DNA of 64,000 nt, taken from assembly GCF_030013595.1 (NCBI RefSeq), contig NZ_CP122768.1; one strand, written 5' to 3'. The notes under the pieces were generated by a model, which was not told where the DNA came from, did no database searches, and saw only the letters and a list, made by a program, of their open reading frames with translations. Shown in pieces: positions 1-64,000 of this stretch (positions are counted from its first letter, which is position 1; each line of letters starts with the position of its first letter). Source of the stretch: Escherichia coli (lineage in GTDB: Bacteria; Pseudomonadota; Gammaproteobacteria; Enterobacterales; Enterobacteriaceae). Both the position numbers and the translations under genes were made by a program.

Positions 1-982
1 TACGCCGCCGCCGAAAATGGGGACGACGTCTACAGCTCAGCAACCGCAAATTCAGCCGGTACAGCAGCCACAAATTCAGGCAACTCAACAACCGCAAATC
101 CAGCCGGTGCAGCCAGTAGCTCAGCAGCCGGTACAGATGGAAAACGGACGCATCGTCTACAACCGTCAGTATGGGAACATTCCGAAAGGCAGTTATAGCG
201 GCAGTACCTATACCGTGAAAAAAGGCGACACACTTTTCTATATCGCCTGGATTACTGGCAACGATTTCCGTGACCTTGCTCAGCGCAACAATATTCAGGC
301 ACCATACGCGCTGAACGTCGGTCAGACCTTACAGGTGGGTAATGCTTCCGGTACGCCAATCACTGGCGGAAATGCCATTACCCAGGCCGATGCAGCAGAG
401 CAAGGAGTTGTGATCAAGCCTGCACAAAATTCCACCGTTGCTGTTGCTTCGCAACCGACAATTACGTATTCTGAGTCTTCGGGTGAACAGAGTGCTAACA
501 AAATGTTGCCGAACAACAAGCCAACTGCGACCACGGTCACAGCGCCTGTAACGGTACCAACAGCAAGCACAACCGAGCCGACTGTCAGCAGTACATCAAC
601 CAGTACGCCTATCTCCACCTGGCGCTGGCCGACTGAGGGCAAAGTGATCGAAACCTTTGGCGCTTCTGAGGGGGGCAACAAGGGGATTGATATCGCAGGC
701 AGCAAAGGACAGGCAATTATCGCGACCGCAGATGGCCGCGTTGTTTATGCCGGTAACGCACTGCGCGGCTACGGTAATCTGATTATCATCAAACATAATG
801 ATGATTACCTGAGTGCCTACGCCCATAACGACACAATGCTGGTCCGGGAACAACAAGAAGTGAAGGCGGGGCAAAAAATAGCAACCATGGGTAGCACCGG
901 AACCAGTTCAACACGCTTGCATTTTGAAATTCGTTACAAGGGGAAATCCGTAAACCCGCTGCGTTATTTGCCGCAGCGATAA
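1..982 (+). CDS. nlpD: NlpD murein hydrolase activator lipoprotein, 5' end truncated by the window edge (LysM-like segment and C-terminal M23/LytM-like domain)
   Basis: Open frame runs from the window edge to TAA at 980-982; translation ...[18 protein letters not shown]... matches NlpD as I recall it; the ATG at 17 in the ORF track is internal. Confidence 0.93.
20..140 (+). repeat. Imperfect tandem ~21-24 bp repeats encoding a Gln/Pro-rich linker (QQPQIQP units) inside nlpD
   Basis: Direct reading: repeated cag-caa/cca-ccg-caa-att-cag-ccg-gt units giving [25 protein letters not shown]. Confidence 0.45.
444..472 (+). promoter_or_regulatory. Candidate main rpoS promoter inside nlpD (-35 ttgctt 444-449, 17-bp spacer, -10 tattct 467-472)
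   Basis: Hexamers with 17-bp spacing; predicted start ~479 gives a ~566-nt leader to the rpoS ATG at 1045, matching the known long rpoS 5' UTR (from memory). Confidence 0.55.
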
Positions 983-1044
983 ATCGGCGGAACCAGGCTT
1001 TTGCTTGAATGTTCCGTCAAGGGATCACGGGTAGGAGCCACCTT

Positions 1045-2037
1045 ATGAGTCAGAATACGCTGAAAGTTCATGATTTAAATGAAGATGCGGAATTTGATGA
1101 GAACGGAGTTGAGGTTTTTGACGAAAAGGCCTTAGTAGAAGAGGAACCCAGTGATAACGATTTGGCCGAAGAGGAACTGTTATCGCAGGGAGCCACACAG
1201 CGTGTGTTGGACGCGACTCAGCTTTACCTTGGTGAGATTGGTTATTCACCACTGTTAACGGCCGAAGAAGAAGTTTATTTTGCGCGTCGCGCACTGCGTG
1301 GAGATGTTGCCTCCCGCCGCCGGATGATCGAGAGTAACTTGCGTCTGGTGGTAAAAATTGCCCGCCGTTATGGCAATCGTGGTCTGGCGTTGCTGGACCT
1401 GATCGAAGAGGGCAACCTGGGGCTGATCCGCGCGGTAGAGAAGTTTGACCCGGAACGTGGTTTCCGCTTCTCAACATACGCAACCTGGTGGATTCGCCAG
1501 ACGATTGAACGGGCGATTATGAACCAAACCCGTACTATTCGTTTGCCTATTCACATCGTAAAGGAGCTGAACGTTTACCTGCGAACCGCACGCGAGTTGT
1601 CCCATAAACTGGACCACGAACCAAGTGCGGAAGAGATCGCAGAGCAACTGGATAAGCCAGTTGATGACGTCAGCCGTATGCTTCGTCTTAACGAGCGCAT
1701 TACCTCGGTAGACACCCCGCTGGGTGGTGATTCCGAAAAAGCGTTGCTGGACATCCTGGCCGATGAAAAAGAGAACGGTCCGGAAGATACCACGCAAGAT
1801 GACGATATGAAGCAGAGCATCGTCAAATGGCTGTTCGAGCTGAACGCCAAACAGCGTGAAGTACTGGCACGTCGATTCGGTTTGCTGGGGTACGAAGCGG
1901 CAACACTGGAAGATGTAGGTCGTGAAATTGGCCTCACCCGTGAACGTGTTCGCCAGATTCAGGTTGAAGGCCTGCGCCGTTTGCGCGAAATCCTGCAAAC
2001 GCAGGGGCTGAATATCGAAGCGCTGTTCCGCGAGTAA
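1045..2037 (+). CDS. rpoS: RNA polymerase sigma factor RpoS (sigma-S/sigma-38), 330 aa
   Basis: Translation [34 protein letters not shown]... with sigma-70 family regions; the track ORF from 1009 is a 5' over-extension; codon 33 is GAG. Confidence 0.96.
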
Positions 2038-2054
2038 GTAAGCATCTGTCAGAA

Positions 2055-2089
2055 AGGCCAGTCTCAAGCGAGGCTGGCCTTTTTCTTTT
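2055..2089 (+). terminator. Intrinsic terminator downstream of rpoS
   Basis: Stem aggccag(2055-2061)/ctggcct(2074-2080) followed by tttttctttt. Confidence 0.7.
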
Positions 2090-2157
2090 GGTTGGGAAGT
2101 CGGTGTGTTTTGTCGCCTGGATAAGACTCGTCAGCGTCCTACCCGGCAATCAGCATC

Positions 2158-2565
2158 CTATTTGCTCATCATCTTGCGCACCAACTGCATAAACAGCTCC
2201 TTCTCTTCTGCACTCAAACGCCCCAAAAATTCCTCATCCACACTGTCACCAATGGGGATCGCCGCAGCAAGTACCTTTTCTCCTTCGGCAGTCAGCCAGA
2301 CAAAGCGACGCCGCTTGTCAGCGGCGTCATGTTCACGTCTGACTAAGCCACGATTTTCCATTCTTGCCAACATTTCTGCCAGCGTTGCTTTGGTGCTGAC
2401 TGCTGCTTCTATCAGTGCCACCTGTTCGATACCAGGCTTATCAGCAATGGCGCGCATCACCGCGTACTGTGGTTTGGTGAGGTCAGGTAACTCGTGCTGC
2501 CAGCGAGCCGTGTGCTGCTGAAAAAGCTGTCGTAACTGATGGAACGCTTTATTTCGTAACGCCAT
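2158..2565 (-). CDS. MarR-family winged-helix transcriptional regulator, divergent from the decarboxylase operon
   Basis: Translation MALRNKAFHQLRQLF...DKRRRFVWLTAEGEKV has a MarR-type wHTH; start chosen at ATG 2565 because of GGAG Shine-Dalgarno 6 nt upstream; the track start at 2598 lacks one. Confidence 0.8.
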   Translation of the reverse strand: MALRNKAFHQLRQLFQQHTARWQHELPDLTKPQYAVMRAIADKPGIEQVALIEAAVSTKATLAEMLARMENRGLVRREHDAADKRRRFVWLTAEGEKVLAAAIPIGDSVDEEFLGRLSAEEKELFMQLVRKMMSK

Positions 2566-2680
2566 GTAAACTCCGGGCAAACTATCTGCCGCTATCATAG
2601 CGGTTTTTCAGTGACGAAGAAGATGTTGTTACTTTTCAGTGCTTGCCGCGATGAAAACAGAGGCGTATTTTAATAATGAC

Positions 2681-2694
2681 GTTCGTATACGAAC
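2681..2694. promoter_or_regulatory. Perfect 14-bp palindrome gttcgtatacgaac, candidate operator for the adjacent MarR-type regulator
   Basis: Exact inverted repeat 18 bp upstream of the ATG at 2712, inside the divergent promoter region. Confidence 0.45.
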
Positions 2695-2711
2695 AATTAA
2701 GAGAATAAACA

Positions 2712-3305
2712 ATGAGACTGATCGTCGGGATGACAGGGGCTACCGGTGCGCCTCTTGGGGTGGCATTACTGCAAGCGCTGCGGGAGATGCCGAATGTCGA
2801 GACTCATCTGGTGATGTCGAAGTGGGCGAAAACCACTATTGAACTGGAAACGCCTTACAGCGCTCGCGATGTTGCCGCCCTCGCAGACTTCAACCATAAC
2901 CCGGCGGATCAGGCGGCGACTATCTCTTCCGGCTCCTTTCGTACCGACGGCATGATCGTTATTCCATGCAGTATGAAAACGCTCGCCGGTATCCGCGCTG
3001 GTTACGCCGATGGTCTCGTGGGGCGCGCGGCGGACGTCGTGCTCAAAGAAGGCCGCAAACTGGTGCTGGTGCCGCGTGAAATGCCGCTTAGCACAATCCA
3101 TCTCGAAAATATGCTCGCACTTTCGCGCATGGGCGTGGCGATGGTGCCGCCGATGCCTGCCTTTTATAACCATCCCGAAACGGTAGATGACATTGTCCAC
3201 CACGTGGTAGCCCGCGTGCTGGATCAATTTGGCCTCGAACATCCTCACGCCAGGCGCTGGCAAGGATTGCCGCAGGCCCGGAATTTTTCTCAGGAGAATG
3301 AATAA
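2712..3305 (+). CDS. ecdB: UbiX/Pad1-family flavin prenyltransferase, subunit B of a hydroxyarylic acid (phenolic acid) decarboxylase
   Basis: Translation MRLIVGMTGATGAPLGVALLQAL... typical of UbiX-like proteins; first gene of a B-C-D operon; symbol by analogy to ecdBCD/kpdBCD naming, as recalled. Confidence 0.85.
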   Translation: MRLIVGMTGATGAPLGVALLQALREMPNVETHLVMSKWAKTTIELETPYSARDVAALADFNHNPADQAATISSGSFRTDGMIVIPCSMKTLAGIRAGYADGLVGRAADVVLKEGRKLVLVPREMPLSTIHLENMLALSRMGVAMVPPMPAFYNHPETVDDIVHHVVARVLDQFGLEHPHARRWQGLPQARNFSQENE

Positions 3306-4732
3306 TGGCATTTGATGATTTACGCAGCTTTTTACAGGCGCTTGATGACCACGGCCAGTTACTGAAAATCAGCGAAGAGGTGAACGCGGAACCGGATCTG
3401 GCAGCCGCTGCCAACGCCACCGGACGTATCGGCGATGGTGCACCGGCGCTGTGGTTTGACAATATTCGCGGCTTTATCGATGCCCGCGTGGCAATGAATA
3501 CCATCGGTTCCTGGCAGAACCACGCGATTTCCCTCGGCCTGCCGCCAAACACCCCGGTTAAAAAGCAGATTGATGAGTTTATCCGCCGCTGGGATAACTT
3601 CCCCATTACCCCGGAGCGCCGCGCCAATCCAGCCTGGGCGCAGAACACCGTCGATGGCGACGAGATCAACCTGTTCGATATTCTGCCGCTGTTTCGTTTA
3701 AACGACGGTGATGGCGGTTTCTATCTCGATAAAGCGTGCGTGGTTTCCCGCGATCCGCTCGACCCGGATAACTTCGGCAAGCAGAACGTCGGCATCTACC
3801 GCATGGAAGTGAAGGGCAAACGTAAGCTCGGCCTGCAACCGGTGCCGATGCACGATATCGCTCTGCATCTGCATAAAGCGGAAGAACGCGGTGAAGATCT
3901 GCCGATTGCCATCACCCTGGGTAACGATCCGATCATCACCCTGATGGGCGCCACGCCGCTGAAATACGATCAGTCTGAGTACGAAATGGCGGGCGCGCTG
4001 CGCGAAAGCCCGTACCCGATCGCCACCGCCCCGCTGACCGGTTTTGATGTGCCGTGGGGCTCGGAAGTGATCCTCGAAGGGGTTATCGAAAGTCGTAAAC
4101 GTGAGATTGAAGGGCCGTTCGGTGAGTTTACCGGTCACTACTCCGGCGGGCGTAACATGACCGTGGTGCGTATCGATAAAGTCTCTTACCGTACCAAACC
4201 GATTTTCGAATCGCTCTATCTTGGTATGCCGTGGACCGAAATCGACTACCTGATGGGGCCTGCCACCTGCGTGCCGCTGTATCAGCAACTGAAAGCCGAG
4301 TTCCCGGAAGTGCAGGCGGTAAACGCCATGTACACCCACGGCCTGTTGGCGATTATCTCCACCAAAAAACGCTACGGCGGCTTTGCCCGCGCGGTGGGCC
4401 TGCGTGCAATGACCACGCCGCACGGTCTGGGCTACGTGAAGATGGTGATTATGGTCGATGAAGACGTTGATCCGTTCAACCTGCCGCAGGTGATGTGGGC
4501 GCTCTCCTCGAAAGTGAACCCGGCAGGCGACCTGGTGCAGTTGCCAAATATGTCCGTGCTGGAACTCGACCCTGGCTCAAGCCCGGCGGGGATCACCGAC
4601 AAGCTGATTATCGACGCCACCACGCCTGTCGCCCCGGACAACCGTGGTCACTACAGCCAGCCGGTGGTGGATTTACCGGAAACCAAAGCCTGGGCTGAAA
4701 AACTGACTGCTATGCTGGCCGCACGTAAATAA
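3305..4732 (+). CDS. ecdC: UbiD-family decarboxylase, catalytic subunit C of a hydroxyarylic acid decarboxylase
   Basis: 475-aa ORF with UbiD-like sequence; start overlaps the upstream stop (ATAATGG), indicating translational coupling. Confidence 0.85.
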   Translation: MAFDDLRSFLQALDDHGQLLKISEEVNAEPDLAAAANATGRIGDGAPALWFDNIRGFIDARVAMNTIGSWQNHAISLGLPPNTPVKKQIDEFIRRWDNFPITPERRANPAWAQNTVDGDEINLFDILPLFRLNDGDGGFYLDKACVVSRDPLDPDNFGKQNVGIYRMEVKGKRKLGLQPVPMHDIALHLHKAEERGEDLPIAITLGNDPIITLMGATPLKYDQSEYEMAGALRESPYPIATAPLTGFDVPWGSEVILEGVIESRKREIEGPFGEFTGHYSGGRNMTVVRIDKVSYRTKPIFESLYLGMPWTEIDYLMGPATCVPLYQQLKAEFPEVQAVNAMYTHGLLAIISTKKRYGGFARAVGLRAMTTPHGLGYVKMVIMVDEDVDPFNLPQVMWALSSKVNPAGDLVQLPNMSVLELDPGSSPAGITDKLIIDATTPVAPDNRGHYSQPVVDLPETKAWAEKLTAMLAARK

Positions 4733-4742
4733 GGAGAACAAG

Positions 4743-4979
4743 ATGATTTGTCCACGTTGTGCCGATGAACAGATTGAAGTGATGGCGAAATCGCCGGTGA
4801 AAGATGTCTGGACGGTCTACCAGTGCCAGCATTGCCTTTATACCTGGCGCGATACCGAACCGCTACGCCGCACTAGCCGCGAACATTATCCCGAAGCGTT
4901 CCGCATGACGCAGAAAGATATTGATGACGCGCCGATGGTGCCGAGCATCCCGCCGCTGCTGGCGGAAGGTAAGCGCTAA
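4743..4979 (+). CDS. ecdD: Small subunit D of the hydroxyarylic acid decarboxylase (Cys-rich, 78 aa)
   Basis: MICPRCADEQ...CQHC motif; position and size match the small D subunit of B-C-D operons; AAGGAG Shine-Dalgarno upstream. Confidence 0.75.
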   Translation: MICPRCADEQIEVMAKSPVKDVWTVYQCQHCLYTWRDTEPLRRTSREHYPEAFRMTQKDIDDAPMVPSIPPLLAEGKR

Positions 4980-4981
4980 AT

Positions 4982-5010
4982 AAAAGGTCCGATGCCCATC
5001 GGACCTTTTT
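4982..5010. terminator. Bidirectional intrinsic terminator between the convergent ecdD and ygbN
   Basis: aaaa + stem ggtccgatg/catcggacc (4986-5005) + ttttt. Confidence 0.7.
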
Positions 5011-5017
5011 ATTAAGG

Positions 5018-6382
5018 TCAAATTACCGCCCATACGCACCAGGTAATTAAGAATCCGGTAAAACCGAGAATGGTCGTTAACACTGTCCAGGTTTTCAGAC
5101 CGTCTGCTACCGACAACCCCAGATATTTGGTCACAATCCAGAACCCTGAGTCATTAATATGTGACGCGCCAAGCCCACCAAAGCAGGCTGCCAGCGTCAC
5201 CAATACGCACTGAATCGGATTCAATCCCATCACCGCTTCTGAGAGTAACCCGCCGGTTGTCAGGATTGCTACGGTTGCTGACCCCTGCGATGCACGCAGC
5301 GCCAGTGAAATAATAAATGCGGCTGGTAACAGAGGCAGGTCAATCATTTGTAGCATGTTGGCAAGGGCTTTGCCGACGCCCGATTCCACCAGCACTTTGC
5401 CAAATACCCCTCCAGCACCAGTAACCAAAATCACTACCGCCGCAGTGGGAAGGGCTGAGCCCATAATGTCGCTGGTGTGTTGTAAGCTCCAGCCGCGACG
5501 TAAAGCCAATAACCAGAATGCCAGTACCAGCGCAATCATTAGAGCTACCATTGGTGAGCCGATCAGCTGTAGCGTACCAAGCAGGGGATGCGAAGGCGGC
5601 ATCAGTGTTGCGGAAACCGTACCCGCCATGATAATCGCGATAGGAATAACAATTAGCGAGGTGACCAGCGCGACGCCCGGTGGATTTATTTTATCGCTTA
5701 ATTTTGTCGCGCCTTCCTCACTGGCCGGAGCCAGTTGCATCTGTTCCAGTACTTCCACCGACATCGCATATTGGCGCTTATTGATTATTTTCGCTGCAAA
5801 GTAGCCAACAATCCCTACTGGAATAGAAATCGCAATACCGATGATGGTTAGCCAGCCGATGTCTGCGTGGAGTAACCCCGCTGCGGCGACAGGGCCTGGA
5901 TGCGGCGGTACCGCCACATGAACAGTTAGCATGATTCCAGCGACAGGCAGGCCAAATTTGAGTGGCGATATTTTGGCAACCTTGGCAAAACCGTAAATGA
6001 TTGGCGCAAGAATAATAAAGCCGACATCAAAGAAGACGGGAATACCGAGGAAGAACGCTGCCAGAGTCAGCGCAGCGATAGTTCGTTTGTCACCTAACTT
6101 GCGACTGAAATAATTAGCCAGTGACTCTGCACCACCAGAGTGTTCGATCATACGCCCCAGCATAGCGCCCAGACCAATAATAATAGTGACGGAACCAAGC
6201 ACACCGCCCATCCCGGCGATCATCACTTTACCCACTTCGCCCGCCGGTATACCCGCCGCAAGTGCGACTAACAGGCTGACGAGGAGCAGAGCAACGAATG
6301 GTTGTACCTTTGCCTTGATGACCAGCAGCAACAGCATGATTACGCCAGTTAACGCAATGCATAACAATGTAATTGTGGACAT
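5018..6382 (-). CDS. ygbN: GntP-family permease (putative acid-sugar transporter)
   Basis: 454-aa polytopic membrane protein MSTITLLCIALTGVIMLLLLVIKAK...; order ygbJ-K-L-M-N conserved. Confidence 0.9.
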   Translation of the reverse strand: MSTITLLCIALTGVIMLLLLVIKAKVQPFVALLLVSLLVALAAGIPAGEVGKVMIAGMGGVLGSVTIIIGLGAMLGRMIEHSGGAESLANYFSRKLGDKRTIAALTLAAFFLGIPVFFDVGFIILAPIIYGFAKVAKISPLKFGLPVAGIMLTVHVAVPPHPGPVAAAGLLHADIGWLTIIGIAISIPVGIVGYFAAKIINKRQYAMSVEVLEQMQLAPASEEGATKLSDKINPPGVALVTSLIVIPIAIIMAGTVSATLMPPSHPLLGTLQLIGSPMVALMIALVLAFWLLALRRGWSLQHTSDIMGSALPTAAVVILVTGAGGVFGKVLVESGVGKALANMLQMIDLPLLPAAFIISLALRASQGSATVAILTTGGLLSEAVMGLNPIQCVLVTLAACFGGLGASHINDSGFWIVTKYLGLSVADGLKTWTVLTTILGFTGFLITWCVWAVI

Positions 6383-6470
6383 GGGAAACCCTGTCTGAAA
6401 GTTATAGTTAACCTACCCCATCCGTAGATGGGGGGATGTATGGGTACGTTGTAATTAGGGATTTAACGAA

Positions 6471-7247
6471 TTAGCGCCAGGCGTCAAACCAGCCAAGCCC
6501 TTCTTCGGTGAGGCCACGAGGTTTATATTCACAACCGATCCAGCCCTGATATCCCACCTCATCGAACAGGCGGAACAGCCACGGATAGTTGATTTCTCCA
6601 TCGTCCGGTTCATGTCGATCAGGTAGTCCGGCAATTTGTACGTGCGCATATTTCCCGGCGTAGTCGCGGATTAAATGCGTCAGGTTGCCATCTACTTTTT
6701 GCGCATGAAAAGTATCTAGTTGAATAAACACGTTATCTCGCGCAACTTCTTCAACAATAGCCAGTGCCTGATACTGGCTGGAGAAGAGATAATGAGGCTT
6801 AACGCCGGGGCTGAGTGCTTCAACTAATATTCGCTTGCCGTGTGGCGCAAAGCGGTCGGCAGCGTAGCGGAGGTTATCGATAAATACTGCCCTGTACCGT
6901 TCAGCATCTTCGCCAGCGGGCACGACGCCTGCCATCACATGGACTTGTTCACAATTGAGCGCCAATGCATATTCCAGTGCCAGGTCGATGTCTGCGTGTG
7001 CTTCGTGCTCACGTCCGGGAAGGGCGGATAATCCCCATTCCCCCGCATTAATATCTCCGGGAGCGGTATTGAACAGCGCCAGTGTCAGATGGTTTTGCTC
7101 CAGTTGCTTTTGGATTTGCAGGGTGGAGTAGTCATAGGGAAACAGAAATTCCACAGCATCGAACCCGGCTTTTCGCGCTGCGGCGAAGCGTTCAATAAAA
7201 GGCACTTCGGTGAACATCATGGATAAATTAGCTGCAAAACGAGGCAT
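6471..7247 (-). CDS. ygbM: Hydroxypyruvate-isomerase-like TIM-barrel enzyme (2-oxo-tetronate isomerase OtnI)
   Basis: 258-aa [24 protein letters not shown]...; xylose-isomerase-like fold family. Confidence 0.88.
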
Positions 7248-7251
7248 TGCA

Positions 7252-7890
7252 TTAACTCCTTAATTCCGCAATTTCACCTGCGGTCAGATAACGGATCGGG
7301 CGATCACCGAGAATAAAAATCAGCTTTGCCGTTTCCTCCAGCTCTTCCATATTGTTGGCGGCTTCTTGCAGGCTTTCACCGCAAACCACTGGGCCATGAT
7401 TTGCCAGTAAAAAAGCCTGATTGTCTGCTGCCAGTTCCGCCAGATCCTGTGCGATGCGTTTATCGCCCGGTCGGTAATAAGGCACCAGCGGGATATTTCC
7501 CATCCGCATCACCACGTATGGTGTGAACGGACGAATAACGTTGCTGCTGTCCAGCCCTTGCAGGCAGGAAAGCGCCGTCGACCATGTGCTGTGCAAATGC
7601 ACCACCGCTTTACAGCGCGGATTGTTGCGATACAGCGCCAGATGAAAGAGCACCTCTTTCGAGGGTTTGTCACCACTTAACCATTCGCCATCCGCGGCGA
7701 CTTTGGAAAGCCGCTGCGGATCGAGATTGCCCAGGCATGAACCTGTCGGTGTCGCCAGTAAATTCCCGTCAGGTAAAAGCAGCGACAGATTGCCAGCCGA
7801 ACCGGTTGCATAGCCGCGCTGAAAGAATGAACTGGCAATCCGCGTCATCTCCTCTCGCAAAGACTGCTCTACTTTTGCGAAATCGCTCAT
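7252..7890 (-). CDS. ygbL: Class II aldolase/adducin-family enzyme (3-oxo-tetronate 4-phosphate decarboxylase OtnC)
   Basis: 212-aa ORF; immediately upstream of ygbM in the same operon. Confidence 0.88.
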
Positions 7891-9149
7891 GATAAAAACT
7901 CTCTTTGGGCTCGTGAAAAAAAGGCGTCATCACCGAAGTTGCCAGATTTAAGGGCGAGTGAGACAGGCTTATCCAGTGCGTTTACCCACGGCACGCCGGG
8001 GGAAATGGTTGGGCCAATATGAAACCCTTTTATTCCCAGGCTCTGTGTGACTACGCCGGAGGTCTCACCGCCTGCGACAATAAAGCGTGTTACGCCTTCC
8101 GCGGCTAACCGCGTCGCTAGTTGAGAAAACAGTGTTTCTACTGCCTGACTGGCTTTTTGTGCACCGTATTGCTGTTGAATTGCTGCCAATGCGTCAGTGC
8201 TGGCGGTGGCAAAAACCAGTGGAGCAAGTACACTTTCCTGGCCCAGAACCCACTCTGCCAGTTCGTGTGCATAAGCGGCCAGAGTTTCAATTGAGAGGCA
8301 GCGTGCCACATCAACTTCACGGGCTGGTGCAATTTGACGGTAATGTGCTACCTGGCGGTTGGTCATTTGAGAGCATGAACCGGAGAGCACTACGCCGCGC
8401 CCAGCGAGCGGATGCCCTGCTTTGCGAGCCTGGTTACCGTTTTCTTGCGCCCACTGCCGGGCAAGGCCAATCGCCAGACCAGAACCGCCCGTTACCAGTG
8501 GGGCATCGCGCAAGGCTTCTCCCTGAATTTCCAGATGGTGTTCGGTCAGCGCATCAAGCACCGCGTAGCGGTAGCCCTCTTGCTGTAAGCGAGCCAGCTC
8601 TTGACGAACGGCATCCACACCTTGTTCGAAAACATGTGCCGAAACGACGCCGCAGCGCCCTGTGGATTGCGCTTCAACCAGACGGGGAAGATAGCTGTCG
8701 GTCATGGGATTTACCGGGTGATGGCGCATCCCGGATTCGGCCAGCAGTTGATTCATTACGAACAAATACCCCTGATAAACCGTACGTCCGTTGACCGGCA
8801 GGGCCGGAGAGAAGACCGTAAACGGCGTGTCGAGAGCATCCATTAATGCATCGGTAACCGGGCCGATATTACCTTTCGCCGTACTGTCGAAAGTAGAGCA
8901 GTATTTGAAATAGATCTGTTTGCAACCTTGCTGTTGCAACCAGCTCAGAGCCGCCAGCGATTGCTGTGTGGCTTCAACCACCGGACAGGAACGCGTTTTC
9001 AGGCTGATCACCAGTGCGTCGATTGCTTCCGGCATTTTACTTGTTGGAACACCGTTAATTTGTACCGTTGGTAGACCGTTTTCCACCAGAAAACTGGCGA
9101 TATCCGTCGCGCCGGTAAAATCATCGGCGATAACGCCAATCTTGATCAT
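7887..9149 (-). CDS. ygbK: Four-carbon acid sugar kinase (3-oxo-tetronate kinase OtnK)
   Basis: 420-aa ORF beginning MIKIGVIADDFTGATD (nucleotide-binding N-terminus typical of the family); 4-bp overlap with ygbL. Confidence 0.85.
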   Translation of the reverse strand: MIKIGVIADDFTGATDIASFLVENGLPTVQINGVPTSKMPEAIDALVISLKTRSCPVVEATQQSLAALSWLQQQGCKQIYFKYCSTFDSTAKGNIGPVTDALMDALDTPFTVFSPALPVNGRTVYQGYLFVMNQLLAESGMRHHPVNPMTDSYLPRLVEAQSTGRCGVVSAHVFEQGVDAVRQELARLQQEGYRYAVLDALTEHHLEIQGEALRDAPLVTGGSGLAIGLARQWAQENGNQARKAGHPLAGRGVVLSGSCSQMTNRQVAHYRQIAPAREVDVARCLSIETLAAYAHELAEWVLGQESVLAPLVFATASTDALAAIQQQYGAQKASQAVETLFSQLATRLAAEGVTRFIVAGGETSGVVTQSLGIKGFHIGPTISPGVPWVNALDKPVSLALKSGNFGDDAFFSRAQREFLS

Positions 9150-10054
9150 GATTTCGCTCCCGGTAGAGTGATGCCAGAGAAAATCTTGATAACTGCGCTA
9201 TCGTCTTCTTTCCCGTAACCCGCGTTACTGGCGCTGGTGAACATATTCAATGCTGTTGAGGCCAATGGCAGCGGGAAGTGCAGGGCTTTGGCTGTATCGG
9301 CAACCAGACCAAGATCCTTAACAAAAATATCGACGGCTGAATGCGGGGTGTAATCGCCATCCACCACATGACGCATCCGGTTTTCGAACATCCAGGAATT
9401 TCCGGCGGCATTGGTCACGACGTCATACATCACATCCAGCGGGATCCCCGCACGGGCTGCAAGTGCCATCGCTTCGGCTCCGGCAGCAATATGTACGCCC
9501 GCTAACAACTGGTGAATAATTTTTACGGTCGAACCTAGTCCCGGTTCTGCACCTATGCGATAAACTTTTCCGGCAACGGCTTCCAGCACAGGTGCCAGTC
9601 GTTCAAAGGCAATATCGCTACCGGAGGCCATGACAGTCATTTCACCGTTAGCGGCTTTTACTGCACCACCAGAAACTGGCGCATCCAGCATTTCCAGATC
9701 GAATCCAGCCAGAGCGGTAGCAATTTCTTGCGCATCAGCACTAGCGATAGTGGAAGAAACCATTACTGCCGTACCGGGTTTCAGATGTTGTGCAACGCCT
9801 GTTTCACCAAACAGCACCTGTTTAACCTGGGCCGCATTGACCACCAGCACCAGCAGAGCGTCCAGTTTTTCGGCAAACGTCGCGGCGTTATCAGAAACCC
9901 CGCAAGCACCTGCCTCTTTCAACGTAGCGCAGGCATTGCTGTTCAGGTCTGCGCCCCAGGTAGAAAGACCTGCGCGGACACATGACAGTGCTGCTCCCAT
10001 TCCCATTGACCCTAAGCCAACGATACCGACATGAAACTCAGATCCCGTTTTCAT
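9146..10054 (-). CDS. ygbJ: NAD-dependent 3-hydroxyisobutyrate-dehydrogenase-like oxidoreductase (L-threonate dehydrogenase LtnD)
   Basis: 302-aa ORF with N-terminal GxGxxG Rossmann motif (VGIVGLGSMGMG). Confidence 0.88.
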   Translation of the reverse strand: MKTGSEFHVGIVGLGSMGMGAALSCVRAGLSTWGADLNSNACATLKEAGACGVSDNAATFAEKLDALLVLVVNAAQVKQVLFGETGVAQHLKPGTAVMVSSTIASADAQEIATALAGFDLEMLDAPVSGGAVKAANGEMTVMASGSDIAFERLAPVLEAVAGKVYRIGAEPGLGSTVKIIHQLLAGVHIAAGAEAMALAARAGIPLDVMYDVVTNAAGNSWMFENRMRHVVDGDYTPHSAVDIFVKDLGLVADTAKALHFPLPLASTALNMFTSASNAGYGKEDDSAVIKIFSGITLPGAKS

Positions 10055-10249
10055 CTGCTCTCCTTGTTAATTTAAGTGATATTTTGTTTGATATTGTGAA
10101 TATAGGCGCTGGAAGATAACGATATGGTGAGCTGATTCACAAAAATTAACATTGTGTGTTATTTTATGTGAACTAAGCGTTAGTTGCGCCGCGCACGTTT
10201 CGCAGGCAAATAGCGTAGAATGTCAGCAGGACAAAGGAAGGAGCAAAAG

Positions 10250-11017
10250 TTGATACCCGTAGAGCGTCGCCAAATCATCCTTGAGATGGTAGCTGAAAAA
10301 GGCATTGTCAGTATTGCTGAACTAACGGACAGAATGAATGTGTCACATATGACCATTCGTCGGGATTTACAAAAACTGGAGCAGCAGGGAGCCGTTGTGC
10401 TGGTGTCCGGAGGCGTCCAGTCTCCGGGACGCGTGGCGCATGAACCTTCTCATCAGGTAAAAACTGCGCTGGCAATGACGCAAAAAGCGGCTATTGGCAA
10501 GCTGGCGGCAAGTCTTGTTCAGCCGGGAAGTTGTATCTATCTGGATGCGGGAACGACCACGCTAGCGATAGCACAGCATCTGATTCACATGGAGTCACTG
10601 ACTGTGGTCACAAACGATTTCGTTATTGCGGACTACTTGCTCGACAACAGTAATTGCACAATTATTCACACTGGCGGTGCAGTGTGTCGGGAAAACCGTT
10701 CCTGTGTCGGGGAAGCCGCTGCGACCATGCTGCGCAGCCTGATGATTGATCAGGCTTTTATTTCTGCATCGTCATGGAGTGTGCGGGGGATTTCTACGCC
10801 AGCGGAAGATAAAGTCACGGTGAAACGGGCGATTGCCAGTGCCAGCCGCCAGCGAGTTTTGGTCTGTGATGCGACGAAATATGGTCAGGTGGCGACATGG
10901 CTGGCGTTACCATTAAGCGAGTTTGATCAGATTATTACAGACGACGGTTTGCCGGAGAGTGCCAGTCGCGCGCTGGCGAAGCAGGATCTCTCTTTGCTGG
11001 TAGCGAAAAATGAATAA
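10250..11017 (+). CDS. ygbI: DeoR-family transcriptional regulator, divergent from ygbJ
   Basis: HTH N-terminus and DeoR sugar-binding C-terminus; start assigned to TTG 10250 (…IPVERRQ) with strong AAGGAAGGAG Shine-Dalgarno 6 nt upstream; the upstream ATG at 10220 lacks one. Confidence 0.85.
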   Translation: MIPVERRQIILEMVAEKGIVSIAELTDRMNVSHMTIRRDLQKLEQQGAVVLVSGGVQSPGRVAHEPSHQVKTALAMTQKAAIGKLAASLVQPGSCIYLDAGTTTLAIAQHLIHMESLTVVTNDFVIADYLLDNSNCTIIHTGGAVCRENRSCVGEAAATMLRSLMIDQAFISASSWSVRGISTPAEDKVTVKRAIASASRQRVLVCDATKYGQVATWLALPLSEFDQIITDDGLPESASRALAKQDLSLLVAKNE

Positions 11018-11067
11018 TGGCCTGCAATAACACCGGGTTACTCATGCTTCACAGAAGAAGCATGAGA

Positions 11068-11724
11068 CTACTTTATTTTATAAAATGACAGCCGCCCGCT
11101 TTTCGGCGATCCGGTATCAATATAAATCTGGTTTGCGAACGTCTGAATGTTATCAAACATCATATGTCCAAATATAAAATAATCAGCGCCGTTTATTTGT
11201 TGTAACTCGCCATTAAGCGATTTCTGCACACGATCAACAGGCCAGAGTAGTTCTCTCTCCGCTATTTCTTTGCCAAAGAGATATTCACTCCCCGGATAAT
11301 CTGCATGCGCGATGACATATTTTATTATGTCGTTAGTGATTTCAATAATATGTGGAAGGTGATGAAATTTCAGCAACAGATCTATTGCTTCTTGTTGTTC
11401 CGTCTCATTTAATTCAAAGAACCAGTCGCCGCCGCTGGCAAGCCACATATTGCCATCGCCGGTCGCGAACGCATCCAACGCCATCGCTTCATGGTTGCCT
11501 TTAACCGATGTAAACCAGGGCTGGTTTAGCAGGCGCAGCACGTTAAGACTCTCCGGCCCACGATCAATATTATCGCCGACAGAAATAAGTAAGTCGGTTT
11601 CAGGGCAAAAAGAGAGTTGATGTAAGCGGGATTGTAATAATTGATAGTCACCATGAATATCACCAACGGCCCATATATGGCGATAGTGATGGGCATTAAT
11701 TTTTTGATAGCGTGTAGATGGCAT
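11068..11724 (-). CDS. pphB: Serine/threonine protein phosphatase 2 (PPP-family metallophosphatase)
   Basis: 218-aa ORF with GDIHG and GNHE metallophosphatase motifs. Confidence 0.9.
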   Translation of the reverse strand: MPSTRYQKINAHHYRHIWAVGDIHGDYQLLQSRLHQLSFCPETDLLISVGDNIDRGPESLNVLRLLNQPWFTSVKGNHEAMALDAFATGDGNMWLASGGDWFFELNETEQQEAIDLLLKFHHLPHIIEITNDIIKYVIAHADYPGSEYLFGKEIAERELLWPVDRVQKSLNGELQQINGADYFIFGHMMFDNIQTFANQIYIDTGSPKSGRLSFYKIK

Positions 11725-11829
11725 GGTTTTACCCTGTAAAATAAGATTTCCTATTATACAGGGTGTTTTTATTTGATTCGTCAGTTGTCGTTAATATTCC
11801 CGATAGCAAAAGACTATCGGGAATTGTTA

Positions 11830-14391
11830 TTACACCAGACTCTTCAAGCGATAAATCCACTCCAGCGCCTGACGCGGAGTCAGTGAATCCGGGTCGAGAT
11901 TTTCCAGTGCTTCGACCGCAGGCGAAGTTTCTTCTGGCACTGACAGCAAAGACATTTGCGTACCATCCACTTGCGTAGCGGCGGCGTTCGGCGAAATGCT
12001 TTCCAGCTCACGCAGTTTTTGCCGTGCGCGCTTAATAACCTCTTTTGGCACGCCGGCCAGAGCTGCAACCGCCAGGCCGTAGCTTTTGCTCGCTGCGCCA
12101 TCCTGCACGCTGTGCATAAAGGCAATGGTGTCGCCGTGCTCCAGTGCATCGAGATGCACGTTGGCGACGCCTTCCATTTTCTCCGGTAACTGGGTCAGCT
12201 CGAAATAGTGGGTAGCAAACAACGTCAACGCTTTAATCTTATTCGCCAGATTTTCCGCGCACGCCCACGCCAGCGACAGACCATCGTAAGTGGACGTTCC
12301 ACGCCCAATCTCATCCATCAGCACCAGACTGTACTCGGTGGCGTTATGTAAAATATTGGCGGTTTCGGTCATTTCCACCATAAAGGTTGAACGCCCGGAT
12401 GCCAGATCATCCGCTGCCCCTACGCGGGTAAAGATGCGATCGATAGGTCCAATCTTGACTTTTTGTGCCGGTACATAGCTGCCGATGTAGGCCATCAGCG
12501 CAATCAGTGCGGTCTGGCGCATATAGGTACTTTTACCGCCCATATTCGGACCGGTAATGATCAACATGCGACGCTGCGGCGACAGGTTCAGCGGGTTGGC
12601 GATAAACGGCTCATTCAGCACCTGTTCAACCACCGGATGGCGGCCTTCGGTGATGCGAATACCCGGTTTATCAATAAAGGTCGGGCAGGTGTAGTTCAGC
12701 GTATAGGCCCGTTCCGCCAGGTTCACCAGCACGTCGAGTTCCGCCAGCGCGCTCGCGCTCTGTTGCAACGCTTCCAGATGCGGCAACAGCAGGTCGAACA
12801 ACTCTTCATAAAGCTGTTTTTCCAGTGCCAGTGCTTTGCCTTTTGAAGTGAGAACTTTGTCTTCGTACTCTTTTAGCTCTGGAATAATGTAGCGCTCGGC
12901 GTTTTTCAGCGTCTGGCGACGCATGTAATTGATGGGTGCCAGATGGCTTTGTCCACGGCTGATCTGAATGTAATAACCATGAACCGCGTTAAAGCCGACT
13001 TTCAGGGTGTCCAGGCCAGTACGTTCACGCTCGCGGACTTCCAGACGCTCCAGATAATCGGTCGCGCCGTCAGCCAGCGCGCGCCACTCATCCAGCTCTT
13101 CGTTATAGCCCGATGCGATAACACCACCGTCGCGTACCAGCACTGGCGGTGTGTCGATGATTGCCCGCTCCAGCAGATCGCGCAGCTCGGCAAACTCGCC
13201 CATTTTTTCACGTAGCGCCTGTACCGGAGCGCTATCGACATTTTCTAACTGCGCACGCAGCTCCGGCAGTTGCTGGAAAGCGTGACGCATACGGGCCAGA
13301 TCGCGTGGGCGAGCAGTTCGTAAAGCCAGACGCGCCAGAATACGTTCCAGGTCGCCGACCTGACGCAGCACCGGCTGTAGCTCGGCGGTGAAATCCTGCA
13401 ATGCGCCAATAGTTTGCTGGCGCTCAAGCAACACGCGGGTATCGCGCACTGGCATATGCAGCCAGCGTTTCAGCATACGACTACCCATCGGCGTTACAGT
13501 GCAGTCGAGCACTGAAGCCAGCGTGTTTTCCGCACCGCCCGCCAGGTTCTGGGTAATTTCCAGGTTACGACGCGTCGCGGCATCCATAATGATGCTGTCC
13601 TGCTCACGTTCCATAGTGATAGAACGAATATGCGGCAGAGTCGTACGTTGGGTATCTTTCGCATACTGCAACAGACAACCGGCAGCACAAAGTCCGCGCG
13701 GCGCGTTCTCGACGCCAAAACCGACCAGATCGCGGGTGCCAAATTGCAGATTCAACTGCTGGCGCGCGGTGTCGATTTCAAACTCCCACAGCGGACGACG
13801 GCGCAGACCGCGACGACCTTCAATCAGCGACATCTCAGCAAAATCTTCTGCATATAGCAGTTCCGCCGGATTAGTGCGTTGCAGTTCTGCCGCCATCGTT
13901 TCCCGGTCAGCCGGTTCGCTCAGGCGAAAACGACCGGAACTGATATCCAGCGTCGCGTAGCCGAAACCTTTACTGTCCTGCCAGATAGCCGCCAGCAGAT
14001 TGTCCTGGCGCTCTTGTAACAGGGCTTCATCGCTGATGGTGCCTGGCGTAACGATACGCACAACTTTGCGCTCAACCGGACCTTTGCTGGTCGCCGGATC
14101 GCCAATTTGTTCGCAGATGGCAACGGACTCTCCCTGATTCACCAGTTTGGCGAGATAGTTTTCCACCGCATGGTAGGGGATCCCCGCCATCGGGATCGGC
14201 TCTCCCGCTGAAGCACCGCGTTTGGTCAGTGAAATATCCAGCAGCTGCGAGGCGCGTTTCGCGTCGTCATAAAACAGTTCGTAAAAGTCACCCATCCGAT
14301 AGAACAGCAGGATCTCGGGATGCTGGGCTTTCAGCTTGAGATACTGCTGCATCATTGGCGTATGGGCATCAAAATTTTCTATTGCACTCAT
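11830..14391 (-). CDS. mutS: DNA mismatch repair protein MutS
   Basis: 853-aa [43 protein letters not shown]... with Walker [10 protein letters not shown]. Confidence 0.97.
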
Positions 14392-14637
14392 GGGGTTATG
14401 TCCGGTTCCCTGATATTAAATGGGGTGTGATGGTTTTTATTTTCGTTGTAATCACATAAGGCGCACATGATACCGGAGTTAATCATTTCAGGGGAAGAAG
14501 CGAACGGCGAGTTCTTGATGGTGATTCCGCGAAAGATGCTGTTTTGCAGCTTTTGCGTGATGCTTATGAAGCAGGTACGCAAAATTGCGTCGGTTGAATA
14601 AACCTCCTCCTTCAGAGCCATAGTCCCCTTTCAAATT

Positions 14638-14660
14638 AAGTTGTAATATAAATACACCTT
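14638..14660 (+). promoter_or_regulatory. Candidate NsrR operator upstream of ygbA (aagttgtaatataaatacacctt)
   Basis: 23-bp imperfect inverted repeat resembling the NsrR 11-1-11 consensus, 18 bp upstream of the ygbA ATG; ygbA is a known NsrR regulon member (from memory). Confidence 0.45.
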
Positions 14661-14677
14661 AAGAGTATGGAGGCAGC

Positions 14678-15022
14678 ATGTCCGGCAAGCGTATCTCTCG
14701 TGAAAAACTGACGATTAAAAAAATGATCGATCTTTATCAAGCGAAATGCCCGCAGGCGTCAGCGGAGCCGGAGCATTACGACGCGCTGTTTGCCTACGCG
14801 CAAAAGCGGCTGGATAAATGTGTGTTCGGCGAAGAGAAACCAGCCTGTAAGCAGTGTCCGGTGCACTGTTACCAGCCTGCAAAGCGTGAAGAGATGAAAC
14901 AGATTATGCGTTGGGCCGGGCCGAGAATGCTGTGGCGTCATCCGATCTTAACCGTGCGTCATCTCATCGATGACAAGCGTCCGGTGCCGGAGTTGCCAGA
15001 AAAATATCGTCCAAAGAAATAA
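14678..15022 (+). CDS. ygbA: Small Cys-containing protein YgbA (nitrosative-stress regulon member)
   Basis: 114-aa ORF MSGKRISREKLTIKKMIDLYQAKCP...; GGAGG Shine-Dalgarno upstream. Confidence 0.88.
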   Translation: MSGKRISREKLTIKKMIDLYQAKCPQASAEPEHYDALFAYAQKRLDKCVFGEEKPACKQCPVHCYQPAKREEMKQIMRWAGPRMLWRHPILTVRHLIDDKRPVPELPEKYRPKK

Positions 15023-15025
15023 ATC

Positions 15026-15050
15026 TGCCGGAGAGCCATACTCTCCGGCA
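15026..15050. terminator. Hairpin between the convergent ygbA and molbindin gene (possible bidirectional terminator)
   Basis: Stem tgccggagag/ctctccggca with 5-nt loop; flanking U-runs are weak. Confidence 0.45.
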
Positions 15051-15060
15051 AATAAGGCGT

Positions 15061-15489
15061 TTACGCTTTGGTGGCAATCAGGATGGCTGATGCTTTGATC
15101 AATGCAATAACGCGCGAGCCAGTGGTGAGTTTCATTTCATCCTGACTTTCATTTGTTACCACTGCCACAATTTCAAAACCCGCATCCGTTTTGATATGGA
15201 CAGTGGCGTTCACTGCGCCTTCGGTGATTGTCGACACGCTGCCAGCAAACTGGTTGCGAGCAGAGAATTTCAGTCCACAGTCTTCCGTTGCCAGCGTGAC
15301 CCACGGGGCTTTAATCAGGGCAATCGCTTCTTTCCCTTTTGCCAGACCCAGAGCCTGCTGGCTGCTGTGAGTCACAATTGCCACCAGCTTTGCACCACCT
15401 GCCAGCGTCAGTTCTACTTCATCATTCACAGCGCCCATTGCTACTGCGCTAACTGTTCCGGTTAATTGATTTCTTGCTGAAACTGCCAT
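15061..15489 (-). CDS. Tandem-TOBE (Mop-like) molybdate/tungstate-binding molbindin, ~142 aa
   Basis: Two internal repeats each starting SARNQ(L/F)xGxV...; start at ATG 15489 preceded by AAGGAGG; lies 44 bp downstream of the fhlA stop on the same strand. Confidence 0.75.
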   Translation of the reverse strand: MAVSARNQLTGTVSAVAMGAVNDEVELTLAGGAKLVAIVTHSSQQALGLAKGKEAIALIKAPWVTLATEDCGLKFSARNQFAGSVSTITEGAVNATVHIKTDAGFEIVAVVTNESQDEMKLTTGSRVIALIKASAILIATKA

Positions 15490-15533
15490 ACTGCCTCCTT
15501 TCATTGAATGTTGATCGAGTATAACCACATCTG

Positions 15534-17612
15534 TTAAATCAATGCCGATTTATCAATTCCCAGCCGCTTCATCCGTGACAGCAGGGTCGTGCGTTTCAGC
15601 CCCAGACGTTGCGCAGCGCCTTTAGGCCCGGCAACCACGCCGTTGGTTTCTTTCAGCACGCGCACAATCAACTGATATTCATCTTCGCCCTCCTGGGCGA
15701 CAACCGTTGCGGCAGGCGGCGTTTCAGGCTCCGGTAAAGCAATATCTGGCAATGACAGCTGCAGCACGTTGCCGCGTGTTAGCAATACTGCGCGCTCAAT
15801 GACGTTTTCCAGTTCGCGTACGTTACCCGGCCACTCCATGTTGCTCAAGGTGCGCAGCGTCTCGGCAGGAATGCTGTCGATATTGCGCCCCAGACGACGG
15901 GCAATTTTGAAGGTAAAGGCTTTCGCCAGCAGCGGAATATCTTCCGGACGCTCGCGTAGTGGCGGCAGGTGAATCGGGAATACGTTCAGGCGGTAATAGA
16001 GATCGCTACGGAACTCTCGGTCGGCGACCATTTTTTTCAGATCGCGGTTAGTTGCGGCAATTAAACGTACGTCCGTCTGAATGATTTTGTTGCTGCCGAG
16101 ACGTTCAAACTCCTGTTCCTGCAATACACGCAGCAACTTCGGCTGTAACTCCAGTGGCATATCGCCCACTTCGTCGAGGAACAGAGAGCTTTTATCCGCC
16201 AGTTCAAAACGACCAATGCGCTGGGCGCTGGCACCGGTAAAAGCCCCACGCTCATGACCAAACAGATCGCTCTCCAGCAATCCGGCAGGCATCGCCGCGC
16301 AGTTCATTTTGACCATGCGGCGATTATTACGCCCACTGAGATTATGGATAGCACGGGCAATCAGCTCTTTACCCGTGCCAGTTTCACCGAGGATCAGCAC
16401 GGTACTGTCACTTTGCGCCACCATTTCAACTTGTTTAAGCACGCTGTACATGGCTTCGCTGCGGCCAATAATCTCGCCAAATTCACTATCAACATTGTTG
16501 AGCTGCTCGGTCAGGGCGAGGTTTTCATCAACCAGCCGTTCTTTCAGACGATGGATTTCCTGATAGGCGAGGGCGTTATCGACAGCGATTGCCACACGTT
16601 CGGCAATCTGGCGCAGTAAATTCAGATTGGTAGTGGTAAAGACTTTCTCTTCGCATTGCGCCAGTTTCAGCACGCCCAGCATGGTGTCGCCAGACATCAG
16701 CGGTAACAGGCACAAGGTTTGAATCTGGTTGCCCCAGGTGTCGAACAACATGCGTTCATAGGGGGCTAAATCGTCCCGCTCGTGGAGATTAATCAACAGC
16801 ATCTCTTTACTTTTGAAGACGCGTTCGGTGAGGGTTCCGGCTTCATCGACTTCGCTCTGTTCGTGGGCGGGATGCTGTTTATCAAGATAGTGAGTGGAGT
16901 AGATGTTGAGTTTGTTTTTACGGTGGCTGCGTAAGACGATGCTGATATCGTCAATGTCGAAGTAGTAATGGATTTCTTTGGCGACTTCGCTGACCAGTTC
17001 GTCCATATCCAGGCGGGAAAGCACCGCGTTGGTAATGGCAACCAGGATGCGGAAGTTATCGCGTTCCCGGCATAACAACTCATAGTCGACATTGTTAACG
17101 ACGCGGCTCTGGATTTGTTCGGTGACGACAGAAACGATCTGCGTAAATGTTTGCAGACGATTGAACTCTTTTTCGCTCCAGGGGCGATCGTCATAACGAA
17201 TAAATTCACAGCCACCAAAAATATGCCCTTCCGCCGCCAGTGGCATCAGGCAATAGTGACCAAATTTGGGGTATAGCCCACCTGCGGCCAGCTGCGGCCA
17301 GGTTTCACAAAATTCTTCGTAACTGCAATGCAGCGTATCAGGGCGCGACAAAATGCTGCGTACCGGACCGTGTGCCAGAACAGTTTCGTCTTCATATTTA
17401 ATGGGGGTGTCTTTTTCACGCGACGCGTAATAAGACGCACGTTGAGTCTGCGCTTGCCACAACACAATAGCCGCGTTGTCGGCGAGCGCAGAACGCTTTA
17501 CCAGTAGCGAAAGAGCCTCACACAGCGAGGCCAGATCGGGCTGCTGCAATAGTGTCCGAGTGATGTCGAACAACCCTTGTTGTCCGAGATCACTCATCGG
17601 TGTATATGACAT
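15534..17612 (-). CDS. fhlA: Formate hydrogenlyase transcriptional activator FhlA (sigma-54 dependent, GAF + AAA+ + HTH)
   Basis: Translation MSYTPMSDLGQQGLFDITRTLLQQ... with GAFTGA sigma-54 interaction motif; the track start at 17648 is a 5' over-extension. Confidence 0.95.
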   Translation of the reverse strand: MSYTPMSDLGQQGLFDITRTLLQQPDLASLCEALSLLVKRSALADNAAIVLWQAQTQRASYYASREKDTPIKYEDETVLAHGPVRSILSRPDTLHCSYEEFCETWPQLAAGGLYPKFGHYCLMPLAAEGHIFGGCEFIRYDDRPWSEKEFNRLQTFTQIVSVVTEQIQSRVVNNVDYELLCRERDNFRILVAITNAVLSRLDMDELVSEVAKEIHYYFDIDDISIVLRSHRKNKLNIYSTHYLDKQHPAHEQSEVDEAGTLTERVFKSKEMLLINLHERDDLAPYERMLFDTWGNQIQTLCLLPLMSGDTMLGVLKLAQCEEKVFTTTNLNLLRQIAERVAIAVDNALAYQEIHRLKERLVDENLALTEQLNNVDSEFGEIIGRSEAMYSVLKQVEMVAQSDSTVLILGETGTGKELIARAIHNLSGRNNRRMVKMNCAAMPAGLLESDLFGHERGAFTGASAQRIGRFELADKSSLFLDEVGDMPLELQPKLLRVLQEQEFERLGSNKIIQTDVRLIAATNRDLKKMVADREFRSDLYYRLNVFPIHLPPLRERPEDIPLLAKAFTFKIARRLGRNIDSIPAETLRTLSNMEWPGNVRELENVIERAVLLTRGNVLQLSLPDIALPEPETPPAATVVAQEGEDEYQLIVRVLKETNGVVAGPKGAAQRLGLKRTTLLSRMKRLGIDKSALI

Positions 17613-17685
17613 TTTGTTCTTCCAGGAAAGCACCGCAAAGCGGTGCAAAAGGTCATTGACTAACTATAGGAGATTTAGAATTTTA

Positions 17686-18696
17686 TTAGCATATACGCGG
17701 TAACGGTTCGGCGTGTGGTAAATCGAGGGTTCGTTTCACGCCATACAGACCGGCAAGACGAACACCTTTACGTTCCACCACTTCACCAATCAGCGCCGCG
17801 TCTTTCCCCAGTGGATGGGAATGTAACGCTGCCAGCACTTGCTCTGCCGCGTTGCGTTCAACGGCGATCACCAGTTTGCCTTCGTTGGCAAAGTTAAGGG
17901 CGTCCAGTCCCAGCAGTTCGCAAACGCCGCGCACGGCTGGTTTAACCGGCAGTGCCGCTTCTGAAATTTCAATACCACAACCGCAGGCTGCCGCGAACTC
18001 ATGTACCACCGCGTTTACACCACCACGGGTGGCATCACGCAGCGCTTTCACGCTGGGAATGTCACGCAGCGTCTGAATAAGCGGCGTTAGTACCGCACAG
18101 TCGCTGACCAGTTCGCCATCCAGCCCCAGCTGCTCACGCAGGTTAAGGATAGTCGCCCCGTGATCGCCGAGCGTGCCGCTCACCAGCAATACATCGCCTG
18201 CGGTTAGCGTCTGTGCGCCCCAGTGAATATTCGCCGGAATTGCGCCCATGCCAGCGGTGTTGATAAACAGTTTATCTGCCGCGCCGCGCTGCACCACTTT
18301 AGTATCGCCAGTAACGATGGCAATGCCTGCCGCGCGGGCGGTTTCTGCCATGCTGGTCACTACGGCTTTCAGTGTCTCCATCGGCAATCCTTCTTCGAGG
18401 ATAAAGCCACAGGAGAGATAGCGTGGAATAGCGCCACTGACCGCAACGTCATTCGCGGTGCCGCAAATCGCCAGCTTGCCGATATTACCGCCAGGAAAGA
18501 ACAGCGGGTCAATGACGTAACTGTCGGTGGAGAATGCCAGACGATCGCCTTCCGCTACCAGCTGCGCCAGATCAAGACGGGCCTGATCTTCCTGTTCTGC
18601 CAGCCACGGGTTGGCAAAGGCTTCCATAAACAGGCTGTTGATTAATTGCTGCATCGCCTGGCCGCCGCTGCCGTGGGCGAGTTGGATATTATTCAC
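17686..18696 (-). CDS. hypE: Hydrogenase maturation protein HypE
   Basis: 336-aa ORF MNNIQLAHGSGG...; AIR-synthase-like fold; C-terminal ...PRIC. Confidence 0.93.
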   Translation of the reverse strand: MNNIQLAHGSGGQAMQQLINSLFMEAFANPWLAEQEDQARLDLAQLVAEGDRLAFSTDSYVIDPLFFPGGNIGKLAICGTANDVAVSGAIPRYLSCGFILEEGLPMETLKAVVTSMAETARAAGIAIVTGDTKVVQRGAADKLFINTAGMGAIPANIHWGAQTLTAGDVLLVSGTLGDHGATILNLREQLGLDGELVSDCAVLTPLIQTLRDIPSVKALRDATRGGVNAVVHEFAAACGCGIEISEAALPVKPAVRGVCELLGLDALNFANEGKLVIAVERNAAEQVLAALHSHPLGKDAALIGEVVERKGVRLAGLYGVKRTLDLPHAEPLPRIC

Positions 18697-19814
18697 GCTT
18701 CATTCTCCTGCTGACGATACTGATACCACGCGGCGCACGCTCCTTCGGAGGAGACCATCAGTGCACCAAATGCGGTTTGAGGATTACAGGTGTTACCAAA
18801 CAGCGGGCATTGATGCGGCTTACATTTGCCCGTTAATACTTCACCACAACGCGCGCGCGGGTCATCGCAGACCTGCTGCGGTGCCGGGCGGAAATGTGCT
18901 TCGGCATCGAATCGTTGATAATCCGGCGTCAGGTGCACGCCAGAAGATTCAATCACGCCTAAGCCACGCCATTCGCTGTCGCCGTTGACACAGAACACAT
19001 CAGCAATTGCCTGTTGCGCCAGCAGGTTACCGGCATCCGGCACCACCCGACGATACTGATTCTCTACCTTGCTGTGGGCCGCTATTTTCTGCTCCACCAG
19101 CATGACCACGCCTTGCAGTAGATCAAGGGGTTCGAAACCAGCGACCACCAGCGGACGATGAAAATCGCTGGCGATAAAATTATAGGCATCAGTGCCGATA
19201 ACCATACTAACGTGGCCCGGCGCGAGGAACGCGTCGATACCGTTATCCGGCTGTTCCAGCAAACTGCGCAGCGTCGGGATAAGCGTAATATGCTGGCAGA
19301 AGAAGTAAAAATTCTGCACATCGCGGGCTTTTGCCTGTTGCAGAGTGATGGCCGTCGTCGGCATGGTGGTTTCAAAACCTAAGCCGAAGAATACCACTTT
19401 ACGGGTTGGATTCTCCTGCGCCAGTTTCAACGCATCCATTGGCGAGTAAACGATGCGCACATCGGCACCGCGTGCTTTTGCCTGCAACAGCGATCCCTGT
19501 TTCCCCGGCACGCGCATGGCGTCGCCAAAGGTACAGAAGATGACTTCCGGATGGCTGGCAATCTCCACGCAGGTGTCGATTCTACCCATCGGCAGTACAC
19601 ACACCGGGCAACCGGGACCGTGGATAAACTCAACGTTTTCCGGCAGCAACTGATCGAGGCCGAATTTAAAAATGGCGTGGGTATGACCGCCACACACTTC
19701 CATAATCCGCAGAGGGCGTTCGGCGGTGTAAGAGAGATATGAAGCACGTTCGCGCAGATGCTCAATTAACTGCATCACCTGTTCCGGCGCGCGATATTCA
19801 TCAACAAAACGCAT
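18693..19814 (-). CDS. hypD: Hydrogenase maturation Fe-S protein HypD
   Basis: 373-aa ORF with CGxH and CPVC motifs; 4-bp overlap with hypE. Confidence 0.93.
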   Translation of the reverse strand: MRFVDEYRAPEQVMQLIEHLRERASYLSYTAERPLRIMEVCGGHTHAIFKFGLDQLLPENVEFIHGPGCPVCVLPMGRIDTCVEIASHPEVIFCTFGDAMRVPGKQGSLLQAKARGADVRIVYSPMDALKLAQENPTRKVVFFGLGFETTMPTTAITLQQAKARDVQNFYFFCQHITLIPTLRSLLEQPDNGIDAFLAPGHVSMVIGTDAYNFIASDFHRPLVVAGFEPLDLLQGVVMLVEQKIAAHSKVENQYRRVVPDAGNLLAQQAIADVFCVNGDSEWRGLGVIESSGVHLTPDYQRFDAEAHFRPAPQQVCDDPRARCGEVLTGKCKPHQCPLFGNTCNPQTAFGALMVSSEGACAAWYQYRQQENEA

Positions 19815-20086
19815 TATTTTTCCTCGCCATACAACAGCGCGCCGACATCTGGCTCAACGTCAAACATGTTTTGTAAGGCGTCGAGAGTGTCGCGTGCTTC
19901 GGCTTCATTAATTACGCTCATGGCAAAGCCAACGTGAACCAGTACCCACTGGCCTACGCGTGGCTGACCGTTTTCATCGCAGCTGCCGACTAACGTTAAA
20001 TCGACATCGCGCTGAATGCCGCAGACGTCGACTTTCGCCTGGTTGCCGTCAATGGTGCGGATCTGGCCGGGAACGCCTATGCACAT
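19814..20086 (-). CDS. hypC: Hydrogenase maturation chaperone HypC
   Basis: 90-aa protein starting MCIGVPGQI (conserved N-terminal Cys2); the track ORF is 5' extended. Confidence 0.92.
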
Positions 20087-20949
20087 CGCTGTGTCTCCAG
20101 CCAGTTCAGCCACTGGTCCATCCCTTCGCCGCTGGTGGCGGAAATAAGGATGATTTCAATTTCTGGATTGACTTCGCGGGCGCAGGCGATGCACTTCTCA
20201 ACGTCAAAGTTGAGATACGGCAGCAGGTCAACTTTGTTGAGCAGCATCAGTGAGGCGGCGGCAAACATATGCGGATATTTCAGCGGTTTGTCTTCACCTT
20301 CGGTAACGGAAAGCACCGCCACTTTGTGTTTTTCACCGAGATCGAAGCTGGCCGGGCACACGAGGTTGCCGACGTTTTCGATAAACAGAATACCGTTATC
20401 GTCCAGTGGCAGGCGCGGTGCGGCGTCGGCAATCATCTGTGCGTCAAGATGGCAGCCTTTACCGGTATTCACCTGAATCGCTGGTGTGCCGGTAGCGCGA
20501 ATGCGTGCGGCATCGTTCACGGTTTGCTGATCGCCTTCAATAACCGCGCACGGAACGCTGTCTTTCAGGCGCATTAAGGTTTCCGTCAGCAGGGTGGTTT
20601 TACCGGAACCAGGGCTGGAAACCAGGTTGAGCACCAGTTGCTTGCGGGCAGCAAAGCGCGCGCGGTTGCGTTCAGCCAGACGGTTATTTTTGTCCAGCAC
20701 GTCAATTTCGACTTCCAGCATCCGACGCTGGCTCATGCCCGGCGCGTGAGTACCCGCTTCGCCATGACCGTAATGCAGGTCGCCTTCTTCAGTCTGGCTG
20801 GGGGTAAATTCAGGCGCTTTAATGCCGGTGATTTTCATCTTCGGGCGTGCCGCCGGGGCAAATGGCGCGCTACGAAACGCGGAATGAGGGTTATGTTCAT
20901 CACCCTCGATATACAGGTTGCCTTCACCGCAACCGCATGTTGTACACAT
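20077..20949 (-). CDS. hypB: Hydrogenase nickel-incorporation GTPase HypB
   Basis: 290-aa ORF starting [10 protein letters not shown]; His-rich N-terminus and GSGKTT P-loop. Confidence 0.94.
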
Positions 20950-20952
20950 CGC

Positions 20953-21303
20953 TCACTCCTGGTCTATTTCTATCCGCCGAATCTGTAAACCGTCGTCTGC
21001 CACAATCTGTAGCATGTCACCATGACACTGTGGACAGCGGCGGACGCGCTGGGTCAGTAGCGTCACATACTGTTGGCATGTTTCACACCAGCATTCGGCC
21101 TCTTGTTCTTCGAGGTGCAGTTTACAACCTTCCGCCACGCTGCCGCGGCAAACCAGATCAAAACAAAAGGCAAGAGAGCTGGTTTCGACACAAGAAAATG
21201 CGCCAATTTTGAGCCAGACCCCAGTTACGCGTTTTGCGCCGTGTTTTGCGGCCTGCTGTTCGATCAATTCCAGTGCCCGTTGGCAGAGGGTTATTTCGTG
21301 CAT
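20953..21303 (-). CDS. hypA: Hydrogenase nickel-incorporation protein HypA
   Basis: 116-aa protein MHEITLCQRALELIEQQ... with CxxC...CxxC zinc site. Confidence 0.92.
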   Translation of the reverse strand: MHEITLCQRALELIEQQAAKHGAKRVTGVWLKIGAFSCVETSSLAFCFDLVCRGSVAEGCKLHLEEQEAECWCETCQQYVTLLTQRVRRCPQCHGDMLQIVADDGLQIRRIEIDQE

Positions 21304-21334
21304 ATCGCCTCCCATTAACTATTGCCAGCTACAA

Positions 21335-21350
21335 GCAATAATTGTGCCAG
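21335..21350 (-). promoter_or_regulatory. Sigma-54 (-24/-12) promoter for the hyp operon
   Basis: Reverse strand reads CTGGCACaattaTTGC, a near-perfect TGGCAC-N5-TTGC match. Confidence 0.7.
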
Positions 21351-21375
21351 TGTTGATTATCCCTGCGGTGAATAA

Positions 21376-21416
21376 TGTCGATGATGTCGAAATGACACGT
21401 CGACACGGCGACGAAA
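21376..21416. promoter_or_regulatory. FhlA upstream activating sequence shared by the divergent hyp and hyc promoters
   Basis: tgtcgatgatgtcgaaatgacacgtcgacacggcgacgaaa: TGTCG/CGACA-rich repeats between the two sigma-54 promoters. Confidence 0.6.
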
Positions 21417-21462
21417 TTCATCTTTAGCTTAAAAATCGTTTTAATAACAATGAATTAAAAGT

Positions 21463-21478
21463 TGGCACAGAAAATGCT
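21463..21478 (+). promoter_or_regulatory. Sigma-54 (-24/-12) promoter for the hyc operon
   Basis: tTGGCACagaaaaTGCt with 10 nt between GG and GC, ~37 bp upstream of the hycA ATG. Confidence 0.65.
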
Positions 21479-21514
21479 TAAAGCTGGCATCTCTGTTAAA
21501 CGGGTAACCTGACA

Positions 21515-21976
21515 ATGACTATTTGGGAAATAAGCGAGAAAGCCGATTACATCGCACAGCGGCATCGTCGCCTACAGGACCAGTGGCACATCTACTGCAA
21601 TTCGCTGGTTCAGGGGATCACGTTATCGAAAGCGCGCCTGCATCACGCCATGAGCTGCGCGCCGGACAAAGAACTCTGTTTCGTCCTTTTTGAACATTTT
21701 CGCATTTACGTCACCCTGGCGGATGGCTTTAACAGCCACACCATCGAGTATTACGTCGAAACAAAAGATGGTGAAGACAAACAGCGGATTGCGCAGGCGC
21801 AACTGAGCATTGACGGCATGATTGATGGCAAGGTCAACATCCGCGATCGCGAACAGGTTCTGGAACACTATCTCGAAAAAATCGCTGGCGTTTACGACAG
21901 CTTATACACCGCCATTGAAAACAATGTGCCGGTGAATTTAAGCCAACTGGTAAAGGGACAAAGCCCGGCAGCATGA
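21515..21976 (+). CDS. hycA: Formate hydrogenlyase regulatory protein HycA
   Basis: 153-aa ORF MTIWEISEKADYIAQRHRRLQDQ... Confidence 0.93.
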   Translation: MTIWEISEKADYIAQRHRRLQDQWHIYCNSLVQGITLSKARLHHAMSCAPDKELCFVLFEHFRIYVTLADGFNSHTIEYYVETKDGEDKQRIAQAQLSIDGMIDGKVNIRDREQVLEHYLEKIAGVYDSLYTAIENNVPVNLSQLVKGQSPAA

Positions 21977-22100
21977 GCTGAGGCTTTGCCCGTTTTGCAG
22001 GCGTTACGCCTGTTTGGGGATGGGCGTGTCGATGAGTGTCGAAAATGACATTTCATCGGCATGTTTTCGTCAAAAATGACAATCACCTGAGGAATGCCTG

Positions 22101-22712
22101 GTGAATCGTTTTGTAATTGCTGACTCCACGCTCTGTATCGGCTGCCACACCTGTGAGGCCGCCTGTTCAGAGACGCATCGCCAGCACGGCCTGCAATCAA
22201 TGCCGCGCCTGCGAGTGATGCTCAATGAAAAAGAATCTGCGCCGCAGCTCTGTCACCACTGTGAAGATGCGCCCTGCGCGGTGGTCTGCCCGGTTAACGC
22301 CATCACCCGCGTTGATGGGGCCGTGCAGTTGAATGAAAGTCTGTGCGTAAGCTGCAAACTGTGCGGCATCGCCTGCCCGTTTGGCGCAATTGAATTTTCC
22401 GGCAGCCGTCCGCTGGATATTCCGGCAAACGCCAATACCCCGAAAGCGCCACCGGCACCGCCTGCTCCGGCGCGTGTCAGCACATTGCTTGACTGGGTGC
22501 CAGGTATTCGCGCGATCGCCGTCAAATGTGACCTTTGTAGCTTTGATGAACAAGGTCCGGCCTGCGTGCGGATGTGCCCGACTAAAGCCCTGCATCTGGT
22601 GGATAACACCGATATCGCCCGCGTCAGCAAACGTAAGCGTGAGCTGACTTTTAACACGGACTTTGGCGATCTCACCTTGTTTCAGCAGGCTCAAAGTGGA
22701 GAGGCTAAATGA
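22101..22712 (+). CDS. hycB: Formate hydrogenlyase subunit HycB (4Fe-4S ferredoxin-type)
   Basis: 203-aa ORF with multiple CxxCxxCxxxCP motifs. Confidence 0.94.
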   Translation: MNRFVIADSTLCIGCHTCEAACSETHRQHGLQSMPRLRVMLNEKESAPQLCHHCEDAPCAVVCPVNAITRVDGAVQLNESLCVSCKLCGIACPFGAIEFSGSRPLDIPANANTPKAPPAPPAPARVSTLLDWVPGIRAIAVKCDLCSFDEQGPACVRMCPTKALHLVDNTDIARVSKRKRELTFNTDFGDLTLFQQAQSGEAK

Positions 22713-24535
22713 GCGCAATTTCCCTGATCAATAGCGGCGTGGCGTGGTTTGTCGCCGCCGCTGTTCTGGCATTTCTCTTTTCTTTTCAAAAGGCGCTAAG
22801 CGGCTGGATAGCCGGAATTGGCGGCGCGGTTGGTAGCCTGTATACGGCAGCCGCGGGCTTCACTGTACTGACTGGCGCGGTTGGCGTGAGCGGTGCGCTG
22901 TCGCTGGTAAGCTACGATGTGCAAATCTCTCCGCTTAACGCGATTTGGCTGATTACGCTCGGCCTGTGCGGTCTGTTTGTCAGCCTCTACAACATTGACT
23001 GGCATCGCCACGCGCAGGTGAAGTGCAACGGCTTGCAGATCAATATGTTGATGGCTGCCGCCGTCTGCGCCGTCATCGCCAGCAACCTCGGCATGTTCGT
23101 GGTAATGGCTGAAGTCATGGCCTTGTGTGCGGTGTTCCTTACCAGCAACAGCAAAGAGGGCAAACTGTGGTTTGCGCTGGGGCGTCTTGGCACTCTGCTG
23201 CTGGTGATTGCTTGCTGGCTGCTGTGGCAGCGTTACGGCACGCTGGATCTGCGCCTGCTGGATATGCGTATGCAACAGCTGCCGCTCGGTTCCGATATCT
23301 GGCTGCTCGGTGTGATTGGCTTTGGCCTGCTGGCCGGGATTATTCCGCTGCACGGCTGGGTGCCGCAGGCACATGCTAACGCCTCTGCGCCAGCTGCCGC
23401 GTTGTTTTCTACGGTGGTGATGAAAATCGGCCTGCTGGGCATTTTAACCCTGTCGCTGCTGGGCGGTAACGCACCGCTGTGGTGGGGGATCGCGCTGCTG
23501 GTGCTCGGCATGATCACCGCGTTCGTCGGCGGTCTGTATGCGCTGATGGAGCACAACATCCAGCGCCTGCTGGCTTACCACACCCTGGAAAATATCGGCA
23601 TTATCCTGCTGGGGCTGGGCGCTGGCGTAACGGGTATCGCGCTCGAACAACCGGCGCTGATTGCTCTTGGCCTGGTCGGTGGTCTGTACCATCTGCTTAA
23701 TCATAGCCTGTTCAAAAGCGTACTTTTCCTCGGGGCGGGGAGCGTCTGGTTCCGTACCGGTCATCGCGATATCGAAAAACTCGGTGGTATTGGCAAGAAA
23801 ATGCCGGTTATCTCCATCGCCATGTTAGTCGGGCTGATGGCAATGGCTGCGTTGCCGCCGCTGAACGGGTTTGCCGGGGAATGGGTTATCTATCAATCCT
23901 TCTTCAAACTGAGCAATAGTGGCGCGTTTGTTGCCCGTCTGCTGGGGCCGCTGCTCGCTGTGGGGCTGGCAATTACCGGTGCGCTGGCGGTGATGTGTAT
24001 GGCGAAAGTCTATGGCGTCACGTTCCTCGGCGCGCCGCGTACCAAAGAAGCCGAAAACGCCACCTGTGCGCCGCTCCTGATGAGCGTAAGCGTGGTGGCA
24101 CTGGCGATTTGCTGCGTCATTGGCGGTGTTGCTGCGCCGTGGCTGCTGCCGATGCTCTCTGCTGCTGTACCTCTGCCGCTGGAGCCTGCTAACACCACCG
24201 TTTCTCAACCCATGATCACGTTGCTGCTGATTGCCTGCCCGCTGCTGCCATTCATCATTATGGCGATTTGCAAAGGCGATCGTTTGCCGTCGCGTTCCCG
24301 CGGCGCGGCCTGGGTGTGCGGCTACGACCATGAAAAATCAATGGTGATTACTGCTCACGGTTTTGCCATGCCGGTGAAACAGGCGTTTGCGCCGGTGCTG
24401 AAACTGCGCAAATGGCTGAATCCGGTGTCGCTGGTACCGGGCTGGCAGTGTGAGGGGAGTGCGTTGCTGTTCCGCCGGATGGCGCTGGTTGAACTGGCGG
24501 TACTGGTGGTGATTATTGTTTCACGAGGAGCCTGA
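22709..24535 (+). CDS. hycC: Formate hydrogenlyase membrane subunit HycC (NuoL/M-like antiporter-type)
   Basis: 608-aa polytopic membrane ORF; start overlaps the hycB stop. Confidence 0.94.
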   Translation: MSAISLINSGVAWFVAAAVLAFLFSFQKALSGWIAGIGGAVGSLYTAAAGFTVLTGAVGVSGALSLVSYDVQISPLNAIWLITLGLCGLFVSLYNIDWHRHAQVKCNGLQINMLMAAAVCAVIASNLGMFVVMAEVMALCAVFLTSNSKEGKLWFALGRLGTLLLVIACWLLWQRYGTLDLRLLDMRMQQLPLGSDIWLLGVIGFGLLAGIIPLHGWVPQAHANASAPAAALFSTVVMKIGLLGILTLSLLGGNAPLWWGIALLVLGMITAFVGGLYALMEHNIQRLLAYHTLENIGIILLGLGAGVTGIALEQPALIALGLVGGLYHLLNHSLFKSVLFLGAGSVWFRTGHRDIEKLGGIGKKMPVISIAMLVGLMAMAALPPLNGFAGEWVIYQSFFKLSNSGAFVARLLGPLLAVGLAITGALAVMCMAKVYGVTFLGAPRTKEAENATCAPLLMSVSVVALAICCVIGGVAAPWLLPMLSAAVPLPLEPANTTVSQPMITLLLIACPLLPFIIMAICKGDRLPSRSRGAAWVCGYDHEKSMVITAHGFAMPVKQAFAPVLKLRKWLNPVSLVPGWQCEGSALLFRRMALVELAVLVVIIVSRGA

Positions 24536-24537
24536 GA

Positions 24538-25461
24538 ATGAGTGTTTTATATCCGTTAATTCAGGCGCTGGTGTTATTTGCCGTTGCGCCGCTGCTCTCC
24601 GGTATAACCCGCGTGGCGCGCGCCCGCTTGCATAACCGTCGCGGGCCGGGCGTGTTGCAGGAGTATCGCGACATTATCAAACTGCTGGGCCGCCAGAGTG
24701 TTGGCCCGGATGCCTCCGGCTGGGTGTTCCGCCTGACGCCGTATGTGATGGTGGGCGTCATGCTGACTATCGCTACTGCGCTGCCGGTGGTGACCGTTGG
24801 TTCTCCGCTGCCGCAGCTGGGCGATTTGATCACCTTGCTGTATCTCTTTGCCATCGCGCGTTTCTTCTTTGCCATTTCTGGTCTGGATACCGGTAGCCCG
24901 TTTACTGCTATCGGCGCGAGCCGTGAAGCGATGCTTGGCGTGCTGGTCGAACCGATGCTGCTGCTTGGTCTGTGGGTTGCCGCACAGGTTGCCGGTTCCA
25001 CCAACATCAGCAACATCACCGACACCGTTTATCACTGGCCGCTGAGCCAGAGCATCCCGCTGGTGCTGGCGCTTTGTGCCTGTGCGTTCGCCACTTTTAT
25101 CGAAATGGGCAAACTGCCGTTCGACCTGGCGGAAGCCGAGCAGGAGTTGCAGGAAGGGCCGCTCTCTGAATACAGCGGTAGCGGCTTTGGCGTCATGAAA
25201 TGGGGTATCAGCCTGAAACAGCTGGTGGTGTTGCAGATGTTCGTCGGGGTGTTTATTCCGTGGGGACAAATGGAAACCTTCACCGTCGGTGGGCTGCTGC
25301 TGGCGCTGGTGATTGCCATCGTCAAACTGGTGGTTGGCGTCCTGGTTATCGCGCTGTTCGAAAACAGCATGGCCCGTCTGCGTCTTGATATTACTCCGCG
25401 CATTACCTGGGCTGGGTTTGGCTTTGCATTTTTAGCGTTCGTCTCCTTGCTGGCGGCGTGA
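24538..25461 (+). CDS. hycD: Formate hydrogenlyase membrane subunit HycD (NuoH-like)
   Basis: 307-aa membrane ORF. Confidence 0.94.
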   Translation: MSVLYPLIQALVLFAVAPLLSGITRVARARLHNRRGPGVLQEYRDIIKLLGRQSVGPDASGWVFRLTPYVMVGVMLTIATALPVVTVGSPLPQLGDLITLLYLFAIARFFFAISGLDTGSPFTAIGASREAMLGVLVEPMLLLGLWVAAQVAGSTNISNITDTVYHWPLSQSIPLVLALCACAFATFIEMGKLPFDLAEAEQELQEGPLSEYSGSGFGVMKWGISLKQLVVLQMFVGVFIPWGQMETFTVGGLLLALVIAIVKLVVGVLVIALFENSMARLRLDITPRITWAGFGFAFLAFVSLLAA

Positions 25462-25478
25462 TTAAAGAGAGTTTGAGC

Positions 25479-27188
25479 ATGTCTGAAGAAAAATTAGGTC
25501 AACATTATCTCGCCGCGCTGAATGAGGCATTTCCCGGCGTCGTGCTGGACCACGCCTGGCAGACCAAAGATCAGCTGACTGTCACCGTAAAGGTGAACTA
25601 CCTGCCGGAAGTGGTGGAGTTTCTTTACTACAAACAGGGTGGCTGGCTGTCGGTGCTGTTTGGCAACGACGAACGCAAACTGAATGGTCATTACGCCGTT
25701 TACTACGTGCTGTCGATGGAGAAGGGCACTAAGTGTTGGATTACGGTTCGCATCGAAGTTGACGCCAACAAACCGGAGTATCCGTCCGTGACGCCGCGCG
25801 TTCCGGCGGCGGTGTGGGGCGAGCGCGAAGTGCGCGATATGTACGGTTTGATTCCGGTTGGTCTGCCGGATGAACGTCGTCTGGTGCTGCCGGATGACTG
25901 GCCGGATGAACTTTATCCGCTGCGTAAAGACAGCATGGATTATCGTCAACGTCCGGCACCGACTACCGATGCTGAAACCTACGAGTTCATCAACGAACTG
26001 GGCGACAAGAAAAACAACGTCGTTCCGATTGGTCCGCTGCACGTCACTTCTGACGAACCGGGCCACTTCCGTCTGTTCGTCGATGGCGAAAACATTATCG
26101 ACGCAGACTACCGCCTGTTCTATGTCCATCGCGGCATGGAAAAACTGGCGGAAACCCGCATGGGTTACAACGAAGTGACCTTCCTCTCTGACCGTGTGTG
26201 CGGGATCTGCGGCTTTGCTCACAGCACCGCCTACACCACGTCGGTGGAAAACGCGATGGGTATTCAGGTGCCAGAACGTGCGCAGATGATCCGCGCCATT
26301 CTGCTGGAGGTAGAACGCCTGCACTCGCATCTGCTCAACCTCGGCCTCGCCTGTCACTTTACCGGCTTCGACTCCGGCTTTATGCAGTTCTTCCGCGTGC
26401 GTGAAACCTCCATGAAAATGGCAGAGATCCTTACCGGTGCGCGTAAAACCTACGGCCTGAACCTGATCGGCGGGATTCGTCGCGATCTGCTGAAAGATGA
26501 CATGATCCAGACCCGTCAACTGGCACAGCAGATGCGTCGTGAAGTGCAGGAGCTGGTGGATGTGCTGCTGAGCACACCGAACATGGAACAGCGCACCGTC
26601 GGCATTGGTCGTCTGGACCCGGAAATTGCCCGCGACTTCAGTAACGTCGGCCCGATGGTCCGTGCCAGCGGTCACGCCCGCGATACCCGCGCCGATCACC
26701 CGTTTGTTGGTTATGGCCTGCTGCCAATGGAAGTCCACAGCGAGCAGGGCTGCGACGTTATTTCGCGTCTGAAAGTGCGTATTAACGAAGTCTATACCGC
26801 GCTGAACATGATCGACTACGGTCTGGATAATCTGCCGGGCGGCCCGCTGATGGTGGAAGGCTTTACCTACATTCCGCACCGTTTTGCGCTGGGCTTTGCC
26901 GAAGCGCCGCGCGGCGATGATATCCACTGGAGCATGACCGGCGACAACCAGAAGCTGTACCGCTGGCGCTGCCGTGCGGCGACCTACGCGAACTGGCCGA
27001 CCCTGCGCTACATGCTGCGCGGCAACACCGTTTCCGATGCGCCGCTGATTATCGGTAGCCTGGACCCTTGCTACTCCTGTACCGACCGCATGACGGTGGT
27101 CGATGTACGTAAGAAGAAGAGCAAAGTGGTGCCGTACAAAGAACTCGAGCGTTACAGCATTGAGCGTAAAAACTCGCCGCTGAAATAA
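25479..27188 (+). CDS. hycE: Hydrogenase 3 large subunit HycE ([NiFe] catalytic subunit)
   Basis: Starts MSEEKLGQHYLAALNEAFPG; CxxC near the N-terminus and a C-terminal Ni-binding region; the track ORF is extended 7 codons. Confidence 0.95.
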   Translation: MSEEKLGQHYLAALNEAFPGVVLDHAWQTKDQLTVTVKVNYLPEVVEFLYYKQGGWLSVLFGNDERKLNGHYAVYYVLSMEKGTKCWITVRIEVDANKPEYPSVTPRVPAAVWGEREVRDMYGLIPVGLPDERRLVLPDDWPDELYPLRKDSMDYRQRPAPTTDAETYEFINELGDKKNNVVPIGPLHVTSDEPGHFRLFVDGENIIDADYRLFYVHRGMEKLAETRMGYNEVTFLSDRVCGICGFAHSTAYTTSVENAMGIQVPERAQMIRAILLEVERLHSHLLNLGLACHFTGFDSGFMQFFRVRETSMKMAEILTGARKTYGLNLIGGIRRDLLKDDMIQTRQLAQQMRREVQELVDVLLSTPNMEQRTVGIGRLDPEIARDFSNVGPMVRASGHARDTRADHPFVGYGLLPMEVHSEQGCDVISRLKVRINEVYTALNMIDYGLDNLPGGPLMVEGFTYIPHRFALGFAEAPRGDDIHWSMTGDNQKLYRWRCRAATYANWPTLRYMLRGNTVSDAPLIIGSLDPCYSCTDRMTVVDVRKKKSKVVPYKELERYSIERKNSPLK

Positions 27189-27197
27189 GGAATCGCC

Positions 27198-27740
27198 ATG
27201 TTTACCTTTATCAAAAAAGTTATCAAAACCGGCACGGCGACCTCATCTTATCCGCTGGAGCCGATTGCGGTTGATAAAAACTTCCGTGGTAAGCCAGAGC
27301 AGAACCCGCAGCAGTGCATCGGCTGCGCGGCCTGCGTCAATGCCTGCCCGTCAAACGCCTTAACGGTTGAAACTGACATCGCCACAGGAGAGCTGGCCTG
27401 GGAGTTTAATCTCGGGCGCTGCATCTTCTGTGGACGCTGCGAAGAAGTTTGCCCGACGGCGGCGATCAAACTGTCGCAAGAGTACGAACTGGCGGTGTGG
27501 AAGAAAGAAGACTTCCTGCAACAGTCCCGCTTCGCGCTGTGCAACTGCCGCGTCTGCAATCGTCCTTTCGCCGTCCAGAAAGAGATCGACTACGCCATTG
27601 CGCTGCTTAAGCACAATGGCGACAGCCGCGCGGAAAACCACCGCGAAAGCTTTGAGACTTGCCCGGAATGTAAGCGCCAGAAATGCCTGGTGCCGTCCGA
27701 CCGTATTGAACTGACTCGCCATATGAAAGAGGCCATCTGA
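27198..27740 (+). CDS. hycF: Formate hydrogenlyase Fe-S subunit HycF
   Basis: 180-aa ORF with two CxxCxxCxxxCP ferredoxin motifs. Confidence 0.94.
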
Positions 27741-28507
27741 TGAGCAATTTATTAGGCCCCCGTGACGCCAACGGCATTCCGGTCCCGATGACGGTGGATG
27801 AATCCATCGCCAGCATGAAGGCGTCGTTACTGAAAAAAATCAAACGTTCTGCCTACGTTTACCGCGTGGACTGCGGCGGCTGCAACGGCTGCGAAATCGA
27901 AATTTTCGCCACGCTTTCGCCGCTGTTTGATGCAGAACGCTTCGGCATTAAAGTCGTTCCTTCACCGCGTCATGCGGATATTTTACTGTTTACCGGCGCG
28001 GTCACCCGTGCAATGCGATCCCCTGCGCTGCGTGCGTGGCAGTCCGCGCCGGACCCGAAAATTTGTATCTCCTACGGTGCCTGCGGTAACAGCGGCGGGA
28101 TCTTCCACGATCTCTACTGCGTGTGGGGCGGTACGGATAAAATCGTCCCGGTAGATGTCTACATCCCTGGCTGCCCGCCAACGCCTGCCGCTACGCTATA
28201 CGGCTTTGCAATGGCGCTCGGCCTGCTGGAGCAGAAAATTCACGCCCGTGGGCCGGGTGAGCAGGATGAACAACCGGCAGAAATTCTGCATGGCGATATG
28301 GTGCAGCCGCTGCGCGTGAAAGTGGATCGCGAAGCACGCCGCCTGGCGGGTTATCGTTACGGTCGTCAGATTGCCGATGATTACCTTACACAGTTAGGGC
28401 AGGGCGAAGAACAGGTTGCACGCTGGCTGGAAGCGGAAAACGATCCGCGTCTGAACGAGATTGTCAGCCATCTGAATCATGTTGTTGAAGAGGCGCGTAT
28501 CCGATGA
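27740..28507 (+). CDS. hycG: Hydrogenase 3 small subunit HycG
   Basis: 255-aa [19 protein letters not shown]... Confidence 0.94.
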
Positions 28508-28914
28508 GTGAAAAGGTGGTGTTCAGTCAACTGAGCCGTAAATTTATTGATGAGAACGATGCCACGCCCGCCGAGGCGCAGCAGGTGGTCTATTACAGCC
28601 TGGCGATTGGTCACCACCTTGGGGTTATCGATTGCCTGGAAGCGGCGCTCACCTGTCCGTGGGATGAATATCTGGCATGGATTGCCACTCTGGAGGCGGG
28701 CAGCGAAGCCCGCCGCAAAATGGAAGGCGTGCCGAAATATGGTGAGATTGTCATCGACATTAACCATGTGCCGATGCTGGCCAACGCATTCGATAAAGCC
28801 CGGGCAGCGCAAACTTCGCAGCAGAAGGAATGGAGTACAATGCTGTTAAGTATGCTGCATGATATTCATCAGGAAAACGCCATCTATTTGATGGTGAGGA
28901 GATTGCGTGACTGA
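28504..28914 (+). CDS. hycH: Formate hydrogenlyase maturation protein HycH
   Basis: 136-aa ORF; 4-bp overlap with hycG. Confidence 0.92.
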
Positions 28915-29377
28915 CGTTTTACTCTGTGTTGGCAATAGCATGATGGGCGATGATGGCGCAGGCCCGCTACTGGCGGAAAAGTGCGCCGCCGCGCCGAAAG
29001 GTCACTGGGTGGTGATTGACGGCGGTAGTGCACCGGAAAACGACATTGTCGCTATTCGCGAACTGCGCCCGACACGACTGCTGATTGTCGACGCCACGGA
29101 TATGGGGCTAAACCCCGGCGAGATCCGCATCATCGATCCGGATGATATCGCCGAGATGTTTATGATGACTACCCATAACATGCCGTTGAACTACCTTATC
29201 GACCAGTTAAAAGAAGACATTGGCGAAGTGATTTTCCTCGGCATCCAGCCGGATATCGTCGGCTTTTACTACCCGATGACCCAGCCGATTAAAGATGCGG
29301 TAGAAACCGTTTATCAACGACTGGAAGGCTGGGAAGGGAATGGCGGATTCGCGCAGTTAGCGGTGGAAGAAGAGTAG
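28907..29377 (+). CDS. hycI: Hydrogenase 3 maturation endopeptidase HycI
   Basis: 156-aa [23 protein letters not shown]... Confidence 0.93.
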   Translation: MTDVLLCVGNSMMGDDGAGPLLAEKCAAAPKGHWVVIDGGSAPENDIVAIRELRPTRLLIVDATDMGLNPGEIRIIDPDDIAEMFMMTTHNMPLNYLIDQLKEDIGEVIFLGIQPDIVGFYYPMTQPIKDAVETVYQRLEGWEGNGGFAQLAVEEE

Positions 29378-29401
29378 TTTTTCAGTAAGGAATTCAGGGG
29401 A

Positions 29402-30175
29402 TTGAACATCAGAACAGGGATGTGCGCTTTTTTATTGAGCTTAGTGCTGCCTGCACAGGCCACCAGCTTTACCGAATATCTGCCGATGAGTGACAGCGAA
29501 TACGCGCAAAAGCGGGCGCTGAAACCTCTCCTGACCATGCCTTATGATGCCGAGCAAAACTGGCATTTTAGAAAAGTCGGCGTTGCTGGCGTGACGCTTG
29601 AAAAGATGCCAAATGATGATAGTGAATGGCAATTGAACGGTAAAGATCGCGCCGGTAAATCCTGGTCTGTGCCTGTGGGGGTGCTGCAAAATATGGCGGG
29701 TAATGCGCAACTTTACCGTGCCGATCTTGATCGTAACGGCATTCAGGATCTAGTTATCTGGCGGGGTATTTCAGGAAATGGTCTGGCACCTAACGCGTTT
29801 TTGATTCTGATGACCTTTAATCAGCAAGGTCGCCCGTGTGTTTTTCAGTCCGATGGTTTTTATACCGCAAGTGAAACTGGCATTGATGATTTGCTGGATT
29901 TACAAAGGAATGGCCACACGCAATTGCTGGATATGCAGTTTGATTCCGGTTACTGGATAACCAGTCTGTATCAGGTAAAAGACGCCAAATGGCAGCGTGT
30001 TCACGGCTGGTTTGGCAAGTTAAGCTATCCCGCGCTCACGCGTTTTACTTATACCCCCAACCGTAAACTCGTCCTCAAACCCATCGCCGGGCGCGACCCG
30101 CAATCGGAAGATCTGGCGCTGACGCAGCGTTGCTTGATAAAGGGGGATGTGCTTTATGGGGTGAATCAGAACTGA
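29402..30175 (+). CDS. Uncharacterised predicted secreted protein (~257 aa) with N-terminal signal peptide and two Asp-rich D-x-D/Q-x-N-G loops
   Basis: n-region with Arg, hydrophobic core CAFLLSLVL, AQA|TS cleavage site; motifs ADLDRNGIQDLVIW and LDLQRNGHTQLLD; start ambiguous between TTG 29402 and ATG 29420; only 24 bp after the hycI stop with no terminator. Confidence 0.6.
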   Translation: MNIRTGMCAFLLSLVLPAQATSFTEYLPMSDSEYAQKRALKPLLTMPYDAEQNWHFRKVGVAGVTLEKMPNDDSEWQLNGKDRAGKSWSVPVGVLQNMAGNAQLYRADLDRNGIQDLVIWRGISGNGLAPNAFLILMTFNQQGRPCVFQSDGFYTASETGIDDLLDLQRNGHTQLLDMQFDSGYWITSLYQVKDAKWQRVHGWFGKLSYPALTRFTYTPNRKLVLKPIAGRDPQSEDLALTQRCLIKGDVLYGVNQN

Positions 30176-30237
30176 CTTTTTGCAGAGTGGCTATGTGGAT
30201 TTTGGGGGTAATTATATAGCGTACAAGTGTTTACATA

Positions 30238-30266
30238 TTGTGAACTTTGATTTGATGAGCTATAGT
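30238..30266 (+). promoter_or_regulatory. Candidate sigma-70 promoter for the HigBA-like pair (-35 ttgtga, 17-bp spacer, -10 tatagt)
   Basis: Hexamers in an AT-rich spacer ~70 bp upstream of the toxin ATG. Confidence 0.4.
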
Positions 30267-30336
30267 TTCCGAACACATAAGGATAGAACTCGCAGATGTG
30301 GCTGTTTACTTACTATAAGGAAGTTAAAACTTAAAA

Positions 30337-30648
30337 ATGCACATCATTTCTAAAGCGCCATTTGAAGAGTGTGCGCGCAAATATCCTAACGACGCTCTGG
30401 CTCTACACTCATTGTATCGGGTTATTAAGGAAACGGATTTTTCTACACCAGAAGAAATGCGAACGGCGTTTCCCAACCTCGACAATTTTAGATATCGCAA
30501 CAAATGGTACGTTCTGGATGTCGGCGGGAACAATCTTAGGGTTATTGCCTACATAAACTTTGTTAATAAGCGGTTCTTTGTGAAGCACATAACGAATCAC
30601 GCAGAGTATGACAAACTGACACGTTACTACAGAGAGAACAAAGAATGA
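30337..30648 (+). CDS. HigB-family type II toxin (RelE/ParE-fold mRNA interferase), 103 aa
   Basis: MHIISKAPFEECARKYP...FPNLDNFRYRNKWYVLDVGGNNLRVIAYI... resembles HigB/YgjN-type toxins; toxin gene precedes the antitoxin with a 4-bp ATGA overlap. Confidence 0.8.
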   Translation: MHIISKAPFEECARKYPNDALALHSLYRVIKETDFSTPEEMRTAFPNLDNFRYRNKWYVLDVGGNNLRVIAYINFVNKRFFVKHITNHAEYDKLTRYYRENKE

Positions 30649-31064
30649 CTGCTAATGCTGCACGCGCTGTTAAAGCAACAAGAGAACTGGTCAATGCAGT
30701 CCCCTTTCTGGGAGGTAGTGACTCAGAAGATGATTATCGTGAAGCACTGGAACTGGTCGAATATTTGATTGAAGAAGATGACACCAATCCACTTATCGAC
30801 TTTCTGGCGAGCCGCATTGCAGAGTATGAAAGCAACAACGAAAAGTTTGCAGAGTTCGACAAAGCCGTTGCTGCAATGCCGGTTGGCGTGGCGTTACTTC
30901 GTACGCTGATTGATCAACATAATCTGACCTACGCGGATTTGAAGAACGAAATCGGCTCTAAATCCCTGGTCAGTCAGATTTTGTCTGGGCAACGATCCCT
31001 GACGATATCCCACATTAAGGCACTTTCAGCCCGATTTGGTGTTAAGCCGGAATGGTTTCTTTGA
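30645..31064 (+). CDS. HigA-family antitoxin (XRE-type HTH at the C-terminus), 139 aa
   Basis: ...GSKSLVSQILSGQRSLTISHIKALSARFGV... HTH segment; translationally coupled to the upstream toxin. Confidence 0.8.
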   Translation: MTANAARAVKATRELVNAVPFLGGSDSEDDYREALELVEYLIEEDDTNPLIDFLASRIAEYESNNEKFAEFDKAVAAMPVGVALLRTLIDQHNLTYADLKNEIGSKSLVSQILSGQRSLTISHIKALSARFGVKPEWFL

Positions 31065-31090
31065 TTTTGACTGATGCCAAACCCAAGATT

Positions 31091-31120
31091 GCCCGATGCG
31101 CAACGCTTATCGGGCTTTCT
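31091..31120. terminator. Bidirectional hairpin terminator between the HigA-like gene and convergent ascB
   Basis: Stem gcccgat/atcgggc (31091-31115) followed by tttctt; A-rich on the opposite side. Confidence 0.6.
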
Positions 31121-31142
31121 TGGTTCGTGCGACGGTAGTTAC

Positions 31143-34033
<2,891 letters not shown>

Positions 34034-34118
34034 CGGATTTTATCCTGTTATCAGTAGGGTAGATGTAGTTGTTATCAGTCGACGTGACGGAAAAATGCCG
34101 ATGCTGAAACGGAATTAA

Positions 34119-34130
34119 GAAACCGGTTTC
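34119..34130. promoter_or_regulatory. Perfect 12-bp palindrome gaaaccggtttc, candidate LacI/GalR-type (AscG) operator
   Basis: Exact inverted repeat in the ascF-ascG divergent intergenic region. Confidence 0.45.
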
Positions 34131-34192
34131 ACAAAATCATGAATAGTTGTCACTAAATAAGCAAGAGAGTTAATTGTTCATTTTTTATATTT

Positions 34193-34206
34193 GTGAAACC
34201 GGTCAC
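34193..34206. promoter_or_regulatory. Second, imperfect AscG-type operator (gtgaaaccggtcac)
   Basis: Near-palindrome related to the site at 34119-34130, ~75 bp downstream. Confidence 0.4.
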
Positions 34207-34292
34207 CTGAATATTTTTCCCGCCGATTGCGCAAGGACAATCGGCAAACGGTGCAGTACACTGCGTTAATTGCGTGTAAAGGGATGAAAATG

Positions 34293-35303
34293 ATGACGAC
34301 GATGCTGGAAGTGGCGAAGCGCGCCGGGGTTTCAAAAGCGACCGTTTCCCGCGTGCTTTCAGGTAATGGCTACGTCAGCCAGGAGACTAAAGATCGCGTG
34401 TTTCAGGCGGTAGAAGAGAGCGGTTACCGTCCAAACTTGCTGGCGCGCAATCTGTCGGCGAAGAGTACTCAGACGCTGGGGCTGGTAGTGACCAACACAC
34501 TTTACCACGGCATTTATTTTAGTGAATTACTGTTTCATGCCGCGCGAATGGCGGAAGAGAAAGGGCGACAGTTGCTATTGGCAGATGGTAAACACAGCGC
34601 CGAAGAAGAGCGCCAGGCGATTCAGTATCTGCTGGATTTGCGCTGCGACGCCATTATGATTTACCCGCGTTTTTTAAGCGTGGATGAGATTGATGACATC
34701 ATTGACGCACACAGTCAGCCGATAATGGTGCTTAATCGCCGCCTGCGCAAAAACAGCAGCCATAGCGTCTGGTGCGATCATAAACAGACCAGCTTTAACG
34801 CCGTGGCAGAGTTGATAAACGCCGGACATCAGGAGATTGCTTTCCTTACCGGCTCGATGGATTCCCCCACCAGCGTTGAACGTCTTGCCGGGTATAAAGA
34901 CGCGCTGGCGCAGCATAGTATTGCGCTCAATGAAAAACTTATCGCTAACGGTAAATGGACGCCCGCCAGCGGGGCCGAAGGGGTAGAAACGTTGCTCGAA
35001 CGTGGGGCTAAATTTAGCGCGTTAGTTGCCAGTAACGACGATATGGCGATAGGTGCGATGAAAGCGTTACACGAGCGCGGCGTAGCGGTGCCAGAGCAGG
35101 TGTCAGTTATCGGATTCGATGATATCGCTATTGCCCCCTATATCGTTCCGGCGCTCTCCAGCGTAAAAATTCCGGTGACTGAGATGATTCAGGAAATTAT
35201 TGGACGGCTGATTTTTATGCTCGATGGCGGGGATTTCTCACCGCCGAAAACCTTCAGCGGAAAATTGATCTGCCGCGACTCACTCATTGCCCTTTCGCGA
35301 TAA
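34293..35303 (+). CDS. ascG: LacI/GalR-family repressor of the asc operon
   Basis: N-terminal HTH MTTMLEVAKRAGVSKATVSRVLSG; start taken at ATG 34293; upstream in-frame ATGs at 34284/34290 cannot be excluded. Confidence 0.88.
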   Translation: MTTMLEVAKRAGVSKATVSRVLSGNGYVSQETKDRVFQAVEESGYRPNLLARNLSAKSTQTLGLVVTNTLYHGIYFSELLFHAARMAEEKGRQLLLADGKHSAEEERQAIQYLLDLRCDAIMIYPRFLSVDEIDDIIDAHSQPIMVLNRRLRKNSSHSVWCDHKQTSFNAVAELINAGHQEIAFLTGSMDSPTSVERLAGYKDALAQHSIALNEKLIANGKWTPASGAEGVETLLERGAKFSALVASNDDMAIGAMKALHERGVAVPEQVSVIGFDDIAIAPYIVPALSSVKIPVTEMIQEIIGRLIFMLDGGDFSPPKTFSGKLICRDSLIALSR

Positions 35304-35307
35304 ACAT

Positions 35308-35346
35308 TGTCATCACATGTCATCGTCACTAGTGTCGATGACATCG
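35308..35346. promoter_or_regulatory. FhlA-UAS-like repeat cluster upstream of hydN
   Basis: tgtcatcacatgtcatcgtcactagtgtcgatgacatcg resembles the TGTCG/CGACA repeats of the hyc-hyp UAS. Confidence 0.4.
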
Positions 35347-35451
35347 TTTTTCCTGCATTGCAGAATTTAATTTCTTTAAATAACAGTAAATTAAAAACTG
35401 GCATGATTTGTGAGTGTATCGGCGCATTAACTGTCATTGCTGGAGAATTTG

Positions 35452-35979
35452 ATGAACCGTTTCATCATTGCTGACGCGAGTAAATGTATTGGTTGCCGTA
35501 CCTGTGAAGTGGCGTGCGTGGTTTCTCATCAGGAGAATCAGGACTGTGCATCGCTGACCCCGGAAACTTTTTTACCGCGAATCCATGTCATTAAAGGTGT
35601 GAACATTTCTACGGCGACAGTTTGCCGTCAGTGTGAAGATGCACCGTGCGCTAACGTCTGCCCGAATGGTGCTATCAGTCGTGATAAAGGGTTTGTTCAT
35701 GTGATGCAGGAACGTTGCATTGGTTGCAAAACCTGCGTTGTGGCTTGCCCGTATGGCGCGATGGAAGTGGTGGTACGTCCGGTGATTCGCAACAGCGGCG
35801 CGGGGCTGAATGTACGGGCTGACAAAGCCGAAGCCAATAAATGCGACCTCTGTAACCATCGTGAAGACGGCCCGGCGTGTATGGCGGCTTGCCCGACCCA
35901 TGCGCTGATTTGTGTCGATCGTAATAAACTTGAACAACTGAGCGCAGAAAAACGTCGCCGTACGGCGCTGATGTTCTAA
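35452..35979 (+). CDS. hydN: Formate dehydrogenase-H associated 4Fe-4S ferredoxin-type electron transfer protein HydN
   Basis: Starts [22 protein letters not shown]; four Cys clusters; paralogous to hycB. Confidence 0.93.
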
Positions 35980-36131
35980 AAATCTTACAGAACTGTTCTG
36001 GTATCAAAGGAATTCCCGGAAATATTCGTAGAATACGAAGCGGGCAGTATCGCCGACCTGTGACTGCCGGATGCGACGCGCTCGTGTCCGGCTGGGCGGG
36101 TTACGCAATTCATGATGGCGGGAATAACTCA

Positions 36132-38372
36132 ATGGCAAAAAACACATCTTGCGGTGTCCAACTGCGTATTCGTGGCAAAGTGCAGGGCGTCGGTTTTCGT
36201 CCGTTTGTCTGGCAGCTGGCACAGCAATTAAATCTTCACGGCGATGTCTGTAATGACGGCGATGGAGTGGAAGTCCGGCTGCTGGAAGACCCGGAAACGT
36301 TTCTTGTGCAGTTGCATCAGCACTGCCCGCCGCTGGCGCGTATTGATAGCGTCGAGCGTGAGCCGTTTATCTGGTCACAACTGCCCACCGAGTTCACTAT
36401 CCGTCAGAGCACAGGCGGAGTCATGAATACGCAAATTGTTCCCGATGCCGCGACTTGTCCTGCCTGTCTTGCTGAAATGAATACCCCGGGCGAGCGGCGT
36501 TATCGTTATCCGTTTATCAACTGTACCCACTGCGGCCCACGTTTCACCATTATTCGCGCCATGCCTTACGACCGCCCGTTTACCGTGATGGCGGCGTTTC
36601 CGCTGTGTTCGGCCTGTGACAAAGAATATCGCGACCCGCTCGATCGTCGCTTCCACGCCCAGCCGGTGGCCTGCCCGGAGTGTGGCCCCCATCTTGAATG
36701 GGTAAGTCATGGTGAACATGCAGAACAAGAGGCGGCATTACAGGCAGCTATCGCACAGTTAAAAATGGGCAACATTGTCGCCATCAAAGGGATTGGCGGA
36801 TTTCATCTCGCCTGCGATGCGCGTAACAGTAACGCGGTGGCGACACTTCGGGCGCGCAAACATCGCCCGGCGAAACCGCTGGCGGTCATGTTGCCAACGG
36901 CAGAAGGTTTACCAGACGCTGCGCGCCAGTTGCTCACCACACCCGCCGCGCCGATTGTGCTGGTGGATAAAAAAAACGTTCCTGAGCTTTGTGATGATAT
37001 CGCCCCTGGCCTTAATGAAGTCGGGGTGATGTTGCCTGCGAACCCGCTCCAGCATTTGCTGTTACAGGAACTGCAATGCCCGCTGGTGATGACCTCCGGC
37101 AACCTGAGCGGTAAACCACCGGCTATCAGCAACGAACAGGCGCTGGCGGATTTGCAGGGCATTGCCGACGGATTCTTGATACATAACCGCGACATCGTGC
37201 AGCGGATGGATGATTCGGTGGTGCGCGAAAGCGGCGAAATGCTGCGCCGTTCGCGGGGGTATGTGCCGGATGCGCTGGCTTTGCCTCCGGGCTTTAAAAA
37301 TGTTCCGCCTGTGCTGTGTCTCGGCGCGGATCTGAAAAATACCTTCTGCCTGGTGCGCGGTGAACAAGCGGTGTTGAGTCAGCATCTGGGCGATTTAAGT
37401 GACGATGGCATCCAGATGCAGTGGCGCGAAGCGTTACGCCTGATGCAAAACATCTACGATTTTACCCCGCAATACGTTGTGCATGACGCGCATCCGGGCT
37501 ATGTCTCCAGCCAGTGGGCGCGCGAAATGAATCTGCCGACGCAAACGGTGCTGCATCATCATGCTCATGCGGCGGCGTGTCTGGCAGAACATCACTGGCC
37601 ACTGGATGGCGGTGATGTCATTGCGTTGACGCTCGACGGTATCGGTATGGGGGAGAACGGCGCTTTGTGGGGCGGCGAATGCCTGCGGGTGAACTATCGC
37701 GAATGTGAGCACCTGGGCGGCTTGCCTGCGGTGGCGCTTCCGGGGGGCGATTTGGCTGCAAAGCAGCCGTGGCGTAACCTGCTGGCGCAGTGCCTGCGCT
37801 TTGTGCCGGAGTGGCAGAATTACCCTGAAACGACAAGTGTGCAACAGCAAAACTGGAGCGTGCTGGCGCGGGCCATTGAGCGTGGAATTAACGCGCCGCT
37901 GGCGTCATCGTGTGGGCGTTTGTTCGATGCTGTGGCGGCGGCACTGGGCTGTGCGCCAGCCACGTTAAGTTATGAAGGTGAAGCGGCTTGTGCTCTGGAG
38001 GCGCTCGCAGCCTCATGCGACGGAGTGACGCATCCGGTGACGATGCCGCTGGTGGACAATCAACTGGATCTCGCCACTTTCTGGCAGCAGTGGCTGAACT
38101 GGCAGGCACCGGTTAATCAACGCGCGTGGGCGTTTCATGATGCGCTGGCGCAGGGTTTTGCCGCGTTGATGCGTGAGCAGGCCACGATGCGCGGTATCAC
38201 TACGCTGGTATTTAGCGGTGGGGTTATTCATAACCGATTGCTGCGTACACGCCTGGCGCATTATCTCGCTGATTTCACATTGCTATTTCCACAGAGTTTA
38301 CCGGCGGGTGATGGCGGCTTGTCTCTGGGGCAGGGGGTTATTGCTGCGGCGCGCATCCTGCATGCTGCATAG
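36132..38372 (+). CDS. hypF: [NiFe]-hydrogenase maturation carbamoyltransferase HypF
   Basis: Starts [30 protein letters not shown] (acylphosphatase domain), then two CxxC Zn-finger pairs, YrdC-like and Kae1-like domains; the track start at 36060 is a GTG over-extension. Confidence 0.94.
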
Positions 38373-38449
38373 TGGCGGATGTGGCGTAACTAAGCGTAAA
38401 AAGAGCGCGGACAGTCCCCTCGCCCTTTGGGCGAGGGAGAAAACCATGC

Positions 38450-39583
38450 CTACATCGGCAACGTTTTCAACAATGCAAACGCCTCTTTCATCCGATCCTC
38501 ACTGACCACAAAGGCGCGAAGCTGGTCAGCATCGTCAACGCCGCGCGCCACCATTCCCTGGCGTTCGGTATTAATTTGCCAGCGTAAATCCTGACGCTGG
38601 GTTTCGCCTGCCAGATGCAGCGGTAATTCCGGCGTTTTGATTTTCACCAGCATCGCCGGGAGTTTCAGTGGCGTGTTATTGCCGAGAAGATTTTTTGCCA
38701 GCACCATCGCGCTAAGTTGAATCGGCTGCAGGAACGGCAGTACCTGACCGTTAATTTCCGCGCAATCGCCCAGAGCGTAAATATCGGCATTACTGGTTTG
38801 CAGATAACTATCGACGCAAACGCCGCGATTAATCGTCAGCCCGGCGCGTCGTGCCAGGGCGGTTTCCGGGCGCAGCCCGGTGGCGGCAATTACCGCATCC
38901 ACTTCGATGCTGCGCTGGCGGTCCAGCGTTGCCAGAATGCCAGAATCCGTTTTTTCCAGCCCCTGCAACTGAGATTTTAACAGCAGATGAACGCCCATCT
39001 CCGTCAACCGATGCTGCAAGCGGCTGCTTACTTCCGGTGGCATTAACGACGCCAGAATACTGGCAGCGTTGTCGATTAGCGTGACCGCTTTGCCTGCACG
39101 ACAAAAATCCATCGCCAGTTCGCTACCAATCAAGCCACCGCCAACAATCAACACGCGTCGGGCATCCCGCAGTTGCGTTTCACAGGCGCGATACTCTTGC
39201 TGACTATTTAACGTCAGCATTAACTCACGCCCGGGCACTGGCGGGACAAAGGCGCTGGCACCGGTTGCCAGCACTAACTTGTCGTATTGCCACTGATTAT
39301 TCTGACTTTTCACCACATGGGCTTCGGCATCGATATCCGTTACCCAGGTGTGCGGAAACAGGTGCAGATTAAACTGCTCGGCAAATTCACCCGCCGTCTG
39401 GCGGGTAAGGTCATCGGCACGTTGCCTCTGGCTGATAACATGGCTGAGGTCCGGTTTGTTGTACTCATCCATGCTGTCGGCGGCAATCAGGGTTAATGGA
39501 ATACAGGCGTCCTGTTTGCGAATATTTTTCACCAGTTGGCGGGCGGCGAAGCCCGAACCAATGATCACAATGCCGTTGCTCAT
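38450..39583 (-). CDS. norW: NADH:flavorubredoxin reductase NorW
   Basis: 377-aa [21 protein letters not shown]... with two FAD/NAD Rossmann motifs. Confidence 0.94.
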
Positions 39584-41019
39584 TTTGCCTCCGATGCCAG
39601 TTCGTCAAAGACGTCTTTGCCAAGGGAGCATTCCGGGCACAGGAAGTTATCCGGAACTTCACTCCACGGCGTTCCTGGCGCAACGTCCTGCATTGGCTCG
39701 CCTTTTGCCGGATCGTAAATCCACTGGCAGACGCTGCACTGCATCCGTGGGCCGAGGTCAGCCGTCGTGGTGGCAGAGGTTTCTTCTTTAACCACCGTAT
39801 TCACCGTGCTCTGCGGCAGCGGCGCGAGCGCCCACTGACGGGCGATTTCGCGACCGTGTTCACGACATAGCTCCAGAGCGTCCTGGTCCGGTCGCCATTT
39901 GGCTTTCAGGCTAAGCGACATTTCGAAACCCGCATCCTGCAGGCGTGTGGAAAGACGATCCACCGCACCGCCGCTCCAGCCATGAGAGCCGAAAGCACTG
40001 GCGCGTTTGTTACGAAAGCGTAAACCAGTCATCTCCTCCACCAGCCCGGCGATTTTTGGCATCATCACGTTATTCATCGTCGAAGTGCCGACCAGCACGC
40101 CTTTTGAGCGGAAGACATTGGTCAGGATTTCGTTTTTATCGCTTCGGGCGACGTTGAAAATTTTCACCGCTACGCGTGGGTCGGTTTCCGCAATACCCTG
40201 GGCTATAGCATCGGCCATCATGCGGGTATTATTCGACATGGTGTCGTAGAAAATGGTGATTCTGTCTTCCTGATAATCCGCCGCCCATTTCAGGTACAGC
40301 TCGACAATTTGCGTCGGGTTATCGCGCCATACCACGCCGTGAGAGGTCGCTATCATATCGACTGGTAAGTTAAAGCCCAGGATCTCGGTAATTTTCGGCG
40401 TTACCAGGCGGCTGAACGGCGTCAGGATATTGGCGTAATAACGCTGGCACTGCTCGAAAAGCTCCGTCTGATCCACTTCATCGTTGAACAGATGCTCGTC
40501 GCAGTAGTGCTGACCGAAAGCATCGTTACTGAACAGTACCGCGTCGCCTGTCAGGTAAGTCATCATGCTGTCCGGCCAGTGCAGCATTGGCGTTTCGACA
40601 AAAATGAGCTGTTTGCCGTTGCCGATATCCAGCGTGTCGCCAGTTTTCACCACATTAAAATTCCACTCCGGATGATGGTGATGACCATTTATCGAGTCGA
40701 TAGCGTTGGCAGTACAGTAGATCGGCGTATCGGGAATTTGTGCCATCAGTTCGGTCAGCGCCCCGGCGTGGTCCTCTTCTGCATGGTTAATCACGATGTA
40801 ATCGATATCCGCCAGATCGATTTCATTACGCAGGTTCTGCACAAATTCGCGGCTGAATTTATGGTCAACGGTGTCGATCAGCACGTTTTTTTCTTCGCGG
40901 ATGAGGTAGCTGTTGTAGCTGCTGCCGCGCAGCGTTTTATATTCCGTGCCGTGAAAATCACGCACTTCCCAGTCACGTTGACCAACCCAATGAATGTTAT
41001 TTTTCACCACAATAGACAT
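39580..41019 (-). CDS. norV: Anaerobic nitric oxide reductase flavorubredoxin NorV
   Basis: 479-aa ORF: metallo-beta-lactamase-like and flavodoxin domains plus C-terminal rubredoxin CxxC...CxxC. Confidence 0.95.
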
Positions 41020-41065
41020 AGCAACCTCAATTTATTCAGCGTGTTCTAAAAAGATGTCTTGCTAA

Positions 41066-41083
41066 TTGCAGATTGCGTGCCAG
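41066..41083 (-). promoter_or_regulatory. Sigma-54 promoter of norVW
   Basis: Reverse strand reads CTGGCACgcaatCTGCA, ~50 nt upstream of the norV ATG. Confidence 0.65.
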
Positions 41084-41137
41084 TTTTTTATCTGATTGTT
41101 TTTACTCTATAAATAAAATTATGCTCATTAATGAATA

Positions 41138-41193
41138 GTCAAAATGACTATCAATAAAATGGTCGATATGACAATATCTATAGTCAAATTGAC
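41138..41193. promoter_or_regulatory. Three NorR enhancer sites (GT-N7-AC): gtcaaaatgac 41138-41148, gtcgatatgac 41162-41172, gtcaaattgac 41183-41193
   Basis: Three evenly spaced GT-N7-AC inverted repeats in the norR-norV intergenic region. Confidence 0.7.
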
Positions 41194-41205
41194 AGTGAGG
41201 CAAAG

Positions 41206-42720
41206 ATGAGTTTTTCCGTTGATGTGCTGGCGAATATCGCCATCGAATTGCAGCGTGGGATTGGTCATCAGGATCGTTTTCAGCGCCTGATCACCACGCT
41301 GCGTCAGGTGCTGGAGTGCGATGCGTCTGCGTTGCTACGCTACGACTCGCGGCAGTTTATTCCGCTTGCCATCGACGGGCTGGCAAAGGATGTACTCGGT
41401 AGACGCTTTGCGCTGGAAGGGCATCCACGGCTGGAAGCGATTGCCCGCGCCGGGGACGTGGTGCGCTTTCCCGCAGACAGCGAATTGCCCGATCCCTATG
41501 ACGGTTTGATTCCCGGGCAGGAGAGTCTGAAGGTTCACGCCTGCGTTGGTCTGCCATTGTTTGCCGGGCAAAACCTGATCGGCGCATTGACGCTCGACGG
41601 GATGCAACCCGATCAGTTCGATGTTTTCAGCGACGAAGAGTTACGCCTGATTGCCGCGCTGGCGGCGGGAGCGTTAAGCAATGCGTTGCTGATTGAGCAA
41701 CTGGAAAGCCAGAATATGCTGCCGGGCGATGCCGCGCCGTTTGAAGCGGTGAAACAGACGCAGATGATTGGCTTGTCGCCAGGCATGACGCAATTGAAAA
41801 AAGAGATTGAGATTGTGGCGGCGTCCGATCTCAACGTCCTGATCAGCGGTGAGACGGGAACCGGTAAGGAGCTGGTGGCGAAAGCGATTCATGAAGCCTC
41901 GCCACGGGCGGTGAATCCGCTGGTCTATCTCAACTGTGCCGCACTGCCGGAAAGTGTGGCGGAAAGTGAACTGTTCGGGCATGTGAAAGGGGCGTTTACT
42001 GGCGCTATCAGTAACCGCAGCGGGAAGTTTGAAATGGCGGATAACGGCACACTGTTTCTCGATGAGATCGGCGAGTTGTCGTTGGCATTGCAGGCCAAGT
42101 TGCTGCGAGTGTTGCAGTATGGCGATATTCAGCGTGTTGGCGATGACCGCAGTTTGCGGGTCGATGTGCGCGTGCTGGCGGCGACTAACCGTGACTTACG
42201 GGAAGAGGTACTGGCAGGGCGATTTCGCGCCGATTTGTTTCATCGCCTGAGCGTGTTTCCACTTTCAGTGCCGCCGCTGCGTGAGCGGGGCGATGATGTC
42301 ATTCTGCTGGCGGGGTATTTCTGCGAGCAGTGTCGTTTGCGGCTGGGGCTCTCCCGCGTGGTATTAAGTGCCGGAGCGCGAAATTTACTGCAACACTACA
42401 GTTTTCCGGGAAACGTGCGCGAACTGGAACATGCTATTCATCGGGCGGTAGTACTGTCGAGAGCCACCCGCAGCGGCGATGAAGTGATTCTTGAGGCGCA
42501 ACATTTTGCTTTTCCTGAGGTGACGTTGCCGCCGCCAGAAGCAGCGGCGGTGCCCGTTGTTAAGCAAAATCTGCGTGAAGCGACAGAAGCGTTCCAGCGT
42601 GAAACCATTCGCCAGGCACTGGCACAAAATCATCACAACTGGGCTGCCTGCGCGCGAATGCTGGAAACTGACGTCGCCAACCTGCATCGGCTGGCGAAAC
42701 GTCTGGGATTGAAGGATTAA
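41206..42720 (+). CDS. norR: Nitric-oxide-responsive sigma-54 activator NorR (GAF + AAA+ + HTH)
   Basis: 504-aa [21 protein letters not shown]... with GETGTGKE Walker A and GAFTGA motif. Confidence 0.95.
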
Positions 42721-43682
42721 ATAATCCCGGCCTGATAGAAATCCTGCAGGTTAATTGCGCCGGTGAGTTTGCCGTTTTCATCCACTACCGGTGCGGCGGT
42801 GATTTTGCGTTTCATCAGGATTTCTTTGGCGTCGATGGCACGGCTTTGCGATTGCAACGTAGTGCCGCCGACAGTCATCGCTTCATTGACTGGCGTGGTG
42901 AGTGCGCCGCCGCCAACCAGCCAGCGACGTAAATCGCCGTCGGTAAAGACGCCTTGTACCTGTTGTTGAGCGTCACATACCGCCACCAGCCCCAGACCAG
43001 TGCGGCTAAGTTCCAGCATCGCGTCCATCACGCTGGCGGTTAACGCCACCTGCGGGATGGCATCGTCACGACGCATAAGATGATGCACTTTGTTCAGCAA
43101 GCGAGCGCCCAGCGCACCGGCTGGATGTGAACGGGCAAAATCTTCTTCATTAAAACCGCGCGCCTGCATGACTGCCATCGCCAGCGCGTCGCCCATCATC
43201 AGGGTATTTACAGTGCTGGAAGTCGGCGCAAGGTGCATCGGGCAGGCTTCGCGTTCCACGGAGATATCCAGCACCGCTTTCGCCGCCAGGCCCAGCGGTG
43301 ACGTCGGTTTGCCGGTCATCGCCAGCAGCGCGATAGATTTGTCTTCCAGACGTGGAATAATCAGATCCAGTTCCTTCGCGCCACCGGAGTAAGAGATAAA
43401 CAGCATCACATCGCGGCTTTCGATCATCCCCAGGTCGCCGTGCAATGCCTCTGCCGGATGGACAAAAAAGGCAGGAGTGCCGGTGCTGGCAAGCGTTGCG
43501 GCGATTTTCTTACCAATGTGGCCCGATTTGCCAATTCCCGAAACCACCACTTTGCCTTCGCAGTGCAGGATGATATTGGCGGCGCGAACAAAATCATCGC
43601 CCAGACGTTCCGGTAAACGGCTTGCTTCCTGTAACTCCAGCATTAACGTCTGACGTCCCGCGTTCAGTAGTGCTTCACTCAT
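42717..43682 (-). CDS. gutQ: D-arabinose 5-phosphate isomerase GutQ (SIS + tandem CBS)
   Basis: 321-aa [26 protein letters not shown]... Confidence 0.93.
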
Positions 43683-44448
43683 TGCTCTCTCCGGTTATGA
43701 TCACATCGATCCCTTTCTTTTCCAGCGCCTGACGAAACGCCGGATCGATACCTGCGTCGGTAATTAGCTTATCGACGCTTTCAAGACTGCAAACTACGTT
43801 GGGGCTTTTACGGCCAAACTTTGATGAGTCCGCCATCAAAATCACTTCGCGCGCGGCATTGCACATTGCCTTACTGACGGTATAAACCTCGTTGAACGTG
43901 GTTACGCCCGCATTGAGATCGATGCCGTCGGTGCCCATAAACAATTTATCGAAGGTGAAATGCTCGAAGGCATTCTCTGCCAGTTGCCCGTGAAATGAGG
44001 CCGATTTTTTACGAAATGTTCCGCCTGGCATCAGGATAGTTTGTTCGTTATCCAGTTCGGATAGCGCATTGACGATATGCAGACTGTTGGTCATCACTGT
44101 GATGTTATTAAAGCGCGAGAGCAGGGGAACCATCTGCAAAACGGTACTGCCAGCATCAAGAATGATCGAATCGCCATCATGGATAAAACTAACGGCAGCT
44201 TCTGCAATCAGCTCTTTCTTGTGGGTGTTGATGAGTGTTTTATGATCGATAGGCGGATCGGATTCCTCTTTATTCAACACCACTCCGCCATAAGTACGAA
44301 TGACGGTTCCGGCATGTTCCAGAATGACCAGATCTTTGCGAATGGTTGTGCCTGTGGTGTCAAAGTATTGCGCCAATTCTTCAACCGAGCATTTACCCTG
44401 CTTTTGCAGATACTCCAGAATGGCGGCCTGACGCTGACGAGGTTTCAT
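43675..44448 (-). CDS. srlR: DeoR-family glucitol operon repressor
   Basis: 257-aa [32 protein letters not shown]... Confidence 0.93.
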
Positions 44449-44514
44449 GGGCGTGATTACCTGATTTAGGTTTCAAAATGATAACTTCGCAAGCAAGTAA
44501 CATTCACAACGAAA

Positions 44515-44874
44515 TTATCCACGTTTCAGTTTAAGCGCCAATGATAGAGCATTCTGTGATAGTGGATCATGGGGAAAGATCACATCGGGCTGTAAATCAC
44601 CCGCATACATACCGGTAATTGCGGGAATTTTTTGTGGTCGGGCGAAGACGGTCAGTCCTTTCATAAACAAGGTGTCGACGATGCGTTGCTGATCGTCCAG
44701 GGCGATGGCGACCACGACCCGCGGTTTAAAGCGCCCGCTGGAACGGCCCACGCCAACCCGCCCTTGCTGGCATAGTGTGTCGAAGGCACGGTTAAAACGA
44801 GAAATTTGCCAACCGCCTAAGGCCAGTTGCGCACACCAGGCGATAACGGCGACGGTGATGAGTGCGGATACCAT
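44515..44874 (-). CDS. gutM: Glucitol operon activator GutM
   Basis: 119-aa ORF MVSALITVAVIAWCAQLALGGWQISRF... Confidence 0.9.
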   Translation of the reverse strand: MVSALITVAVIAWCAQLALGGWQISRFNRAFDTLCQQGRVGVGRSSGRFKPRVVVAIALDDQQRIVDTLFMKGLTVFARPQKIPAITGMYAGDLQPDVIFPHDPLSQNALSLALKLKRG

Positions 44875-44909
44875 AACTTTTCCTTAATGTAGTGGCGGAA
44901 GTCCTGTAT

Positions 44910-44934
44910 GCCTGATGAGCGTAGCGCATCAGGC
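44910..44934. repeat. REP-like palindromic element in the srlD-gutM intergenic region
   Basis: gcctgatg...catcaggc palindrome resembling the REP consensus; a second hairpin gcggagatcc/ggatctccgc lies at 44950-44974. Confidence 0.4.
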
Positions 44935-44979
44935 ATTTTATTAGTCTCGCGGAGATCCTTAACGGATCTCCGCTGTTAA

Positions 44980-46134
<1,155 letters not shown>

Positions 46135-46144
46135 GTTTCAGCCT

Positions 46145-47682
<1,538 letters not shown>

Positions 47683-47919
47683 TTATTGTTTTATTACCAA
47701 ACGGCAACCTAATCTAATCAGATTGAAAGATTTAAAAGTGTTATTTTGATCGCAAAATGAAAGATAAATATTTTAATTTGAAAGTTTGAATAAAAGGATT
47801 GCGAGGAGAATGAGTTGAGTTATGTAAAGTCCGTATCGGGCAGTGACTACCGCTTCCTTGTGCGGGGCGTGATGCTTTACCATACTTGCCCCTGGTTGAA
47901 TCTGTTAAATGGACCCCTC

Positions 47920-49005
47920 ATGTTCAAGCGTCGTTATGTAACATTGCTTCCCCTTTTTGTGTTGCTTGCCGCCTGTAGCAGCAAGCCAAAACCTACTGAG
48001 ACTGAAACGACCACCGGAACGCCGTCTGGCGGCTTCCTGCTTGAGCCGCAGCACAATGTGATGCAGATGGGCGGTGACTTCGCCAATAACCCGAATGCCC
48101 AGCAGTTCATCGACAAAATGGTGAACAAACACGGTTTCGATCGTCAGCAGTTGCAGGAAATTCTCTCTCAGGCGAAACGTCTGGATTCGGTACTGCGGCT
48201 GATGGATAACCAGGCACCAACCACATCGGTGAAACCGCCATCAGGTCCGAACGGCGCATGGCTGCGTTATCGCAAAAAATTTATTACGCCGGACAACGTG
48301 CAGAATGGTGTGGTTTTCTGGAATCAGTATGAAGATGCGTTGAATCGCGCGTGGCAGGTGTATGGCGTACCGCCGGAAATTATCGTCGGGATTATCGGCG
48401 TTGAAACCCGCTGGGGGCGCGTGATGGGGAAAAACCGTATCCTCGATGCGCTGGCAACGCTGTCATTTAACTACCCACGCCGCGCGGAGTATTTCTCTGG
48501 CGAGCTGGAAACTTTCCTGCTGATGGCGCGCGATGAGCAGGACGATCCGCTCAATCTGAAAGGTTCCTTTGCCGGGGCGATGGGCTACGGACAGTTTATG
48601 CCGTCGTCTTACAAACAATATGCGGTAGATTTCAGCGGCGACGGGCATATCAACCTGTGGGATCCGGTTGATGCGATCGGTAGTGTGGCGAACTATTTCA
48701 AAGCGCACGGCTGGGTGAAAGGTGATCAGGTTGCGGTGATGGCAAACGGTCAGGCTCTAGGCTTGCCAAATGGCTTCAAAACCAAGTACAGCATTTCGCA
48801 GCTTGCCGCGGCAGGTTTAACGCCACAGCAGCCGCTGGGCAACCATCAACAAGCCAGCCTGCTGCGTCTGGATGTCGGTACCGGTTACCAGTACTGGTAC
48901 GGTCTGCCGAACTTCTACACCATCACCCGTTACAACCACAGTACCCATTACGCAATGGCGGTCTGGCAGTTAGGACAAGCCGTGGCGCTGGCGCGCGTGC
49001 AGTAA
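47920..49005 (+). CDS. mltB: Membrane-bound lytic murein transglycosylase B (lipoprotein)
   Basis: Starts MFKRRYVTLLPLFVLLAACSS (lipobox LAAC); the track ORF from 47815 is a 5' over-extension. Confidence 0.93.
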   Translation: MFKRRYVTLLPLFVLLAACSSKPKPTETETTTGTPSGGFLLEPQHNVMQMGGDFANNPNAQQFIDKMVNKHGFDRQQLQEILSQAKRLDSVLRLMDNQAPTTSVKPPSGPNGAWLRYRKKFITPDNVQNGVVFWNQYEDALNRAWQVYGVPPEIIVGIIGVETRWGRVMGKNRILDALATLSFNYPRRAEYFSGELETFLLMARDEQDDPLNLKGSFAGAMGYGQFMPSSYKQYAVDFSGDGHINLWDPVDAIGSVANYFKAHGWVKGDQVAVMANGQALGLPNGFKTKYSISQLAAAGLTPQQPLGNHQQASLLRLDVGTGYQYWYGLPNFYTITRYNHSTHYAMAVWQLGQAVALARVQ

Positions 49006-49149
49006 CTATTTGCAAGAGGGGAGCGTGAGCTTCCCTCTGGCTAATCAGCTTTTTTCTGAATCCTCCTCGTAAAATTGCAACGCCAACACCATCTTCCTGA
49101 CGAAAGTGCTATCTTGTCCGGCATAAATTTTTGACTGACAGAGGTTGTG

Positions 49150-49643
49150 ATGACTGACAGTGAACTGATGCAGTTAAGCGAACAGGTTGGGCAGGCGCTG
49201 AAAGCCCGTGGCGCAACCGTAACAACTGCTGAGTCTTGTACCGGTGGTTGGGTAGCGAAAGTGATTACCGATATTGCCGGCAGTTCCGCCTGGTTTGAAC
49301 GCGGATTTGTCACCTACAGTAACGAAGCGAAAGCGCAAATGATCGGTGTACGCGAAGAGACGCTGGCGCAGCATGGCGCGGTGAGCGAACCTGTCGTGGT
49401 GGAAATGGCGATAGGCGCACTGAAAGCGGCTCGTGCTGATTATGCCGTGTCTATTAGTGGTATCGCCGGGCCGGATGGCGGCAGTGAAGAGAAGCCTGTC
49501 GGCACCGTCTGGTTTGCTTTTGCCACTGCCCGTGGTGAAGGCATTACCCGGCGGGAATGCTTCAGCGGTGACCGTGATGCGGTGCGTCGTCAGGCTACTG
49601 CGTATGCATTGCAGACCTTGTGGCAACAATTTCTACAAAACAC

Positions 49644-49647
<4 letters not shown>
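49150..49647 (+). CDS. pncC: NMN amidohydrolase PncC (CinA C-terminal-domain family)
   Basis: MTDSELMQLSEQVGQALKARGATVTTAESCTGGW...; ATG 49150 preferred over the in-frame GTG at 49147. Confidence 0.9.
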
Positions 49648-50788
<1,141 letters not shown>

Positions 50789-50808
50789 TCGTCTTGTTTG
50801 ATACACAA

Positions 50809-50836
50809 GGGTCGCATCTGCGGCCCTTTTGCTTTT
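50809..50836 (+). terminator. Intrinsic terminator downstream of recA
   Basis: Stem gggtcgc/gcggccc with 4-nt loop followed by ttttgctttttt. Confidence 0.65.
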
Positions 50837-50856
50837 TTAAGTTGTAAGGATATGCC

Positions 50857-51357
50857 ATGACAGAATCAACGTCCCGTCGCCCGGCATATGCTCGCCTGTT
50901 GGATCGTGCGGTACGCATTCTGGCGGTGCGCGATCACAGTGAGCAAGAACTGCGACGTAAACTCGCGGCACCGATTATGGGCAAAAATGGCCCGGAAGAG
51001 ATTGATGCCACGGCAGAAGATTACGAGCGCGTTATTGCCTGGTGCCATGAACATGGCTATCTCGATGACAGCCGATTTGTGGCGCGCTTTATCGCCAGCC
51101 GTAGCCGCAAAGGTTATGGACCTGCGCGTATTCGTCAGGAACTGAATCAGAAAGGTATTTCCCGCGAAGCGACAGAAAAAGCGATGCGTGAATGTGACAT
51201 CGACTGGTGCGCACTGGCGCGCGATCAGGCGACGCGAAAATATGGCGAACCTTTGCCAACTGTCTTTTCAGAAAAAGTTAAGATCCAGCGTTTTCTGCTC
51301 TATCGTGGCTATCTGATGGAAGATATCCAGGATATTTGGCGAAATTTTGCCGACTGA
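50857..51357 (+). CDS. recX: RecA regulator RecX
   Basis: 166-aa [39 protein letters not shown]... Confidence 0.93.
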
Positions 51358-51485
51358 ACGCATACGGGATTTTACTTCCCAGTCAAGAAAACTTATCTTA
51401 TTCCCACTTTTCAGTTACCAGCCGGGCGGTTAACAACACGCAACGGCTGGTAGCGATATTTCGTTAGCTTGATTTCAGGATAATT

Positions 51486-54116
51486 ATGAGCAAGAGCACC
51501 GCTGAGATCCGTCAGGCGTTTCTCGACTTTTTCCATAGTAAGGGACATCAGGTAGTTGCCAGCAGCTCCCTGGTACCCCATAACGACCCAACTTTGTTGT
51601 TTACCAACGCCGGGATGAACCAGTTCAAGGATGTGTTCCTTGGGCTCGACAAGCGTAATTATTCCCGCGCTACCACTTCCCAACGCTGCGTGCGTGCGGG
51701 TGGTAAACACAACGACCTGGAAAACGTTGGTTACACCGCGCGTCATCATACCTTCTTCGAAATGCTGGGCAACTTCAGCTTCGGCGACTATTTCAAACAC
51801 GATGCCATTCAGTTTGCATGGGAACTGCTGACCAGCGAAAAATGGTTTGCCCTGCCGAAAGAGCGTCTGTGGGTTACCGTCTATGAAAGCGACGACGAAG
51901 CCTACGAAATCTGGGAAAAAGAAGTAGGGATCCCGCGCGAACGTATTATTCGCATCGGCGATAACAAAGGTGCGCCATACGCATCTGACAACTTCTGGCA
52001 GATGGGTGACACTGGTCCGTGCGGCCCGTGCACCGAAATCTTCTACGATCACGGCGACCACATTTGGGGTGGCCCTCCGGGAAGTCCGGAAGAAGACGGC
52101 GACCGCTACATTGAGATCTGGAACATCGTCTTCATGCAGTTCAACCGCCAGGCAGATGGCACGATGGAACCGCTGCCGAAGCCGTCTGTAGATACCGGTA
52201 TGGGTCTGGAGCGTATTGCTGCGGTGCTGCAACACGTTAACTCTAACTATGACATCGACCTGTTCCGTACGCTGATCCAGGCGGTAGCGAAAGTCACTGG
52301 CGCGACCGATTTGAGCAACAAATCGCTGCGCGTAATCGCTGACCACATTCGTTCTTGTGCGTTCCTGATCGCGGATGGCGTAATGCCGTCCAATGAAAAC
52401 CGTGGTTATGTACTGCGTCGTATCATTCGTCGCGCAGTGCGTCACGGTAATATGCTCGGCGCGAAAGAAACCTTCTTCTACAAACTGGTTGGTCCGCTGA
52501 TCGACGTTATGGGCTCTGCGGGTGAAGACCTGAAACGCCAGCAGGCGCAGGTTGAGCAGGTGCTGAAGACTGAAGAAGAGCAGTTTGCCCGTACTCTGGA
52601 GCGCGGTCTGGCGCTGCTGGATGAAGAGCTGGCAAAACTTTCTGGTGATACGCTGGATGGTGAAACGGCTTTCCGTCTGTACGACACCTATGGCTTCCCG
52701 GTTGACCTGACGGCTGATGTTTGTCGTGAGCGCAACATCAAAGTTGACGAAGCTGGATTTGAAGCAGCAATGGAAGAGCAGCGTCGTCGTGCGCGCGAAG
52801 CCAGCGGCTTTGGTGCCGATTACAACGCAATGATCCGTGTTGACAGTGCATCTGAATTTAAAGGCTATGACCATCTGGAACTAAACGGCAAAGTGACCGC
52901 GCTGTTTGTTGATGGTAAATCGGTTGATGTCATCAATGCAGGCCAGGAAGCTGTGGTCGTGCTGGATCAAACGCCATTCTATGCGGAATCCGGCGGTCAG
53001 GTTGGTGATAAAGGCGAACTGAAAGGCGCTAACTTCTCCTTTGCGGTGGAAGATACGCAGAAATACGGCCAGGCGATTGGTCACATCGGTAAACTTGCTG
53101 CGGGTTCTCTGAAAGTGGGCGACGCGGTGCAGGCTGATGTTGATGAAGCTCGTCGCGCCCGTATTCGTCTGAATCACTCCGCAACGCACCTGATGCACGC
53201 GGCGCTGCGCCAGGCTCTGGGTACTCATGTATCGCAGAAAGGTTCACTGGTTAACGACAAAGTGCTGCGCTTCGACTTCTCACACAACGAAGCGATGAAG
53301 CCAGAAGAGATTCGTGCGGTCGAAGACCTGGTGAACGCACAGATTCGCCGTAACTTGCCGATTGAAACCAACATCATGGATCTCGAAGCGGCGAAAGCGA
53401 AAGGTGCGATGGCACTGTTCGGCGAGAAGTATGATGAGCGCGTACGCGTGCTGAGCATGGGCGATTTCTCCACCGAGCTGTGTGGCGGTACTCACGCCAG
53501 TCGCACCGGTGATATTGGTCTGTTCCGCATCATCTCTGAATCGGGTACTGCTGCAGGCGTTCGTCGTATCGAAGCGGTAACCGGAGAAGGCGCTATCGCC
53601 ACCGTTCATGCAGACAGCGATCGCTTAAACGAAGTCGCGCATCTGCTGAAAGGCGATAGCAATAATCTGGCTGATAAAGTGCGCTCAGTACTGGAACGTA
53701 CGCGTCAGCTGGAAAAAGAGTTACAACAGCTTAAAGAACAAGCTGCCGCACAGGAGAGCGCAAATCTTTCCAGTAAGGCAATTGATGTTAATGGTGTTAA
53801 GCTGTTGGTTAGCGAGCTTAGCGGTGTTGAGCCGAAAATGTTGCGTACCATGGTTGACGATTTAAAAAATCAGCTGGGGTCGACAATTATCGTGCTGGCA
53901 ACGGTAGTCGAAGGTAAGGTTTCTCTGATTGCAGGCGTATCTAAGGACGTCACAGATCGTGTGAAAGCAGGGGAACTGATTGGTATGGTCGCTCAGCAGG
54001 TGGGCGGCAAGGGTGGTGGACGTCCTGACATGGCGCAAGCCGGTGGTACGGATGCTGCGGCCTTACCTGCAGCGTTAGCCAGTGTGAAAGGCTGGGTCAG
54101 CGCGAAATTGCAATAA
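51486..54116 (+). CDS. alaS: Alanine--tRNA ligase
   Basis: 876-aa [34 protein letters not shown]... with class II aaRS motifs. Confidence 0.97.
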
Positions 54117-54350
54117 TATAAGCGTCAGGCAATGCCGTGGACTCGCTTCACGGCATTCGCATTAACGCTATCGACAACGATAAAGTCAGGTTGAAGTTGT
54201 GTATATCGGCTAAACTTAGGTTTAACAGAATGTAATGCCATGACTGCTTACATGTAATGTGTTTGTCATTGCTTACTTTTTGGCGTTATATGATGGATAA
54301 TGCCGGGATACAGAGAGACCCGACTCTTTTAATCTTTCAAGGAGCAAAGA

Positions 54351-54536
54351 ATGCTGATTCTGACTCGTCGAGTTGGTGAGACTCTCATGATTGGGGATGA
54401 GGTCACCGTGACAGTTTTAGGGGTAAAGGGCAACCAGGTACGTATTGGCGTAAATGCCCCGAAGGAAGTTTCTGTTCACCGTGAAGAGATCTACCAGCGT
54501 ATCCAGGCTGAAAAATCCCAGCAGTCCAGTTACTAA
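54351..54536 (+). CDS. csrA: Carbon storage regulator CsrA
   Basis: 61-aa [51 protein letters not shown]. Confidence 0.97.
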
Positions 54537-54761
54537 TCTTTCCGCGTCTCATCTTTATCGGTGAGACGCACCCTCAAAATTTCTTCTTCACTCCATTGTC
54601 TTTTCGCTTTACTCCCGTTCATTCAACTTAAGTTTCCATTTTTTTGCATTACTGCTATCTGACAGACCTCCGTTTTTTTGTTGATAAAACACTCTTTTTG
54701 ACGTTTTTACAGACTAATTGAGCGTGAAGTGTGCAAACGATAAAAGTGTGGGAAAAATTGT

Positions 54762-54789
54762 TTGACTTATAAGTCTCAGAAAGTAATAT
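54762..54789 (+). promoter_or_regulatory. Candidate promoter of the tRNA-Ser/tRNA-Arg cluster (-35 ttgact, 16-bp spacer, -10 taatat, GC-rich discriminator)
   Basis: Hexamers followed by gtgcgcc, typical of stringently controlled stable-RNA promoters. Confidence 0.45.
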
Positions 54790-54851
54790 GTGCGCCACGC
54801 AGCGACGATGAGCGATAAACAAGTTCTTCGAAGCACTCGTAAGAGGCGTGT

Positions 54852-54944
54852 GGTGAGGTGGCCGAGAGGCTGAAGGCGCTCCCCTGCTAAGGGAGTATGC
54901 GGTCAAAAGCTGCATCCGGGGTTCGAATCCCCGCCTCACCGCCA
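54852..54944 (+). tRNA. serV: tRNA-Ser (anticodon GCU), 93 nt including CCA
   Basis: Cloverleaf with long variable arm; anticodon loop cuGCUaa; ends ...ccgcctcaccgcca. Confidence 0.93.
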
Positions 54945-54947
54945 TTT

Positions 54948-55024
54948 GCATCCGTAGCTCAGCTGGATAGAGTACTCGGCTACGAACCGAGCGGTCGGAG
55001 GTTCGAATCCTCCCGGATGCACCA
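54948..55024 (+). tRNA. tRNA-Arg (anticodon ACG), 77 nt, copy 1
   Basis: gcatccgtagctcagctggatagagtactcggctACGaaccgagcggtcggaggttcgaatcctcccggatgcacca; 3 nt after tRNA-Ser. Confidence 0.93.
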
Positions 55025-55139
55025 TATTCTACGTACTTTCAGCGATGAAGGTATAGAAGAGGTGGCGGTAATAACCGCAGGCACCAGGGAGGATAACGTT
55101 GCTTTAGCAACGGCCCGAAGGGCGAGCCGCAAGGCGAGT

Positions 55140-55158
55140 AATCCTCCCGGATGCACCA
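55140..55158 (+). other. 19-nt 3'-terminal fragment of tRNA-Arg (aatcctcccggatgcacca) in the long spacer
   Basis: Exact match to the last 19 nt of the intact copies; upstream sequence diverges. Confidence 0.7.
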
Positions 55159-55222
55159 TCTCTTACTTGATACGGCTTTAGTAGCGGTATCAAAAAATCT
55201 GCAGTAAAGTAAGTTTCCCGAT

Positions 55223-55299
55223 GCATCCGTAGCTCAGCTGGATAGAGTACTCGGCTACGAACCGAGCGGTCGGAGGTTCGAATCCTCCCGGATGCACCA
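55223..55299 (+). tRNA. tRNA-Arg (anticodon ACG), 77 nt, copy 2
   Basis: Identical to copy 1. Confidence 0.93.
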
Positions 55300-55401
55300 T
55301 ATTCTCCGTAATCATCAGTGATGATGGTTAAGATGGATTTTCTTATTTGATATGGCTTTAGTAGCGGTATCAATATCAGCAGTAAAATAAGTTTTCCCGA
55401 T

Positions 55402-55478
55402 GCATCCGTAGCTCAGCTGGATAGAGTACTCGGCTACGAACCGAGCGGTCGGAGGTTCGAATCCTCCCGGATGCACCA
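55402..55478 (+). tRNA. tRNA-Arg (anticodon ACG), 77 nt, copy 3
   Basis: Identical to copy 1. Confidence 0.93.
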
Positions 55479-55688
55479 TATTCTCCGTAATCTTCAGCAA
55501 TGAAGGTATCGAAGAGGTAGCGGTTCTAACCGCAGGCACCATCTTCTCCAAAAAATTTCCTTCAAAAATATCTCATTTCTAAATAACTACTTTATCCATT
55601 TCCTGAATTTTCTTCTCCTTCGCCATCAGCGACAAAATCAAGCAATTACGCTAAAGTAGCGTCATATTTTTCGACTTGCGAGAAGACC

Positions 55689-56255
55689 ATGTACGAGCGT
55701 TATGCAGGTTTAATTTTTGATATGGATGGCACAATCCTGGATACGGAGCCTACGCACCGTAAAGCGTGGCGCGAAGTATTAGGGCACTACGGTCTTCAGT
55801 ACGATGTTCAGGCAATGATTGCGCTTAATGGCTCGCCCACCTGGCGTATTGCTCAGGCGATTATTGAGCTGAATCAGGCCGATCTCGACCCGCATGCGTT
55901 AGCGCGTGAAAAAACAGAAGCAGTAAGAAGTATGCTGCTGGATAGTGTCGAGCCGCTTCCTCTTGTTGAAGTGGTGAAAAGCTGGCATGGTCGTCGCCCA
56001 ATGGCTGTAGGAACGGGGAGTGAAAGCGCCATCGCTGAGGCATTGCTGGCGCACCTGGGATTACGCCGTTATTTTGACGCCGTCGTCGCTGCTGATCACG
56101 TCAAACACCATAAACCCGCGCCAGACACATTTTTGTTGTGCGCGCAGCGTATGGGCGTGCAACCGACACAGTGTGTGGTCTTTGAAGATGCCGATTTCGG
56201 TATTCAGGCGGCCCGTGCAGCAGGCATGGACGCTGTGGATGTTCGCTTGCTGTGA
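55689..56255 (+). CDS. yqaB: HAD-superfamily sugar phosphatase YqaB
   Basis: 188-aa ORF with DMDGT HAD motif I (…LIFDMDGTILDTEP…). Confidence 0.92.
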   Translation: MYERYAGLIFDMDGTILDTEPTHRKAWREVLGHYGLQYDVQAMIALNGSPTWRIAQAIIELNQADLDPHALAREKTEAVRSMLLDSVEPLPLVEVVKSWHGRRPMAVGTGSESAIAEALLAHLGLRRYFDAVVAADHVKHHKPAPDTFLLCAQRMGVQPTQCVVFEDADFGIQAARAAGMDAVDVRLL

Positions 56256-56665
56256 GTGAAGCGTTATCGCTTTTCTCGTTGTTTGCCAGTAGTTTTCTCA
56301 GCGCTACACTATTACCCGGCAACTCCGAAGTCGTGCTGGTGGCAATGTTGCTTTCCGGGATCAGTCATCCCTGGGTTTTAGTTTTAACAGCAACAATGGG
56401 TAATAGCCTTGGAGGGTTAACTAACGTTATCCTTGGGCGTTTCTTTCCATTGCGTAAAACATCGCGCTGGCAAGAGAAAGCTACCGGCTGGCTGAAACGC
56501 TATGGTGCAGTCACGCTATTATTAAGCTGGATGCCCGTGGTTGGCGATTTACTGTGTCTGTTAGCGGGATGGATGCGCATCTCCTGGGGGCCGGTAATCT
56601 TTTTTTGTGCCTTGGTAAAGCGTTACGCTATGTTGCAGTTGCAGCAGCGACCGTTCAGGGCATGA
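56252..56665 (+). CDS. yqaA: Small DedA/YqaA-family inner membrane protein; C-terminus altered by an apparent -1 frameshift in a T7 tract
   Basis: GTG start overlapping the yqaB stop; after ...WGPVIFF the frame ends CALVKRYAMLQLQQRPFRA*; one extra T in the run at 56600-56606 would give a hydrophobic LCLGKALRYVAVAAATVQGMMWWH* tail and a 142-aa product. Confidence 0.8.
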   Translation: MSEALSLFSLFASSFLSATLLPGNSEVVLVAMLLSGISHPWVLVLTATMGNSLGGLTNVILGRFFPLRKTSRWQEKATGWLKRYGAVTLLLSWMPVVGDLLCLLAGWMRISWGPVIFFCALVKRYAMLQLQQRPFRA

Positions 56666-56724
56666 TGTGGTGGCACTAATTGTAGGCCTGCACATATGGT
56701 CACCATTACAGTTATGCTAATTAA

Positions 56725-58308
<1,584 letters not shown>

Positions 58309-58316
58309 CAGAAAAG

Positions 58317-58389
58317 AAAAAGGCCACTCGTGAGTGGCCAAAATTTCATCTCTGAATTCAGGGATGATGATAACAAATGCGCGTCTTTC
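58317..58389 (-). ncRNA. micA: MicA (SraD) Hfq-dependent small RNA, ~73 nt
   Basis: Reverse strand reads GAAAGACGCGCATTTGTTATCATCATCCCTGAATTCAGAGATGAAATTTTGGCCACTCACGAGTGGCCTTTTT, ending in a terminator hairpin (58322-58339) plus U-run; sits between gshA and luxS. Confidence 0.9.
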
Positions 58390-58395
58390 ATATAC

Positions 58396-58422
58396 TCAGA
58401 CTCGCCTGGGAAGAAAGAGTTC
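58396..58422 (-). promoter_or_regulatory. Sigma-E type promoter of micA (-35 GAACTC, 16-bp spacer, -10 TCTGA)
   Basis: Reverse strand reads gaactc-N16-tctga-gtatat then the MicA 5' end at 58389. Confidence 0.7.
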
Positions 58423-58457
58423 AGAAAATTTTTAAAAAAATTACCGGAGGTGGCTAA

Positions 58458-58973
58458 ATGCCGTTGTTAGATAGCTTCACAGTCGATCATACCCGGATGG
58501 AAGCGCCTGCAGTTCGGGTGGCGAAAACAATGAACACCCCGCATGGCGACGCAATCACCGTGTTCGATCTGCGCTTCTGCGTGCCGAACAAAGAAGTGAT
58601 GCCAGAAAGAGGGATCCATACCCTGGAGCACCTGTTTGCTGGTTTTATGCGTAACCATCTTAACGGTAATGGCGTAGAGATTATCGATATCTCGCCAATG
58701 GGCTGCCGCACCGGTTTTTATATGAGTCTGATTGGTACGCCAGATGAGCAGCGTGTCGCTGATGCCTGGAAAGCGGCAATGGAGGACGTGCTGAAAGTGC
58801 AGGATCAGAATCAGATCCCGGAACTGAACGTCTACCAGTGTGGCACTTACCAGATGCACTCGTTGCAGGAAGCGCAGGATATTGCGCGTAGCATTCTGGA
58901 ACGTGACGTACGCATCAACAGCAACGAAGAGCTGGCGCTACCGAAAGAGAAGTTGCAGGAACTGCACATCTAG
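58458..58973 (+). CDS. luxS: S-ribosylhomocysteine lyase LuxS (AI-2 synthase)
   Basis: 171-aa [43 protein letters not shown]... with HxxEH metal motif. Confidence 0.96.
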
Positions 58974-59009
58974 TCAGTAAACTATCTTCACAATTAATTG
59001 AATAAATAT

Positions 59010-59033
59010 CCTCCGGCATAGCCGGAGGTTTTT
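59010..59033 (+). repeat. Subterminal hairpin at the tnpA-distal end of the IS200-like element (cctccggcatagccggagg + ttttt)
   Basis: 19-nt palindrome; 14/19 identity and same architecture as the hairpin at 59681-59699. Confidence 0.6.
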
Positions 59034-59109
59034 CAAATGCGCCTATAAGGCTCTCTTACCAGCCGCGCCCTAACAGGCGCACACGATCTGACATTTGCAT
59101 CCAACTTCG

Positions 59110-59568
59110 TTACTTACGGCCCGTAAACGGGCTGCCCGGATAGGGAATCGATAACTGATCTCCCATTTTATCCTCTTCAAGCTGGTGCTTTATGTAATCC
59201 TGTATCTTCGCCGTGTTCTTACCCACTGTATCGACGTAGTACCCTCTGCACCAGAACTCCCTGTTCCTGTATTTGAATTTCAAATCACCAAACTGCTCGT
59301 AAAGCATCAGACTGCTTTTCCCTTTCAGATATCCCATAAACCCGGATACGCTCATTTTGGGCGGGATCTCCACAAGCATATGGATATGATCTGCACAGCA
59401 TTCAGCTTCCAGAATCCGTACGCTTTTCCACTCACACAGCTTTCTCAAAATACTGCCTATTGCTCTACGCTTCTCTCTGTAGAACACCTGTCTTCGGTAT
59501 TTTGGCGCAAAAACTATGTGATATTTACAGTTCCATCGGGTGTGCGCTAAGCTCTTTTCGTTCCCCAT
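59110..59568 (-). CDS. tnpA: IS200-type transposase TnpA (HuH single-strand transposase), 152 aa
   Basis: MGNEKSLAHTRWNCKYHIVFAPKYRR...CCADHIHMLVEIPPK...YVDTVGKN (HuH and catalytic Tyr region); the track ORF is extended 17 codons. Confidence 0.92.
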   Translation of the reverse strand: MGNEKSLAHTRWNCKYHIVFAPKYRRQVFYREKRRAIGSILRKLCEWKSVRILEAECCADHIHMLVEIPPKMSVSGFMGYLKGKSSLMLYEQFGDLKFKYRNREFWCRGYYVDTVGKNTAKIQDYIKHQLEEDKMGDQLSIPYPGSPFTGRK

Positions 59569-59573
59569 TGGGA

Positions 59574-59643
59574 CCCCCTTTTGATTTCTTGTTTGACACT
59601 TGCAGTTGCCAGACCGCAAGGTGTTTTAACAAATCAAAAGGGG
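59574..59643 (-). promoter_or_regulatory. Long imperfect stem-loop in the tnpA leader that pairs with the Shine-Dalgarno sequence
   Basis: cccccttttgattt (59574-59587) pairs with aaatcaaaagggg (59631-59643); the tnpA Shine-Dalgarno lies in the 3' arm, as described for IS200. Confidence 0.6.
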
Positions 59644-59680
59644 TTTTAATAACTGGCTCAAAGCTGAAAGCTTTCCGGAA

Positions 59681-59704
59681 CCCCCAGCCTAGCTGGGGGT
59701 TTTC
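59681..59704 (+). repeat. Subterminal hairpin at the tnpA-proximal end of the IS200-like element (cccccagcctagctggggg + tttt)
   Basis: 19-nt palindrome matching the other end hairpin in architecture. Confidence 0.6.
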
Positions 59705-59711
59705 TGTGCAC

Positions 59712-59739
59712 AAAAAAGCCAGTTCAAATGAACTGGCTT
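59712..59739 (-). terminator. Intrinsic terminator of emrB
   Basis: Reverse strand: stem aagccagttc/gaactggctt followed by a U-run, 8 nt after the emrB stop. Confidence 0.7.
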
Positions 59740-59747
59740 AGTTGTAC

Positions 59748-61286
59748 TTAGTGCGCACCACCTCCGCCGCCACCTGCGCCAAATGGCGGTTTAGCAAACC
59801 ACACCAGCCCCAGCAGGACGAGGAATATCCCGGCTGACATCCAGAAGATCTCATTGGCGGAAATTATCAGCCCCTGATTGGTGATCTGCTGGGCAATCCA
59901 GCCTGATGCCTGCTGTTGCGTCATTCCCAGTCCTTCCAGTTGACTGTACATCGCCTGGGCATTCGGGTTGAACGGGTTTACCGACTCGGTTAACTGTGCG
60001 TGGTGCATCGACTCGCGGTTGGTCCACATGGTGGTGGTGATGGATGTGCCGATAGACCCCGCCAGCGTTCGCGTAAAGTTAGAGAGGCTCGATGCCGCCG
60101 CCAGTCGTTCCGGTGGCAAACCAGACAGCGTAATGGTGGTCAGCGGCATAAAGAAGCAGGCCACCGCAAAACCCTGGATAAACTGCGGCCAGGCCGACGC
60201 GCCAAAATCCATACCTGGTTCAAAGGTATAGGCACGCCAGTAGAAGCAGACGGCATACATAATAAAGCTGAAGGTTACCAGCCGCCGCATATCCAGTTTA
60301 TGCGCGAAGCGGCCGATAATCGGCGACAGGATCACCGGAATAATCCCTACCGGCGCAGAGGCCAGACCTGCCCACGTTGCCGTGTAACCGTAGACCTCCT
60401 GCAACAACTGCGGCAGCAGAACAATCGCGCCGAAGTAGAGCATATACGCGAGGCTGATACACAAGCAGCCGATGGTGAAGTTGCGCGACTTAAACAACGA
60501 CAGATCGACTATCGGGTTATCGTCGGTCAGCTCCCAGACAATCAGGAAGCAGATAGCCACCACCGCCACCACGGTGAGGATGATAATTTCCTGTGATGAG
60601 AACCAGTCCAGCTCTTTACCGCGGTCGAGCATAATCTGCAGGCTGCCGATACCAATAACCAGCAGTGCCAGCCCCACGGCATCAATCCGCCGCCGTTCGG
60701 TGCGGGTTTCACGTCCGCGCAGAGTTTGCAGTGTCATCAACACCACCGCCACGCCAATCGGCACGTTGATGAAGAATATCCAGCCCCAGTGGTAATTATC
60801 GCTGATATAACCGCCGAGGATCGGGCCGCAAATTGGCGCGACAATCACCGTCATCGACCACAACGCCAGTGCGATCGAGCGTTTGGCTGGTGGGTAGTTA
60901 TTCAGCAATAGACTTTGCGAAAGCGGAATTAACGGCCCGGCGACAATCCCCTGAATCACGCGGAAGAAGATCAGCATATTCAGGCTGCTGGAGACACCAC
61001 ACGCCCACGACGCAATAGCAAAGGCGATGGTGGACCAGAGGAACAGTTTCACTTCCCCGACGCGCTTTGCCAGCCAGCCGGTAAGCGGGATCGAGATGGC
61101 ATTCGCCACCCCGAAAGAAGTGATTACCCACGTTCCCTGGCTGAGCGATGAGCCCAGATTCCCGGCGATAGTGGGGATCGCCACGTTAGCAATGGTGGAG
61201 TCCAGCACCTGCATGAATGTCGCCAGTGACAGCGCAATCGTCATAATGACCAGTTGCGCGCCTTCCAGCGGTTTTTGCTGTTGCAT
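59748..61286 (-). CDS. emrB: Multidrug efflux MFS transporter EmrB
   Basis: Starts MQQQKPLEGAQLVIMTIALSLATFMQ...; 14-TMS MFS; Gly-rich C-terminus GAGGGGGGAH. Confidence 0.95.
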   Translation of the reverse strand: MQQQKPLEGAQLVIMTIALSLATFMQVLDSTIANVAIPTIAGNLGSSLSQGTWVITSFGVANAISIPLTGWLAKRVGEVKLFLWSTIAFAIASWACGVSSSLNMLIFFRVIQGIVAGPLIPLSQSLLLNNYPPAKRSIALALWSMTVIVAPICGPILGGYISDNYHWGWIFFINVPIGVAVVLMTLQTLRGRETRTERRRIDAVGLALLVIGIGSLQIMLDRGKELDWFSSQEIIILTVVAVVAICFLIVWELTDDNPIVDLSLFKSRNFTIGCLCISLAYMLYFGAIVLLPQLLQEVYGYTATWAGLASAPVGIIPVILSPIIGRFAHKLDMRRLVTFSFIMYAVCFYWRAYTFEPGMDFGASAWPQFIQGFAVACFFMPLTTITLSGLPPERLAAASSLSNFTRTLAGSIGTSITTTMWTNRESMHHAQLTESVNPFNPNAQAMYSQLEGLGMTQQQASGWIAQQITNQGLIISANEIFWMSAGIFLVLLGLVWFAKPPFGAGGGGGGAH

Positions 61287-61302
61287 TACACGCACCTCTG
61301 GA

Positions 61303-62475
61303 TTAGCCAGCGTTAGCTTTTACGATATCGTCGATCAGTTTATTGACAGGTGCCAGGCTGATTTCACGCGCGGTGCTTACCGCTACCGGTGTGGAACGTA
61401 CTTTATTTGCCAGTACCTGACCGTCACGGTTAGTGGTATTGACGCTCACCAGCGTGGATAAACCGATACGCAGCGGGTATTGCTCCAGCTGTTTTTGGTC
61501 CAGTTCGATACGAACAGGCAGACGCTGAACGACTTTGATCCAGTTACCAGTCGCATTTTGCGCCGGAAGCAGTGAGAACGCGCTACCTGTGCCCATATCC
61601 AGACCAACCACTTTACCGGTGTATTTCACATCATCGCCGTAAATATCGGTGGTGATGGTGACCGGCTGACCGATGCGCATATTGGCAATCTGCGTCTCTT
61701 TAAAGTTGGCATCCACCCACATATTGGTGGCTGGAACGACCGCCATCAGCGGCGTCGTTGGGCTAATTTGTGCCCCAGGCTGTACCGCGCGGCGGGAGAC
61801 ATAACCGGTCATCGGACTGACAATACGAGTACGCTCCAGCGCCAGCCAGGCGTTACGTACTTCGGTGGCAGCCTGTTGCACGGCAGGCTGATCTTCCAGT
61901 TTAGTCCCCAGAATCATCGCCTGATTGGCATTGTATTGTTGAATCGCGACGTCCAGTTGCGCCTGGGCACTGGTGACGGCGTCGCGGGCGTGTTGCAACT
62001 CTTCGCGACCAATCAGGTTGGCATTGCCCAGCGGCACACGGCGGTTGTAGTCGCTTTGTGCTTTCGCGAGGGCGATTTTTTGCACCTCAATATTCGCCTG
62101 CAACTGTTTGCTGTTAATCATCAGCTGGTGGGTTTGGCGAACGCTGGAAGCCAGTGCAGTTTTGGCTTTTTCAAACGCCTGGCGAGCATCTGTCGGGTCG
62201 AGAGTGACCAGCACATCGCCTTCTTTTACAAAATCGGTGTTATCGGCCCAGACTTTCGTCACGCTGCCAGACACCTGAGACATAATTTGAATCTGATTCC
62301 CTGCCACGTATGCGTCATCAGTTTCTTCGAAATGACGCAGTACTAAAAACCAATAAATCCCTATCGCTACGGCAATAATTATAAAGAGCAAGGTGAGAAG
62401 GAGGAGCAGACGCTTACGTTTGCCGCTCTTCTTTACCGGTTGCTGCGGGGTTTGAGTCTCCGCATTTGCGCTCAT
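61303..62475 (-). CDS. emrA: Multidrug efflux membrane fusion protein EmrA
   Basis: Starts MSANAETQTPQQPVKKSGKRKRLLLLLTLL...; the track ORF is extended 4 codons. Confidence 0.95.
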   Translation of the reverse strand: MSANAETQTPQQPVKKSGKRKRLLLLLTLLFIIIAVAIGIYWFLVLRHFEETDDAYVAGNQIQIMSQVSGSVTKVWADNTDFVKEGDVLVTLDPTDARQAFEKAKTALASSVRQTHQLMINSKQLQANIEVQKIALAKAQSDYNRRVPLGNANLIGREELQHARDAVTSAQAQLDVAIQQYNANQAMILGTKLEDQPAVQQAATEVRNAWLALERTRIVSPMTGYVSRRAVQPGAQISPTTPLMAVVPATNMWVDANFKETQIANMRIGQPVTITTDIYGDDVKYTGKVVGLDMGTGSAFSLLPAQNATGNWIKVVQRLPVRIELDQKQLEQYPLRIGLSTLVSVNTTNRDGQVLANKVRSTPVAVSTAREISLAPVNKLIDDIVKANAG

Positions 62476-62525
62476 ATTGTTCTCCACGATCTTCTTAACT
62501 CATCGGCTGAGCCGACCTGCTTGCC

Positions 62526-62554
62526 AAAAAGGCCAGCATGTTGCGATGCTGGCC
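62526..62554 (-). terminator. Hairpin plus U-run between emrR and emrA (attenuator or partial terminator inside the emrRAB operon)
   Basis: Stem ggccagcat/atgctggcc with 6-nt loop; T-runs on both strands. Confidence 0.55.
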
Positions 62555-62601
62555 AGTCATTTTTTCTTTTATAAATCTGGATTTTTGAGCGAGATGACGC
62601 G

Positions 62602-63132
62602 TTAGCTCATCGCTTCGAGAACCACACCGTCTTGTTCCATCTGGTCGAGACGGGAGAGCAATTTGCGGGTGATTTGCTCGAGCTGATCTTTTTCTGTTGT
62701 GCTGAGCGCGGACCAGAGTTGATGCAGGCAGTTATGCTGCGGTGGTAAAACCTCGCGCAAAAACTCGTGACCTTTTTCCGTTAATTGCAGATGCAGGCAG
62801 CGGCGATCGTTATCGCTTTCACGACGTTCAATCCAACCGCGTTTTTCCAGTTCATCGGCAATACGCGTCGCGTTGGTACGGGATGATCCAAGAGCACAAC
62901 TCAATTCAGAAGGCTGAATACTGTGGTTTTCCTGAGACTCCAGCGTAATCAACGCCATAAACAACGTCTCGTTAATCCCCTGAGCCTTCAGCATTTTATT
63001 GCGGTTCTCCAGCAGCTTGCTTTGCATATGCATGCAAAGACGAGTCAGAAGGATCTCCTGATAAGGAAAATCTTCGTGGCGGCTGGCGCGAAATTTTAGC
63101 ATTTGTTCAATGGGCGTAAACGAACTATCCAT
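62602..63132 (-). CDS. mprA: MarR-family repressor of emrAB (EmrR/MprA)
   Basis: 176-aa [35 protein letters not shown]... Confidence 0.95.
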
Positions 63133-63222
63133 TTGGGTATGACCTCATTAATTTCAGCCGATATAGTAACGACAGTGACAAATAAAGTAAATGTATTGTT
63201 TTAGAAAAATGATTCTTGTGGG

Positions 63223-63558
63223 TTATATAATCGCCATCACTTTCCAGGCGAGCCCGTAGGCCAGCGCACTAAGCAGTGTTGGGATGATAATGCTGCGTGT
63301 TTTATAGAAACTGGCACCCAGTACCGCGAAGCCGACCAGCGTGGGCACGAAACGGCGTGTATCGTGCATCACTTCTGGTGCGGTAGAGACAACCAGCAGA
63401 GCGCATATCGAGGCGATGCCAATGGTGTCGAGCAATATGCCTATCGCGCCACGTTTGGTTGGGCGGGCATTACCCACACGCAGGCGCAGCGGCAAATAGC
63501 GGAAGCAATAATTCGCCGCGCCAACCAGTAACCCAAGCAGCAGAACCTCATAGCTCAT
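63223..63558 (-). CDS. ygaH: Branched-chain amino acid (L-valine) exporter small subunit YgaH
   Basis: 111-aa membrane [31 protein letters not shown]... Confidence 0.9.
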
Positions 63559-64000
63559 CGGGCGCTCCTTGCCAGAATGCCTGGATTAACGCAGTGAGGC
63601 AGCCACAGACAATGCCTGCCAGAATGGCGACGGGAATAGAAAATAGCGTTACGCCTGCAAGGGCACCAACTAACGCTGCGGTAACGCAAAGAGATTGTTT
63701 GCGCTGGAAAGAGGCGAGCAGGAAACTCATAAAGAGTGCCGGAAGCATAAAACCTAATGCTGCTTCAACGGCGGGATATCCTTGCAGCAAGCCGCTGCCG
63801 GAGAATGCCCCTATTACCGTACCAAATACCCACGATGACCATGAACTGAAGGCAATGCCGATCATCCAGTTCTCGCTCCAGCGGCGATTATTGCGTACCA
63901 GTTTTGCGGTTGCGGCGGCAAAAACCTCATCCGTCAGGCCAAATGCCCACAGGGCGGTTTTCGATTTTTGCAGACGCTGAATAATACGGCTACGCAGTGA
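63548..64000 (-). CDS. ygaZ: Branched-chain amino acid exporter large subunit YgaZ (AzlC family), N-terminus beyond the window edge
   Basis: Reverse frame open from the window edge to the stop at 63548-63550; C-terminal part ...[21 protein letters not shown]...QGAPDEL; 11-bp overlap with ygaH. Confidence 0.88.

Follow-up and report, generated by a model that had tools for sequence, protein, structure and literature searches.

The two genes that lie between hycI and ascB in the 64-kb stretch of Escherichia coli DNA analysed here (the window) very probably constitute a complete, chromosomal and accessory type II toxin-antitoxin operon of the PF09907 HigB / two-domain HigA family. The pair is an ordinary new member of an already known HigB/HigA kind and, judged by its sequence, is a third enterobacterial lineage that stands beside K-12 higBA (ygjNM) and Salmonella sehAB. 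Our literature search found no paper on a toxin-antitoxin locus between hycI and ascB and no experiment on this pair.

The toxin and antitoxin genes

The original prediction described a HigB-like, RelE-fold toxin of 103 aa followed by an HTH-XRE, HigA-like antitoxin of 139 aa, and both genes were found as described (Table 1). The toxin gene stands upstream of the antitoxin gene on the same strand, which is the inverted arrangement of HigBA modules, and the two genes have the 4 bases ATGA in common: the antitoxin starts with ATG at 30645-30647, and the toxin ends with TGA at 30646-30648. In the Pfam profile search, residues 22-93 of the toxin matched PF09907 HigB_toxin (E 1.2e-22), while residues 85-138 at the C-terminus of the antitoxin matched HTH_3 (E 8e-9); the order of domains in the antitoxin is N-terminal toxin binding and dimerisation, then the C-terminal Xre-type HTH_3. 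Among the solved structures searched with phmmer, the best matches were K-12 HigB for the toxin (5IFG_A, E 2e-21, residues 1-100) and K-12 HigA for the antitoxin (5IFG_B, E 3e-35, residues 9-138), in alignments that cover both proteins practically from end to end. RefSeq annotates the toxin as a HigB family toxin, and NCBIfam holds no model matching either protein. The family-invariant positions of the toxin are all intact (H2, LDNF 48-51, K56, R68, H88, E90-Y91-D92 and R99). Within the window this is the single pair with a PF09907 toxin.

Comparison of both reading frames across genera gave dN of about 0.15 with saturated dS, and therefore both are real genes under purifying selection. Within E. 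coli, the comparison of one pair of toxins gave dN/dS near 0.8, a value that comes from very few changes.

Table 1. Features of the higBA-like locus, with positions counted from the first base of the window
Feature	Position	Strand	Description
Operator O1, predicted HigA site	30229-30245	.	7-3-7 palindrome GTTTACATATTGTGAAC (GTTTACA-TAT-TGTGAAC); overlaps the -35 hexamer
Sigma-70-like promoter	30238-30266	+	-35 TTGTGA 30238-30243, spacer 17 nt, -10 TATAGT 30261-30266; consensus match only
Decayed second operator O2 and ancestral leader	30267-30289	+	TTCCGAACACATAA then GGATAGAAC; alignment to relatives
Upstream ORF, putative	30296-30334	+	12 codons, MWLFTYYKEVKT, stop TAA; translation and alignment to relatives
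Shine-Dalgarno sequence	30317-30323	+	AAGGAAG; 13 nt upstream of the higB ATG, inside the upstream ORF
higB-like toxin gene	30337-30648	+	103 aa, ATG start; Pfam PF09907; ORF list
higA-like antitoxin/repressor gene	30645-31064	+	139 aa, ATG start; overlaps higB by ATGA
Candidate terminator hairpin	31091-31115	.	G+C-rich, GCCCGAT-(11 nt)-ATCGGGC, then TTTCTT; read from sequence

Promoter, operators and leader

The palindrome O1 is likely the operator through which the antitoxin represses its own operon. The consensus of the clade, GTTYACANNNTGTRAAC, has a single match in the 64-kb window, at O1 and with 0 mismatches (0.04 expected by chance), and more than 20 species have the same palindrome ahead of their homologous pairs, with a constant spacing to the -10 hexamer. 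Moreover, three variants of the recognition helix pair with the half-sites GTTTACA, GTTTTCA and GTTGCCA in the three lineages, the helix of the window antitoxin being GSKSLVSQILSGQR. It is this conservation, together with the covariation between half-site and recognition helix, that makes an operator the likely reading. The predicted promoter matches the sigma-70 consensus at 9 of 12 positions, and its -10 hexamer aligns with a conserved (C)TATAGT or TATCAT found between O1 and O2 of related loci.

The relatives carry O2 directly after the -10 hexamer as GTTYACATAATGTAAAC-GGATGGAAC, whereas in the window mutations have altered the left half-site and the right one, TGTAAAC, is gone. The distance from O1 to the toxin start codon is 108 nt, compared with 73 nt in the relatives. 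The putative upstream ORF opens at the ancestral start-codon context CGCAGATG and stops 2 nt before the higB ATG; in one allele (L103) an 11-nt deletion joins it in frame to higB. The unusually long Shine-Dalgarno spacing of about 13 nt noticed in the original prediction is exactly 13 nt, and it belongs to a remodelled leader common to 747 genomes and not to one strain. A second E. coli allele (L004 type, 343 genomes) is without 8 nt before the ATG and has a normal spacing of 5 nt. We considered that these 8 extra nucleotides were a recent duplication in one strain and rejected this, since they are fixed in a major allele class. The regulatory region therefore looks weakened in E. coli: a single operator is left of the two, and the leader is remodelled. 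As a consequence of the decayed O2 and the long spacing, both the expression of the toxin and the autoregulation may be abnormal.

An Rfam search of positions 29300-31300 with E values up to 1 found nothing, and the folding computed for the leader RNA is not superior to that of shuffled sequence (z = +1.1). Thus we do not propose a riboregulatory element. Downstream of the antitoxin gene, the hairpin at the end of Table 1 is kept in every allele, K-12 included. It was not called by the terminator scan of the window, owing to a loop longer than 8 nt, and with low confidence we regard it as a possible terminator common to higBA and the convergent ascB.

Distribution of the locus in E. coli

The pair was predicted to be a second locus away from K-12 higBA, and this is the case: the K-12 operon sits between fadH and rlmG. 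The neighbours of the window pair are housekeeping operons, with no prophage and no defence island around them. We surveyed 5,426 complete E. coli genomes and found some part of the locus in 2,508, always as a single copy and always on the chromosome. The intact pair is present in about 20% of the 5,426 genomes (747 + 343 genomes, two promoter alleles), while in about 26% (approximately 1,420 genomes) the antitoxin gene is kept and the toxin gene is removed by one of two different deletions. These toxin-less alleles are of the strain 536 type (about 834 genomes) and of the 07-4299 type (about 584 genomes, a number obtained by subtraction because the count of the junction query was inflated by joined separate pieces). 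The native promoter is deleted in the orphan alleles, and the orphan antitoxin WP_000126294.1 is the same protein as in the intact pairs. A further 45% or so of the genomes carry the K-12-type arrangement, in which hycI and ascB are separated by a spacer of only 158 bp. This spacer retains the first and last bases of ORF257, a secreted ORF located upstream of the pair in the window, and then continues with the sequence that stands after higA, which marks it as a deletion scar. The pair seems to have lived between hycI and ascB for a long time and to be disappearing from there bit by bit; the independent deletion of the toxin on two occasions and the loss of the whole pair in the K-12 type are what one would expect if the module did little for its host.

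These alleles also bear on the suggestion in the original prediction that the pair stabilises its neighbour ORF257. ORF257 and the pair are neighbours with the same orientation, and in 747 genomes the promoter type is the one that follows ORF257. However, the 07-4299 type has ORF257 and no higB, and the L004 type (343 genomes) has higBA and no ORF257, so that each is found alone in many strains; 0 of about 90 loci of other genera have a homologue of ORF257 beside the pair. In the K-12 scar both were lost, together or in succession, and a locus present once on the chromosome is not lost from the cell by segregation, unlike a plasmid. Stabilisation of this cargo is thus very improbable. ORF257 itself matched nothing in Pfam, PHROG or PADLOC, and NCBIfam offered no meaningful family for it.

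Relatives on plasmids, in prophages and in other genera

Relatives with 66-78% toxin identity are carried by hundreds of large enterobacterial plasmids and by Salmonella prophages. Homologues were found on 1,040 plasmids, about 520 of them at 60-80% identity and mostly on large plasmids of Klebsiella, Leclercia and Enterobacter; Escherichia contributes 63 of the plasmid matches, and the one that was sampled is 50% identical. The Salmonella members of the cluster are sporadic prophage copies with 66-68% identity, located in lambdoid prophages directly after a cI-like repressor or near Cro/YdaS/YdaT, and a copy with 76% identity is present in Cronobacter phage JK004. Among the chromosomal and prophage relatives that we examined, the majority carry the recognition helix GSKSLVSQILSGQR together with the operator consensus of the window. 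The C-terminal toxin motif HAEYDKLTRYYRE(N/T)KE hardly varies across the enterobacterial clade.

The plasmid and prophage pairs belong to the same clade as the window pair and their antitoxins are also 139 aa long. They differ in being carried by mobile elements and in usually having both operators, at -73 and -35, whereas the window copy is fixed on the chromosome with housekeeping operons on both sides, no longer has O2 and has acquired a 41-nt insertion in the leader with the upstream ORF. Apparently these relatives have no experimental study either. The higBA of IncC plasmids was rejected as a relative: it is of a different family, with Acinetobacter pAB120 as the nearest.

Relationship to K-12 HigBA and Salmonella SehAB

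The K-12 HigB/HigA pair (YgjN/YgjM; PDB 5IFG and 6KML) has the same Pfam family, fold, gene order and 4-bp overlap as the window pair, both proteins align over the full length, the antitoxins have the same domain order, and in both cases palindromic operators lie in the promoter. The window pair is accessory and often degraded across strains. It occupies another locus than the K-12 operon, its toxin and antitoxin have identities of 38% and 46% to the K-12 proteins, and the K-12 operator half-site is GTTGCCA, unlike GTTTACA of the window.

The closest studied relative of the window toxin is Salmonella SehA, to which it is 56.3% identical in a gapless alignment, as opposed to 37.5% for K-12 HigB. 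The reference for sehAB (tags STM4031/STM4030) was locus L104, from a Salmonella Infantis contig filed among phages, where the pair adjoins sehCD; Salmonella LT2 was absent from the best 80 loci of the homologue scan of genome contigs. The name sehAB comes from De la Cruz et al. (2013), a paper marked as retracted, which is used here as a source for gene names and locus tags only. The two systems have in common a PF09907 toxin of 103 aa, the toxin-first order, overlapping genes and 7-3-7 palindromes around the -35 and -10 hexamers. Eight residues are needed for the toxicity of SehA, namely Y53, D61, H88, Y91, K93, T95, Y97 and Y98 (PMC12817084), and all eight are found at the same positions of the window toxin, while K-12 HigB is without four of the eight (D61, K93, Y97 and Y98). 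Similarly, the eight SehB residues that were tested and are important for repression (PMC7160566) are all kept in the window antitoxin, as Y31, L41, L50, I58, S105, L119, L127 and F138.

One could argue from this that the window pair is the E. coli orthologue of sehAB, and we rejected that reading. The Salmonella pair is located in the order fdoHI-fdhE / sehDC / hydrolase / sehAB / yiiD and not between hycI and ascB. The window antitoxin is 44% identical to SehB, which is no closer than to K-12 HigA, and has 139 aa against 142 aa. SehB has the recognition helix GSKSNVSNILNGRR with the half-site GTTTTCA, whereas the window has GSKSLVSQILSGQR with GTTTACA, and two operators are intact in sehAB against one in the window. 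Since chromosomal position, antitoxin, recognition helix and half-site all differ from those of sehAB, the window pair represents a paralogous lineage.

Proposed mechanism and molecular target

We infer the toxicity, neutralisation, DNA binding and molecular target of the window pair by analogy with the K-12 HigBA complex and SehAB. A dimer of HigA would bind O1 via its C-terminal helix-turn-helix and thereby repress the promoter, whose -35 hexamer sits in the palindrome, while the N-terminal domain of HigA would clamp HigB and keep it neutralised. Depletion of HigA would then leave free HigB, which would shut down translation and arrest growth, either by translation-dependent cleavage of mRNA, as for K-12 HigB, or by a block of RNase III-dependent rRNA maturation, as for SehA. 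As K-12 HigB and SehA are reported to act differently, the target is not readable by homology.

It is possible, although we do not favour it, that the window toxin is not a ribonuclease at all and that it would act like SehA, binding the dsRNA-binding domain of RNase III, blocking the processing of the rRNA leader and so slowing ribosome assembly and growth. SehA was found to have no RNase activity and to inhibit RNase III in vitro (PMC12817084). The higher identity of the window toxin to SehA than to K-12 HigB points in the same direction, as do the retention of all eight alanine-sensitive residues, including K93, Y97 and Y98 of the C-terminal helix that are absent from K-12 HigB, and the near invariance of the HAEYDKLTRYYRE(N/T)KE motif in the enterobacterial clade. 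However, the claim for SehA comes from a single study, in which the RNase assay was done on naked RNA, a substrate that ribosome-dependent toxins leave uncut. Additionally, Y53A and Y91A remove the toxicity of SehA and yet leave the binding to RNase III, and the C-terminal helix is not specific to SehA, as the SehA preprint modelled this helix on K-12 HigB. Residues H2, K56, R68, H88, E90-Y91-D92 and R99 are common to the window toxin, SehA and K-12 HigB, as would be expected of the RNase site of a RelE fold. Within the family, translation-dependent cleavage of mRNA has been shown for K-12 HigB only, in vivo (PMC2814082), and is disputed for SehA (PMC12817084).

Biological role

The occurrence of relatives in phages raises the question of whether the pair could be an abortive-infection or phage-exclusion module, or serve in the competition between mobile elements, instead of acting in stress or stabilisation. 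We regard this as unlikely. The Salmonella homologues are found in lambdoid prophages at a classic spot for accessory prophage genes, and phage JK004 carries a copy. The PADLOC models of the validated system PD-lambda-2 (Vassallo et al. 2022; PMC9519451) match both window proteins, component A with E 2e-15 and the N-terminal part of component B with E 4e-14. Nevertheless, the window locus lies outside prophages and defence islands and is flanked by housekeeping operons, and that the toxin is lost so often speaks against a strong selective advantage in defence. PD-lambda-2 resembles the window pair in its HigB-like component A and in the HigA-like N-terminal part of its component B, but PD-lambda-2B has a C-terminal peptidase, which makes PD-lambda-2B itself the toxic part, and defence also depends on a third gene, a relative of a P4 phage antitoxin (PMC9519451). 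The window antitoxin has 139 aa compared with a profile of 402 positions, of which it matches only positions 9-115; it has no peptidase domain, and no third gene precedes ascB. Identity of the window pair with PD-lambda-2 itself was therefore rejected.

The toxin-less alleles invite another explanation, in which the chromosomal copy would be a decaying selfish remnant and its lasting value, if any, would be in an antitoxin that could neutralise and co-repress the related toxins of incoming plasmids and prophages (anti-addiction). We consider this doubtful, though somewhat less so than a role in phage defence. Some 1,420 genomes keep higA without higB through two different deletions, their antitoxin is unchanged, homologues are widespread on plasmids, and the recognition helix and operator consensus of the window recur in most of the chromosomal and prophage relatives that were examined. 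On the other hand, the native promoter is gone in the orphan alleles, so expression would depend on read-through, and cross-neutralisation would have to work at approximately 77% toxin identity. Only 63 of the plasmid matches are in Escherichia, including the sampled one with its 50% identity, and the unchanged orphan protein may just mean that the deletion is recent.

A broader proposal combines the SehA-type target with anti-addiction: the entire enterobacterial clade, with its chromosomal, plasmid and prophage copies and the invariant C-terminal HAEYDKLTRYYRE, would consist of SehA-type inhibitors of RNase III and not of mRNA interferases, and the toxin-less E. coli higA alleles would be kept as anti-addiction immunity against plasmid and prophage copies that have the same operator and recognition helix. 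In our estimate this is quite improbable.

Significance

As an accessory toxin-antitoxin operon, the hycI-ascB pair is a routine module that annotation pipelines already recognise. As a relative of SehA in E. coli, it could tell whether the reported inhibition of RNase III reaches beyond Salmonella or whether all PF09907 toxins are mRNA interferases. The existence of three paralogous lineages, in each of which the recognition helix is paired with its own GTTnnCA half-site, would explain how HigBA-type modules can be co-resident without cross-talk. Finally, the hycI-ascB spacer offers a decay series of intact pair, toxin-less antitoxin and scar, and so lends itself to work on the erosion of chromosomal toxin-antitoxin modules and on the question of whether there is any reason for the retention of orphan antitoxins.

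Results

The original prediction had placed a HigB/HigA-like toxin-antitoxin pair at a second E. coli locus. Our data bear this out: the 103-aa protein belongs to PF09907 HigB_toxin (Pfam, E 1.2e-22) and the 139-aa protein carries an HTH_3 domain at residues 85-138 (Pfam). The sole matches among all PDB chains were the K-12 and Shigella HigB/HigA proteins (5IFG, 6KML, 5YCL), aligned over approximately their full length (toxin E 2e-21, antitoxin E 3e-35), with identities of 38% to K-12 HigB and 46% to K-12 HigA. RefSeq labels the identical genes 'type II toxin-antitoxin system HigB family toxin' and 'helix-turn-helix domain-containing protein'. Since K-12 higBA sits between fadH and rlmG and the K-12 ascB-hycI interval is just a 158-bp spacer, the pair is a second, non-allelic locus; no other such pair lies inside the 64-kb window. 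The predicted reading frames of 103 and 139 aa, their ATGA overlap and the Shine-Dalgarno spacing of ~13 nt were all correct on re-reading. The pair is an ordinary addition to a known family, already recognised by automatic annotation. Across genera dN is ~0.15 and dS is saturated, so that both genes are evolving under purifying selection.

Features of the hyc-asc region and recognition helices with their operator half-sites (helix rows give the position of the operator)
Feature	Position	Detail
hycE, hycF, hycG, hycH, hycI	end at 29377	E. coli hyc-asc region
ORF257 (putatively secreted)	29402/29420-30175	251-257 aa; RefSeq start 29420
O1, first predicted HigA operator palindrome	30229-30245	GTTTACATATTGTGAAC; retained; predicted -35 hexamer TTGTGA inside
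-10 hexamer	30261-30266	TATAGT; predicted; 3' of O1
O2, second palindrome, decayed	30267-30289	E. coli: left half-site mutated, right half-site missing
Ancestral start context	30296	CGCAGATG; kept
AAGGAAG	30317-30323	sole Shine-Dalgarno-like motif ahead of toxin ATG; spacing 13 nt
higB-like toxin ORF	30337-30648	103 aa
higA-like antitoxin ORF	30645-31064	139 aa; shares ATGA with toxin ORF
Hairpin	31091-31115	conserved; in higA-ascB stretch (31065-31142), aligned with L002, L003, L005
ascB	31143-32567	minus strand, convergent; then ascF, ascG
Helix GSKSLVSQILSGQR, window clade	30229-30245	half-site GTTTACA
Helix GSKSNVSNILNGRR, Salmonella SehB, Serratia and Citrobacter pairs	L104 (Salmonella Infantis sehAB), about 3427-3481	half-site GTTTTCA
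Helix GSKSMVSRVLSGKR, K-12 HigA	L006, about 3465-3517 (minus strand)	half-site GTTGCCA

The upstream regions of 25 homologous loci share a fixed order of O1, -10 hexamer and O2. In the relatives, O1 reads GTT(T/C)ACA-TAT-TGTAAAC, ~73 nt before the ATG, the -10 hexamer is TATAGT or TATCAT, and O2 reads GTT(T/C)ACA-TAA-TGTAAAC, ~35 nt before the ATG. The operator consensus of the clade occurs once in the 64-kb window, at O1, against 0.04 sites expected by chance. Across three lineages the operator half-site co-varies with the recognition helix of the antitoxin, a pattern that suggests a simple code in which positions 4-5 of the half-site set the specificity of three paralogous HigA-type antitoxins. 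This co-variation is good comparative evidence that O1 is the HigA operator and that the paralogous systems would be mutually insulated.

The leader has been remodelled as well. The ancestral start context is followed by 41 nt absent from other genera, which encode a 12-codon upstream ORF with its stop 2 nt ahead of the current higB ATG; the distant Shine-Dalgarno motif falls within these 41 nt. In another E. coli allele 8 of them are absent and the spacing is a normal 5 nt, and in a rare allele (L103, NZ_LR536431.1, 997-1338) an 11-nt deletion fuses the upstream ORF in frame to higB; the resulting 113-aa product has MWLFTYYKEVKN in place of the invariant Met1-His2. This fusion product is nevertheless named a HigB family toxin by RefSeq. 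The leader matched no RNA family and its fold is not unusually stable.

Some part of the locus was found in 2,508 of 5,426 complete E. coli genomes, in every case as a single chromosomal copy. The pair is intact in ~1,090 genomes (20%), with the window-type promoter (n=747) or with an alternative promoter and no ORF257 (n=343), while ~1,420 genomes (26%) retain higA and just the last 30-40 nt of higB. This toxin-less state arose via two different deletions, the strain 536 type (~834) and the 07-4299 type (~584, obtained by subtraction). The K-12-type spacer is present in ~2,430 genomes (45%). In K-12 MG1655 (L005 2916-3073, set against 29378-31142 of the window) the two ends of ORF257, a few bases each, abut the sequence immediately 3' of higA; therefore the spacer is a deletion scar and not an empty site, and the K-12 state is derived rather than ancestral. 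The allele survey thus argues that the pair is an old resident of the hycI-ascB spacer and has undergone repeated erosion, in which the toxin is usually the first part to go. A decaying selfish element is one possible role for such a locus, and an anti-addiction antitoxin is another.

REP-like copies (GCCGGATAAGGCGTTCACGCCGCATCCGGCA) in the higA-ascB stretch vary from none in the window to one or two in other strains. In UPEC 26-1 (L102, NZ_CP016497.1, 1850-1939) higA is followed by the hypothetical protein WP_000536064.1 and not by ascB, which points to the asc side having been rearranged further.

The N-terminus of ORF257 is signal-peptide-like (MCAFLLSLVLPAQA followed by TS), and the protein has no match in Pfam, NCBIfam, PHROGs or PADLOC. 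Between E. coli strains its amino-acid identity is 87-90%, far more divergent than the neighbouring genes. ORF257 and the pair are found independently of each other among E. coli strains, and ORF257 was not found beside the homologues of the pair in other genera (about 90 loci). This removes the earlier idea that the pair stabilises adjacent cargo.

Outside E. coli, 103-aa toxins of 60-79% identity with 139-aa antitoxins occur in Leclercia, Yokenella, Mangrovibacter, Pantoea, Kluyvera, Klebsiella, Kosakonia, Cronobacter, Hafnia, Xenorhabdus and Photorhabdus, and more distant relatives in marine gammaproteobacteria and Burkholderiaceae. The association of this clade with mobile elements is strong: a homologue is carried by 1,040 plasmids, ~520 of them at 60-80% identity and mostly large Klebsiella pneumoniae (76.7%), Leclercia or Enterobacter plasmids (77.7%), and Cronobacter phage JK004 has one copy (75.7%). 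A 4.9-Mb E. coli record in the plasmid collection (NZ_CP134663.1, hits H65/H80) has this locus (99% identity); the record is almost certainly a misfiled chromosome and is not countable as plasmid carriage. The closest Salmonella enterica homologues (66-68%) are sporadic genes of lambdoid prophages (L013, L015, L016, 3534-4312 region; L007-L009; L097-L099), directly 3' of a cI-like repressor gene or near Cro/YdaS/YdaT genes and a holin-like gene, a position typical of accessory or exclusion genes. Phage exclusion is a third possible role. PADLOC profiles of PD-lambda-2, a validated three-gene defence system (PMC9519451), match both window proteins, but the pair is without its peptidase domain and third gene.

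Discussion

According to a 2026 paper (PMC12817084), the HigB-like Salmonella toxin SehA does not itself act as an RNase but binds RNase III at its dsRNA-binding domain and inhibits rRNA leader processing; its toxicity is reported to need Y53, D61, H88, Y91, K93, T95, Y97 and Y98. We took the SehA/SehB sequences from a Salmonella Infantis contig (L104), whose annotation cross-references STM4031, STM4030 and STM4033 and whose arrangement is the published one (sehDC, hydrolase gene, sehAB). SehA and K-12 HigB are 39.4% identical, in agreement with the published 40%. The window toxin aligns to SehA without gaps at 56.3% identity, against 37.5% for K-12 HigB, and keeps all eight critical residues, whereas K-12 HigB is without D61, K93, Y97 and Y98. 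Judged from sequence, its closest characterised relative is therefore SehA rather than K-12 HigB. The antitoxin is about equally distant from SehB (44%) and K-12 HigA (46%) and retains 8/8 SehB residues needed for repression. Thus the pair forms a third lineage of the family, with its toxin on the SehA side. The 2013 PLoS Pathogens paper naming sehAB (PMC3868539) is flagged as retracted and later SehB/SehA papers build on it; statements from it need independent support.

However, H2, K56, R68, H88, E90-Y91-D92 and R99 are invariant in the window toxin, SehA and K-12 HigB, the C-terminal helix stressed for SehA is present in K-12 HigB too, and K-12 HigB cleaves translated mRNA in vivo (PMC2814082). 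The target is thus not decidable by sequence alone, and of the two candidates we slightly favour mRNA cleavage over inhibition of RNase III.

Our literature search found no publication on the E. coli hycI-ascB pair. The reading with the best support is that of a canonical, self-regulating type II toxin-antitoxin operon in the HigB/HigA family, in which HigA would repress via the O1 palindrome, its N-terminal domain would neutralise HigB, and free HigB would block translation and lead to growth arrest. What adds a little interest to this family member is the link to SehA, the co-variation of operator and recognition helix, the remodelling of its leader and the clear succession of alleles at different stages of decay.

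Follow-up and report, generated by a model that had tools for sequence, protein, structure and literature searches.

Descriptions of the hydN-hypF promoter, of its sigma-54 dependence and of its membership in the formate/FhlA regulon go back to 1996, and its off-consensus motif is already present in a genome-wide ChIP-seq table. In Escherichia coli K-12, sigma-54 ChIP-seq peak OS26 is intergenic upstream of hydN and contains the motif CTGGCATGATTTGTGAA (Bonocora et al. 2015, PMC4591121). The peak is marked “C,” i.e., experimentally confirmed in EcoCyc, and has an occupancy score (FAT, fold above threshold) of 11, compared to 91 for hycA and 201 for hypA (PMC4591121). A sigma-54 holoenzyme gSELEX peak also lies between ascG and hydN (Shimada et al. 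2021, PMC8743547). In Salmonella, the hydN site TGGCACGATTCGTGTATA showed 23-fold ChIP-chip enrichment for sigma-54 (Samuels et al. 2013, PMC3844500), and in the same work hydN-hypF transcripts were up 13-fold in a sigma-54-dependent manner on microarrays, and FhlA was given as the activator with reference to Maier et al. 1996 (PMC3844500). A 2025 review likewise states that formate-FhlA enhances hydN-hypF expression (PMC11841067), and IHF has been reported as activating hyc and hyp (PMC2636881). Our literature searches for a mapped hydN start or for IHF at hydN returned nothing beyond the papers cited here.

The published record thus establishes that sigma-54 binds here both in vivo and in vitro, that transcription in Salmonella depends on it, and that hydN-hypF belongs to the formate/FhlA regulon. 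To this, the present analysis adds the position of the promoter in another E. coli strain, its conservation, the lack of an alternative site and an architecture common to hycA. The region is the known control region of hydN-hypF, consisting of an upstream activator-binding palindrome and an off-consensus sigma-54 promoter, and as such is already described and ordinary. We estimate a probability of about 0.9 that it functions as the enhancer-dependent sigma-54 promoter of the hydN-hypF operon, as part of the E. coli formate regulon.

Genomic context of the hydN upstream region

The DNA analyzed (the window) is a 64,000-nucleotide stretch of E. coli chromosome. Strain HCP5S3_I2, whose record supplied the gene coordinates used here, is 100% identical over 1.9 kb around the hydN upstream region, a segment found in 5425/5426 complete E. 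coli genomes. By this annotation, the hyp and hyc operons lie upstream of hydN and norVW-norR lies downstream. The hycI-ascB interval (∼29420-31064) carries an annotated hypothetical protein and a HigB-family toxin with a helix-turn-helix antitoxin, where K-12 presumably has nothing.

Positions 35308-35414 sit within, and cover most of, the 148-bp intergenic region between ascG and hydN. An Rfam scan of 35200-35520 gave no RNA family at E ≤ 1. The features of the region, from 5′ to 3′, are as follows.

34293-35303, ascG, with its stop codon at 35301-35303 (annotation)
35308-35316, plus strand, distal degenerate half-site TGTCATCAC (sequence)
35318-35343, no strand assigned, candidate UAS, a 26-bp imperfect palindrome, TGTCATCGTCAC (35318-35329)-TA-GTGTCGATGACA (35332-35343) (inverted-repeat search; 14-nt arms, 93% complementary)
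35344-35378, no strand assigned, AT-rich spacer with a T-run at 35347-35351 (alignment; sequence poorly conserved, with 11-13-bp indels between genera)
35379-35396, plus strand, conserved box AATAACAGTAAATTAAAA adjoining the -24 element, a candidate IHF site with core TAACAGTAAATTA at 35381-35393 (pattern search, orthologues)
35398-35414, plus strand, sigma-54 promoter CTGGCATGATTTGTGAG (sequence, matrix, orthologues, and OS26 in Table 1 of PMC4591121)
35414, plus strand, strain-specific G directly 3′ of the -12 element (A in K-12 and all 80 other species)
35425, plus strand, predicted transcription start, 27 nt before the hydN ATG (motif centre + 19, the rule of PMC4591121)
35442-35445, plus strand, Shine-Dalgarno GGAG (sequence; the Shine-Dalgarno/start-codon block 35442-35454 is conserved in all orthologues)
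35452-35979, plus strand, hydN, with its ATG at 35452-35454 and followed by hypF (annotation)

The sigma-54 promoter and its off-consensus -12 element

A sequence-only reading of this DNA had singled out TGGCAT at 35399-35404 as a -24 candidate lacking a canonical -12 element. Its coordinates are correct: TGGCAT is followed by GATTTGTGAG, with GG at 35400-35401 and GA at 35412-35413 in the place expected for GC, giving GG-N10-GA rather than GG-N10-GC. The -24 element of sigma-54 promoters is present as TGGCA (35399-35403), and T35411 and G35412 provide the GG-N10-G spacing with a T before the -12 G. The consensus C of the -12 element is absent, its position being occupied by A35413, and the consensus T two bases 5′ of the -12 G is replaced by G35410.

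The site was scored with a position matrix built from the 41 other sense-oriented intergenic ChIP-bound sites in the table of Bonocora et al. 2015 (PMC4591121). In the window strain it scores 7.0 bits and ranks 77th among ∼128,000 window positions (76 score higher), while the K-12 allele scores 10.0 bits, which is the third lowest value of the 42 sense-oriented intergenic ChIP sites. The same matrix places the known promoters of the window on top (hypA, 21.7 bits; norV, 18.8 bits; hycA, 16.4 bits). A consensus search of the window with TGGCACNNNNNTTGCW, allowing ≤2 mismatches, returned 37 matches versus 46 expected, and the hydN site, with 4 mismatches, was not among them. Sequence alone would therefore not call a promoter here, and the site is weak by this measure. 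Matrix or consensus scans on their own miss a hydN promoter of 7-10 bits, and real sigma-54 promoters can be without the -12 C.

The sequence-only reading had left two explanations for this weakness, a non-canonical promoter or a mislocated one, and had called for a sigma-54 matrix scan; of the two explanations, only the first stands. If the promoter were mislocated, TGGCAT would be a chance match and a canonical GG-N10-GC would lie elsewhere, as the low score and rank and the four mismatches to TGGCACNNNNNTTGCW might suggest. In the scan, however, the hydN candidate was the best site in 35250-35500, where the next-best reached only 3.4 bits, and the consensus search and matrix scan together located no GG-N10-GC elsewhere in the ascG-hydN intergenic region. 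As the hydN site far outscores the rest of this interval while the matrix recovers the known promoters, there is no hidden canonical promoter. Further, the motif of the K-12 ChIP-seq peak is the same site, differing by one base, and orthologous sites occupy the same position in all species compared (81/81), 29 of which have the canonical TGCA. Mislocation is effectively refuted.

The rule used for the start prediction gives 35425, which reproduces the hydN distance of 27 stated in PMC4591121. Compared to K-12 hydNp (EcoCyc; Bonocora et al. 2015), the locus is the same, with six base differences in a 191-nt promoter alignment. The UAS, the box adjoining the -24 element and the -24 element itself are identical, and the -12 region reads GTGA in both strains; the single difference within the 17-nt motif is A in K-12 versus G at window position 35414.

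Position 16 of the motif, the -12 C, is C in 38 and T in 3 of the 41 other ChIP-bound intergenic sites. The ChIP-bound E. coli sites at pspA, pspG, ygeW and glnH are likewise bound by sigma-54 without a -12 GC (TTGTA, TTGTT, TTTTCA), although hydN departs at two positions, with G or A for T at position 13 and A for C at position 16. As sigma-54 binding is what defines the family, and as some bound sites have no C, the missing -12 C marks a weak member of the sigma-54 family rather than excluding the site from it. The weak -12 element also fits the lower K-12 FAT score of hydN (11, compared to 91 for hycA and 201 for hypA).

A sigma-70 promoter in the intergenic region could be the main or an additional driver of hydN, in which case the weak sigma-54 site would matter little. 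A scan of 35150-35600 gave one match, ATGACA-17-CAGAAT at 35338-35366, which agrees at 9/12 positions. This single match is at chance level (shuffle mean, 0.9) and overlaps the conserved palindrome, hydN-hypF transcripts in Salmonella are sigma-54 dependent (PMC3844500), and reviews describe formate/FhlA control (PMC11841067). We consider main or additional sigma-70 control very improbable.

Conservation of the promoter and the window-strain allele

Species-representative genomes were scanned with the HydN protein, yielding 80 orthologous loci across Enterobacteriaceae and, with the window, 81 sequences. In every sequence (81/81), the top-scoring matrix site is 34-39 nt upstream of the hydN start codon, and TGG at motif positions 2-4 and TG at positions 14-15 are likewise invariant (81/81). 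The canonical C at position 16 is found in only 29 of the 81, with A in 42 and T in 10, and the canonical T at position 13 is found in none (A in 53, G in 28). The distribution follows genera: the canonical form ATGCA occurs in Klebsiella, Raoultella, Kluyvera, Trabulsiella, Superficieibacter and Pseudocitrobacter, and TGAA or TGTA occurs in Escherichia, Salmonella, Citrobacter, Enterobacter, Lelliottia and Kosakonia. The Salmonella enterica promoter (STM2843), for example, is orthologous, with the same position and palindrome, and its -12 element is also non-canonical (GTGTA), C being replaced by T rather than by the A of the window.

The E. coli hydN site is, in other words, the orthologue of a textbook sigma-54 promoter with another base in place of the -12 C, a substitution retained in several genera. 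The deviation is real and is tolerated by selection, and the G of the “GC” is retained at canonical GG-N10 spacing. The TGCA/TGAA/TGTA series at one orthologous promoter constitutes a set of natural variants for probing the contribution of the -12 C.

It is possible, though on balance doubtful, that the off-consensus -12 element is a selected tuning device rather than tolerated decay. If so, A or T at this position would lower sigma-54 occupancy or could loosen the closed-complex lock, and either would, for an equal FhlA signal, leave hydN-hypF less strongly expressed than hyc and hyp. The rare G35414 would then further weaken the promoter of the window strain.

Among 5426 complete E. coli genomes, 41 have G35414 and 5361 have A at this position, and the A-to-G change costs ∼3 bits in the matrix. 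This rare G is one small new detail of the window strain, and the evidence of sigma-54 binding cited above concerns other alleles.

The upstream palindrome

The TGTC/GACA repeats upstream of the promoter, which had been likened to an FhlA UAS on sequence, are real, and their words and position are common to the hyp-hyc and hycA-hycB regions. Copies of TGTC start at 35308, 35318 and 35333, and one of GACA at 35340. The palindrome that they form spans -107 to -82 from the predicted start at 35425, with its centre at approximately -95, and thus lies within the roughly 80-120 bp upstream of a sigma-54 start expected for an FhlA UAS. Its core, TGTCATCGWCA-N4-TGWCGATGACA, is found in 80/81 species, and only the four central bases vary freely. 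In the alignment, most other genera have a TCGWCA-type core at the distal half-site, reading (C/T)GTCGTCA or TCTCGACA in Klebsiella, Enterobacter, Kluyvera and others.

Enterobacter sp. Ag1 is the sole species of the 81 without the standard palindrome. Its sequence reads ATGACACCGTCAAAAGTGTCGAATATC, and its sigma-54 site, CTGGCACGCTTTATGAA, is at the usual place.

The words of the palindrome recur at the hyc-linked regions. The 9-mer TGTCGATGA occurs 6 times in the window versus 0.62 expected (6 copies were reached in 0/100 shuffles), and three of the six copies are at 21376 (hyp-hyc), 22027 (hycA-hycB) and 35333 (ascG-hydN). TCGWCA cores cluster in the same three intergenic regions, and the heptamer TCGTCAC is common to the hydN region and the K-12 fdhF upstream region.

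The FhlA 16-mer consensus CATTTCGTACGAAATG (Leonhartsberger et al. 2000, as quoted in PMC4987338) was discarded as a membership test for FhlA sites, being a poor match even in the hyp-hyc region. Its best matches have 8 mismatches of 16 at hydN, 7 at hyp-hyc and 5 at hycA-hycB, and the rigid 16-mer does not distinguish known sites from background. A half-site matrix, also rigid and derived from hydN palindromes outside Escherichia, was similarly rejected as a detector of FhlA sites because it is too narrow, ranking the hyp-hyc element only 28th in the window.

The palindrome is presumed to be the FhlA binding site; this assignment draws on secondary citations and on resemblance. A different enhancer-binding protein, e.g., the FhlA paralogue HyfR, could occupy it instead, given that the palindrome fits the quoted 16-mer poorly (the 8 mismatches) and that its half-sites are spaced differently from those in the TGTCG-A3/4-TGACA units at hyc. 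The literature, however, consistently assigns hydN-hypF to FhlA (PMC3844500, PMC11841067, PMC4987338), TGTCGATGA is common to both hyc-linked regions, and the promoter layout and position match those of hycA. We therefore regard binding by another activator in place of FhlA as highly unlikely.

In Escherichia, the palindrome might also, or instead, be the intrinsic terminator of ascG. A hairpin at 35317-35344 begins 14 nt past the ascG stop and is followed by CGTTTTT; its RNA fold has an energy of -13.6 kcal/mol (z = -2.4), with a U-run extending to 35351, and there is no other terminator-like structure between ascG and hydN. A scan of 35150-35600, however, calls no terminator, the stem is AT-rich with a U-U mismatch, and the T-run is unconserved outside Escherichia and Salmonella. 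The palindrome also persists with a different upstream gene: in the Salmonella subspecies loci examined, ORFs of hycG/H/I size replace ascG upstream of hydN, and Salmonella arizonae, where these ORFs are 255, 136 and 156 aa, keeps the palindrome. Conservation of the palindrome is consequently not tied to ascG and, as the T-run is not conserved, cannot be explained by termination, which would have at most a secondary role. Such a role is unlikely, and a site for FhlA is the preferred reading of the palindrome.

The spacer and the candidate IHF site

Measured from the centre of the palindrome to the GG of the -24 element, the distance is 58-61 nt in one class of 30 species and 68-71 nt in another of 50, a gap of ∼10 bp that stems from the 11-13-bp indels in the otherwise unconserved AT-rich stretch. 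Two classes separated by one helical turn are what would be predicted for a bound activator that has to face the polymerase from the same helix face across a DNA loop.

The box at 35379-35396 adjoins the -24 element and is common to hydN and hycA. The 25-nt pattern AATAACA(R)T(N)AATTAAAA(NN)TGGCA has just two occurrences in the window, one at the hycA promoter (21443) and one at that of hydN (35379), against 0 expected. Among the hydN orthologues, the perfect IHF core WATCARNNNNTTR is present in 18/81 at a fixed offset of 18 nt before TGG, and a relaxed form is present in 62/81. The window copy, TAACAGTAAATTA, has one mismatch to WATCARNNNNTTR, and the box is unusually near the -24 element. 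A search of the window for the exact IHF core gave 4 matches versus 3.6 expected, none of them at hydN. Judged by its sequence, the box is probably an IHF site, IHF binding being a reasonable deduction rather than a result.

Proposed mechanism of activation

We propose that sigma-54 RNA polymerase would be held as a closed complex on 35398-35414 and that formate-activated FhlA would bind the palindrome at 35318-35343, with help from the half-site at 35308-35316. Looping of the AT-rich spacer, which IHF would probably bend at 35379-35396, would bring the activator onto the polymerase, and ATP hydrolysis would then open the promoter. Transcription would start near 35425, producing a 27-nt leader that carries the GGAG at 35442-35445. 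Of this scheme, the exact FhlA contacts, the binding of IHF and the exact start point are those that we infer.

Comparison with the hycA promoter and the hyc region

Within the window, the hydN promoter resembles the hycA sigma-54 promoter with its upstream FhlA region (21376-21478). Both have the same layout, with TGTCGATGA-containing repeats at approximately -80 to -115 (approximately -113 to -91 from the start at hycA), and the two promoters align over their whole length with almost equal spacing. The AT-rich box adjoining the hycA -24 element, AATAACARTNAATTAAAANNTGGCA, is near-identical to that of hydN, and the untranslated leaders are 26 nt for hycA and 27 nt for hydN. Two differences stand out. 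The hycA promoter has a canonical -12 element (ATGCT) and scores 16.4 bits compared to 7.0 for hydN, with FAT scores of 91 and 11, respectively; and its repeats are TGTCG-AAA-TGACA units, whereas that of hydN is a compact palindrome.

Two further observations were made in the hyc region. A strong sigma-54 motif, GTGGCACATCTACTGCA (21583-21599, plus strand; 16.3 bits, the fourth best in the window), lies in sense orientation within hycA, 69 nt into the gene and ∼120 bp past the hycA promoter. The identical 17-mer is absent from the text and tables of PMC4591121, and the site may be unresolvable from two strong neighbouring ChIP peaks.

The hycA-hycB intergenic region contains, at 22027-22080, a third FhlA-type repeat cluster, GTGTCGATGAGTGTCGAAAATGACA...TTTTCGTCAAAAATGACA, which closely parallels the hyp-hyc cluster at 21376-21425 and which we take to be the second of the FhlA sites reported for the hyc-hyp region in the 1990s.

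Follow-up and report, generated by a model that had tools for sequence, protein, structure and literature searches.

The locus is the Escherichia coli serV-argV(YZQ) tRNA operon in a rare three-copy allele, and the 19-nucleotide (nt) fragment between its first two tRNA-Arg genes is, by sequence comparison, the tail of a 72-nt arg-operon tRNA-linked repeat (TLR) at positions 55087 to 55158. We put the probability of the whole explanation, in which unequal recombination would have produced the three-copy state, at about 0.88. Everything at this locus, that is, the operon, the TLR, and the copy-number polymorphism, has already been described. The copy-number difference is a routine polymorphism, the element and the operon have long been known, and the case carries little weight as a discovery.

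In the 64,000-nt stretch of DNA analyzed (the window), ARAGORN and the Rfam tRNA model concordantly called one tRNA-Ser(GCU) gene and three tRNA-Arg(ACG) genes, all on the plus strand. The tRNA-Ser gene (54852 to 54944; 56.8 bits in Rfam), a serV homologue that aligns with serV of K-12, is the first gene of the operon. It is followed by tRNA-Arg copy 1 in the argV position (54948 to 55024; 67.1 bits), copy 2 (55223 to 55299), and copy 3, the last gene of the array (55402 to 55478). The tool calls and the sequence confirmed the statement of a first-pass annotation of this DNA that these three genes are identical and 77 nt long, and that they are separated by spacers of 198 bp (spacer 1, 55025 to 55222) and 102 bp (spacer 2, 55300 to 55401). 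That annotation also called the spacers alternating; both lengths exist, but the pattern was overstated because the window has only two spacers. The array is bounded by csrA and by yqaB, whose start codon is at 55689, and this arrangement of a tRNA-Ser(GCU) gene and then tandem identical tRNA-Arg(ACG) genes in the csrA-yqaB interval is that of the serV-argVYZQ operon. The annotated order in K-12 is csrA-serV-argV-argY-argZ-argQ-yqaB, with spacers of 198, 62, and 198 bp. The statement in the first-pass annotation that K-12 has four copies was thus borne out, and four is also the modal number in E. coli; the three copies in the window are within natural variation.

Over the 12 kb around the array (46000 to 58000 of the window), the DNA is colinear with complete E. 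coli genomes, with identities up to 99.2%. Because this best value, among 5,426 complete genomes, is only 99.2%, the source strain of the window is poorly represented in that set, with no close representative, and it may belong to a less sampled lineage of E. coli or Shigella. A promoter-like site on the plus strand (TTGACT, 16 nt, TAATAT; 54762 to 54789), about 63 nt upstream of the tRNA-Ser gene, is a candidate operon promoter by its position only, as this single match in a consensus scan is at chance level for the region. The terminator scan likewise gave a single, chance-level match, a weak terminator-like hairpin at 55648 to 55662. Calls on the minus strand were rejected as mirror-image artefacts of real tRNA genes: an ARAGORN tRNA-Arg(TCG) at 54968 to 55039, antisense to copy 1, and, far under their thresholds, Rfam matches to Plastid-psbl-rps4 antisense to the tRNA-Ser gene and to Plastid-ycf2 antisense to all three Arg genes (33.4 bits versus a threshold of 65.7).

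The sequence AATCCTCCCGGATGCACCA, the last 19 nt of tRNA-Arg, occurs exactly at four places in the window: once in each tRNA-Arg gene and once, on the plus strand, at 55140 to 55158. The latter copy, which had been noticed in the first pass, matches 55006 to 55024 at 19/19 positions; dinucleotide-preserving shuffles gave a mean of only 0.01 matches even with up to 3 mismatches allowed. It consists of the end of the T-loop, the 3' strand of the T-stem, the 3' strand of the acceptor stem, and ACCA. The hallmark of TLRs is an 18- to 19-bp 3' end that is identical to the upstream tRNA or rRNA gene (PMC8144298). The element that ends in the 19-mer begins 62 nt 3' of copy 1 and ends 64 nt 5' of copy 2, in the same orientation. 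Its core, GCAACGRCCCGAAGGGYGA, which was found once in the window, is shared along with the flanking hairpins with the tyrT repeats, and the core is also present in Lys-, Pro-, Glu-, and 5S-linked elements of other species. When the tyrT region was compared directly, it had the same core but a tail equal to the 3' end of tRNA-Tyr in place of tRNA-Arg. The element, exact 19-mer included, recurs in both 198-bp spacers of K-12, where argQ is also followed by a degenerate copy (18/19). It is the exact, host-matched 19-mer, the homology to RtT (below), and the core shared with tyrT that identify the 19-nt fragment as a TLR tail. Like other E. coli TLRs, the window element directly follows a tRNA gene, has a host-identical last 19 bp, and contains the shared core, and its position is that of the TLRs in the argV-argY and argZ-argQ spacers of K-12. 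Nothing essential differs, except that the window strain has one arg-operon TLR and K-12 has three (two intact, one degenerate).

The tyrT operon carries the RtT RNA (rttR), reportedly the subject of a 1991 study by Bosl and Kersten. The Rfam RtT model (RF00391) matched the window at 55048 to 55158 with 29.4 bits (full model), and a narrower search extended the match to 55022 to 55158 with 33.4 bits (E = 4e-5; truncated match). The alignment spans GAUAACGUUGC...GGCCCGAAGGGCGAG...CGAGUAAUCC, laid out as GAUAACGUUGC, a loop, GCAACGGCCCGAAGGGCGAG, a hairpin, and CGAGUAAUCC, and then the tRNA end. Both scores are below the curated gathering score of 45 bits. As controls, the four tyrT-operon repeats of K-12 scored 133 to 137 bits, and its arg-spacer elements scored 29 to 31 bits. 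Because the homology is clear but the score is under the gathering threshold, we rejected membership in the Rfam RtT family and classed the element as a TLR. The homology covers the 3' two-thirds of RtT: the hairpin AACGTTGC...GCAACG, then GGCCCGAAGGGCGAG, a third hairpin, GAGTAATCC, and the end of the host tRNA; in both, the sequence of the 5' arm complements the strand copied from the T-stem. The arg element differs from the tyrT repeats in being a short form, without the domain of about 40 nt that bears the T-loop-like motif GGTTCGA, and in having the tail of tRNA-Arg rather than tRNA-Tyr. Arg-operon TLRs have been missed by annotators because they fall under the Rfam RtT threshold; being unannotated, their tRNA-end tails can therefore be mistaken for integration scars.

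Egan and Landy first observed TLRs in 1978, and the catalogue of Rudd from 1999 listed 22 of them at ten K-12 loci, according to the account of these studies in PMC8144298, the 2021 paper that uses the family name tRNA-linked repeats. The arg spacers are not treated in a mobilome preprint or in a paper on tRNA polyadenylation, though rttR or the arg genes are named in them, and the term RtT is no longer present in PMC10542128.

The full-length 198-bp spacer is made of three parts, all on the plus strand: module a, which is the 3' trailer of one tRNA, then the TLR, and then module b, which is the 5' leader of the tRNA that comes next. Module a (55025 to 55086; delimited by sequence, repeat family D3, and folding) has a conserved hairpin followed by a degenerate minihelix, GGTGGCGGTAATAACCGCAGGCACCA, that is like a tRNA 3' end. 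It was present in every 198-bp spacer and in every 280- or 210-nt trailer of the 15 arrays that we compared. The body of the TLR (55087 to 55139; supported by the Rfam RtT match, the core, the fold, and pair counts) consists of the 5' arm GGGAGGAT and three small hairpins, which include the conserved GCAACGGCCCGAAGGGCGA; the 19-nt tail follows. Module b (55159 to 55222; repeat family D5) makes up the whole of the 62- to 64-bp spacers of other strains. The 102-bp spacer of the window has no TLR: it joins a divergent, shortened trailer that retains the hairpin (a', 55300 to 55340) to module b (55341 to 55401), and strains AR_0114, ECA64, and 144 have 102-bp spacers with the identical sequence.

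After copy 3, the array decomposition gave a terminal module a ending in GCAGGCACCA (55479 to 55541), a junction at 55541/55542, and the rest of the trailer (55542 to 55688, from the sequence, the decomposition, and the terminator scan), which runs to the yqaB start codon. The 70-bp TLR that K-12 and most of the sampled strains have at this place is missing. The first-pass annotation had pointed to a degenerate, tRNA-related segment here, and such a segment exists (55523 to 55549; 67% identical to a tRNA 3' end plus trailer; repeat family D2). It is the end of module a (...GCGGTTCTAACCGCAGGCACCA) fused directly to TCTTCTCC, the sequence that follows TLR tails in other strains, and the same pseudo-3' end is found in spacer 1 at 55066 to 55086, just 5' of the TLR. 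The segment is therefore best read, from these matches, as the junction where the terminal TLR is missing and not as a further tRNA fragment.

About 10 nt 3' of each tRNA-Arg gene there is a hairpin whose pairing is preserved by compensatory changes, with CATCAGTGATGATG in the 102-bp spacer (55309 to 55329) versus CTTCAGCAATGAAG elsewhere (55488 to 55508 and 55035 to 55053). Because the changes keep the pairing, they hint that this trailer hairpin may be under structural constraint.

The 72-nt element had a predicted minimum free energy of −33.6 kcal/mol with a z-score of −3.9, and 0 of 200 shuffled sequences folded as well. In the predicted fold, an 8-bp closing stem of GGGAGGAU with AUCCUCCC, the latter being the copied T-stem strand, surrounds the three small hairpins and leaves GGAUGCACCA as a 3' extension. 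Pairing of the 5' arm GGGAGGAT with the copied strand ATCCTCCC would give the three hairpins a cloverleaf-like closure, and the acceptor strand and ACCA, predicted to be unpaired, would form a tRNA-like 3' end. When module a was folded with the element, an upstream GCACC was predicted to pair with part of the acceptor strand, giving a 13-pair helix with two interruptions that, with its ACCA overhang, resembles a tRNA minihelix.

To evaluate the fold, we aligned 26 Arg- and Lys-linked TLRs of the short form. Standard pairs occupied 90% of the cells versus 27% to 49% when the partners were slid by 1 to 3 columns, a comparison in which the structure is favored over the slid controls by having been derived from one of the aligned sequences. 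Two pairs show compensatory changes: in the closing stem, pair 12-75 is GC in the Arg elements and UA in the Lys elements, and in hairpin 3, pair 52-61 is GC, CG, or AU. The core hairpins are nearly invariant and so speak neither for nor against the fold. Complementarity between the arm and the tail specific to each class was likewise seen in the Tyr, Lys, Pro, and 5S classes; GGGGAAGGAT and ATCCTTCCCC are one such pair, and GGCAGTT and AACTGCC are another. A test based on the longest helix between arm and tail across the host classes did not discriminate, because ATCCT is common to the tails and G-U was accepted as a pair, and it was replaced by the column-wise pair counts. These data show a predicted fold with some covariation.

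To define the breadth of the family, we searched for the core GCAACGRCCCGAAGGGYGA in one genome of each species. The 168 core matches that we analyzed came from at least 120 scanned loci, the window, and two K-12 loci. Among those listed, 94 of the 168 had a tail whose 14 nt exactly matched the 3' end of a flanking tRNA gene on the same strand. The host tRNAs were Tyr(GTA) (40), Lys(TTT) (27), Arg(ACG) (21), Pro(TGG or CGG) (6), and Glu(TTC) (2), with two loci counted under two tRNAs. A further 12 of the listed matches follow a 5S gene and end in ...AACTGCCAGGCAT, the 3' end of 5S rRNA; judged by position and tail, they correspond to the published small RNAs rrA, rrB, and rrF. At these 12 loci, one of which is in E. 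coli, the arm GGCAGTT pairs with the tail AACTGCCAGGCAT. Tandem runs of two to four TLR units were found at tyrT, at tRNA-Lys in Klebsiella and Pantoea, and at tRNA-Glu.

Looser versions of the core were found by tRNA-Ser(TGA) in Photobacterium and by tRNA-Arg(CCG) in Marinobacterium and Amphritea. Outside the Enterobacterales, cores occurred in these three genera and in Gilliamella and Zophobihabitans, where the hosts were tRNA-Arg(CCG), tRNA-Ser(TGA), tRNA-Pro(TGG), and tRNA-Lys; some of these elements have a decayed tail and a 5' arm that continues to match the true end of the tRNA. A handful of matches in Actinobacteria, Rhizobiaceae, and Clostridia were judged to be chance. Long-form TLRs (Tyr, Pro, and long Lys) have an internal piece equal to the 5' strand of the host T-stem plus the T-loop (for example, AAGGTTCGA in Tyr and GCAGGTTCGA in Lys), which is missing from the arg element. 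Because of this match, the long form looks like the 3' third of a tRNA into whose T-loop the conserved core had been inserted.

Of the 5,426 complete E. coli genomes, 5,425 carried the 77-nt tRNA-Arg(ACG) gene, which occurred 21,501 times in total; the mean was 3.96 copies per genome, the median was 4, and the range was 1 to 9. Among 60 genomes sampled at even spacing, 52 had four copies, four had three, two had five, one had six, and one had two. Two genomes were unusual. In E. coli IH5 (NZ_CP168949.1), the array ends after one truncated tRNA-Arg of 74 nt and is directly adjoined by a partial pdeC, with soxS and soxR next in order, which suggests a chromosomal rearrangement with its breakpoint inside the array. 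The laboratory strain E. coli XL10-Gold (NZ_CP081008.1) has six tRNA-Arg(ACG) matches, and at one place a "hypothetical protein" is annotated over the repeat.

We fetched 14 arrays and decomposed them, together with that of the window, by script. The spacers had three states: 198 bp (a, TLR, and b), 102 bp (a' and b), and 62 to 64 bp (b only). The trailers also had three states: 280 nt (a and TLR), 210 nt (a only), and 147 nt (neither). The 62- to 64-bp spacers start with TCTCTTAC right after the CCA of the tRNA, as module b does after the TLR tail, and the 147-nt trailers start with TCTTCTCC right after the CCA. The short forms therefore differ from the long forms by the interval from the tRNA 3' end to the TLR tail. 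The 70 bp by which the 210-nt and 280-nt trailers differ lie between two GCACCA repeats. In all 15 arrays, the junctions coincide exactly with the tRNA-end/TLR-tail repeats or with the GCACCA repeats. The fragment is largely what the first-pass annotation had allowed it might be, a fixed component of the spacer that is identical in K-12; however, in some lineages, such as ST131, the spacers between the tRNA genes have no TLR.

The array of the window has a 198-bp spacer, a 102-bp spacer, and a trailer of 210 nt. Base for base, these match the first spacer, the third spacer, and the trailer, respectively, of the array in strain ECA64 (NZ_OZ392456.1), which has four copies and spacers of 198, 198, and 102 bp. 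The window is the ECA64 allele minus one 275-bp tRNA-plus-spacer unit, the outcome expected of unequal recombination between the identical 77-bp genes; the first-pass proposal that such recombination underlies the copy-number difference is supported to this extent. The extra spacer of ECA64 differs from spacer 1 at many positions and so is not a fresh duplicate, which makes loss from four copies the simpler direction. Most simply, then, the allele would be an ECA64-type four-copy array that lost its second tRNA-plus-spacer unit and that is also missing the terminal TLR. The opposite direction, with a unit gained by a three-copy array and with TLRs gained rather than lost, could also be the case. 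As a mechanism, the identical 77-bp genes and the 19-bp tRNA-end repeats would be substrates for unequal or slipped recombination, by which an array would gain or lose complete 275-bp units and would lose TLRs precisely; exchanges at repeats of 77, 19, and 6 bp would thereby generate the array alleles. Loss of the tyrT/tyrV su3 duplication is the classical case of unequal recombination in tandem tRNA genes. It too involves identical tandem tRNA genes, repeat-bearing spacers, and whole units gained or lost, but in another operon, and the evidence for the arg operon is comparative (alleles of two to six copies, range 1 to 9), not experimental.

Could the three-copy state be an assembly artefact, the true genome having four or more copies, for example through collapse of an exact duplicate of unit 1? 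Arrays of identical 77-bp genes with a 275-bp period do collapse easily in short-read assemblies. Yet eleven complete genomes from different sources are colinear over the whole 1-kb query, at 98.2% to 99.6% identity, with exactly the layout of the window, which argues against collapse, and further three-copy alleles exist in H10407, G8, VL40, and ETEC6333. Moreover, the extra unit of the matching four-copy allele carries a spacer with many differences from spacer 1, so an assembler would keep rather than collapse it. We consider an artefact very unlikely. We give even less credence, close to none, to the suggestion made in the first pass that the 19-nt copy is an attL/attR-type footprint of an element that an integrase inserted into the 3' end of tRNA-Arg and that later decayed or was excised. 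Integrases that target tRNA genes typically leave direct repeats of the tRNA 3' end, here of about 19 nt as in the att duplications of islands and P4-like elements, and TLRs are polymorphic for presence or absence with junctions exactly at the 19-bp repeats. However, the segment concerned (module a plus TLR) is only 134 bp long and has no coding capacity, and the repeats flank 115 bp of conserved, noncoding operon sequence. Att duplications flank an integrase or foreign genes, and neither these nor an island was found between csrA and yqaB in the window, K-12, or the fetched arrays; csrA and yqaB are the neighbors in all sampled E. coli. The first-pass remark that no island or integrase is present was correct. 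Furthermore, the same core follows at least seven tRNA species as well as 5S rRNA, with tail and 5' arm matched to each host, so an integrase would need a different site specificity for each host gene. The repeat is part of a conserved, structured element that belongs to a recognized chromosomal repeat family and is conserved in K-12, and we rejected the integrase or island scar on these grounds.

A different question is whether TLRs are, or once were, mobile: small nonautonomous elements that target the 3' ends of stable RNA genes and copy host sequence, in which case the 198-bp spacers would be insertions and not the ancestral state. A single conserved core beside many stable RNA genes with host-matched arms would fit this, as would the tandem runs of two to four units and the GCACCA on both sides of the 70-bp trailer element. 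But neither an enzyme nor a mechanism is known, recombination between the 19-bp or 6-bp repeats accounts for the same junctions through precise loss, gene conversion with the adjacent gene could maintain host-matched tails, and among the matches listed no core lay away from a stable RNA gene except the chance matches in unrelated phyla. Mobility of this kind seems to us highly improbable. We allow a slim chance to a broader version, that TLRs are small elements that spread among stable RNA 3' ends (tRNA-Tyr, -Lys, -Arg, -Pro, -Glu, and -Ser and 5S rRNA) across the Gammaproteobacteria, adopting the end and the arm of each host, and that the array records ongoing gain and loss. Under it, the covariation of arm and tail would also imply a selected, tRNA-like RNA function, and the 198-bp versus 62- to 64-bp spacers and the 280-, 210-, and 147-nt trailers would partly record gains.

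In the operon, the TLR would be cotranscribed with the tRNAs and, since it presents the same 3' structure as a tRNA, could be released by the nucleases that mature tRNAs (RNase E, RNase P, and 3' exonucleases), by analogy with rtT RNA and RrB. Discrete processed RNA has been shown only for rtT and RrA/B/F (PMC8144298). For RrB, the 3' end maps 3 nt beyond its repeat, and processing by RNase E has been proposed (PMC8144298). The rrA, rrB, and rrF elements share with the arg element the core, a tail duplicating the 3' end of the stable RNA that precedes it, and a 5' arm that pairs with this tail; they differ in that they follow 5S rRNA, are located between dual terminators, and have been shown to bind both Hfq and CsrA in vitro (PMC8144298). 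The TLRs of tRNA operons scored <0.01 with a predictor of CsrA binding (PMC8144298).

Engineered strains with one or eight copies of the argVYZQ genes had changed levels of tRNA-Arg2 and changed TadA-dependent RNA editing (PMC13170351). Since the dosage of tRNA-Arg(ACG) has measurable effects, small physiological differences could exist among natural alleles, whose copy numbers run from two to six or more, and by analogy with the engineered strains, these dosage variants may not be entirely neutral.

Follow-up and report, generated by a model that had tools for sequence, protein, structure and literature searches.

A one-base shortfall in the poly-T tract of Escherichia coli yqaA: a sequencing under-call or a recent inactivating deletion

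The yqaA locus and its product

The DNA analyzed here is a 64-kb stretch of E. coli sequence (the window), in which yqaA lies in the gene order yqaB-yqaA-gshA, the orthologous position of E. coli yqaA (Table 1). The open reading frame list gives yqaA a 137-residue product, with a GTG start overlapping the yqaB stop and a C-terminus that reads ...WGPVIFFCALVKRYAMLQLQQRPFRA. Within the gene, the thymine run bounded by C56599 and G56607 comprises seven bases (T7). A second frame remains open to a TAA codon at 56677–56679 and reads ...LCLGKALRYVAVAAATVQGMMWWH up to it. Ten 7-mer homopolymers and one 8-mer occur in the window, and a T7 run as such is not unusual. Restored to eight thymines (T8), the yqaA tract would be the joint-longest run in 64 kb, tied with an A8 at 36969. 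Further downstream, the MicA sRNA is encoded on the minus strand between gshA and luxS (58318–58389; Rfam RF00078, 83.9 bits).

Table 1. Features of the yqaA locus in window coordinates
Feature	Position	Strand	Description	Basis
yqaB (HAD phosphatase)	55689..56255	+	Intact; upstream, 4-base overlap onto yqaA	
yqaA	56252..56665	+	Codons 1–118 normal, 119–137 out of frame	ORF list, Pfam
T7 homopolymer	56600..56606	+	Spans codons F117 and F118 and the first base of codon 119	
Out-of-frame tail CALVKRYAMLQLQQRPFRA and TGA stop	56606..56665	+	Replaces the conserved C-terminal helix	Translation
Ancestral-frame remainder of yqaA	56607..56679	+	Last two bases of L119 and all of CLGKALRYVAVAAATVQGMMWWH with its stop	
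gshA (glutamate-cysteine ligase)	56752..58308	+	Intact; 87 bases downstream of the frameshifted yqaA stop	

Rebuilding the tract in silico as T8 gives a 142-residue protein, for which an exact protein look-up returned the name YQAA_ECOLI, and residues 1–118 of the window product are identical to those of the 142-residue YqaA. The original prediction had placed a one-T shortfall at this run in a gene it took to be yqaA, and had stated that one extra T restores a 142-residue YqaA with a hydrophobic tail in place of a hydrophilic one. The shortfall was correct in every detail, the rebuilt protein matches YQAA_ECOLI exactly, and the identity of the gene is confirmed by a Pfam VTT/DedA domain, the synteny and the identical N-terminal 118 residues. 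The contrast between the tails also holds (mean Kyte–Doolittle hydropathy of −0.14 for the shifted tail and +0.82 for the T8 tail). The remainder of the ancestral frame is still intact, is identical to that of a close relative (contig L024, below) and encodes a tail conserved across genera; it would be translated following a −1 slip on the T run.

The window product matches PF09335 (VTT_dom) with 38.2 bits, compared with 40.7 bits for the T8 form (cut-off 33.9), and its match covers profile positions 5–109 of 123, whereas that of the T8 form reaches 119. In the normal tail (residues 119–142, net charge +2) a 19-residue hydropathy window peaks at 1.87. The new tail has a net charge of +4, and its 19-residue window falls short of the transmembrane range on the Kyte–Doolittle scale. 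By Pfam match, conservation and hydropathy, the window product does not contain a complete VTT domain with the conserved C-terminal helix (FFLCLGKALRY...QG..WW). If the sequence is taken at face value, the conserved final transmembrane helix would be missing from the T7 product, as would the end of the VTT domain, because the hydrophobic residues 119–142 are replaced by 19 residues of lower hydropathy and higher charge.

YqaA belongs to the COG1238 subfamily of DedA proteins, whose function is unknown and for which a role in lipid transport has been proposed (PMC10127716); a homolog affects indium resistance in Rhodanobacter (PMC8679861). Elsewhere in the gene, codons 45–59 (56384–56428), which encode the LTATMGNSLGGLTNV re-entrant-loop motif, show nine of 12 scored degenerate codons invariant across 58 Enterobacteriaceae species while neighboring codons vary freely, a constraint at the nucleotide level.

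Tract length in relatives and public genomes

The closest complete RefSeq E. coli genome is 98.7% identical over 96% of a 20-kb query. Drafts of the same lineage were found by exact-protein look-ups (AlaS, MutS, AscF, SrlE and GshA). Two contigs of one draft (L024 and L030, both GCA_018041865.1) together cover 22576–64000 (41.5 kb) with four SNPs and one gap, the yqaA T. L024, aligned to 41486–64000, accounts for three of these SNPs and the single gap, and has T8; L030 aligns to 22576–44033 without gaps. A third contig (L028) differs from 1830–24391 by six SNPs and no gap. A 13.9-kb contig (L039) from a fragmented draft, GCA_008326365.1, matches 41109–55005 at 100% identity, carrying the private SNPs of the window, and ends at 55005, before yqaA. 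When approximately 62 kb of the window is set against three drafts of short-read type, the yqaA T is the only indel; the A8 in hypF (36969–36976), all ten 7-mers and all 37 6-mers agree, and no further homopolymer-type error was found across this length. Among the near relatives compared, T7 is private to the window sequence.

One relative of the same lineage with long contigs (L031, GCA_030347985.1; aligned to 22576–44035) shows A8→A7 and G6→G5 losses in hypF, which is not called there, and four T/C differences, all in GACGTC-like contexts and absent from the window. These differences form the error signature of long reads, perhaps tied to a methylation motif.

Several other features lie in the window. 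An insertion of approximately 700 bp between luxS and emrB (59006–59712) contains a 152-residue Y1 transposase gene (IS200/IS605-type, PF01797); it is common to L024 and a further contig (L014), is absent from most E. coli, and explains the uncovered part of the 20-kb search. In this lineage a HigB-toxin/HTH_3 antitoxin pair (30337–31064, mapped from the gene calls of L030 and a further contig, L029) adjoins ascB. One tRNA-Ser followed by three tRNA-Arg copies occupies 54852–55475, where other E. coli loci have two to four Arg copies; this array breaks short-read drafts, and L039 ends there. At 46410 a G→A change converts the Dcm site CCTGG to CCTAG and gives SrlE P232L. Within the lineage it is shared by L039 only, yet 24 collection blocks of unrelated lineages contain the identical SrlE protein; the change looks recurrent, as expected from deamination of 5-methylcytosine. 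The modest best match and the naming of the 137-residue protein from S. flexneri raised the suspicion of a Shigella origin with a fixed pseudogene. This was rejected, given that the uncovered stretch is the IS200-type insertion shared with same-lineage E. coli drafts at 99.98% identity, and that 23 of 24 contigs in an S. flexneri lineage have T8.

Full-length yqaA (431 nt) was matched in 5,424 of 5,426 complete RefSeq E. coli genomes. Nine of these are 100% identical to the window over the 431 nt, and PGAP annotates the gene in them as a "YqaA family protein, frameshifted" pseudogene; in the other complete genomes listed, yqaA is one base longer and encodes the intact WP_001287454. Tract length was counted in complete RefSeq E. 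coli with exact 70–73-nt contexts of two common haplotypes. T8 was present in 3,792 genomes (2,998 + 794) and T7 in 56 (44 + 12, the 12 being in the context of the window itself), at the same rate of about 1.5% on both haplotypes (44/3,042 and 12/806). T6 and T9, looked for in the commoner haplotype context, occurred in no complete E. coli genome. Comparison with other E. coli, proposed beforehand as a check, thus identifies T8 as the normal state.

A survey of one representative genome per species recovered 75 Enterobacteriaceae loci. The tract reads TTT TTT TTR (T8) in 58 and is in frame with an interrupted or shifted run in 16; in 15 species a TTC codon breaks up the run, to no effect. The sole T7 frameshift is that of Phytobacter massiliensis JC163 (L059, NZ_HE578946.1), a GTDB species-representative record in which the tract reads GTG TTT TTT TGT GCC.... 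The C-terminal tail of YqaA is strongly conserved across genera in these 58 species. T8 (TTT TTT TTG, encoding F F L) is the ancestral and consensus tract.

Reference proteins ending in the same CALVKRY...FRA tail had been named in advance as an observation that would speak against a frameshift. Such proteins do exist, under the names "DedA family protein" and "inner membrane protein YqaA", but they are not the normal allele: the records represent the same T7 state and are flagged as a "frameshifted" pseudogene by PGAP in RefSeq. Dozens of public genomes already carry this annotation of what is an ordinary one-base homopolymer shortfall.

Origin of the one-base shortfall

Two mundane explanations remain, an under-called T8 or a trivial, recent inactivating mutation, and these are exactly the inactivating allele and the homopolymer sequencing error that the original prediction had offered; a genetic switch is not supported.

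The organism most likely carries T8, and the deposited sequence probably under-calls the run by one T. The true run would then be C-TTTTTTTT-G, covering codons 117–119 of yqaA at one of the two longest homopolymers in the window. Long-read or flow-based consensus would be expected to fail first at such runs, even in otherwise clean assemblies, and yqaA would be intact in the organism, encoding a 142-residue COG1238-type DedA inner-membrane protein.

Technical batches predominate among the public T7 records. Of the 56 complete genomes with T7, no fewer than 33 belong to seven groups, each from a single project, that span unrelated lineages and both yqaA haplotypes (16 Belgian pig "ETEC####", 7 "UID...", UCPROB-001/002, CRE287/CRE389, GN06489/GN06758, A1.S1.18/126 and 439/463). 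The Belgian genomes vary widely in size and include both haplotypes. Strain names, host and country alone connect them with a report on 94 isolates, in which nanopore R9.4.1 reads were assembled and polished with medaka only (PMC10151945). T7 reaches at least 17% in a nanopore-only batch, whereas genuine T7 is put at roughly 0.1–0.5% of complete genomes. Because technical T7 outnumbers plausible real T7 in complete genomes, even a small chance that the window was assembled without short-read polishing dominates. The one-sided length spectrum and the equal rate on both haplotypes are what a chemistry-dependent under-call predicts, and do not fit lineage-dependent biology. In the window, the longest local homopolymer is one base short; recurrence in unrelated genomes of the same batch is observed for public genomes in general. 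By analogy with these batches, we infer that the window assembly may have made the same mistake.

The clean surroundings of the tract were considered as proof of a real mutation, and this argument was rejected. In ETEC1749 and UID2404240036, taken as nanopore-only T7 genomes, no CDS other than yqaA is frameshifted within ±20 kb, and clean surroundings consequently cannot clear the window. L127, a T7 draft of S. flexneri, has no SNP relative to its 23 sister contigs, only the losses T8→T7 and A7→A6, and three of six T7 loci in which a neighboring spacer tract is normally A8 read A7 there. In the window, a spacer run is A7 (58434–58440); the spacer reads ATTTTT-A7 or AATTTT-A8 depending on the lineage, and is shortened in error-prone assemblies. 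Either alaS or emrB is split in T7 loci L006, L008, L010, L138 and L143; however, alaS is broken in the same way in L022, a T8 locus. In L006, L008, L010 and L022, which include NCTC records, the essential alaS is split alike into 234- and 660-residue pieces, and L008 and L010 are also without recA; the shared split may reflect laboratory strains or a common assembly error.

A genuine and very recent T8→T7 deletion by replication slippage, private to the strain or clone, is a possible but less probable explanation. YqaA would in this case exchange its last 24 residues for 19 unrelated basic and polar ones and probably be inactivated or destabilized, a loss that E. coli would tolerate, given the dispensability of yqaA and the presence of seven further DedA paralogs. 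The allele may also be slightly leaky: the exact wild-type protein would result if RNA polymerase inserted an extra U or if tRNA-Phe slipped by −1 on UUU UUU U. In E. coli, transcriptional insertions are found mainly in A/T runs and become more frequent as the run lengthens (PMC5574713). Points against an under-call come from the window itself, which is otherwise free of indels and motif-linked errors, shows no further sign of an error-prone assembly (including GACGTC substitutions and A8→A7 and G6→G5 losses of the kind found in L031), and matches a draft of the same clone. The identity with L039 suggests that short reads exist for this clone, and these were perhaps used for polishing.

The T7 state is also recorded outside complete genomes. 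The exact 137-residue protein occurs on at least 1,000 contigs and in 3,294 collection blocks, in more than 90% of which the longest carrying contig is below 200 kb, as is typical of short-read assemblies. T7 is found on at least six YqaA amino-acid backgrounds, each on tens to hundreds of contigs, and frameshifted variants carry names from S. flexneri, S. dysenteriae, S. sonnei, UMNK88 and IMT5155. O157:H7 strains ATCC 43889 and TT12A, which differ in norV status, have T7 in 40-kb regions without any other unexpected indel. In Salmonella Typhimurium U288 a yqaA frameshift ("ins") has been inherited by most of the clade, an example of a real yqaA indel (PMC8065163). In the same study, transposon insertions in yqaA had no effect on colonization of the pig colon (PMC8065163). 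The tail lost here forms part of the Pfam domain and has been conserved in 58 species. Against a genuine deletion, base rates imply that most T7 calls at this site in complete genomes are technical; real slippage should also yield insertions, and neither T9 nor T6 was seen in complete genomes in the context tested. The short-contig evidence may in part consist of read-level errors kept by automated assemblies; T5 was seen only in such contigs. T7 is absent from every inspected relative of the lineage of the window. The ratio of T7 to T8 collection blocks (3,294 to 83,759) was considered as an allele frequency and rejected, given that a block holds many T8 contigs but approximately one T7 contig.

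A broader form of this idea is that the T8 tract is a true hot spot of mutation, through which loss-of-function alleles persist at low frequency in Enterobacteriaceae, partly rescued by transcriptional or ribosomal −1 slippage and perhaps favored in some niches. Nineteen of the 56 T7 complete genomes are from pigs, and pig-adapted Salmonella U288 has an inherited yqaA frameshift; even so, we regard this as unlikely.

That the original prediction might have met a phase-variable allele was not borne out, and a contingency switch with the strain caught in its off state is very improbable. The tract is old and occurs widely, 58 of 75 species having T8; its first Phe codon is always TTT and its Leu codon always TTR, and length variants T5, T6, T7 and T9 are all present somewhere in public data. 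However, the tract appears no more conserved than the codon usage of the gene predicts: other yqaA Phe codons are equally biased to TTT (43/57, 45/58 and 53/58, or 75–91%) and TTA/TTG Leu codons are common, which together would explain it, and per-codon synonymous entropy across 58 species, used to test for selection on the tract, revealed no excess over the codon bias of the gene itself. The TTC interruptions noted above are likewise tolerated. A two-way polymorphism of tract length was not found among close relatives, with T8 in 3,792 genomes, T7 in 56 and T6/T9 in none in the context tested, and the T7 cases, about 1.5% of complete genomes, cluster by project, not by lineage or niche, and are mostly batch artefacts. 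In the S. flexneri lineage the exception to T8 among 24 contigs is an assembly of the error type. The window has an intact mutS (11830–14391), implying a mismatch-repair-proficient background. An 8-base run is short for a contingency locus given mismatch repair, and an inner-membrane DedA protein is not a usual target.

Equally hard to credit is programmed −1 ribosomal frameshifting or transcriptional slippage, under which the T7 allele would be functional through recoding, or two products would normally be made from T8 genes. The slippery sequence is present (ATC TTT TTT T, followed after a −1 shift by TTG TGC CTT GGT, encoding L C L G), U UUU UUU permits perfect re-pairing of tRNA-Phe with an exactly wild-type product, and a G-rich, Shine-Dalgarno-like GGGGG lies 11–15 bases upstream of the run; but the G run is simply that of conserved Trp-Gly codons, no frameshift is needed in 74 of 75 species, folding of the 84 downstream bases is no more stable than that of shuffled sequences (−29.0 vs. 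−26.9 ± 3.3 kcal/mol, z = −0.64), an Rfam search gave no match within yqaA, and the alternative-frame tails are not conserved (CALVKRYAML... in the window and CALERRYAMCWSRA in Phytobacter).

Significance and comparison with known systems

The missing T is more likely technical than biological, and in neither case a regulatory device. The T8 tract of yqaA is a site at which a base is recurrently dropped in otherwise excellent long-read E. coli assemblies, and could serve as a quick probe of homopolymer accuracy in assemblies of Enterobacteriaceae. Unless reads support it, a "frameshifted yqaA", the state of about 1.5% of complete genomes, is no sound basis for inferring gene decay, host adaptation or phase variation. 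A real deletion would mean that a dispensable membrane protein of the DedA family, with no known function, is lost from a single strain, and would carry little biological weight.

E. coli K-12 YqaA (UniProt P0ADR0, WP_001287454; COG1238, DedA/VTT PF09335) has the same yqaB-yqaA-gshA synteny as the window, and its DNA differs from that of the window by one T. The two proteins are identical through residue 118; the window reading frame departs at residue 119 and lacks the last helix and the end of the VTT domain. The yqaA genes annotated by PGAP as frameshifted (for example in ETEC1748, CRE389, ATCC 43889, TT12A, UMNK88 and APEC IMT5155) are in exactly the T7 state of the window, with no difference at the sequence level. 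Many of these genomes are traceable to error-prone batches.

Known under-calls of nanopore R9.4.1 and 454 sequencing likewise take the form of a one-base loss in the longest A/T run of a near-perfect assembly, with the same site hit in many unrelated genomes of the same projects. In contrast to the window, they often bring other 8-mer losses and substitutions at methylation motifs. The biological counterpart is the yqaA disruption of Salmonella U288 (PMC8065163). It is also an indel frameshift in the orthologous gene, clonally inherited without detectable colonization cost, and the Salmonella loci examined carry the same T8 tract in yqaA. However, the U288 change is recorded there as an insertion, fixed in a clade and given without its position within the gene, while that of the window is a deletion private to one sequence.

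Follow-up and report, generated by a model that had tools for sequence, protein, structure and literature searches.

MicA, also named SraD, has been under study since 2001. Transcription of micA depends strictly on sigma-E, and envelope stress and stationary phase both induce it (PMC1804206; Johansen 2006 and Udekwu & Wagner 2007, via PMC4618604), and sigma-E dependence has been shown for both the E. coli and the Salmonella gene (PMC1804206; PMC4618604). A transcript of about 70 nt has been directly reported, and the RNA represses ompA, ompX, lamB, phoPQ and other targets through antisense pairing followed by mRNA decay (PMC4618604). Pairing by the MicA 5' region is experimental (Udekwu 2005; Rasmussen 2005; both cited in PMC4618604), and regulation of both ompA and phoP has been validated with compensatory mutations (PMC4618604). 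On the RNA itself, Hfq protects a six-nucleotide region between the two hairpins (PMC4618604, citing Rasmussen 2005) and probably binds the U tail as well (PMC4618604). The same logic is found in RybB and MicL: a short RNA that binds Hfq is transcribed from a sigma-E promoter, and with its 5' end it represses mRNAs for outer-membrane proteins (OMPs) or lipoproteins (PMC1804206; PMC4618604). These two RNAs differ from MicA in that their sequences are unrelated, they occupy other loci (rybB lies between ybjK and ybjL) and they have other target sets; moreover, unlike MicA, neither is antisense to the leader of a neighbouring gene.

The window analysed here, a 64-kb stretch of E. coli DNA, carries between gshA and luxS an element that is almost certainly micA, the gene for the 73-nt Hfq-dependent sRNA MicA (SraD), together with a sigma-E-type promoter (Table 1). 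The element is already known, being MicA itself and not a MicA relative, and no feature of the sequence speaks against this identification. The RNA sequence, read on the minus strand from 58389 to 58317, is GAAAGACGCGCAUUUGUUAUCAUCAUCCCUGAAUUCAGAGAUGAAAUUUUGGCCACUCACGAGUGGCCUUUUU. A scan of the whole window against Rfam at the gathering threshold, which had been named as the check when MicA was originally predicted on the reverse strand at this site, returned a full-length match to the MicA model (RF00078; 58389 to 58318, minus strand; model positions 1-75 of 75) scoring 83.9 bits where the gathering score is 41 (E 1.4e-11); the same whole-window Rfam scan gave no match to RybB or MicL. Alignment of window positions 58290-58470 to E. 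coli K-12 MG1655 (NC_000913.3) showed 100% identity, and the curated K-12 ncRNA micA (b4442, 'small regulatory RNA MicA', NC_000913.3 2814802-2814874) is equivalent to window 58389 to 58317. In both genomes micA is placed between luxS and gshA on the strand opposite to both, according to the curated annotation for K-12 and, for the flanking genes of the window, the ORF list; here 8 nt separate the end of the gshA stop codon from the micA 3' end, and luxS, which is divergent, has its start codon 69 nt upstream of the micA +1.

Table 1. Features of the gshA-micA-luxS interval, in window coordinates.
Feature	Coordinates	Strand	Basis
gshA (glutamate-cysteine ligase)	56752..58308	+	ORF list; annotation of identical DNA
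Long luxS 5'UTR from the sigma-S-type promoter P1	58126..58457	+	transcription start from PMC2956633
micA (MicA/SraD sRNA), 73 nt	58317..58389	-	full-length match to Rfam RF00078; 100% identity to K-12 b4442
micA 3' end, within U-run	58321-58317	-	
Rho-independent terminator, 7-bp stem GGCCACU/AGUGGCC, loop CACG, U5 tail	58317..58339	-	terminator scan, fold
A/U-rich single-stranded linker AAUUUU	58340..58345	-	unpaired in Rfam structure and MFE fold
Stem-loop 1, nt 23-44, UCAUC-C-CUG AAUU CAG-A-GAUGA	58346..58367	-	MFE fold, Rfam structure
5' target-pairing region, MicA nt 1-24, mostly single-stranded	58366..58389	-	unpaired in Rfam consensus
micA +1 (G)	58389	-	
GTATAT, 6 nt between -10 box and +1	58395-58390	-	
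-10 box TCTGA (gTCTGA)	58396..58400	-	sequence and cross-species conservation
Promoter spacer TTTCTTCCCAGGCGAG, 16 nt	58416-58401	-	
-35 box GAACTC (within tGAACTCTT)	58417..58422	-	sequence and cross-species conservation
A/T-rich tract TAATTTTTTTAAAAATTTT, upstream of the -35 box	58424..58442	-	sequence
luxS (S-ribosylhomocysteine lyase)	58458..58973	+	ORF list; annotation

Comparison with K-12 reveals the same RNA, promoter, flanking genes, strands, fold and predicted pairing with ompA and phoP, with 100% identity across the whole gshA-luxS spacer and no difference within the micA element. Differences fall outside it: across gshA-micA-luxS there are 27 substitutions relative to K-12, all of them coding (in gshA and luxS) and none within 58190-58672, and an IS200C element is inserted downstream of luxS. 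When positions 58200-58560 were used as a megablast query, the region was found in 5423 of 5426 complete E. coli genomes, always on the chromosome and with a median of one copy per genome. As a discovery, this ordinary, reference-identical copy of micA carries no weight. Its use is as a control, in which an sRNA, an alternative-sigma promoter and a terminator were recognised from raw sequence with base-exact coordinates.

Homologues were collected by an exact-match scan with MicA nt 5-27, taking one genome per species, which gave at least 120 loci in Escherichia, Salmonella, Citrobacter, Enterobacter, Kosakonia, Pantoea, Erwinia, Tatumella, Serratia, Rahnella, Yersinia, Hafnia, Edwardsiella and other genera. 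Because nt 5-27 served as the search pattern, conservation of this segment (the 5' region and the 5' arm of stem 1) is circular in this set and was not used as evidence. In tblastn searches with the GshA and LuxS of the window, 110 of 120 loci among the matches listed showed micA between the two genes and on the strand opposite to them, and in the remaining 10 of these matches the locus end falls before one of the neighbours. Across the loci among the matches listed, the luxS start lies 68-180 nt upstream and the gshA stop 81-100 nt downstream of the micA +1, while the RNA measures 71-78 nt, mostly 73, 74, 75 or 72. The arrangement of micA antisense to luxS is kept in all of the approximately 116 Enterobacterales loci among the matches listed that have luxS in range.

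Some length variation was seen in the CAUCAUC tract, in which one Erwinia, one Siccibacter, one Pantoea and a further species carry 3-5 extra bases (ATC, TCATC or TCAAT) at the 3' edge of the target-pairing region (homologue alignment columns 28-32). The added bases look like a short repeat expansion, and repeat variation of such a kind in MicA is mentioned in a review (PMC4618604).

The promoter follows the layout tGAACTC-N16-TCTGA-N6-G, which fits sigma-E criteria (a GGAACTT-like -35 box, a TCTGA- or TCAAA-like -10 box, a spacer of about 16 nt and a start 5-7 nt after the -10 box) and agrees in boxes and spacing with the GAACTC-N16-TCTGA promoter that had been predicted to lie at the correct distance. 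The boxes also match the classical rpoH P3/degP form, GAACTT-N16-TCTGA. The sigma-E consensus given by Papenfort et al., with which the boxes agree, is GGAACTTTT at -35 and GTCAAA at -10 (PMC1804206). On both strands of the 64-kb window the pattern GAACT-N17-TCTGA occurs a single time, against a chance mean of 0.02 and with any match at all in only 2 of 100 dinucleotide shuffles. For comparison across about 115 Enterobacterales species, the 99 upstream sequences that are distinct among the matches listed were stacked on +1 without alignment. Positions A-32, A-31, C-30, T-11, C-10, A-7 and T-1 are invariant in these 99 sequences among the matches listed, T-27, T-26 and T-9 are conserved at 99% and G-12 at 93%, and none of the spacer positions -24 to -17 exceeds 0.41 bits. 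No indels fall between the boxes and +1 in this set, also among the matches listed, so that the box spacing is fixed; boxes that stay conserved at a constant distance, with free variation in the spacer between them, mark a functional promoter. In the A/T-rich tract that precedes the -35 box, T-45, A-41, A-40 and A-36 are conserved at 81-93% in the same 99 sequences among the matches listed, and the tract is a possible UP-like element. On the plus strand these same bases make up the AU-rich part of the luxS leader immediately 5' of the luxS Shine-Dalgarno (SD) sequence.

The RNA itself folds as expected for MicA, the 73-mer reaching a minimum free energy (MFE) of -20.5 kcal/mol (z = -2.98) that none of 200 dinucleotide shuffles equalled in stability. 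The terminator hairpin, part of the original prediction, was recovered by both the terminator scan and the fold at 58339-58322 (7 bp, 5 of them G-C pairs, around a 4-nt loop), with UUUUU at 58321-58317; the sequence after the hairpin is TTTTTCTTTT, and at the micA site the simple scan called a terminator on the minus strand only. Both the AAUUUU linker and the U5 tail are present here, and Hfq binding is experimental for the identical RNA (PMC4618604). Counting the pairs of the Rfam structure in 81 distinct MicA RNAs among the matches listed showed 99.0% of them to be base-paired, compared with 28-52% when the 3' partners were slid by 1-3 columns. In these 81 homologues among the matches listed, 97-99.7% of cells are paired in stem-loop 1, which has one compensatory GC-to-AU change at its loop-closing pair, and 99.5% are paired in the terminator stem, whose innermost pair shows a compensatory exchange between AU and UA in 5 sequences including the E. 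coli type. Six of the 7 terminator pairs and 3 of the 4 outer pairs of stem 1 never change among the 81 homologues from the matches listed. Such near-invariance of the RNA leaves little covariation to support the stems, and covariation adds only weakly to the support for the structure beyond conservation.

Salmonella MicA, represented by the aligned S. enterica subsp. arizonae homologue, shares the locus, promoter boxes, 5' region and architecture. It differs in having a UUUU loop where the window has AAUU, in carrying CAGUGAUG in the 3' arm of stem 1 and in a terminator loop with one extra nucleotide; the window carries the E. coli form of the RNA.

For target pairing, the ompA and phoP leader sequences of K-12 were used with a 26-nt query from the MicA 5' region. 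In silico, MicA nt 8-24 pair with ompA positions -21 to -6, covering the SD sequence, at -23.1 kcal/mol, a value as good as which was reached by none of 1000 shuffled 26-mers, and nt 4-15 pair with the phoP start codon region at -17.5 kcal/mol, a value that 13 of 1000 shuffles equalled or bettered. Duplexes of full-length MicA with the same two leaders had given meaningless long-range structures with huge internal loops, and the 26-nt 5' region was used in their place. Because the DNA is identical to that of K-12, we infer that sigma-E control, Hfq binding and target regulation in this strain would be as they are there. According to the literature on the identical K-12 sequence, envelope stress would release sigma-E and so switch on micA transcription. 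The 5' region of MicA, together with Hfq, would then pair with the translation-initiation regions of ompA, phoP, ompX, lamB and other mRNAs, as in K-12. Such pairing would block ribosome binding and promote mRNA decay, and the load of outer-membrane proteins would be lowered, again by analogy with K-12. In cis, MicA would also be expected to pair with long luxS transcripts and to lead to their processing by RNase III, as the K-12 literature describes.

This last step follows from the position of micA, which, being antisense inside the long luxS 5'UTR, can act in cis on long luxS transcripts. Transcription of luxS from the sigma-S-type promoter P1 begins at a G that precedes the AUG by 332 nt, and the long 5'UTR takes in the entire gshA-luxS spacer on the plus strand (PMC2956633). 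In the window this start corresponds to 58126, where the base is indeed G, preceded by TCTATGATT. Both micA and its promoter lie entirely within the DNA of this leader, on the opposite strand, and the long leader is thus fully complementary to MicA. Taken together, micA and its core promoter account for 106 nt of the 149-nt gshA-luxS spacer, and the remainder holds the luxS SD sequence and the A/T-rich tract; with the plus strand serving as luxS 5'UTR (PMC2956633), the intergenic sequence is as functionally dense as had been supposed.

The alternative that fares best among those considered is that MicA acts primarily as a cis-antisense regulator of luxS, through RNase III cleavage of duplexes between MicA and the luxS 5'UTR or through interference by converging transcription, and not as a trans-acting repressor of OMP mRNAs. 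The nesting of micA wholly within the long leader (P1 at 58126, luxS AUG at 58458), the antisense arrangement in every species locus with luxS in range among the matches listed, and the reported processing of luxS mRNA to a shorter species in a manner dependent on both MicA and RNase III (PMC2956633) all speak for such a role. Over-expression of MicA, however, leaves LuxS protein unchanged (PMC2956633), the invariant MicA 5' region is complementary to unlinked targets, and the compensatory mutations mentioned above validate regulation of ompA and phoP (PMC4618604). As a replacement for trans repression, regulation of luxS in cis is therefore improbable, and it is better seen as additional to the trans role of MicA.

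A related proposal, which we regard as doubtful, if somewhat less so than a primarily cis-acting MicA, is that selection acts on the very position of micA and its sigma-E promoter, nested antisense in the luxS leader. Were this position selected, there would be a physical link from envelope stress to luxS/AI-2 output, either via RNase III processing or via collision of converging transcription. A link between envelope stress and luxS was raised by Udekwu in 2010.

A candidate proximal luxS promoter on the plus strand was also considered, in the form of a sigma-70-like match (ATGATA-18-TATACT, 58367-58396) inside micA and its promoter. It was rejected because the consensus scan near micA shows no enrichment (1 match against 2.0 expected by chance) and because its predicted start, at about 58403, disagrees with the published proximal luxS 5' end at about 58375-58376, which overlaps MicA by 14-15 nt (PMC2956633). 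The match is probably meaningless.

Far less credible is the reading in which the hairpin serves only as the terminator of gshA and the rest of the interval is luxS promoter or leader DNA with no RNA of its own. The hairpin does begin 14 nt past the gshA stop codon; on the plus strand, however, it is followed by AAAATTTCATC, which contains no T-run, and a terminator was called on the minus strand only. The conserved sigma-E promoter and the covariance-model match likewise both lie on the minus strand, and the transcript of about 70 nt has been seen directly (PMC4618604), so that this explanation retains scarcely any probability.

Equally close to being dismissed outright is a small protein encoded by the micA stretch, for although a mechanical 48-aa ORF with an ATG exists (58391-58245, minus strand, beginning MKDAHLLSSSLNSEMKFWPL...), it was rejected as coding on the grounds that its ATG lies 2 nt upstream of the conserved +1 and hence off the transcript, that it has no SD sequence and the -10 box occupies that place, that the terminator cuts it at about codon 24, that homologue RNA lengths among the matches listed differ by non-multiples of 3 and leave no conserved frame, and that it continues into the antisense strand of gshA.

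The element had also been described as invisible in the ORF track. This holds in spirit, but the spurious 48-aa ORF does appear in a mechanical ORF list. Two PGAP-annotated RefSeq E. coli records, NZ_CP025842.1 and NZ_CM149870.1, contain DNA identical to window 58309-58457 and list only gshA and luxS there, without a micA feature. Compared with these PGAP records, only the curated K-12 record annotates micA, and routine PGAP annotation of E. coli genomes omits the gene.

Elsewhere in the window, the IS200C insertion, of about 0.7 kb, occupies approximately 59004-59712 in the luxS-emrB interval. K-12 lacks it; other E. coli genomes have IS200C annotated at the same luxS-emrB site. The product of its tnpA (59110-59568, minus strand) is a Y1 transposase of 152 aa (Pfam PF01797, E 3.9e-38). 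The hairpin that follows luxS towards emrB in K-12, AAGCCAGTTCAAATGAACTGGCTT, has been moved to 59716-59739, and luxS is now followed by the IS end hairpin at 59010-59028; IS200C could further alter the luxS 3' end in this strain. The element also bears on the statement that MicA was the only sRNA identifiable with confidence, which needs a small correction, a second Rfam sRNA family, STnc490, having a full-length match of 146 bits inside IS200C (59701-59578, minus strand). STnc490/art200 is the IS200 antisense RNA, about 90 nt long and antisense to the tnpA 5'UTR (PMC4513863). The Rfam match lies on the tnpA-sense strand and comprises the IS200 left-end terminator hairpin and the tnpA 5'UTR stem-loop; given that art200 is described as antisense (PMC4513863), the strand of the match is not to be taken as that of the sRNA.

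A tRNA cluster lies further upstream in the window, at 54852-55478. ARAGORN placed an extra 'tRNA-Arg(tcg)' at 54968-55039 on the minus strand, and its overlap with a plus-strand tRNA gene suggests that it is not a real gene. The cluster consists of serV (Ser-GCU) followed by three identical tRNA-Arg(ACG) genes at 54948, 55223 and 55402, compared with the four of K-12 (argV, argY, argZ and argQ), and one tRNA-Arg repeat unit appears to have been lost in this strain.

Follow-up and report, generated by a model that had tools for sequence, protein, structure and literature searches.

The stretch of Escherichia coli DNA analysed here, referred to as the window, is 64,000 nucleotides of contig NZ_CP122768.1 (assembly GCF_030013595.1). 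In this window, the convergent genes luxS and emrB are separated by a gap of 774 bp, which contains a single transposase gene, tnpA, in the same orientation as emrB, together with several predicted hairpins and RNA elements. The features of this region are listed below with the evidence for each of them, LE and RE denoting the left and the right end of the inserted element.

58458..58973, plus strand: luxS, convergent with emrB (open reading frame list; RefSeq annotation of a near-identical locus).
59001..59711, minus strand: IS200C insertion sequence of 711 bp, with LE at 59711 and RE at 59001 (empty-site alignment).
59010..59033, plus strand: RE hairpin CCTCCGGC-ATA-GCCGGAGG followed by TTTTT (terminator scan of both strands; fold).
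59110..59568, minus strand: tnpA, encoding a Y1 HUH transposase of 152 aa, start codon at 59566-59568 (open reading frame list; NCBIfam).
59560..59649, plus strand: expected position of art200, an antisense RNA of ~90 nt (transferred through the element numbering from PMC4513863).
59574..59643, minus strand: predicted Shine-Dalgarno-sequestering stem-loop of the tnpA leader (fold; STnc490 structure alignment).
59578..59701, minus strand: Rfam RF01405 (STnc490), matched in full (model positions 1-124 of 124; 146.4 bits; gathering score 56).
59679..59701, both strands: LE hairpin AACCCCCAGC-TAG-GCTGGGGGTT, nt 11-33 of the element (fold; first helix of the STnc490 match).
59712..59739, minus strand: native intrinsic terminator of emrB, with the hairpin at 59716-59739 and T6 at 59712-59717 (empty sites; terminator scan; fold).
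59748..61286, minus strand: emrB, 1539 nt, co-oriented with tnpA, stop codon at 59748-59750 (open reading frame list; RefSeq annotation).

On the other side of luxS, the gene for the small RNA MicA is found at 58318-58389 on the minus strand, between gshA and luxS as in K-12 (Rfam 83.9 bits; gathering score 41).

Boundaries of the insertion

The luxS-emrB gap is only 63 bp in K-12 MG1655, and the same 63-bp gap is present in E. coli strain AR_0128 and in most E. coli, so that the gap of the window exceeds it by 711 bp. When positions 58900-59800 were compared by megablast with 5,426 complete E. coli genomes, three classes of match were obtained: the whole luxS-IS-emrB arrangement in a few records, the central ~720 bases alone at other loci in many records, and the two flanks alone, joined together, in thousands of records. 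Alignment of the window with the empty site of AR_0128 (...CACAATTAATTG/AAAAAAGCCAGTTC..., the stroke marking the junction) sets the inserted block at 59001-59711. The initial annotation of the window had proposed an insertion of ~707 bp at 59001-59707, with a K-12 gap of roughly 60-70 bp. The insertion and the short gap both stand, as K-12 lacks the ~700 bp altogether, but the size and the right-hand boundary are to be corrected, since the block is 711 bp long and ends 4 bp further, at 59711.

The empty site reads TTG directly followed by AAAAAAGCC, and the filled site reads TTG, the 711 bp and then AAAAAAGCC, without any repeat except for an ambiguous AA. Because the block begins with AA (59001-59002), which could equally belong to the flank, its ends are uncertain by 2 bp, and this ambiguity permits the shifted blocks 59002-59712 or 59003-59713. 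From this single site, an element of 709 bp accompanied by a 2-bp AA duplication is formally possible. Insertion without duplication fits better, since it agrees both with the mechanism of the IS200/IS605 family and with another copy of the element located between gnd and ugd.

Identity and structure of the element

Copies annotated in RefSeq as 'IS200/IS605-like element IS200C family transposase' share 99.9% identity with the insert across its full 711 bp, and by this identity the insert is assigned to IS200C, which belongs to the IS200 group within the IS200/IS605 family. In the gnd-ugd copy of strain F5446, the block running from AATAAAT to GTGCAC recurs with one base different (hand count), and the flanks of this copy are unrelated to those of the window, save for an A-run and then a GC-rich hairpin on the right. 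The element, of which the window contains one copy, is ~0.7 kb in size, and tnpA is its sole open reading frame with a family match, tnpB being absent. It has no terminal inverted repeats, as its ends on the tnpA strand, GTGCACAGAA... and ...GGATATTTATT, show no inverted-repeat relation; hairpins lie subterminally, 10 nt inside the left end and 9 nt inside the right one. Two 19-nt hairpins had initially been noticed at 59010-59028 and 59681-59699, and both are found exactly there, the left one being CCCCCAGC-CTA-GCTGGGGG. They are identical to each other at 14 of 19 positions (hand count), and they are parts of the element rather than of the native sequence, being absent from the empty sites and present in the gnd-ugd copy.

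The product of tnpA matches the NCBIfam equivalog NF033573 (transpos_IS200) with 147.7 bits against a cut-off of 55 (E = 1.9e-43), and also the solved Y1 transposases 2ec2 and 2f4f from Sulfolobus, 2a6m from IS608 and 2xm3 from ISDra2 (E = 4e-23 to 1e-14). Its HUH motif is H61-I-H63 and its catalytic tyrosine is Y125, the residue altered in Y125F, a catalytically dead mutant of IS200 TnpA (PMC4513863). An IS200-like element with a gene for a 152-aa HUH (Y1) transposase, as read from the letters of the window in the initial annotation, is thus corroborated by the NCBIfam match, the motif residues and the identity to IS200C copies. TnpA differs from WP_000526135.1 at one residue, E137D, which is located in the C-terminal tail beyond Y125. 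The base concerned, 59158, is A in the window copy and C in all compared copies, and is therefore a private SNP. A decayed relic is ruled out by the intact reading frame, the catalytic residues and the presence of both ends. Intact does not mean active, however, because IS200 is notorious for its inactivity under laboratory conditions (PMC4513863). By analogy with the mechanism of the IS200/IS605 family, the window copy would transpose as single-stranded DNA, in a peel-and-paste manner.

Apart from the private conservative substitution E137D, nothing of substance distinguishes the window copy from IS200C. IS200C of E. coli and IS200 of Salmonella enterica likewise have a single gene for a 152-aa Y1 HUH transposase, an RE hairpin and no terminal inverted repeats, and their LE terminator hairpin, Shine-Dalgarno stem-loop and art200/STnc490 region are found at matching positions here; 707 bp is quoted for the Salmonella element (PMC4513863), as against 711 bp from the empty-site comparison of the window copy. 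IS1541 of Yersinia pestis and Y. pseudotuberculosis has the exact 23-mer LE hairpin and the RE hairpin in common with the window copy and also sits directly after sequences with a hairpin and a T-run, but it differs in its host, in its far higher copy number with tandem copies in Y. pestis, and in its first LE bases, GTGCCCAGAA in place of GTGCACAGAA. IS608 of Helicobacter pylori and ISDra2 encode TnpA proteins homologous to that of the window (E = 4e-19 for 2a6m and 2e-16 for 2xm3), and they resemble the window copy in having subterminal hairpins and in being inserted 3' of a short LE target without duplication. Unlike IS200, they carry tnpB, and they recognise TTAC and TTGAT, whereas IS200 seems to target a T-rich pentamer (TTTTT, TTATT, TTGTT) after a hairpin, presumably read by guide-target pairing. 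Terminators or palindromes are also targeted by group IIC introns and by the REP-targeting elements ISPpu9 and IS1397, through unrelated enzymes (retrohoming, and DDE or other transposases).

The IS200C copy at luxS-emrB is already known and annotated in public genomes, and is ordinary in this respect. A search of the literature on IS200 together with luxS and emrB returned nothing specific to the luxS-emrB insertion.

The left end and control of tnpA

The LE hairpin is predicted to fold with -18.7 kcal/mol on the minus strand and -20.7 kcal/mol on the plus strand. The corresponding hairpin at nt 12-34 of IS200 acts as a Rho-independent terminator in both directions and protects tnpA against transcription arriving from outside, and in Salmonella it stops about 85% of impinging transcripts (PMC4513863, PMC5435999). 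The same hairpin would also be the subterminal structure to which TnpA binds at this end. The leader of tnpA is predicted to form a long stem in which the Shine-Dalgarno sequence AAGGGGGU is paired, with a folding energy of -40.4 kcal/mol versus -26.3 +/- 3.5 kcal/mol for shuffled sequences (z = -4.1; 0 of 200 shuffles folded as well), and this is in keeping with the burial of the ribosome-binding site in a long stem-loop that had been noticed at the outset. The Shine-Dalgarno stem-loop of Salmonella IS200 has been published at nt 69-138 (PMC4513863). When the window copy is numbered from 59711, its hairpin occupies nt 11-33 and its Shine-Dalgarno stem nt 69-137, within 1 nt of the published positions.

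The STnc490 match lies on the tnpA-sense strand, while art200 is antisense to tnpA's 5'UTR and initial three codons (PMC4513863). For this reason, the match is taken as evidence for an IS200 left end only, and not for which RNA is made from it. IS200 of Salmonella is controlled by the LE terminator, the Shine-Dalgarno stem, art200 and Hfq (PMC4513863, PMC5435999). If these mechanisms are carried over to the window copy through the conservation of sequence, and if the predicted RNAs are expressed, synthesis of TnpA would be repressed by the Shine-Dalgarno-sequestering stem-loop together with the antisense RNA. Two other Rfam candidates in the region, Ysr202 at 58955-59033 (29 bits versus a gathering score of 315) and ncr1175 at 59676-59739 (26 bits versus 60), were rejected as generic resemblance to terminator hairpins.

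Insertion behind the emrB terminator

On the emrB strand, the stop codon is followed by 8 nt, by the hairpin AAGCCAGTTC-ATTT-GAACTGGCTT overlapping T6, and then by GTGCAC, the left end of the IS. In empty sites, the convergent luxS and emrB have no other hairpin between them, and the sequence after this one on the luxS strand is AGTTGTAC, a poor U tract. IS200C is likely to have been inserted by single-strand 'peel-and-paste' immediately 3' of the T6 of the emrB terminator, without target duplication. Such an event would join the left end to this terminator, orient tnpA as emrB and leave the terminator unchanged, and the LE hairpin would add a second block, effective in both directions, against the entry of outside transcription into tnpA. 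The initial annotation regarded the native emrB terminator as displaced. For emrB this does not hold, the terminator being intact 8 nt past the stop codon, but for luxS it does, the hairpin having been moved 711 bp away; the displacement concerns luxS only, because the IS entered directly after the T-run. In the filled site (59706-59747, minus strand), the LE bases GUGC and two U residues of the terminator are predicted to pair with GUACAA upstream of the hairpin (-24 kcal/mol, z = -7.3); this extension of the stem could slightly alter emrB termination, or could be due to chance.

On the side of luxS, seven of the 8 pairs of the RE hairpin (59010-59028) are G-C, its loop is 3 nt long, and T5 follows directly. 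The hairpin passes the terminator pattern scan on the luxS strand, where its fold has -16.5 kcal/mol (z = -4.9), compared with -15.9 kcal/mol (z = -3.9) on the other strand. As initially annotated, the hairpin begins 37 nt past the last base of the luxS stop codon, and the T-run ends 60 nt past the stop. On the minus strand it is followed by ATATTTATT, the last 9 nt of the element, and there it is presumed to act both as the right-end binding hairpin for TnpA and as the terminator of tnpA. Judged by its pattern, the RE hairpin with T5 looks like an intrinsic terminator for luxS as well. Transcription of luxS, which formerly would have ended at the shared hairpin ~33 nt past the stop, would now meet the RE hairpin and T5 at 37 nt, so that the length of the luxS 3'UTR would be nearly preserved. 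Thus luxS has probably regained a 3' end at almost its former distance from the stop, and for luxS and emrB alike the insertion is probably close to neutral.

Alternatively, the RE hairpin might be a transposase-binding structure only, in which case luxS transcription would read into the IS antisense to tnpA and would stop at the LE hairpin, at the native hairpin or by the action of Rho. Conservation of the RE hairpin in IS1541 is what would be expected of a transposition signal regardless of transcription, and two further hairpins are available downstream on the plus strand, since readthrough past RE would meet the LE hairpin with TTTT and then the native hairpin; moreover, the luxS end at the RE hairpin is itself a pattern-based prediction. 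However, a G-C-rich stem of 8 pairs with a 3-nt loop and T5, which folds with ~-16 kcal/mol and passes the scan, is more canonical as a terminator than is the native hairpin on the luxS side with its tail AGTTGTAC, and such readthrough is considered the less probable course of luxS transcription. The locus as a whole is best explained by an intact IS200C that has been inserted after the emrB terminator, has likely replaced the luxS terminator, is near-neutral to the two genes and has its TnpA held down, an explanation to which a probability of about 0.93 is assigned.

Target preference among bacteria

The exact 23-nt LE hairpin was searched for in one genome per species (GTDB), and at least 120 loci were found. 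Those listed are from Y. pestis, Vibrio, Brenneria, Dickeya, Edwardsiella and Pluralibacter, and also from metagenome-assembled genomes of Bacillota, Mailhella, Desulfovibrio, Oxalobacter and others. The loci from metagenome-assembled genomes (L004-L064) belong to Bacillota, Peptococcaceae, Mailhella/Desulfovibrio, Oxalobacter, Elusimicrobiaceae and Saccharibacteria and are often situated at contig ends, which points to a very wide horizontal spread of the LE hairpin, or to contamination in some bins.

The 50-nt flanks upstream of LE, 119 of which are unique among the matches listed, E. coli included, were examined for a hairpin with a T-run, defined as a T-run together with a perfectly paired stem of 5 or more pairs whose end lies within 10 nt. 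Among these 119 unique flanks of the listed matches, 116 have at least four T in the last 6 nt, and the last five bases are T-rich (at least three T) in 118. A hairpin with a T-run precedes LE in 93 of the 119 listed flanks (78%), versus 0.6% of random positions in the same loci, and a hairpin is found beside only 10% of random T-runs in the same loci. The window copy obeys this rule exactly. Terminator-like stem-loops are reportedly present at 8 of 14 insertion sites of IS1541, as Odaert and colleagues are said to have described in 1998. The bias of IS200 towards positions after terminators is already on record and is not new: a 2025-26 survey has found terminator-like sequences to be over-represented immediately upstream of insertion sequences, most strongly for IS200/IS605 (bioRxiv 10.1101/2025.07.22.666184), and an anecdotal case in the literature is IS1541 between pheL and pheA in Yersinia. 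This survey and the pheL-pheA anecdote were all that a literature search returned for an explicit statement that IS200 targets terminators.

At the Y. pestis NCTC5923 loci L069, L070, L072 and L116, copies of IS1541 are arranged in head-to-tail tandems in which LE is joined to the RE hairpin and ATATTTATT of the other copy. The location of IS1541 directly after the right end of another copy suggests that the right end resembles the preferred target, both consisting of a GC-rich hairpin and then a T-rich tail ending in TT. It might be supposed from this that IS200 transposases recognise terminators as structured single-strand targets that mimic their own RE, and that insertion is transcriptionally self-repairing at a terminator shared by convergent genes, because the element has terminator-like hairpins at both ends. 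The excess of hairpins in the listed flanks (78% of 119, compared with 10% of random T-runs), the IS1541 tandems and the luxS-emrB nucleotide that has seemingly been hit twice may support such a mechanism, although the proposal in this full form is speculative and rather unlikely to be correct. Only the mimicry of RE and the idea of self-repair might be new.

Distribution and origin in E. coli

A near-full-length copy of IS200C is present in 2,063 of the 5,426 complete E. coli genomes (38%), at up to 35 places per genome. The luxS-emrB insertion, in identical position and orientation, was found in 89 of the 5,426 by a query with the left junction and in 113 by one with the right junction. The window matches two UK pig isolates, with one of which it is colinear over 49,962 bases at 99.96% identity. 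Other carriers of the luxS-emrB insertion, which include ST80, UPEC, dog and river isolates, show ~2% divergence from the window in their flanks, and their IS differs at 8 of 711 positions (1.1%). The relatives nearest to the window in the flanks (99.2-99.4% identical) have empty sites, and the flanks of the other filled genomes are only ~97.4-98% identical to those of the window.

The luxS-emrB insertion has probably been gained twice, in the lineage of the window and in a B2-type lineage. Identical position and orientation in both lineages, the precise excision that is expected of IS200/IS605 from the mechanism of the family, and a divergence of the IS (8/711, 1.1%) of the same order as that of the flanks (~2%) might instead be accounted for by one ancient insertion that was later lost from most E. 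coli through precise excision. Such a history would require many precise losses. The sites of the closest relatives (99.2-99.4%) are empty while the other filled genomes are more distant (~97.4-98% in the flanks); copies found at different loci of other strains match the IS variant of the window at 99.9% identity, and strict targeting of terminators makes recurrent hits at one nucleotide plausible. A single ancient gain is accordingly judged improbable, and two independent hits are favoured. Still less probable is that the copy is kept as a domesticated source of regulatory RNAs (the small RNA derived from the tnpA 5'UTR, and art200), as has been proposed for IS200 of Salmonella, where the 5' tnpA RNA regulates invF and more than 70 genes (PMC5435999; bioRxiv 10.1101/2024.06.26.600842). 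The RNA region of LE is fully conserved in the window (Rfam 146 bits), and the luxS-emrB copy is the sole IS200 copy in some B2 genomes; both facts would suit domestication, but tnpA and both ends are intact, and only 38% of the complete E. coli genomes have any copy and ~2% the luxS-emrB one, from which it follows that this copy does not serve E. coli as a conserved host function. We know of no E. coli targets of IS200-derived RNAs.

Other variation at and around the locus

The luxS-emrB gap varies among E. coli also in other ways. About 1,005 of 5,423 complete genomes have over 1 kb between the luxS and emrB halves. In the one example that was examined, NZ_OX637964.1 of ST131 (6479-8597 of locus L128, corresponding to the window gap 58979-59747), the gap is occupied by a different insert of ~2.1 kb with two genes on the emrB strand, one for an 'ATP-binding protein' of 370 aa and one for an 'RNA ligase family protein' of 235 aa, and the emrB-proximal terminator differs; PADLOC gave no match for the two genes of this ST131-type insert. 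At least three states of the gap are thus seen: empty, IS200 and a two-gene cassette.

Elsewhere in the window, a tRNA-Ser(gct) gene is followed by three tRNA-Arg(acg) genes at 54852-55478, with spacers of 198 and 102 nt; in ST131 the serV-argV cluster comprises three copies spaced by ~62 nt. Compared with its closest relative, the window has 38 additional nt somewhere within 49,962-58,900, and the differences in length of the tRNA region are probably due to copy or spacer polymorphism of the serV-argV cluster. A tRNA-Arg(tcg) predicted by ARAGORN at 54968-55039 on the minus strand overlaps a plus-strand gene and looks spurious. According to the annotation of the colinear record, a pair of a HigB-family toxin and an HTH antitoxin lies between hycI and ascB (~30337-31064 of the window), and the variable region between rpoS and mutS (~2158-4979) contains a MarR regulator and the genes for hydroxyarylic acid decarboxylase B/C/D.

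Significance of the luxS-emrB copy

Taken alone, the insertion matters little, being a further annotated copy, in a non-coding gap, of an insertion sequence that has long been known. It nevertheless provides a clean lineage marker, being present in ~2% of complete E. coli genomes, and it indicates that the 3'UTR and terminator of luxS vary between strains, which is relevant to comparisons of luxS/AI-2 expression and to the mapping of 3' ends across E. coli. For the IS200 group, the luxS-emrB copy is a tidy example of an element that lands after a terminator and brings its own.
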